Origin: Promethearchaeota archaeon
GTDB lineage: Archaea > Asgardarchaeota > Hermodarchaeia > Hermodarchaeales > Hermodarchaeaceae
Assembly (NCBI GenBank): GCA_048938295.1
Contig: JBHLMI010000040.1
Span: 1-18,466, forward strand
Reading direction: 5' to 3'
Length of the DNA: 18,466 nucleotides
Part shown: piece by piece, positions 1 to 18,466 of the stretch
How positions within the stretch are numbered: position 1 is the stretch's first letter
Layout of the letters: each line of letters opens with the position of its first letter
Program-made: the position numbers and the translations under genes
Notes under the pieces: generated by a model
What the model saw: the letters and a program-made list of their open reading frames with translations, nothing else
The model's database searches: none
Told to the model about the DNA's origin: nothing

Positions 1-606
1 AGACCTACTGGGTAGACAACGGATTTGAGTGAAAGAGTTGTTCCGGAAGACCCGAGTTCGTGACATCATTCTAAGAGTTCCAACCTCTAGCCAGTGCAAC
101 TGCGATCACGCCGTTGTGTTTACCTTCGAGTAAAGAGGAAAGAGTAGAGGAAGGGATCCTTACTGGAACCAGTCAGTGTCTGATTTTGTTTTTTGTTTTC
201 CATTTTTTATCACCACTTTTCTATTCATCTATTCGACTTCTACCACTTTGAACCTCGGCGAGAGGTCATGACTTTGTATGCCAGTTGGAAGTTCGGCGTT
301 GGGTGTGGATTGCGACACCCAAGGGCGGCTCGTTCACCGACGCCGATGCGAGCGAAGCGGATTCTATTCTTTGACATTTGTTACCACCATATGTCCTTAT
401 AATCTTAGTTGCTGAGAATACTATCTACCACTATAATATAAATATATCGGTTTTAGAGAAAAATACTATCAAACAACGAGAACACATACTCAGCTCATGC
501 CACCATCACTTAGCAACTCCCCCACCCGCAAGGGCGTTTGATTGTTGCCACATACCATGAGCATATAAGATGAGAGTTTCGATGAGTCAGACACGGCGTA
601 ATTGAG

Positions 607-1899
607 TTGGTCAAGGTGCGCCTTCGAAGAATACGCAGATTCACAACATTGCTTGTGGTTGCTTTCCTATTTGTCACTCCATCTTTGTGGAGCTATTTTA
701 ACGAAAGTGGCCAAGAAGCGGCGTTACCCGATTATTGGCCGACCGATGGGTGGCGTTCGACGAGTCCGGAAGCTCAAGGGATGAGTTCGGTGCAGCTGCT
801 GGCAATGGAAAACTACATTCAGCAGTTATCATGGGGGCATCTAATCCGGTCGGTTCTAATTGTCCGTAATGGCTACATAGTGTGGGAATCCTATTATGAT
901 CCAGCGTATGGTCCCAATGATCAGTTGAATATTTACTCATGCACAAAGAGCGTGACCTCCGCACTGATTGGTATAGCCATCGCCGAGGAACACATTGGGG
1001 GGGTAAATGAAACGCTCTTGAGTTATTTTCCAGACCGAACCATTGCTAACCGGACAGTTGAGAAGGAGGCCATCACCTTGGAACAGGTGCTAACCATGAC
1101 TTCAGGTCTGGCGTGGGATGAATGGCCCTATGGTCCGGCTAGTAGCTACACTTACCTTGTGAATAGCCCTGATTGGGTGCAGTACGTATTGGATCAGCCC
1201 ATGCGCCATGAACCGGGAACCGTATGGGATTACAATTCTGGAGGCTCCCATCTCCTATCCATGATTATCAACCAGACTGCTGGCACGACCACCCTCGCAT
1301 ATGCCGATAGCCACCTCTTTGCCCCTTTGGGGATTTCAGATTATCAATGGGAAACGGATCCACAGGGAGTCGTGGCTGGAGGTTCGAATTTATATTTGAC
1401 ACCACGTGATATGGCGAAGTTTGGATTTCTGTATTTGAATAATGGCTCCTGGGATGGTGACCAACTGGTTCCCGCAGAATGGGTTGAAAACTCGACTCAA
1501 AATCTGGCAACACCGTATAACGACACGGATACCATTGGCTATGGCTATCACTGGTGGCTCAATTTACCGATTAACACCTATTTGGCAATCGGCTATAATG
1601 GGCAGCAGATTAATGTTGTTCCTGAACACAATCTTGTAGTAGTATTTACCACCTGGTATGAACAGGCAAGCTTTGCATCCATTATGGCAAACTACATAAT
1701 TCCCGCCATTGGATACCAACCGCCACCAATCCCGCCCTTCCCATTCTCTTTTGACCAAATCGTTATGATTGCAACAGTCCTATTGGTGATAGCGGTAGCG
1801 AGCCCTATAGGCCTTGAAATATTCTACCAATTTCACGCTTGGCGAAGCCGTCAAAATTCTGAACAAGCTACAACGGAACAGGAAAATTCCCACTCATAA
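607..1899 (+). CDS. Membrane-anchored serine hydrolase, beta-lactamase class C / penicillin-binding-protein-like family (NylB-like)
   Basis: 430-aa ORF with TTG start (GTG at 616 is an alternative). N-terminal hydrophobic signal/anchor (FTTLLVVAFLFVTPSLW), SxxK nucleophile motif (YSCTKSVTS), Y-x-S second motif (WDYNSGG), AIGYNGQ triad-like strand, LYLTPRDMAKFGFLYLNNG family signature, then a Pro-rich linker and C-terminal TM helix. Confidence 0.9.
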   Translation: MVKVRLRRIRRFTTLLVVAFLFVTPSLWSYFNESGQEAALPDYWPTDGWRSTSPEAQGMSSVQLLAMENYIQQLSWGHLIRSVLIVRNGYIVWESYYDPAYGPNDQLNIYSCTKSVTSALIGIAIAEEHIGGVNETLLSYFPDRTIANRTVEKEAITLEQVLTMTSGLAWDEWPYGPASSYTYLVNSPDWVQYVLDQPMRHEPGTVWDYNSGGSHLLSMIINQTAGTTTLAYADSHLFAPLGISDYQWETDPQGVVAGGSNLYLTPRDMAKFGFLYLNNGSWDGDQLVPAEWVENSTQNLATPYNDTDTIGYGYHWWLNLPINTYLAIGYNGQQINVVPEHNLVVVFTTWYEQASFASIMANYIIPAIGYQPPPIPPFPFSFDQIVMIATVLLVIAVASPIGLEIFYQFHAWRSRQNSEQATTEQENSHS

Positions 1900-1917
1900 A
1901 AAGGAAATTTCACTGGG

Positions 1918-2562
1918 TTATTTGAAACAGGCTCTGAGCTTTTCGAAGAGCTCGGGATTGTTGAGGACGATGGCAAAGGTGCTGACAGAGCTTAGGATCT
2001 TGTCTTTATAGGCCCAGTCTATTCCTGTGATTATATCAATAAGTTCATCATCAGCTTCTTCAATGAGCTTGACGACGTATTTGGTACCAATTTTATCAAA
2101 TTCGTTCATGAATTTCACAATACATGTTTTGTCGGCTTTCTTATCATTTAGGAGTTTACCGAGGAGTTGGGCTACATTATCACATAGTTCTTTTCCAGCT
2201 TCGCAACTCCAATATTCCTCTTCGCTTTGTCCACCGATGAACACCTCGGCGGTTCGAGAAAATAGTGTTTCTGTTGCGGTTTTACCAATGACAACCCTTT
2301 GGCCCGCTGGAACGACCACCTTGGCATCTTCCAAGACCTTCAGGTAACGATAAATGGTTTTATCTGATTTTGCTTCCAGATCGGGATCAGCTTCTGCCTC
2401 CTTGGCATAGGCTTTTGTGAGTTCTTGAACCGTCATGGGTCCTTTCCGTAACGCCTTAATGATGGGGATATGATTAGGATCCCGTAGGACTTCGTTCATA
2501 TTTTTGTCATAAACAATTTTGATTCGTTCGGGTTTGAAAGTGATTACATCTTGTTGGGCCAT
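1918..2562 (-). CDS. Winged helix-turn-helix (ArsR-like) transcriptional regulator with helical C-terminal domain
   Basis: 214 aa. IIKALRKGPMTVQEL...KSDKTIYRYLKVLEDAKVVVPAG is a winged-HTH pattern. AGGTGA SD lies just upstream of the ATG at 2562. Confidence 0.8.
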   Translation of the reverse strand: MAQQDVITFKPERIKIVYDKNMNEVLRDPNHIPIIKALRKGPMTVQELTKAYAKEAEADPDLEAKSDKTIYRYLKVLEDAKVVVPAGQRVVIGKTATETLFSRTAEVFIGGQSEEEYWSCEAGKELCDNVAQLLGKLLNDKKADKTCIVKFMNEFDKIGTKYVVKLIEEADDELIDIITGIDWAYKDKILSSVSTFAIVLNNPELFEKLRACFK

Positions 2563-2682
2563 CTAATCATCACCTGAGTTTGTTCTCAGACAGAGATAGA
2601 GTTATTTTCGTACATAATCTTTTTTTCTCAAACGATGAGAATATTACTTTAATGAAATGTGATACTTTGCTACTTTTTAAAT

Positions 2683-4338
2683 CTATTCTTCAAGCAACTT
2701 AACGTCGTCACCGGTTAATCCATACAACTTGTTGACCATGTCATTGATCTCGTGATCTAATCCCTTTTGAAGGGATATTGGGTTCTGGGCAGCTAGTTTA
2801 GCGAGGCCTGCAAGTTTTTCTTCCTGGTGTGGGGTCGGGGTTACTATGGGGATTTGTTCGAGATAGGTGGCATTGTAGCGGATGTACCCACTGCGGAGAT
2901 GCGTGGCGACGAATAGCAGGGAGAAAAAGGCATTGATAAGACGAGAGTTGAGTAAGCCTAGCAGGAAACGGGGATTGTAGGAGGTGCGAGTGTGAGTGAT
3001 GTAGTAGACGCGGCCGAGAGCGTGTCCAGTTTCGTCGAGGGCGACGCGGAGGCGTTTAGCCATGCCAGCGATAACGAGTTTGGGTTCTTTGAAGTCTTGC
3101 CATTGATCCTGTGAGGACATGGTTGGGGTGAAAGTAAGGTATTTTTTACACCGAAGCTTGTACCGTTGGACATCACCGGCGTTGAGAAAGGGGAGCGTTT
3201 TAGCTTGTGAAGCTTTGCTAAGCTTATCATATGCGCTGACTGAGAGTAGGTGTTTGGTGAATCCAGTCTTGGCGATACCGCATCGGATGGTGGTTGCTTG
3301 ACCTAGTGGAATGGTGTTATGAAGGAGTTTTCGGAGAATTGAGAACTTTTCTTCTGTTAAAGAAGGGGCTAGAATCGTGTTAGGTAGGGTATTATAGTAA
3401 TGTTGGGGAACTGAGCGGGCAGCCATGTTGGTTTTGGAGATGTCGTTTGGCTGACTTGGGGGTCGGGGAAGTTGGACTCTATTTTGATGCACTTCATCCG
3501 GAATTCGGGGTTTTCGGATAACAATGAGATGGGGGTAGGCTGCAGCGTCTTCGAAGGCATTGAGGTGGGATAAATCTACCATTTGCTCAATCACGTAATT
3601 CTTAACGAGGGTCTTTCGAAGGACGCTTCCATAATCTGCAGCAAGGACTTTGTTACTGATGACATAGCCTAATCGTCCACCTGGTCGCAGGAGGTCTAGA
3701 CCAAGTTCGATGAAAGGGATGAGAATATCAAATTGCTGGTGAACCGTGCGGTAACGGTGACGAATGTAGGTTTTGAGTTCAGGTTCTATGGATTTGATGC
3801 TGAGGAAAGGGGGATTACCAATGATTGCATCGAAGCCTCCTTCCCGCATAACCCAGGGATAGACACGGTGCCAATCAACTGGAAACTTTTTGGGAAGAGC
3901 GTCTCCAAAAACGTCTTGTGCATGTTGATCGGTTTGGATAAGACTATTTCCCAACAGAATACGTTGGGAGAAATCTGCAGGCACTCCTAGAAGCTTGTTG
4001 CTCACTTGTTCGAGGTGTCGTTGACATTGCGCGAGTGCTTTGGGGTCCACATCAATGCCGTGGATACTATCCACGATGCTACGAAGGAATAAATGCTGTT
4101 TATCCATTGGATAAGATTTGACCTTTTCTGCCAGGAATCGTAGAACGCCAGTAAGAAACGCACCGTCGCCACAAGCTGGATCAAGGACAGTGAATTCTCC
4201 AAGTAGCCGTACAGGATCTTCACTCAATGCTGGGCTGAGTGTATGGCGGATGAGATAATCGACTATCCAGTCAGGGGTGAAGAATTGACCCAGCCGCTTA
4301 CGTTGAATTCTTATCCTCTTCCGTCCCTTTGGTGTCAT
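2683..4338 (-). CDS. N6-adenine/N4-cytosine DNA methyltransferase (gamma class, TaqI/Eco57I-like) with C-terminal target-recognition domain
   Basis: 551 aa. Motif X GQFFTPDWIV, motif I (SAM binding) VLDPACGDGAFL, HGIDVD, motif IV IIGNPPF, and a TaqI_C-like tail (FLLGLLNSRLINAFF...RYNATYLEQIPI). GGGAGG SD-like sequence upstream. Confidence 0.9.
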   Translation of the reverse strand: MTPKGRKRIRIQRKRLGQFFTPDWIVDYLIRHTLSPALSEDPVRLLGEFTVLDPACGDGAFLTGVLRFLAEKVKSYPMDKQHLFLRSIVDSIHGIDVDPKALAQCQRHLEQVSNKLLGVPADFSQRILLGNSLIQTDQHAQDVFGDALPKKFPVDWHRVYPWVMREGGFDAIIGNPPFLSIKSIEPELKTYIRHRYRTVHQQFDILIPFIELGLDLLRPGGRLGYVISNKVLAADYGSVLRKTLVKNYVIEQMVDLSHLNAFEDAAAYPHLIVIRKPRIPDEVHQNRVQLPRPPSQPNDISKTNMAARSVPQHYYNTLPNTILAPSLTEEKFSILRKLLHNTIPLGQATTIRCGIAKTGFTKHLLSVSAYDKLSKASQAKTLPFLNAGDVQRYKLRCKKYLTFTPTMSSQDQWQDFKEPKLVIAGMAKRLRVALDETGHALGRVYYITHTRTSYNPRFLLGLLNSRLINAFFSLLFVATHLRSGYIRYNATYLEQIPIVTPTPHQEEKLAGLAKLAAQNPISLQKGLDHEINDMVNKLYGLTGDDVKLLEE

Positions 4339-4409
4339 TGACCCAGTTAGCCTCCCACCGTCTTGTGTCGTAGTTTATGACATCCGCTATCACATCAACA
4401 GGACTTCTA

Positions 4410-5930
4410 CTACTTAGTTGTTCTCTTCTTCGAGGATTTTGAGGTGGATCTCGTTGATTGGCGTGTTCTGGATTTAGCATTATTGATGATTTGTTCAGCT
4501 CTTTCTGGTGAGATAGAAAGAGCCTGAGCAAGTGACTCAGGGTCAGCACGAGCGACCAGTTGGGGAGTTTCGTACCCCTCATCGCGAAGTGTTTTAGCTT
4601 GCTTACTAGTGACTCCGGTGGTATTCATCAGATGGTTAATTTCGGTCTCGATTTGTTGTTCGATGCTACGAAGTGAAGTATCCACTTCTAAATCGCGGAG
4701 GGCGCGACTCACTTGGCGGCTATCCACACTCACATCGATGTCTTCGACGAGCCGTTCGTTCCATATCACTTCTCGAGCATTCGTAAGTGGAAAGATGCTG
4801 ATTAGCACCAATGAAGCCGCGATGGGATAGACTAGCAAAGAAAAGTGAGTGACGGATGAGGACATGGTAATCCACCAAATCACGGCTACAAGACAGCCCA
4901 CCATTAACCAGCCAAATGCCGCATGGCGTCCCTTCATTCGAACCGAACCGATTTCTGCCCAAACGAGCCAAGCCCCTACTCCAATGATTAACGCGGCTAC
5001 AAAGATTGTTAGGAGGGATAAGATGATTGAAACAGAATCACGTATGATAGGATCAAAATGAGCGCCACCAAAGATGCATAATAATCCCAGGAGAAGAGTA
5101 CCGATATTGAAGACGATTTTCCGCCCAAACTTGAATGGTACTAAGGCGAACACAAACACCGCTCCACTCAAACCTATTAGAATAAGTTCGGCGGGGAGCA
5201 GTCCGCTTGCAATTAGAAATAGTCCATTAAAGACGTGTCGATAGTTAGGAGGTGTCGCCCACACGTATAAGCCGAATGCAGCCAGATAGATGACCCACCA
5301 GACAGCATAGGGTCGGATAAATCCAGGAACCATGTAGGTTTGCAACTCACCTTTCCAAGGCTGAACAAAAAATGCAATAAGTAAACCGAAAAGGATCAGG
5401 CCTGCCGTGACGGCTGGTACAAAATTTGTGGTACCAAAGATAGTCCAGAAAAAGAGAAGAATAGCTGAGATGAACAGGCCGATTGCTGTGGTGATAGCTA
5501 CAACCCGTTCACGATTAACACTGGAGACTAACCGATTGAGAAAGATGGTGAACATCACCAGTGCGCAGCCAAACAGGAAAAGGAGAAGGGTGAGGAGGAG
5601 TTGACCGAATAGGGTGGACCAGACATCGGGTGGAAGAATCCATTGGGCGATTCCGATTACAAGAATCATTGCCTGAAAAACTATAAGGAGAAGAGTTCTC
5701 CCTGGCAGTTTGTCAGCGATAAACCCACCGATGATGAGACCGAGGAATAATCCGAGAATCGCTGGAAAGAGAGGAGAAGGATTAGTTTGAAGAACTGGAC
5801 GCTTAAACAAGAGAAAGGCTATGACCCATGTGAAGGGTAGGGTAAGTATTGCCGCCGTTGCCCAGTTTCTATCGATTTTCATCGAATTAGTCTCCACAGA
5901 TTCCACATAAGTTGGTCTGAACATTAGCAA
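4410..5930 (-). CDS. 12-TM MFS-fold membrane protein fused to C-terminal helix-hairpin-helix domain and basic tail
   Basis: 506 aa; the true start could be TTG 5930, ATG 5924 or ATG 5882. About 12 hydrophobic segments with MFS motif-A-like loops GGFIADKLPGR and PFKFGRK. C-terminal TGVTSKQAKTLRDEGYETPQLVARADPESLAQALSISPERAEQIINNA matches the RadA-N/HHH_5-type pattern, followed by an S/K/R-rich tail. Confidence 0.75.
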   Translation of the reverse strand: MLMFRPTYVESVETNSMKIDRNWATAAILTLPFTWVIAFLLFKRPVLQTNPSPLFPAILGLFLGLIIGGFIADKLPGRTLLLIVFQAMILVIGIAQWILPPDVWSTLFGQLLLTLLLFLFGCALVMFTIFLNRLVSSVNRERVVAITTAIGLFISAILLFFWTIFGTTNFVPAVTAGLILFGLLIAFFVQPWKGELQTYMVPGFIRPYAVWWVIYLAAFGLYVWATPPNYRHVFNGLFLIASGLLPAELILIGLSGAVFVFALVPFKFGRKIVFNIGTLLLGLLCIFGGAHFDPIIRDSVSIILSLLTIFVAALIIGVGAWLVWAEIGSVRMKGRHAAFGWLMVGCLVAVIWWITMSSSVTHFSLLVYPIAASLVLISIFPLTNAREVIWNERLVEDIDVSVDSRQVSRALRDLEVDTSLRSIEQQIETEINHLMNTTGVTSKQAKTLRDEGYETPQLVARADPESLAQALSISPERAEQIINNAKSRTRQSTRSTSKSSKKRTTK

Positions 5931-6027
5931 GGAGGGATTATAAGGGTTTCAATGGAGAAGCGATTTTAACAACACAAAGGTTAATCAACGCGGGCTTTTA
6001 GTATTGGTCAAACCTTGGTGACATCAT

Positions 6028-7296
6028 TTGCCGGTTAGAGAGATTATTGTTCTACGAAAAGGCGGTATGCCCTTGTTCAATTTTGCACCCGATGGGGCTC
6101 CGAAGCTTGATGCCCTCGTCGCCGGGTTTCTCTCAGCCCAAGCAGGATTTGCGGAAGAAATCGGTGAAGGGCAGATAAGGGTTGTCACCTTTGCTAAAAA
6201 TAAATTTGTTTACGAGAGTCATGCAGACCTGCTTTTCATTATTGCCATTGGTGAAGCCGACGATGAGAACATTTACCGTTTAATTATCAAGGAAATAGCC
6301 CAAGCTTTCGAAAAACAATACAGCGATGTTTTGCTACAATCGGTAATTTCGTCCCACCTCTTTGTCGGGTTTCGTGAATACGTCATGGAGATCTTAAAAA
6401 AATATGATAAGATTCCTAAAATCCAGCAACGATACCCAACAGCAATTCTTCCTCCTGAAAATCTCGATAAGATAGAGGAACTGCTCAACATCATTGAGGG
6501 ACTGCGTGGCATTCTACGTGCCGCACTTCTCACACAGGATGGATTCGTAATTGTGTCAAAGTTATTGCAGTATGAGCTTGAAGTAGGTATCAAGCAAATC
6601 CATCAATCCCGTAAAATTGAGCTGCCAAGTTATTTTGCTGTGTCTCAGACTACTTTGGAAGAAGGTACAAAGCTCTTTATTCATCACGTCAAACCAGTTT
6701 TGGTTTTGTTATTGATTATCCGTGAGGATTTGAAAGTCGGTCGATGCGCAGAAATGATTTCACCGTTGGTTTATGGACTTAGCAACATTGATTATTCGAG
6801 CATGGTAAAAATTCAACCGAAAACGTTAGTTACAGAAACCTTCTCGGAGTTTGATGTCTTCACATCCAATCCTATGATGGAAAGCACACTTTTTGCTGAA
6901 AGCACAGGACAAGCCCGAGAATTTGACAATTTATTTGGTAAAGCAGGCGGGGATGTACTCCAAGCCATTGACGGAATATCCACAGTAGAAGAAATCCGCA
7001 CACGAACCGGTGTCTATGGACGTCAGTTATCTGAAATTCTCAGCTATCTCTCTTCTCGTGGATACATCCGACGGATTCAATTTTATCCAAAACTTACTGC
7101 CAGCGATCGGAGGTTCCTCGCTTATCTGGAAACCGTTGGACTCCCACGAGATGAATACAAAATCTTAGAGGATGCTAAAACCTACTGCGACGGTAATAAC
7201 ACTACTAATGATATTGCCCAACGTATTGGAGTGGATGAAGTAAAGCTTATCACTGTGTTGCGAAAACTGGGGGGGAACATTGAATGGTTGACCTAA
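6028..7296 (+). CDS. Multidomain longin + roadblock-like + tandem winged-helix protein (C-terminus NPRL2-like)
   Basis: 422 aa with TTG start and GGTGA SD at 6017-6021. aa 1-~125 follow the longin pattern (IIVLRKGGMPLF...LVAGFLSAQAGFAEEIGEGQIRVVTF...LLFIIAI...IAQAFEKQY). aa ~145-255 are roadblock/profilin-like (GILRAALLTQDGFVIVS). aa ~272-422 carry two IDG/CDG-type winged-helix repeats. Confidence 0.7.
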   Translation: MPVREIIVLRKGGMPLFNFAPDGAPKLDALVAGFLSAQAGFAEEIGEGQIRVVTFAKNKFVYESHADLLFIIAIGEADDENIYRLIIKEIAQAFEKQYSDVLLQSVISSHLFVGFREYVMEILKKYDKIPKIQQRYPTAILPPENLDKIEELLNIIEGLRGILRAALLTQDGFVIVSKLLQYELEVGIKQIHQSRKIELPSYFAVSQTTLEEGTKLFIHHVKPVLVLLLIIREDLKVGRCAEMISPLVYGLSNIDYSSMVKIQPKTLVTETFSEFDVFTSNPMMESTLFAESTGQAREFDNLFGKAGGDVLQAIDGISTVEEIRTRTGVYGRQLSEILSYLSSRGYIRRIQFYPKLTASDRRFLAYLETVGLPRDEYKILEDAKTYCDGNNTTNDIAQRIGVDEVKLITVLRKLGGNIEWLT

Positions 7297-7395
7297 ACCA
7301 ATGCTTTAATAACGCAAAATTCTAACCTCGAATCAAGAACCAAAGATTCAGATTCACAATATTAACGGAATGTGAACGCTCAGGCGGATACTGTA

Positions 7396-8172
7396 ATGGG
7401 TAAAATCGTCACCGTACACAGTTTCAGAGGCGGTACCGGTAAAAGTAACCTAACAGCCAACCTTGCAACCTATGCGGCAATGAAAGGTCGAAGCGTTGGT
7501 GTCATGGATACTGATATTCAAAGCCCCGGATTACACGTCCTCTTTGGTCTGGGTGGAGAACGATTCAAATATACCCTGAATGATTATCTTCGAAAGAAAT
7601 GCACCATCGAAAAAGCCGCCATTGATCATACCAAAGCCATGAAATTACAATCTGGGAAGCTGCATGTCATCCCAGCAAGCCTCAACGCCGATGATATATC
7701 CACTATTATTCGCGAAGGGTATGAGGTAGCCGACCTTCGTCAAGGCTTTAAGCAAATTATGCAAGCCAAGCAGTTGGATTATCTCTTCATTGACACTCAC
7801 CCGGGTATGGATCAAGAAACCCTCTTGTCCATTGCAACGACAGACTTGTTGTTTGTTATCATGCGGCTTGACCAACAGGACTTTCTGGGCACCGCGATTA
7901 CCCTAGCCCTGGCGAAAAAGTTTGGGGTGCCGTCCACTTATATCGTGTGCAATAAAGTTCCTGGCATTTATGATTTTGATAAAGTGAAAAAAGACATCGA
8001 GCAAGAGTATGGCTTTGAAGTGGCCTCAGTCGTCCCACTTTTTACCCGGTTAATTGAGTTGGGAAGCCGGCAAATCCTGGTCCAGGTGAGTCCAAGTCAC
8101 CTATTTGCCCAGAACATCAATGAGCTTTTTAAACGATGTGAAGCGACGCTCAATAACTCGGTGAAACGCTAA
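7396..8172 (+). CDS. MinD/ParA-family (SIMIBI) ATPase
   Basis: ATG at 7396 gives MGKIVTVHSFRGGTGKSN; the ORF track starts at GTG 7372. Deviant Walker A RGGTGKS, switch I DTDIQSPGLHVLFG, Walker B FIDTHPG, and CNKV. Confidence 0.9.
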   Translation: MGKIVTVHSFRGGTGKSNLTANLATYAAMKGRSVGVMDTDIQSPGLHVLFGLGGERFKYTLNDYLRKKCTIEKAAIDHTKAMKLQSGKLHVIPASLNADDISTIIREGYEVADLRQGFKQIMQAKQLDYLFIDTHPGMDQETLLSIATTDLLFVIMRLDQQDFLGTAITLALAKKFGVPSTYIVCNKVPGIYDFDKVKKDIEQEYGFEVASVVPLFTRLIELGSRQILVQVSPSHLFAQNINELFKRCEATLNNSVKR

Positions 8173-8206
8173 AAGAGAAAAGAGGGGGACGCTGCAGAAA
8201 GCGTCC
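8171..8206 (-). terminator. Hairpin plus U-rich tract between convergent genes (probable terminator of the minus-strand protease gene)
   Basis: Perfect 7-bp stem GGACGCT (8187-8193) / AGCGTCC (8200-8206) with a 6-nt loop. On the minus strand it is followed by CCCTCTTTTCTCTTTT. Confidence 0.6.
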
Positions 8207-8218
8207 GGATTGTGTTTT

Positions 8219-10126
8219 CTAGCGTCGATGCCGTCGATATACGACTCCAAGACTGACTGCAAGGATTGCTCCTAATGCAATTGCCTCAAATGGGAATCCT
8301 GGAATTCCTGGCGGAAGGGGAGGCAACACGATTACGGTGATTTGGTGTGAACTACTGAGCCCTGAAACGTCGAAGACTGTGACATTGAGAAGATACGTGC
8401 CTGGGATGAGATTGGAAATTGTGGCATTCGTTACGGGAGCAATGATGGTTGTGAACAGTGAACCATTCAGATAGATGTCAGTTGAACTGTAACCTGAGCC
8501 AGTTTCAATCACTGACCAGGTTATATCGAAGGGGGGAAAGACTGCATCACCTGTGTTGGGAGCCGTAATGGTCACAGAAGGATTTGTAATGTCGATATTT
8601 ACCTGATAATGAGCTGCTTCTGAGCCGATATTTCCAACACTGTCTTTACTGACGACATGTAGATACCAAGTGCCATCTATTAGAGGAATTGTGGGGAGTG
8701 TCCCGTTTATGGTAGTATATGTTCCGGTTGTAGCGGTTGGAATGGTTGTTGGATTTTGATCTAGGATATAATAGTATCCAGCGATGCTATTCACGTCAAT
8801 GGGGATGCTCCAGTTGAATTGGGGATAGGGGTTGTTTGACCACTGGGAGGGATCAGGATGTGTGGTCGATGATATCGTAGGAGGAAGTGCAGTAACGTCA
8901 TGATGTGTGGTTAGGAATGGGTCTCCTATGATGTTCATTCCATAATACCATTCAATATAATAACTACCAGCTGTCGCTCCACCATTTATCCACCAGTTTT
9001 TGAAACCATCACCAAGTGTCTGATTTTGTCCCAATGGAGAATAGAAGTATTGACAGTCCATCATTCCACCAGTTTTTGATGAGCCAATTGCACCAAGACC
9101 GTAGCTGCCACTAAATACGTAAGTGACAGCGATATTGTCAGAAATGGTCCATTCAGCACCATGACAGCAAAACAGATTGTAGAAGTTGAATGCAGGAGGA
9201 ACGGCTCTAACTTGGGCAGAGGTTATACTCACTGTTGGAGTATGGAATTGATGAGAGGTGGCAGTACTGTGTGCGCAAAGATGAGCCCATTTGTAATCTA
9301 GTGCAATCCTGTTTAGCCAATCTGCAGCCGTTGTTGAGGCGTTAGCATTTACTAGTGTTCGAGTGGAGAATGCGTTACCTACATCACCGTCCCAAAGGGT
9401 GCTCCAATAGTTTGACCAATCATCATCGACGTAGACTAGGGCACGATGTTGTCGCAGAAGGCTGCCAATTCGGTAACTGTGAGCACGAGCCAAATACGTG
9501 TTGATATGATTCGCGGTTCCGGTGCCCCAAGTTAAGCAAGTAGGATCGATTCGACCAACATAGATCTCTGGATCTGTATCAGCACCGGCTGATGCATTAT
9601 GCACATCGTAAGCACCAGTTGGTGTTGTAGTATCATACCAATTACCATCGAGATCCATAAGATACAGGTCACAGATGAATCTTTCAGAAGAAAATTGTCC
9701 CGATGCTGGATGGTAAAATTCTGCATAGGGGAGCCGACCAATTAGAACTGCCCCTTTGAAATTAGAATGGGTATTGTACCACGAAGTTAGATTGCTTTTA
9801 AGTTCTTGAACGGTGTTGAGTGTTTGAGTATAGAGAATCGTGTTATATCCTGTATTATTGAGGTCCGCTCGATATTGCGTTACTGCAGAAGATACACTGG
9901 AGTATAGGGTGTTCTGCACAATAATCGCCACGGTTTCTGATGGTGGTGGAATCGGCAGTATTGGGTCAGATAATGCTGAACTCTGGAGCTCCATTGGAGA
10001 AATGATGAGTGAGTTACTGGGCTGAATCTGTTCTGATGAGGCAGAAGGTATAATATTAGCCAGAAAGAGAATAATAACAAATATTCCGAAGATAAGAGCT
10101 GCTTTTCTCATGATTTCTGCTTCCAT
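8219..10126 (-). CDS. Secreted, surface-anchored gingipain-like cysteine peptidase (family C25-like) with Ig-like domains and PGF-type C-terminal anchor
   Basis: 635 aa; start is 10126 or the Met of MRKAAL. Signal peptide; C25-like motifs GAVLIGRLPY, CDLYLMDLDG, PEIYVGRIDP, putative catalytic His (CAHS) and Cys (NLFCCHG), and IIGDPFL. Thr/Pro-rich beta-rich domains follow (ITNPSVTITAP, GTYLLNVTVFD). Ends IPGFPF-TM helix-YRRHRR. Confidence 0.8.
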   Translation of the reverse strand: MEAEIMRKAALIFGIFVIILFLANIIPSASSEQIQPSNSLIISPMELQSSALSDPILPIPPPSETVAIIVQNTLYSSVSSAVTQYRADLNNTGYNTILYTQTLNTVQELKSNLTSWYNTHSNFKGAVLIGRLPYAEFYHPASGQFSSERFICDLYLMDLDGNWYDTTTPTGAYDVHNASAGADTDPEIYVGRIDPTCLTWGTGTANHINTYLARAHSYRIGSLLRQHRALVYVDDDWSNYWSTLWDGDVGNAFSTRTLVNANASTTAADWLNRIALDYKWAHLCAHSTATSHQFHTPTVSITSAQVRAVPPAFNFYNLFCCHGAEWTISDNIAVTYVFSGSYGLGAIGSSKTGGMMDCQYFYSPLGQNQTLGDGFKNWWINGGATAGSYYIEWYYGMNIIGDPFLTTHHDVTALPPTISSTTHPDPSQWSNNPYPQFNWSIPIDVNSIAGYYYILDQNPTTIPTATTGTYTTINGTLPTIPLIDGTWYLHVVSKDSVGNIGSEAAHYQVNIDITNPSVTITAPNTGDAVFPPFDITWSVIETGSGYSSTDIYLNGSLFTTIIAPVTNATISNLIPGTYLLNVTVFDVSGLSSSHQITVIVLPPLPPGIPGFPFEAIALGAILAVSLGVVYRRHRR

Positions 10127-10245
10127 TGCAAGACTAGCTAAGAAGTATTAAAACGCCTTAGCTGGAAACCTGGCATACACTCAGGAATGTGACTTTAAGT
10201 AGGTTTGTCTAGACTGAATGATTAGAAAACCTAGTTTGCGTGAAT

Positions 10246-11202
10246 CTAAACTTCGACCCCAAGATCGAAGGCCCGAACGAGTTCTTTGTACCGGTTGCGT
10301 ACGGTGACCTCGGTGACTCCAGCAACTTCGCTAATTTCGCGTTGGGTTCGGCGTTCACCTTCCAGAATCGAAGCAATATAAATGGCTGCAGCGGCGATGC
10401 AAGTGGGGTCCTTGCCTGAGGTGATGCCCTTGGTCCGGGCTTTCATGAGAATATCAAGGGCTCGGGCATGGGTGCGTTGGGAGAGTTTGAGGGCATTGGT
10501 ATAACGTGAAACGAAATCCTCTGGTTGGGTGATGGGCATTTGGAGTCCCAGTCGTCGGACAATGAGTCGATACGATCTGCCTAGTTCCTTGCGTCCAACC
10601 CGTGTATATCGTCCGACATCGGCTAAGGTTCGAGGGAAGCTAGTGAAACGACAAGCCGCATAGACACACGCCGCAACAATGGCTTCGATGCTGCGTCCAC
10701 GAATGAGGTTCTTATCTAGAGCTCGTCTATATAGAAGAGCAGCAGACTGCCGGACTCGTTGAGGCAGGTCCAATTGCCCAGATAAGCGATCAAGTTCACT
10801 CATGGCACTAGCGAGGTTCCGTTCACTGGCTTGGTAGACTCGGCTGCGGTTGTGCCATTTACGGATACGTTGCATTTCCGCTCGTCGATGGGCATCGAGC
10901 TTATGTCCTCGCGCATCCACATCTCGCCAATCGATGGTTGTGGAGAGTCCACGGTCGTGCATGGTGAGTGTAGAAGGAGGTCCAGCACGGGCTCGTTTAT
11001 CGCGTTCTTCGGGCGAGAATTCACGCCATTCGGCTCCAAAATCGAGAACATCATCGCTAATTACAAGGCCACAATTGGAGCAGACAAGTTCACGTGAAGA
11101 TGTCATAATAAGGTGGTTGCTTCCGCAGTTAGGGCAGGTTTGTGGTTCGTCCTCTGAAGGGGTTTTATCTGGTTGAGCCTTCCGTCGATTGTTTTCTGAC
11201 AT
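10246..11202 (-). CDS. tfb: Archaeal transcription initiation factor IIB
   Basis: Likely start is ATG 11202 (MSENNRRK); the ORF track extends to GTG 11262. Zn ribbon CPNC...CSNCG, B-reader GAEWREF...RARAG, STTIDW, two cyclin repeats (LIRGRSIEAIVAACVYAACR; GKDPTCIAAAAIY), and the BRE-binding HTH TQREISEVAGVTEVTVRNRYKEL. Confidence 0.97.
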   Translation of the reverse strand: MSENNRRKAQPDKTPSEDEPQTCPNCGSNHLIMTSSRELVCSNCGLVISDDVLDFGAEWREFSPEERDKRARAGPPSTLTMHDRGLSTTIDWRDVDARGHKLDAHRRAEMQRIRKWHNRSRVYQASERNLASAMSELDRLSGQLDLPQRVRQSAALLYRRALDKNLIRGRSIEAIVAACVYAACRFTSFPRTLADVGRYTRVGRKELGRSYRLIVRRLGLQMPITQPEDFVSRYTNALKLSQRTHARALDILMKARTKGITSGKDPTCIAAAAIYIASILEGERRTQREISEVAGVTEVTVRNRYKELVRAFDLGVEV

Positions 11203-11282
11203 AGGTATCGGATCCGAACCCATCCTATCCGGCACGCACGTGGGGAAAGACGCGTTCCCCACCCAAACAGTGGATATTTGTC

Positions 11283-11289
11283 ATTTAAA
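11283..11289 (-). promoter_or_regulatory. Putative TATA box for tfb
   Basis: TTTAAAT on the minus strand. Typical archaeal spacing would place the TSS near 11260, about 60 nt upstream of the ATG at 11202. Confidence 0.45.
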
Positions 11290-11407
11290 GATGCTGCCTT
11301 AGGCATGGAAGGTTCTTTCCACCTGTAGCAAACGAAAATAAACAAGCGAATGCTAGTATTGGTTCAAAATGCCTTGATAGAATCAAAAAAATTGAGGAAC
11401 AGAGTGA

Positions 11408-12448
11408 ATGCCTTCACTTACTCCATTCCAACGTGTTATGATGCTACTTCGTGGTAAGCTCCCGGATCGTGTTCCTGTTATCCCCCAAATCACCTATACG
11501 ACCGCTCAGATAACTGGAGTGGGTCTAGTTGAAGCTCTAAATAGCCCTGAAAAGACTGCAGAAGCGCTTTTAGCTGGGCAACGTGAACTTGGATATGATG
11601 CTATCTATGTTGGATGGGAAAGTTCGTTTAATTTGTTAGCTGAGGCGATGGGATGTACGATGCGATTCCCGGAAGATTCAGTTCCACAAGTGGCGGATCA
11701 TATCATCAAGTCACCTAGCGATATCGATAAGGTGGCGATTCCAGACCCCCATCGCTCTGGGCGGTTACCGCTCCACATGGAAATGGTGAAACTTGTCAAA
11801 GATGAGGTCCAAGGTGATGTGCCTCTTTTTGCCTACACTCCGGGTCCATTCACCTTGGCTGGACAGCTTGCTGGTGTCAATGCTTTAATGGTAGCGACGA
11901 TTCTCAATCCCGAATTTATCCGCACCCTCCTCAGTCTGACCACAAAAGCTTCCATGCGGTATGCCCTGGCCAATGTTGAAGCAGGTGTTAATGTCATTGT
12001 AACAGCAGATCCTACGGCTAGCGGTAGCCTCATCAGTCCAAAGACATTTGCAACCTTTGCAGCCCCGCATCTTGCTCAAGTCGCTAAGGCAGTTACCCGG
12101 GCAGGAAGTATTGCCTCTCTGCATATTTGCGGAAAAACAACTTCGATATTAGACCAGATGGCAAGTACAGGAGTAAGAATATTGGAACTCGATCACCTTG
12201 TGGATATACGCGAGGCACAACAGCTCATCGGACAGCAGGTGATTCTAATGGGAAACTTGAATCCAACTGAACTTCTCTTGAATGGAACACCAGCTGAGGT
12301 AGAGGCCGCGGCAAAGTGGTGCATTGAAACCGTAGGTTTAGATGGACATTATATTCTCAGCAGCGGCTGTGAGGTGCCACCGTTAACCCCACTTAATAAT
12401 ATCCGGGCAATGGTAGCAGCAGCAGAAAAATATGGACGATTCAGCTAG
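11408..12448 (+). CDS. MtaA/CmuA-family (URO-D fold) methylcobalamin:thiol methyltransferase (MT2)
   Basis: 346 aa. PDRVPVIP N-terminus, AEAMG, GPFTLAGQL, DPTASGSLISP, zinc-ligand motif LHICG, C-terminal SSGCEVP, and LMGNLNP. Confidence 0.88.
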   Translation: MPSLTPFQRVMMLLRGKLPDRVPVIPQITYTTAQITGVGLVEALNSPEKTAEALLAGQRELGYDAIYVGWESSFNLLAEAMGCTMRFPEDSVPQVADHIIKSPSDIDKVAIPDPHRSGRLPLHMEMVKLVKDEVQGDVPLFAYTPGPFTLAGQLAGVNALMVATILNPEFIRTLLSLTTKASMRYALANVEAGVNVIVTADPTASGSLISPKTFATFAAPHLAQVAKAVTRAGSIASLHICGKTTSILDQMASTGVRILELDHLVDIREAQQLIGQQVILMGNLNPTELLLNGTPAEVEAAAKWCIETVGLDGHYILSSGCEVPPLTPLNNIRAMVAAAEKYGRFS

Positions 12449-13237
12449 TTAGTCTGTATGAATAGGCGATGTCAGATCCACGGGAATGGACTGATCAATG
12501 ATGATCTCGTGGCCTGATTCGTCAAAGCGTGTAGTCCAAGCGTAGGCTTCAACTCCATGGTTGACGGCTTCACGTAAAATAATTCCAAACTCCGGATCGA
12601 CAGGGTCATTCGGTCGCAGTCTCGCTGCATCTGTGCGCTGGACAATAAATACTATAGCTGCGCGATACCCCTCATCAATAGCTTGCATAAGCTCCCGAAG
12701 ATGGCGTTGTCCACGGTCGGTGGGGACGCGGGGAAATAAGCCGATATTGTTCACAGCATCGGTCGAAGATTTTGCCTCAATGTAGCATGGAGAGATGCCC
12801 TCTGAGCGAAGAAGAAAGTCGAGACGACCCTCACGGTATTGGGGTTCGGCGATGCATTCACTATACTGTGAAAATGGAGTTAGTTGACCTTGGGGAAGCG
12901 CTTCGGCTAGAATCCAGTTAGGAACGCGGCAATCAAGAGAGAGCAGAACCCCTTTGCTACGTGAACAGACTAAATCGTAATCGGTTTTCCTGTGAACGCC
13001 TGGGCTGTATCGAAGCAGGACCTCGACCCCCGGAAAGAGTAAATCAGGCATAGGCCCTGGATTGGGGATATAAGCTTGAACACGTTTTCCGTTGAGTTGG
13101 CAAATCGTGAGAAACCGATTGGGGCGTTCGAGAAAATTTCCGTAATAGAAGGGTCCTTGTAGTTTCACAGAGAGGGCTCCTGTTAATCTTCTCTCTTTGC
13201 CCTGTTTTGCCCCTTTATGATTCTTCGCCTCGTGCAT
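12449..13237 (-). CDS. sfsA: Sugar fermentation stimulation protein A (OB fold + PD-(D/E)xK nuclease-like)
   Basis: 262 aa. FLERPNRF, AYIPNPGPM, RLDFLL, YIEAKS, FPRVPTDRGQRHLREL, and FIVQRTDA...DPEF are SfsA signatures. Confidence 0.93.
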   Translation of the reverse strand: MHEAKNHKGAKQGKERRLTGALSVKLQGPFYYGNFLERPNRFLTICQLNGKRVQAYIPNPGPMPDLLFPGVEVLLRYSPGVHRKTDYDLVCSRSKGVLLSLDCRVPNWILAEALPQGQLTPFSQYSECIAEPQYREGRLDFLLRSEGISPCYIEAKSSTDAVNNIGLFPRVPTDRGQRHLRELMQAIDEGYRAAIVFIVQRTDAARLRPNDPVDPEFGIILREAVNHGVEAYAWTTRFDESGHEIIIDQSIPVDLTSPIHTD

Positions 13238-13254
13238 CCCACGAAGCTGTATGC

Positions 13255-13261
13255 TTATATA
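13255..13261. promoter_or_regulatory. Putative shared TATA element (TTATATA) between divergent sfsA and the cysK-like cluster
   Basis: This is the only clearly TATA-like sequence in the 68-bp gap 13238-13305, and it reads TATATAA on the minus strand. An AGGAG SD at 13292-13296 precedes the ATG at 13306. Confidence 0.4.
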
Positions 13262-13305
13262 CGGGCTAGTCCATGCTGCGACTGATTTGTTAGGAGTTGT
13301 TTATT

Positions 13306-14352
13306 ATGTCCTTAGACTGGGAAAAATACAAGCAGGTCCAAGAGAATGTCTTTGACCTCATTGGGCTAACGCCCTTGTTGCGCTTACCAAAGATTAGCGA
13401 GAAAGCCGGAGTCAATATCCTAGGAAAGATCGAATGGTATTCTCCCACAGGTAGTTTGAAAGACCGTATTTACTACAAGATGGTCCACGAAGCCATTGAC
13501 CGTGGTGACTTAAAACCAGGCATGGAAATCATCGAGTCGTCAACCGGAAATGCTGGTATTGCCTGTTCCTTTGTTGGTCGAATGTTGAACTACCCAGTGA
13601 CCATTATCATGCCTGAAGGGATGAGTCAAGAACGCCGAAAACTCATGGCCGCGTATGGCGCTAAGATTACCTTCACACCAGGTGGTGAATCCGATGTGGA
13701 CTTGTGTCTGAAAAAAGCGAAGCAGCTTAAGGAGCAGAATCCAGGAAAATATTGGGAACCAGCACAGTTCAGTAACCCAGATAACCCTCTCGCCCATTAT
13801 GAAATGACAGGGCAGGAAATATGGGAGCAGACCACTGGAAAAGTGGATGCATTCATCGCTAGCCAAGGTACTGGGGGAACAATTACAGGCGTGGGTCGAT
13901 TTTTGCGGGAGAAGAATCCGAAGGTGAAACTCTATGCTATTGAGCCCACAGAAGCGCCCCTACTCGCACATCGAAAATGGGGATCTCACCGCATTGAAGG
14001 TATTGGTGATGGGTTTGTGCCAGTAAATCTCGATTTGAGCATGCTAGACGGAATCATTACTACCACTTCTGACGAAGCTTTGGAAATGGCCCAATGGCTC
14101 AGTCGTGAAGAAGGACTCTTTTGTGGAATCTCATCAGGGTGCAATGTTGCTGCAGCTCTAAAGCTAGCCAAGCGACACCCTGAACTCAAGACGATTGTGA
14201 CCATGATTAACGACAGTGGACAACGCTACTTCAGCACTCCGTTGTGCGGTGAACCAAAAGTTCTGGATATCCCAGACAGGGAACATCCTATGGATACACG
14301 AACCAAAACCGAACTTGACAAATACCAGCATAGTTGGGAAATCATTGAGTAA
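13306..14352 (+). CDS. PLP-dependent cysteine synthase family enzyme (fold type II, CysK/CysM-like)
   Basis: Likely start is ATG 13306 with AGGAG SD. IGLTPLLRL, PLP lysine motif PTGSLKDRI, substrate loop ESSTGNAG, QFSNPDN, phosphate loop GTGGTITG, IEGIG, EGLFCGISSG, and DSGQRYFST. Confidence 0.9.
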   Translation: MSLDWEKYKQVQENVFDLIGLTPLLRLPKISEKAGVNILGKIEWYSPTGSLKDRIYYKMVHEAIDRGDLKPGMEIIESSTGNAGIACSFVGRMLNYPVTIIMPEGMSQERRKLMAAYGAKITFTPGGESDVDLCLKKAKQLKEQNPGKYWEPAQFSNPDNPLAHYEMTGQEIWEQTTGKVDAFIASQGTGGTITGVGRFLREKNPKVKLYAIEPTEAPLLAHRKWGSHRIEGIGDGFVPVNLDLSMLDGIITTTSDEALEMAQWLSREEGLFCGISSGCNVAAALKLAKRHPELKTIVTMINDSGQRYFSTPLCGEPKVLDIPDREHPMDTRTKTELDKYQHSWEIIE

Positions 14353-14386
14353 CACAATAGTACCAGTGAGATAAGGTGCATACTGA

Positions 14387-15037
14387 ATGGGAAATGAAAT
14401 TGTTGATGAAATTCGTGAAGAGATGATTAATTGTCAGACTGAACGAGTTCTCGACCTTGTTCCGAAGGCCATTGACCAAGGAATTGATGCAACTATTATT
14501 ATCAACAAAGGACTTACGGCAGGTATTCGAGTGTTAGGTGATCGATTTGAAAAAGGCGAAGCCTACTTGCCAGAACTCGCAGTGGCAGCAGAAACGATGA
14601 AACAGGCCCTCGAATTCCTTGAACCTCATCTGGTCAAGTCTCAAGACGAGGACGCCCTGGGAACCATCGTGATAGGAACGGTGCAAGGGGATATCCATGA
14701 GATTGGAAAATCAATTGTGGCAACTATGCTCACGGTGGCTGGATTTACCGTTTATGATTTAGGTGTCGAGGTGACACCGGCTCAGTTCGTCTCCAAAGCC
14801 AGGGAAGTGAACGCCGATATTATTGCGATGTCTGCGTTATTGACCACGACCATGGACCGGATGCAAGAAACCATCGAGCTATTAAAAATGGAGAAGCTTG
14901 ATCAACGGATAAAAATCATGGTGGGTGGAGCACCAGTCAGCCAAGATTTCGCAGACAAGATCGGTGCTGATGGTTACGGTGTTGACTTTAATCAGGCAGT
15001 GAAAATCGCGAAACAGCTGACAGGCAAGACAGAATGA
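14387..15037 (+). CDS. Methyltransferase cognate corrinoid protein (MtbC/MttC/MtgC-like)
   Basis: 216 aa. N-terminal cap (GDRFEKGEAYLPEL), cobalamin-binding DxHxxG motif GDIHEIGKSIV, DLGVEV, MSALLTTTM, and MVGGAPV. Confidence 0.95.
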   Translation: MGNEIVDEIREEMINCQTERVLDLVPKAIDQGIDATIIINKGLTAGIRVLGDRFEKGEAYLPELAVAAETMKQALEFLEPHLVKSQDEDALGTIVIGTVQGDIHEIGKSIVATMLTVAGFTVYDLGVEVTPAQFVSKAREVNADIIAMSALLTTTMDRMQETIELLKMEKLDQRIKIMVGGAPVSQDFADKIGADGYGVDFNQAVKIAKQLTGKTE

Positions 15038-16536
15038 TGAAACAGCATCGGAGACAAGAGATATTGACACAACGACCCCAATTCAAACTGCTCTCGGAGC
15101 AGGAAGTTCATCGAATTCACTCAGAAAGCCTCCATTTGCTTGAGGAAGTTGGGATGAAAATCCAAAGTCATGACGCATTAGAGCTCCTTAAAGAAGCCGG
15201 AGCCTCAGTAAATTTTAACAAGGAACATGCCTATTTCCCCTCTTCACTCGTCGAAGAGCAACTAAAGCATGCACCCTCCTCAATCCAGTTATTTGACCGT
15301 GAAGGGCATCCAGCTGTTCTCCTTGAAGGAGATCAAGTCCAATTCAATCCAGGCTCGGCTGCAACGCATATTTTGGACCACGAAACCGGTGCACGACGTC
15401 ATCCAACCGTCAAAGATGTTATCGACTTCGCCCAGGTAACTGAGGCGTTACCTTACATCGATGCTCAAAGCACTGCCCTCATCCCCGCAGATGTACCTCC
15501 ACTCCTCGCGGATCGTTATCGGTTATACCTACTCCTTCAGCACTCAACAAAACCCATCATAACCGGCACTTTTGCGCTTGATGCTTTTAACGATATGAAG
15601 CAAATGCTTGAAGTTATAGCAGGGGGACCCAAGAAGCTCCGAGACAAACCACGAGCCATCTTTGATACGTGTCCATCTGCCCCATTACAATGGAGTGAAC
15701 TGACAGTTCATGATCTCCTATTTGGTGCATCCGCCGGAATTCCAATTGAACTTATTTCAATGCCCCAACTTGGAGCAACCGGTCCGATTACTATCGCTGG
15801 GTCGTTGGTATTGCATAATGCTGAGTCGCTGAGCGGTGTTGTACTCGCCCAACTTGCAAATAAGGGTGCACCGGTAATTTATGGCGGTTCTCCCACAGCT
15901 GTCGATATGCAGTATGGAACAGCGCGGCTTGGAGCCATTGAAAGCATGATGCTTACATGCGCCTATGCACAGATAGCAAAGCATTACAATCTCCCAACCC
16001 ACGGGTACATGGGCCTTTCAGACGCTAAAATTGGTGCCGATGCCCAAGTAGGTTATGAGGCAGCAACTGGATTTCTCCTTGCAGCGATGTCAGGAATTAA
16101 TAACATCGCGGGTGCTGGAATGCTTATTTTTGAAAGCACCCAAAGTTATGAAAAACTAGTCATCGACGACATGCTTGCGGGGATGGTGAAACGGTTCATG
16201 ACCGGCGTTGAAGTGAATGATGGCACCCTTGCCTTGGATGAGCTCCGAGAAGTTGGGACCAAAGGTGGCGATTTCCTCCGCTTGCGGCACACGCTAGCCT
16301 GGTTCCGGAAAGAGCACTACATGCCGGGTAAATTAGTCGACCGCCAACCGTTCGAAAGCTGGCAATCCCAAGGAGCATTGACCAGTTTAGACCGGGCTCG
16401 TGAGCGTGTCCAAGAAATTCTAACCACCTACGACGTACCCACGCTAAACAACTCACAACTTCAAGATTTGAACGCGATTGCTAAAACCTTCATGAAGCGT
16501 CATAAGAGTTCCTCGCTGCCCCATGGTCCAAGCTGA
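15034..16536 (+). CDS. Trimethylamine methyltransferase (MttB) superfamily protein, non-pyrrolysine type
   Basis: 500 aa with ATGA overlap with the corrinoid gene. GATGPITIAGSLVLHNAESLSGVVLAQL, GAPVIYG, SDAK, GAGML...SYEKLVIDD, and TLALD...VG match MttB/MtgB. The residue just before SDAK (Pyl in Methanosarcina MttB) is Leu (CTT, 16015-16017), and there is no in-frame TAG. Confidence 0.93.
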   Translation: MMKQHRRQEILTQRPQFKLLSEQEVHRIHSESLHLLEEVGMKIQSHDALELLKEAGASVNFNKEHAYFPSSLVEEQLKHAPSSIQLFDREGHPAVLLEGDQVQFNPGSAATHILDHETGARRHPTVKDVIDFAQVTEALPYIDAQSTALIPADVPPLLADRYRLYLLLQHSTKPIITGTFALDAFNDMKQMLEVIAGGPKKLRDKPRAIFDTCPSAPLQWSELTVHDLLFGASAGIPIELISMPQLGATGPITIAGSLVLHNAESLSGVVLAQLANKGAPVIYGGSPTAVDMQYGTARLGAIESMMLTCAYAQIAKHYNLPTHGYMGLSDAKIGADAQVGYEAATGFLLAAMSGINNIAGAGMLIFESTQSYEKLVIDDMLAGMVKRFMTGVEVNDGTLALDELREVGTKGGDFLRLRHTLAWFRKEHYMPGKLVDRQPFESWQSQGALTSLDRARERVQEILTTYDVPTLNNSQLQDLNAIAKTFMKRHKSSSLPHGPS

Positions 16537-16542
16537 AAGTAC

Positions 16543-16560
16543 TCTAATTTGTTAATTAGA
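16543..16560. terminator. AT-rich inverted repeat just after the MttB-like gene (possible terminator or operator)
   Basis: TCTAATT-TGTT-AATTAGA is a perfect 7-bp stem starting 7 nt after the stop codon. It is weak (all but two pairs are A-T). Confidence 0.3.
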
Positions 16561-16672
16561 AATGTTTAATGCAAAACGAGCTCCTGTCGTCTAGGTAGAA
16601 CTCTTTTAAAGCTCTAAAACAAATATCCAACACACAGAACCGCGGGACAGGCTAGCTGGGAGGCGAGCGCGG

Positions 16673-17551
16673 TTGATACACAATGTTCTGTTACTCACCA
16701 GAAACGGCATCAAACTCTTCCACCGTTCATACTGGGCGATTGAAATCGACCAGCCAGTCGTTTCTGAATACATCCAATCCCTCCGCCAGCTCGAAAGAGA
16801 TACCGGTGAAGATCTCTCCGTGCCCATCTTTTTGGATGGCATGAAATTCATCCATAAATATGTCGACTCTGACCTTATCCTCGTCCTGGTCGCTGATCGT
16901 CAAGATAGGGACGAAATACTTCAAGAAAAAATCGACAACGCAGTCCGGACAATGAAGCAAAAATTCGCCAAACAGATTTGGGATTTCAAAAGTAACAGGA
17001 ATTCACAAGTATTCCAAGAACTTGGACCAATCATCGATCAAGCTATTGTGTCTACACTCAAGATTGTCCTTCTTGGCGAGGGGGGTGTGGGCAAAACCAC
17101 AATCTTAAAAATGCTCATGAGTCAACGCGCTGACCTTAATCATATTGCCACGATGGCTGTGTACGTAGAAGAGATGCAAACAGCAAAGCTTGGTCCGTAT
17201 GAGCTGGCCGTTTGGGACTTTCCTGGTCAGGAACTGTTGGTTCCAAAATGGAAAGATTATCTCCGTGGGACAGATGTTGTGTTGATGGTCACCGATTCGA
17301 CATTGAAGAACGTGATGTCAACTCGGAAATTAATTCCGATAATTCAGAAATGGACTGACGGTGCTTTGGTTTGGGCAATTGCAAACAAGCAGGACCTAAA
17401 AGATTCCCTCCTTCCTGATACTGTTGCACGACTTTTAGGGCTTCGCACCATCGGTTTAGTAGCAATTGATCCACGCAACAAGGAGTTACTATTTAAGACG
17501 CTGATGGGAGCTGCGGCGGAAGTAGCCTTTCCTGTAGAAGTTGCAAGCTAA
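16673..17551 (+). CDS. Longin domain fused to Arf/Sar-like small GTPase
   Basis: 292 aa with TTG start, GGGAGG SD at 16658-16663 and TATA-like TTTTAAA at 16604-16610. aa 1-~125 are longin-like (IHNVLLLTRNGIKLFHRSY...LILVLVAD). G1 GEGGVGKT, G2 Thr (IATMAV), G3 WDFPGQ, G4 ANKQD, G5 VAI. Confidence 0.85.
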   Translation: MIHNVLLLTRNGIKLFHRSYWAIEIDQPVVSEYIQSLRQLERDTGEDLSVPIFLDGMKFIHKYVDSDLILVLVADRQDRDEILQEKIDNAVRTMKQKFAKQIWDFKSNRNSQVFQELGPIIDQAIVSTLKIVLLGEGGVGKTTILKMLMSQRADLNHIATMAVYVEEMQTAKLGPYELAVWDFPGQELLVPKWKDYLRGTDVVLMVTDSTLKNVMSTRKLIPIIQKWTDGALVWAIANKQDLKDSLLPDTVARLLGLRTIGLVAIDPRNKELLFKTLMGAAAEVAFPVEVAS

Positions 17552-17589
17552 TGCTGTTTCAAGATGGCTTAGAATTTACGTTTCTGTTG

Positions 17590-17880
17590 TTAAAAGGATC
17601 TCGTTTTTTGGTTTCTGTTGTATATCCTTGCCAGCTGCTGAAGTCGGAATCGGATTAAGTCCTCGGTTTTCACTTCAATGGTGACTCCGGCATAACCACA
17701 CTCAGAGCAGAACCATTGCTCTTGAATTAGCGTCCCTGAAATATTAGTAAGTGGTTGAATGTTGGGACTAAAACATTGAGGACACACTTTGACCCATTCA
17801 CGATAGTTAGTACGCCCAATTTTTCCCGTGATATTATAAAGTTCTTTTTGGCTGCTAGGATTGGGATTCGTGTGGCTCAT
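17590..17880 (-). CDS. Small zinc-ribbon protein of unknown function
   Basis: Likely start is ATG 17880 with GAGGA SD, giving 96 aa; the ORF track extends to 17991. Contains CPQC-x20-WFCSECGY (two CxxC pairs). Confidence 0.7.
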   Translation of the reverse strand: MSHTNPNPSSQKELYNITGKIGRTNYREWVKVCPQCFSPNIQPLTNISGTLIQEQWFCSECGYAGVTIEVKTEDLIRFRLQQLARIYNRNQKTRSF

Positions 17881-18010
17881 GGTGTATTCCTCGGAGTGGC
17901 TGGGAAGATAGACGGATTTAAGGATTCCGAAACCAACCCTCTGCCTCTGATTATCTAAAAGGATGAAACGTCTTAAGGAGTTGCATTGCATATAGAGCCA
18001 GGAAGTTACA

Positions 18011-18283
18011 ATGCGAGCGATACAAGCTCTGGTGCAGGGTCGAGTGCAAGGGGTCTTCTTTCGTGCCTATACGCGTGACAAGGCACACCAACTTGGTGTT
18101 ACCGGATGGGTGCGAAATAATCCTGATGGAACTGTCGAATGTTATGCCCAGGGTGAAGATCCGGCCATTGAAGAGTTCATTCGGTTCCTCCATCGTGGAT
18201 CCCCATCGGCGTATGTCGACAATGTCGCTATAATCGAAGTCCAAGTTGATTCCACCCTTCGTGACTTCAAGATTACTTACTAA
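18011..18283 (+). CDS. acyP: Acylphosphatase
   Basis: 90 aa. VQGRVQGVFFR phosphate loop with catalytic Arg, GWVRNNPDGTVE with catalytic Asn, and GSPSAYVDNV. Confidence 0.96.
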   Translation: MRAIQALVQGRVQGVFFRAYTRDKAHQLGVTGWVRNNPDGTVECYAQGEDPAIEEFIRFLHRGSPSAYVDNVAIIEVQVDSTLRDFKITY

Positions 18284-18371
18284 CTTCCTACTCAATCTCA
18301 TGTAGCCGAAAGTATTCCCTGAAACTGTAGACTCTTAAGACAAGATACCAGAGTAGCCTGTGGTGGATTCT

Positions 18372-18466
18372 ATGAAAATTCTTGGCGTGATTGGTTCTGC
18401 ACGCAAACTGGGAAATTGCGAAGTCTTGGTTAAAGAGGCGTTATTGCAGGCTAAAAAGGAAGGCGC
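18372..18466 (+). CDS. Flavodoxin-like / iron-sulfur flavoprotein (NADPH-dependent FMN reductase family), 5' part only
   Basis: Translated by hand: MKILGVIGSARKLGNCEVLVKEALLQAKKEG..., the typical GSxRxxGNT/C FMN-binding N-terminus. GTGGTGG SD-like sequence upstream. Runs off the window end. Confidence 0.8.
   Translation, partial: MKILGVIGSARKLGNCEVLVKEALLQAKKEG

Follow-up and report, generated by a model that had tools for sequence, protein, structure and literature searches.

A gene on the minus strand of a Promethearchaeota contig raises the question of why a membrane protein with a carrier fold should carry, at its C-terminus, a domain of the type that usually binds DNA. The gene lies in the 18,466-nucleotide stretch of contig JBHLMI010000040.1 analyzed here, which we call the window. 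A sequence-only reading had described its product (here MFS-HhH) as an MFS-fold protein fused to a cytoplasmic helix-hairpin-helix (HhH) module and had offered three roles for it: a tether for the chromosome, a nucleic-acid or nucleotide uptake factor, or a transceptor. It had taken the fusion to be uncharacterized, and indeed no description of the fusion or of its role as a membrane partner was found in the literature searched. Within that literature, both the conserved cytoplasmic HhH tail on an MFS fold and its linkage to an Asgard eukaryote-signature module appear to be new. The evidence set out below suggests that MFS-HhH is probably the membrane part of an uncharacterized sensing or positioning module.

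The ORF finder had assigned the gene to positions 4410..5930 (minus strand), giving 506 aa from a TTG codon. However, the ATG at 5882 matches the start Met (MK[IL]xxNW) of all 36 database homologues, and the TTG at 5930 is separated by only a few bases from a conserved BRE/TATA-like block (5934-5951). The TTG was accordingly rejected as the start. On the basis of the homologue starts and the promoter block, the product is therefore 490 aa long and the coding sequence, including the stop codon, spans 4410..5882 (minus strand). The reading frame closes with a double stop, TAG TAG.

Residues 1 to 368 (4779..5882, minus strand) make up an MFS-fold membrane domain. The AlphaFold2 (AF2) model, calculated from a 29-sequence alignment (mean pLDDT 81.3, pTM 0.71), contains twelve long helices in a 6+6 arrangement, in line with the helix/charge table and with the approximately 12 transmembrane (TM) segments counted previously. 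When the model was compared with the PDB using Foldseek, 196 matches were obtained at E<=1e-3, and all matches listed were MFS carriers, including SfMCT (6hcl/6g9x), VMAT2, OxlT, DgoT, SV2A, and PfHT1. The best of these had an E value of 2.5e-6, a Foldseek probability of 1.00, and target-normalized TM scores of 0.57-0.64. Structural matches in the ESM Atlas were likewise MFS proteins. In the window protein, Pfam MFS_1 (PF07690) gave no match at E<=10 and the gathering score was not reached, while 3 of the 29 family members were weakly matched (best E 2.9e-5). Pfam and NCBIfam assigned the whole protein to no transporter family, and the family profile retrieved a single marginal MFS match among PDB sequences (9kmq, E 0.42). 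As these sequence models yield no transporter family, the MFS assignment rests on the fold, and as modeled the protein is an MFS-fold protein outside every named MFS family.

The nearest solved structures are the MFS carriers SfMCT (6hcl/6g9x), OxlT (8hpj), VMAT2 (8wlk), and DgoT (6e9o), to which MFS-HhH is 13-17% identical without fitting any subfamily. Like these carriers, it has two six-helix bundles, motif-A-like loops after TM2 and TM8, and Arg/Gly loops after TM4 and TM10. Both motif-A-like loops had been noticed in the sequence-only reading and are borne out by the alignments. The N-half loop, GGFIADKLPGR (aa 53-63; 5694..5726, minus strand; TM2-TM3), retains the G and D of motif A (G-x-x-x-D-[RK]-x-G-[RK]-[RK]), with D57 invariant in both clades discussed below. 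For the C-half loop, VPFKFGRK (aa 248-255; 5118..5141, minus strand; TM8-TM9), the family consensus LPDKLGRK is canonical motif A, while Asp250 has been lost in the window protein (Phe instead) and its two closest relatives. Unlike in typical MFS carriers, the C-half shows canonical motif A more strongly than the N-half does, the loops are very short, the mid-membrane region is free of charge, and a 120-residue cytoplasmic tail bears the HhH domain. According to the helix/charge table, no charged residue is located mid-TM in any TM helix, and two semi-conserved membrane Glu positions have been lost in the window protein.

Proteins of the MFS have an N-in/C-in topology, from which we infer that the tail of MFS-HhH is cytoplasmic. 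It starts with an acidic juxtamembrane motif (NERLVEDIDVSVDSRQVSRALRDLEV...) and the beginning of a long helix (aa 369-411; 4650..4778, minus strand), defined from alignments in a region of low pLDDT. This motif is the cytoplasmic element whose conservation is specific to the family (E376, E380, D387, V391, S406, I407, and Q410), and its charge lies between -2 and -13 in nearly all members. A 35-residue linker helix is predicted at aa 388-422, the first half with low confidence in the AF2 model. There follows an (HhH)2 domain of the RadA/Rad51-N type (aa 418-470; 4473..4631, minus strand), modeled with a pLDDT of 82-86. A RadA-N-like HhH pair had been placed at about 4475-4630 from the sequence, and this assignment is supported by Pfam HHH_5, which scored above its cut-off of 27 with the whole protein (29.2 bits) and with the tail alone (32.8 bits). 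HHH_5 was present in all 29 family members, and the family profile identified the RadA/Rad51 N-terminal domain in the PDB (1pzn, E 4.8e-7) as well as the HhH of haloarchaeal eL32 (matches span E 4.8e-7 to 8e-6). The domain itself is near neutral (charge -3 to +3). The protein ends in a Lys/Arg/Ser/Thr-rich segment, RTRQSTRSTSKSSKKRTTK (aa 472-490; 4413..4469, minus strand), with a net charge of +8 over 19 aa in the charge table, which agrees with the strongly basic tail noted before. The terminal segment ranges from +3 to +14 in the close clade and is shorter, at +0 to +9, in most Thor-type members; three diverged copies have slightly acidic terminal segments. HhH and a basic low-complexity segment are kept together in all three clades, the basic stretch standing in front of the HhH in genome G310.

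The tail shares the HHH_5 pattern L..G....A..L...GY.T...A.......L.....IS...A..I...A with the (HhH)2 domains of RadA/Rad51 (1pzn, 1b22) and the HhH of haloarchaeal eL32 (1s72_Y). As in RadA, the second HhH unit reads S-I-S or G-I-S. The first hairpin is G-V-T in the window protein, G-V/I/L-T in the close clade, and the canonical PG[IV]G in Thor-type members. Unlike in RadA/Rad51, the HhH of MFS-HhH is located at the C-terminus of a membrane protein without the recombinase core and between an acidic motif and a basic tail, and its first hairpin in the close clade is G-V-T. When the tail was used as the query in a word-indexed search, only the MFS-HhH family was returned and no other architecture. 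Matches to CdrL_M, DUF7898, and EcoR124_C in MFS-HhH were weak, fell below their cut-offs, and were dismissed.

The fusion occurs in many assemblies, which, with the HhH match, upholds the architecture first read from the sequence alone. The word-indexed search returned 36 homologues with 38-77% identity, almost all 480-520 aa long, all from Asgard MAGs, and most of them carrying HHH_5; an exhaustive search of 1.84 billion representatives gave only 16 matches. In the window's own family (f1, Hermodarchaeota-labeled MAGs), a match was found in 18 of 18 genomes, full length or contig-cut in 17 and at the HhH level only in G097, which is 72% complete. Diverged copies of 500-600 aa were present in one genome of family f30 and in most of family f31, which is called Thor-type here by its Atlas cluster label, while the rest of the phylum yielded only isolated HhH matches. 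This presence in f1 and f31 and near-absence elsewhere shows that the fusion is old and lineage-restricted rather than an artefact.

Residues under constraint were identified by aligning 29 close with 21 diverged sequences and retaining those shared at >=80% in both groups. Thor-type proteins are 22-27% identical to the window protein. Conserved in both groups were D57 of the first motif A; R124 and G125 in the TM4-5 loop; P175, G187, and Y192 in the TM6-7 loop; D250, G253, R254, K255, and F258 of the second motif A; W308, E310, G312, K317, R320, and W325 in the TM10-11 loop; all seven residues of the acidic motif given above; and L418, G423, L432, G436, Y437, A444, A462, I465, and A469 in the HhH core. 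As judged from these alignments, the constraint on MFS-HhH is concentrated in the cytoplasmic face and the tail, and no mid-membrane polar residue was among those conserved across both clades. Most MFS families at approximately 25% identity keep mainly their motif-A residues, and the lack of a conserved cavity is therefore weak evidence.

Part of the gene's surroundings is conserved across the same deep split. Among close-clade genomes, gene order is kept over the whole region, which means little taken alone, and the Thor-type genomes provide the informative comparison. In all 15 f31 loci fetched, MFS-HhH lies head-to-head with genes for longin paralogues of ~300 and ~430 aa, and a homologue of a MinD/ParA-type ATPase comes next in most of them, two loci stopping at the contig end. 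The same arrangement was found in seven more genomes whose MFS part the profile had missed and, by match coordinates, in ~33 further genomes. In f1, the head-to-head gap measured 133-174 bp in 16 of 16 assessable genomes. Exceptions were G312, in which the locus is rearranged, and G310, in which MFS-HhH and the longin/MinD pair are on different contigs. The beta-lactamase-family, ArsR-like, DNA methylase, Ig-like protein, and TFB genes are unlinked in Thor-type loci. The conserved module consists of MFS-HhH, one or two longin genes, and a MinD/ParA-type ATPase; linkage is nearly always head-to-head, and MFS-HhH is the sole membrane component.

The longin gene of the window (6028..7296, plus strand) encodes a 422-aa NPRL2/3-like protein of longin, roadblock, and tandem winged-helix architecture, assigned from weak Pfam matches, AF2, Foldseek, and synteny. 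In Asgard archaea, longin proteins of the NPRL2/3-like kind are regarded as eukaryotic signature proteins. Pfam gave weak matches to Clat_adaptor_s, TrmB, and HTH_NPRL3, the TrmB-like winged-helix match lying at the C-terminus (E 1.6e-5), and the AF2 model has a longin-like domain, a roadblock-like domain, and two winged helices. The best Foldseek matches were GATOR1 NPRL2/3 chains (9v0j_B, E 2.6e-10), with Mon1-Ccz1, Fuzzy-Inturned, and BLOC-3 ranking next; global TM scores were low (~0.25), as expected given the flexibility of a multi-domain model. The protein is strongly acidic, its winged helices being neutral to acidic. The gene also fits the NPRL2-like family (longin plus NPRL2-like C-terminal domain) that Liu et al. 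described from most Thor MAGs, in a text in which the terms MFS and helix-hairpin-helix do not occur (bioRxiv 10.1101/2020.10.19.343400). Next to it in both clades is the gene for the MinD/ParA-superfamily ATPase (7372..8172, plus strand; P-loop RGGTGKS), which is matched by Pfam ParA/CbiA/AAA_31 and scores far below the cut-offs of the NCBIfam minD_arch and ParA models. Like MinDE, ParABS, and archaeal SegAB, the module encodes a deviant-Walker-A ATPase beside candidate partner proteins. Unlike in those systems, the partners are longin/roadblock proteins, and no ParB/SegB/RHH centromere-binding adaptor or MinE-like gene was found among the window proteins.

We tentatively favor, as the leading possibility, a function of MFS-HhH as a carrier or transceptor with a tail that either offers a docking site to the longin/ATPase machinery or is positioned by that machinery. 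Conformational cycling of the MFS body is proposed because the cytoplasmic gating motifs are its best-conserved part. The tail could then serve as a docking platform that either recruits the longin/ATPase machinery to the membrane or positions the MFS-HhH protein, and its basic end and HhH might bind a polyanionic partner, be it the strongly acidic longin protein, the ATPase, or DNA. The fold, the domains, their conservation, and the linkage are observations, and any physical interaction, the ligand, and the direction of signaling are inferred. A basic disordered peptide on a partner is a common ATPase-stimulating element in ParA/MinD systems, and HhH domains are also capable of protein contacts, the AR domains of NusA being an example. 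Docking is favored because no other member of the module is a membrane protein and constraint falls on the cytoplasmic face and tail of MFS-HhH, because an acidic partner is paired with a basic tail end, and because transporters in eukaryotes recruit longin GAP complexes to membranes, as PQLC2 does for the CSW complex (PMC12290439). The separate contigs in G310 speak against docking. Of the roles first proposed, that of a transceptor gains indirect support from the deep linkage to longin and MinD-type genes.

HHH_5 domains mostly bind DNA, and a somewhat unlikely but substantial alternative is that MFS-HhH tethers the membrane to the nucleoid, with (HhH)2 and the basic tail binding DNA non-specifically and the MFS body acting mainly as an anchor; in a variant, the ParA-like ATPase would position a DNA-bound membrane cargo. 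This is consistent with the RadA/Rad51-N type of the domain, with the basic segment retained beside it in all three clades (G310 included), with the linkage to a ParA/MinD-superfamily ATPase gene, and with the loss of the motif-A' Asp and the two membrane Glu in the window protein. The canonical PG[IV]G hairpins of Thor-type members would, to judge from their sequence, be no less compatible with DNA binding than with docking. However, the first hairpin in the window's clade is not G-h-G, the HhH domain is near neutral, and the most family-specific conserved element is strongly acidic. Moreover, the family has kept the gating motifs that a working carrier needs but that an inert anchor could do without, and no ParB/SegB-like centromere-binding gene was seen. 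A further point concerns the N6-adenine DNA methyltransferase gene (Eco57I/TaqI_C type; 2683..4338, minus strand), which in the window lies 71 nt downstream of MFS-HhH on the same strand. When a conserved promoter was sought in this short spacer, a Shine-Dalgarno-like GGGAGG alone proved conserved, and co-transcription is therefore possible in the close clade; the methylase following so closely there speaks for the tether. The linkage is absent from Thor-type genomes, which counts against this argument, and for that reason the methylase was kept out of the core module.

A rather improbable reading is that of an ordinary MFS solute transporter paired with a divergent winged-helix regulator, the HhH tail being an accessory regulatory or oligomerization appendage without a link to the ATPase. 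Head-to-head regulator/transporter pairs are common for trivial reasons, the MFS gating motifs are intact in the family, and the TrmB-like matches in the C-terminus of the neighbor would be in keeping with a regulator. The two genes also have back-to-back promoters, as the divergent intergenic region (5883..6027) contains two conserved BRE/TATA-like blocks, at 5934-5951 for MFS-HhH and 5973-5986 for the longin gene, and Shine-Dalgarno-like GGAG/GGTGA. However, when a conserved operator or palindrome was sought in this region, only the promoter-like blocks and ribosome-binding sites were found to be conserved. The neighbor matches NPRL2/3 and tri-longin GEFs in architecture rather than TrmB regulators, and its winged helices lack a basic charge. 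The lack of an operator-like element, the architecture and charge of the neighbor, and the co-conserved MinD-type ATPase weaken this reading; a second longin paralogue in Thor-type genomes and the strong constraint on the MFS-HhH tail also argue against it.

Uptake of DNA, RNA, or nucleotides, with the HhH passing them to or from an MFS channel, draws on nothing but the presence of a nucleic-acid-type domain beside a transporter fold, and we consider it very improbable. Following TM12 of a 12-TM, N-in/C-in fold, the HhH would face the cytoplasm; polymers do not pass through MFS cavities, and the apolar cavity of MFS-HhH offers no charged residues for nucleotides. No competence, nuclease, or nucleotide-salvage genes are linked, and this part of the earlier proposal finds no support. 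The chance of an assembly chimera or gene-calling artefact is negligible: nothing but the over-extended TTG start in the ORF list points to one, and dozens of MAGs, obtained independently in several studies and spanning three deep clades, share this architecture.

The docking interpretation invites comparison with transporter-anchored sensing in eukaryotes, in which SLC38A9 acts with Rag-Ragulator and PQLC2 with C9orf72-SMCR8-WDR41, and NPRL2/NPRL3 belong to GATOR1. Similar to these systems, the Asgard module pairs, at the level of genome organization, a polytopic transporter with NPRL2/3-like longin paralogues and an NTPase, and like the eukaryotic anchoring transporters, MFS-HhH has a long cytoplasmic tail. 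In contrast to them, the carrier is of the MFS rather than the APC or PQ-loop fold, its tail holds an HhH domain, and the NTPase is a MinD/ParA-type ATPase rather than a Rag/Arf GTPase. As the NTPase is not a small GTPase, the analogy to GATOR1 and SLC38A9 is loose. It is conceivable, although we regard it as unlikely, that MFS-HhH acts as membrane receptor or transceptor in a machine for nutrient sensing or membrane positioning that predates eukaryotes. In this machine, a longin heterodimer of NPRL2/NPRL3-like proteins would control a MinD-type NTPase on the cytoplasmic tail of the transporter. If so, the arrangement would represent an archaeal forerunner of the principle on which lysosomal transporters (SLC38A9, PQLC2) anchor GATOR1-, FLCN-, or CSW-type longin complexes.

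Under the docking interpretation, the MFS-HhH family would supply the sole membrane component of the conserved module of NPRL2/3-like longin proteins. This raises the question of whether archaeal longin complexes are assembled on a transporter, as eukaryotic ones are, for which the tail represents a short soluble fragment. Should the tail instead bind DNA, a protein with a carrier fold would be connected directly to the nucleoid, which would be unusual for archaea. Either outcome would give a role to a protein whose present annotation is no more than "HhH domain-containing" or "hypothetical." The remainder of the window is archaeal and Asgard-like, with genes for TFB, an Arf-family GTPase, and a non-pyrrolysine MttB with its corrinoid protein.

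Within the MFS domain (4779-5882, minus strand) of the 490-aa MFS-HhH protein, three positions that are acidic in most of the family (aa 70, 250, and 292) are replaced in the window protein and its two closest relatives. The glutamate of TM3 is replaced by glutamine, the aspartate of the second motif-A-like loop (TM8-TM9) by phenylalanine or asparagine, and the glutamate of TM10 by threonine. Judging from these sequence changes, transport may be relaxed or altered in the window's sublineage.

Immediately 3' of the MFS-HhH gene lies a gene encoding a 551-aa N6-adenine DNA methyltransferase of the Eco57I/TaqI_C type (2683-4338, minus strand), in which no nuclease domain was found. It occupies this position, at 67 to 86% identity, in all fetched loci of the close clade that extend that far, and it has the appearance of an orphan methylase belonging to the core gene set. 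The only conserved element in the spacer between the two genes (71 nt in the window) is a Shine-Dalgarno-like motif, and the methylase may be cotranscribed.

In the diverged Thor-type loci (L046-L068), two tandem longin paralogues of ~300 and ~430 aa are flanked by the MFS-HhH and ATPase genes, a pairing that recalls the heterodimer of NPRL2 and NPRL3. At the MFS-HhH locus of the window's clade, the long paralogue stands alone; genome G000 has a second match elsewhere, outside those listed. The MinD-type ATPase (7372-8172, plus strand; Thor-type homologues, e.g., L061:3341-4105) carries RGGTGKS, in which arginine replaces the signature lysine of the deviant Walker A motif. Its C-terminal segment, with the pattern EFTKxIxxIYxxI, seems to be amphipathic and might serve as a membrane-targeting helix like that of MinD.

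The MttB-family gene (15034-16536, plus strand; 500 aa) is an uninterrupted ORF without an in-frame TAG, preceded by genes for a PALP enzyme (13297-14352) and a corrinoid protein (14387-15037). An Rfam PYLIS_3 match within it (16015-16117) scored right at the threshold (38.2 versus a gathering score of 38) and probably reflects homology between coding sequences, not a functional pyrrolysine insertion element. In a 292-aa protein (16673-17551, plus strand), an unassigned N-terminal extension of ~125 aa precedes a small GTPase domain of the Arf/Roc/Ras-like type at the C-terminus (Pfam Arf, 69.8 bits).

Follow-up and report, generated by a model that had tools for sequence, protein, structure and literature searches.

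Longin and roadblock domains are seen as hallmarks of small-GTPase regulation and, in Asgard archaea, as evidence of eukaryote-like trafficking and mTOR-type signalling. Could such domains also serve a nucleotide switch of another class? A Promethearchaeota archaeon raises this question in an 18,466-nt stretch of DNA, all of which was analysed and which is termed the window below. A first-pass annotation had proposed that three neighbouring genes, for an MFS-HhH membrane protein, a longin/roadblock protein and a MinD-type ATPase, constitute an undescribed module. We find that the gene for the longin-roadblock protein consistently accompanies that of a MinD/ParA-type ATPase instead of a small GTPase. 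The module is real, conserved, largely undescribed and specific to Hermod- and Thorarchaeota, while its mechanism is one that we infer.

Layout and descent of the three genes

The three open reading frames are present as annotated, with some starts in need of correction. P0001, an MFS-fold membrane protein with a cytoplasmic tail, is encoded on the minus strand at 4410-5882 (490 aa from the ATG at 5882). Its maximal ORF, 4410-5930(-), reaches a TTG at 5930 and 506 aa, and the conserved start is the ATG. The divergent gap is thus approximately 145 bp (5883-6027), and not the 97 bp (5931-6027) which had been counted from the maximal ORF. P0002, a longin-roadblock-tandem winged-helix protein of 422 aa, occupies 6028-7296 on the plus strand and starts at a TTG (6028) kept in 13/13 genomes of the genus. 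In its structural model the longin fold takes residues 1-13 as its strand 1, and database entries beginning at Met14 are therefore truncated. P0003, an Arg-variant MinD/ParA-class ATPase of 258 aa, lies at 7396-8172 on the plus strand. Its maximal ORF begins at a GTG (7372), but homologues beginning MGKI make the ATG at 7396 the most likely start, in agreement with the 99-bp spacing initially given between P0002 and the ATPase gene. The setting of the locus is stable and chromosomal, with TFB and methyltransferase genes adjoining.

As the whole 18-kb region is syntenic within the genus, adjacency inside the genus carries no weight. The same three-gene order is found in 13 genus genomes and in four from a sister genus (52/72/42% identity), and the adjacency recurs in Thorarchaeota at about 31/53/24% identity, where every flanking gene is different. 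The adjacency of the three genes is, in consequence, more than chance. All three are single-copy and share an identical phyletic pattern, occurring together in 17-18 of 18 Hermodarchaeota-family and 5/5 Thorarchaeota-family genomes, and in 0/38 genomes from 18 other Asgard families. The proposal that they form one linked unit had named neighbourhood conservation across Asgard genomes as its check, and on this point the genes proved neither unlinked nor discordant.

The arrangement varies in its details. Four of five Thor-family loci keep the three-gene order with a divergent MFS-HhH gene, an additional short longin-WH paralogue, and genes which abut or overlap; in one Thor genome the MFS-HhH gene is separated by another gene. 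A third lineage keeps the longin-roadblock-WH and ATPase pair, with an 11-bp gap, and adds another membrane protein, while the MFS-HhH gene is not adjacent. The ATPases adjoining longin-WH proteins constitute one clade (SH-aLRT 99, 15 of its 16 rows), and the pairing has a single origin. The two or three linked lineages may share the module by common descent, which leaves few independent events.

Folds and motifs of the three proteins

Structure prediction agrees with the domain calls of the first-pass annotation, which comprised an MFS-HhH protein, a longin/roadblock/NPRL2-like protein (with the NPRL2/3-like part seen here as winged helices), and a MinD-type ATPase. The AF2 model of P0001 (pLDDT 81.5, pTM 0.72) is assigned to the major facilitator superfamily, which is characterized by twelve TM helices in two six-helix bundles and by motif A at TM2-3 and TM8-9; no Pfam MFS match was obtained by sequence. 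All 50 of the Foldseek matches listed against the PDB are major-facilitator-type transporters (TM 0.42-0.63, ~400 columns). A motif-A-like G..D...GR occurs in both halves of the protein, with D57, G253, R254 and K255 invariant, and the retention of both copies suggests that P0001 probably still cycles like a transporter. In its tail an acidic linker leads into the HhH domain, after which comes a basic end. The HhH domain (4473-4631, minus strand; residues 434-486 of the 506-aa ORF) scores 29.2 bits with Pfam HHH_5, against a gathering cut-off of 27, and has weak matches to the RadA N-terminal domain and Hel308. Thor homologues retain its invariant G/L/A columns.

P0002 (AF2 model, pLDDT 80.6) belongs to a small family: a search of 1.8 billion representatives yields 13 clusters at E<1e-30. 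Its longin domain (6028-6423, plus strand; aa 1-132 by fold comparison) is modelled as a five-stranded sheet in strand-strand-helix-strand-strand-strand-helix-helix order, and compares with VAMP7, Sec22b and SRX at VIA-align Z 14-15 and rmsd 2.4-2.9 A over 112-125 residues. A longin-GTPase fusion whose longin domain matches that of P0002 lies 8.5 kb away in the window. The roadblock domain (6430-6813, plus strand; aa 135-262, helix-strand-strand-helix-strand-strand-strand-helix) resembles the C-terminal domain of RagC, MglB and Asgard roadblocks (Z 12.4-13.4, rmsd 2.3-3.0 A). It is assigned to roadblock/LC7 through its fold, the Pfam Robl_LC7 match being sub-threshold (18.1 bits vs 23; 13/26 family members match at E<=1). 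Two winged-helix domains follow (6907-7293, plus strand; aa 294-357 and 358-422 by DSSP of the model), with D360 and R362 invariant. Among the 26 family members, Pfam TrmB is matched by 24, HTH_47 by 23 and HTH_NPRL3 by 12, the last weakly (best E 1.8e-4, below cut-off), while none matches Pfam NPR2 or NPR3.

The best Foldseek matches of P0002 (GATOR1 NPRL chains, Mon1-Ccz1, Fuzzy-Inturned and BLOC-3) are all small-GTPase regulators. P0002 might accordingly be read as acting on a small GTPase whose gene lies elsewhere, whether as GAP, GEF or platform, with the ATPase working in parallel and not as its client. Such is the canonical role of longin and roadblock domains, and it would recall the action of NPRL2/3 on Rag. 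The GTPase reading is also favoured by the match of the P0002-family longin profile to the N-terminus of an Arf/Rag-like GTPase at 16673-17551 (E 3.6e-8), and by the many small GTPases of Asgard genomes (PMC10933270). However, no small GTPase matching that of the window was found in five 18-kb Thor-family stretches, none was called in the third lineage's 13-kb stretch, and the ATPase is adjacent in every locus which reaches far enough. Asgard GTPases generally lie outside the operons of such regulators (Tran et al.), and genomics is thus poor at excluding this explanation, which we nonetheless regard as quite improbable.

In P0003, the Walker A motif FRGGTGKS (7423-7446, plus strand) carries Arg19 in place of the signature lysine, the first in the deviant KGGxGK[ST] form, and keeps the P-loop Lys24. 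This Arg is shared by all 22 of the 22 subfamily members aligned (RGGTGKS). Switch I (D46-T47-D48), Walker B/switch II (D141-T-H-P-G) and a degenerate NKxD (N194) are those of the MinD/ParA class, and the protein scores above the cut-offs of Pfam ParA, CbiA and AAA_31. Proteins from Cyanobacteria and other bacteria share about 50% identity with it, and 52 columns of the alignment are invariant; HS[FY]RGGTGKSN, DTDxxSPGxH, DTHPG and N194 stay invariant whether the members are Asgard or bacterial. Judged by its motifs, P0003 falls in a separate and highly conserved subfamily of MinD/ParA ATPases, with all catalytic motifs present.

Two narrower assignments were rejected. MinD proper is contradicted by scores of 63.9 bits vs 201.75 (TIGR01969) and 56.4 vs 212.9 (TIGR01968); the C-terminus is unconserved and lacks an extension that could hold the MinD membrane-targeting helix, and no min genes were found in the 18,466-nt window. 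The ConB2/KGGVGR-variant ParA clade is likewise discounted, as Lys24 is kept and NF047398 reaches 65.7 bits against a cut-off of 90.

Promoter-like elements and possible transcriptional control

A promoter-like block for the P0001 gene (5934-5951, minus strand) is conserved across the genus and includes a TATA-like TTATAAT (5937-5943, minus strand) upstream of the ATG at 5882. Among the 12 genus genomes whose locus reaches here, 11 carry GATTATAAG in this block and seven carry GGGATTATAAG; one reads AAAAG. Upstream of P0002, the block CAAAGGTTAATC (5975-5986, plus strand) is present in 12/13 genus genomes, with a single base missing in one, and a Shine-Dalgarno-like GGTGAC (6017-6022, plus strand) precedes the TTG at 6028 (GGTGA in 13/13, with C as the sixth base in 11). 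Directly after the P0002 stop codon, a further genus-conserved block (7297-7314, plus strand) holds the TATA-like TTTAATAA exactly where it had been noticed, at 7305-7312. Here AACCAATG is kept in 13/13 genus genomes, one of which begins GACC, and is followed by TTTAAT/TTTAAA in 10/13 and by CTTTAAAG in three. The earlier suggestion that minD has its own promoter is thus plausible in this genus, in which case co-transcription with P0002 is not required.

A divergent regulator-transporter gene pair is a classic arrangement. P0002 could be a transcription factor that senses a ligand or partner and, through winged helices docked on the divergent promoter region, regulates the MFS gene, the ATPase being accessory or separate. 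In favour of this, 23-24 of the 26 family members carry winged helices of the TrmB/MarR/HTH_47 type, the divergence from the MFS gene is kept in Hermod and most Thor loci, the ATPase has its own promoter-like element in the genus, and WH1 is mildly basic (pI 9.3). Yet WH2 is acidic (pI 4.9) and P0002 as a whole has a pI of 5.4; the DNA between the P0001 and P0002 promoter blocks is variable in sequence and length across the genus, a comparison in which no conserved palindrome was seen; and the pairing with the ATPase is the tighter one, surviving where the MFS gene is absent. We consider such a transcription factor unlikely.

Proposed partnership with the ATPase and comparison with known systems

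Members of the ATPase subfamily have a winged-helix neighbour elsewhere. A small wHTH domain is encoded beside them in 21/69 metagenome loci with a called ATPase gene, and in four of six further loci whose DNA was looked up by protein, Helarchaeota included. Compared by hhalign, the profile of this domain and WH1 of P0002 match over 37 columns (probability 83%, P 9.5e-6), a degree of likeness that any pair of winged helices would be expected to show. As the subfamily usually adjoins a small winged-helix protein in bacteria and Helarchaeota, or in other lineages larger proteins which include such a domain, the winged-helix part of P0002 is probably the coupling element, a role which likely shifts to this module from the longin/roadblock domains.

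Our preferred reading, to which we assign a probability of roughly 0.45, is a conserved Hermod-/Thorarchaeota module around an ATP-driven dimerisation switch, with P0002 as dedicated partner and the MFS-HhH protein as membrane component. P0003 would be the switch, its invariant Arg occupying the 'signature' position of the dimer interface. Regarding physical contacts, we infer that P0002 is probably dimeric, pairing with itself here and, in Thor, with the short longin-WH paralogue, and would be coupled to the ATPase through its winged-helix module, as the winged-helix neighbours in other lineages suggest. The longin-roadblock part would then be an added regulatory or assembly platform, and the linkage suggests that these platform domains partner the ATPase rather than a small GTPase. 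Signal direction and cellular output are likewise proposals: the MFS-HhH protein may provide input as a transceptor, or may be a membrane anchor or target by way of its cytoplasmic tail. Several observations count against this reading: longin and roadblock domains are otherwise known to partner small GTPases, and the longin-GTPase fusion described above lies nearby; the ATPase gene has its own promoter-like block; independent linkage events are few; and the MFS-HhH gene is not always adjacent.

P0002 resembles NPRL2-NPRL3 (GATOR1; Npr2-Npr3 in yeast) in having an N-terminal longin domain and C-terminal winged helices. GATOR1 NPRL chains are its top Foldseek match (E 6.5e-10, aligned over the whole protein), HTH_NPRL3 matches are weak, and the Thor version occurs as a paralogue pair, like NPRL2 and NPRL3 themselves. 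Unlike those proteins, P0002 has a full roadblock domain between longin and winged helices and no Pfam NPR2/NPR3 match. In contrast to GATOR1, moreover, the neighbouring NTPase is a MinD/ParA ATPase and not a Rag GTPase, and the 18,466-nt window contains no DEPDC5-like gene. Comparison with MglB-MglA, Ragulator-Rag and SRX-SRbeta is similarly divided. The roadblock and longin folds match (Z 12-15) and the gene adjoins a P-loop nucleotide switch, but the proposed client would be a SIMIBI-class dimerising ATPase, and here the platform continues into two winged helices.

A more specific proposal is that an NPRL2/3-type longin dimer activates or gates the SIMIBI (MinD/ParA-class) ATPase with input from an MFS transceptor, forming an archaeal nutrient or membrane-state signalling machine. 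We find this about as improbable as a GTPase platform. Were it true, the logic would be that of SLC38A9-GATOR/Ragulator-Rag with a different nucleotide-switch class, and longin/roadblock platforms would have served P-loop switches generally before specialising on small GTPases. SLC38A9-Ragulator-Rag, where a transceptor feeds a machine of longin/roadblock proteins and an NTPase, and the conservon CvnA-D of Streptomyces may share the logic of the module purely by analogy: a sensor in the membrane, a protein of roadblock type, another resembling helix-turn-helix proteins, and a P-loop switch. Their NTPase is of a different class.

On the ATPase side, P0003 is of the same class as the ATPases of MinD-MinE, ParA-ParB/ParG, SegA-SegB and FleN(FlhG)-FleQ, with which it shares Walker A, switch I (DxD), switch II and an adjacent partner gene, a small winged-helix protein in the wider subfamily. 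It differs from them in that the signature lysine is Arg in every subfamily member and in its NCBIfam MinD scores (56-64 bits vs >200). In contrast to MinD-MinE and ParA-ParB, there is here no MinC, MinE, ParB, conserved C-terminal membrane-targeting extension or centromere-like repeats.

The present genes are in keeping with the standard design of type Ib partition and SegAB systems, in which a ParA/MinD-class ATPase is accompanied by a small partner of DNA-binding type. The ATPase dimer might bind DNA, with the winged-helix protein as a DNA-bound stimulating adaptor and the HhH tail tying DNA to the membrane. An HhH domain which reaches its Pfam cut-off, a net charge of +9 in the last 25 residues of P0001 and an ATPase pI of 8.8 are consistent with such positioning or tethering. 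Nevertheless, no iterated or centromere-like repeats were found in 4000-8600, most members of the small wHTH partner family are acidic or neutral and the HhH domain itself is neutral, and we judge this alternative distinctly unlikely.

The claim that the module is undescribed largely holds, with two precedents. Liu et al. (bioRxiv 10.1101/2020.10.19.343400) noted NPRL2-like proteins as a family among Thor MAGs, which ranks with NPRL2-NPRL3 among the known systems nearest to P0002, and a 2026 preprint has described ParA-class NTPases adjoining wHTH proteins with longin-like fusions, as well as ParA displacing MglA beside MglB (10.64898/2026.10.19.760177). The ParA-wHTH/ConB2 systems of the latter are, as here, mainly archaeal. 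They likewise combine a ParA-class NTPase with a wHTH protein that sometimes bears a profilin- or longin-like domain, and have PG after DxD. By extension, the present genes might be an anti-mobile-element (immune) system in which wHTH and ParA proteins intercept and coat invading DNA. The KGGVGR-variant model is the best NCBIfam match of P0003, though below cut-off, and there is a weak PADLOC candidate match (PDC-M28B, 3.6e-10) as well as an adjacent DNA methyltransferase gene; PADLOC gave no matches for P0001 and P0002. What defines ConB2, however, is that Arg replaces the second lysine of Walker A (KGGxGR); in P0003 the replaced lysine is the first, and the second is kept. Furthermore, the preprint's wHTH protein evolves rapidly, while the proteins here are conserved, vertically inherited, single-copy, near-universal in two families, stable in synteny and linked to MFS-HhH. 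An immune role is thus not indicated, and we deem it very improbable.

Should P0002 and the ATPase work together, as our preferred reading has it, the partner range of longin/roadblock platforms would be wider than assumed, and some Asgard "eukaryotic signature proteins" may serve prokaryote-style ATPase switches. The partnership is directly testable, as P0001, P0002 and P0003 can be expressed and assayed in vitro. It would also provide the Arg-variant MinD subfamily with a testable partner rule, namely a winged-helix protein. This subfamily is large and unstudied, with thousands of members in Cyanobacteria, Chloroflexota and archaea.

Conservation of the three-gene unit

The genes under study lie on contig C65 of an Asgard MAG of 2.5 Mb (91.6% complete). 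Their open reading frames encode the MFS-HhH membrane protein P0001 (4410-5930, minus strand), the longin-roadblock protein with winged helices P0002 (6028-7296, plus strand) and the MinD-like ATPase P0003 (7372-8172, plus strand). Adjacency within the genus is uninformative, because the whole 18 kb is syntenic there. In the sister genus gene order is unchanged, with identities of 52, 72 and 42%, and in the Thorarchaeota family the module is kept though the flanking genes differ. Four of the five thorarchaeotal loci place an MFS-HhH gene beside a divergent short longin-winged-helix paralogue, followed by the longin-roadblock-winged-helix and ATPase genes, which are separated by about -11 to +6 bp; at the fifth, the module is interrupted by other genes. 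An ADP-ribosylglycohydrolase gene (Pfam 3.3e-72; L021, 9586-10539) sits between the longin-roadblock-winged-helix and ATPase genes of one thorarchaeotal genome, G033, and of this genome only. The GNAT gene that follows the thorarchaeotal ATPase was considered as a fourth component and set aside as not core, because it was not found in the window's genome. A third lineage (GCA_053940065.1) retains the longin-roadblock-winged-helix and ATPase pair; no MFS-HhH gene adjoins it there, and 6 bp past the ATPase gene lies one for a protein of 216 aa that has two TM helices and whose N-terminus, with a CxxC motif, resembles a Zn ribbon (L127, 8031-8681).

Across 61 Asgard genomes the three genes follow a single phyletic pattern, being present in 17-18 of 18 genomes of the home Hermodarchaeota family, in all five thorarchaeotal genomes and in none of 38 from 18 other families. 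The sole home-family genome without them is 72% complete. The module is carried by few independent lineages. In a tree of 90 ATPase subfamily sequences plus outgroup, the ATPases adjoining longin-winged-helix proteins formed one clade (SH-aLRT 99, 15 of 16 rows), with a Helarchaeota-type group as its sister. The first-pass annotation had proposed the three genes as one unit and had named, as signs against it, unlinked genes of discordant distribution in relatives and no predicted or measured interaction. Given the linkage in the sister genus and the Thorarchaeota, the common phyletic pattern and the ATPase clade, the proposal withstands comparison of gene neighbourhoods across Asgard MAGs.

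Gene starts and domain architecture

Start codons were refined by aligning the intergenic DNA of 13 genus genomes. The P0001 gene begins at a conserved ATG at 5882, with a TATA-like block on the minus strand (5934-5951) that is conserved in the same alignment. The P0002 gene begins at TTG 6028, kept in 13 of 13 genomes (the window and L002-L013) and preceded by GGTGAC and the block CAAAGGTTAATC at 5975-5986; several database entries begin this protein at Met14, without the first longin strand. The P0003 gene begins at ATG 7396. The earlier suggestion that this gene has its own promoter gains ground: TTTAATAA (7305-7312) falls within a genus-conserved block that reads TTTAAT or TTTAAA in 10 of 13 genomes, and because of this conservation a separate promoter is probable in the Hermodarchaeota genus. 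Under one alternative reading P0002 would control transcription of the divergent MFS gene; the genus alignment held no conserved palindrome between the two divergent promoter blocks, where the DNA is variable. Another takes the module for a ParA-like DNA-tethering system, and a search of 4000-8600 for centromere- or operator-like repeats returned two-copy matches at chance level only. The sequencing runs listed for 4410-8172 are exclusively of sediment metagenome DNA, with no RNA run among them.

P0001 has no transporter match in Pfam, where HHH_5 alone was detected (residues 434-486). All 50 listed PDB matches to its AF2 model (26 homologues in the alignment, pLDDT 81.5) are major-facilitator-type transporters, and both halves carry invariant motif-A-like G..D...GR elements. 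The last TM helix is followed by an acidic linker and then the HhH domain, and the protein ends in a tail of net charge +9. In L135 (G007:C8) the gene is broken into ORFs of 339 and 133 aa by a frameshift or assembly error. An Eco57I/TaqI-type N6-adenine DNA methyltransferase of 551 aa, without nuclease domain (2683-4338, minus strand), is encoded next to MFS-HhH in each of the six genomes of the genus that were retrieved, and was not seen in the thorarchaeotal loci.

In the P0002 model (pLDDT 80.6) residues 1-132 fold as a longin domain, with Z 14-15 against VAMP7, Sec22b and SRX, and residues 135-262 as a roadblock domain that matches RagC, MglB and Asgard roadblocks at Z 12.4-13.4. The model also shows two winged helices, WH1 and WH2. 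Foldseek ranked GATOR1 NPRL chains first (6.5e-10), then Mon1-Ccz1, Fuzzy-Inturned and BLOC-3. Pfam matches of the family members are in weak agreement (TrmB 24/26, HTH_47 23/26, Clat_adaptor_s 16, Robl_LC7 13, HTH_NPRL3 12), and the family profile did not recover NPRL2 from PDB sequences, yielding marginal roadblock and HTH matches only. This is a tiny family: 1.8 billion representatives include 13 clusters that match it at E<1e-30. Four roadblock residues (E157, R164, D171, E183) and two where WH2 begins (D360, R362) are invariant across Hermodarchaeota and Thorarchaeota and are candidates for a functional surface. A 718-aa protein (L128, 34-2190, on G000:C32) resembles the P0002 longin over its first ~100 residues and is otherwise without recognisable domain; similar proteins of ~700 aa occur across the genus. 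A link through it from the P0002 family to two-component fusions was rejected, as the protein lacks both kinase and receiver domains.

Neighbours of the ATPase subfamily

P0003, a predicted MinD/ParA-class ATPase, belongs to a highly conserved subfamily and shares ~50% identity with proteins of cyanobacteria and other bacteria. The invariant motifs of the subfamily are HS[FY]RGGTGKSN, DTDxxSPGxH, DTHPG and RxDxQD, the signature lysine always being replaced by arginine; a literature search for RGGTGKS found no paper. Searching genome contigs with the single P0003 sequence returned close relatives only, and a subfamily profile gave 80 metagenome loci, 69 with a callable ATPase gene.

At these loci a family of small proteins (~100-130 aa), weakly matching IclR/MarR-type winged helices, recurs immediately next to the ATPase gene, on its upstream or its downstream side. 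Searched with a profile built from these proteins, 21 of the 69 loci contain the small-wHTH domain, sometimes within large proteins. The domain is further present at the N-terminus of a cNMP-patatin lipase after the ATPase of one bacterial locus (L027, E 1.9e-16), as the C-terminal part of a cyanobacterial ParA-like neighbour, and in proteins of 199 and 200 aa at two Helarchaeota loci. Other neighbours are of sensor type, with GAF, cNMP-binding or TPR domains. Two bacterial loci, L027 and L046 (5761-7728 in each), share the order GAF protein, Arg-variant ATPase, cNMP-binding patatin lipase; of these two lipases, that of L027 was the one compared with the small-wHTH profile. The window's genome also encodes a second MinD-type paralogue (L039, G000:C32:72238-76014) with the canonical lysine (HSFKGGTGKSN) and 29% identity; 4 bp away is the gene for a 159-aa protein matching the small-wHTH profile (E 5e-4), and the two constitute another predicted ATPase-winged-helix pair.

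The small-wHTH profile aligned to P0002 WH1 with an hhalign probability of 83% (P 9.5e-6, 37 columns), a level of similarity that is generic for winged helices, and weakly matched the same segment in every P0002-family member giving a match. The whole P0002-family profile matched none of the six neighbours of bacterial and Helarchaeota ATPases that were examined first; individual domain profiles matched strongly in the P0002 family only, the small neighbours giving WH1 matches no stronger than E 0.003. As a lead from these neighbourhoods, a winged-helix module may be the usual companion of the subfamily ATPase, whereas in Thorarchaeota and Hermodarchaeota two winged helices joined to longin, and in some proteins to roadblock as well, perhaps stand in its place.

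A putative switch and its alternatives

Our preferred reading, at slightly under even odds (roughly 45%), is that the module is an ATP-dependent dimerisation switch. P0003 would be the ATP-driven dimerising component, and P0002 its dedicated, dimeric partner, coupling through the winged-helix module while the longin-roadblock part acts as a platform; the MFS-HhH protein would supply membrane input or an anchor. Complex prediction for full-length P0002 and P0003 with their own alignments scored 0.00 against a mark of 0.32, which speaks neither for nor against the pairing. Among bacteria, ParA replaces MglA beside MglB (preprint 10.64898/2026.10.19.760177). The same preprint presents ParA-wHTH systems, found mainly in archaea and in some cases carrying profilin/longin-like fusions, and interprets them as immunity. 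An immune role for the present module is weakened because arginine occupies the first Walker A lysine, not the second, and because the genes, each present as a single copy, are conserved and pass vertically, in a stable genomic context.

P0002 might instead act in the canonical way, regulating a small GTPase whose gene lies elsewhere. The P0002-family longin profile matches (E 3.6e-8) the N-terminal 117 residues of a 292-aa longin-GTPase fusion encoded at a distance of 8.5 kb (16673-17551, plus strand), whose Arf/Roc/Rag-like GTPase domain spans residues 128-260. In MK-D1, GTPases generally lie outside operons with roadblock or longin genes (Tran et al., PMC10933270). Liu et al. (bioRxiv 10.1101/2020.10.19.343400), treating an NPRL2-like thorarchaeotal family, do not mention MinD, and the searchable literature yielded no account of the three-gene unit, the subfamily with arginine at the first lysine or the winged-helix partner rule.

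Elsewhere in the window, a PLP enzyme, a corrinoid-binding protein and an MttB-family methyltransferase are encoded in series (13297-16536, plus strand), near an MtaA/CmuA-type methyltransferase (11408-12448, plus strand); these genes are a methyl-transfer set unrelated to the module.
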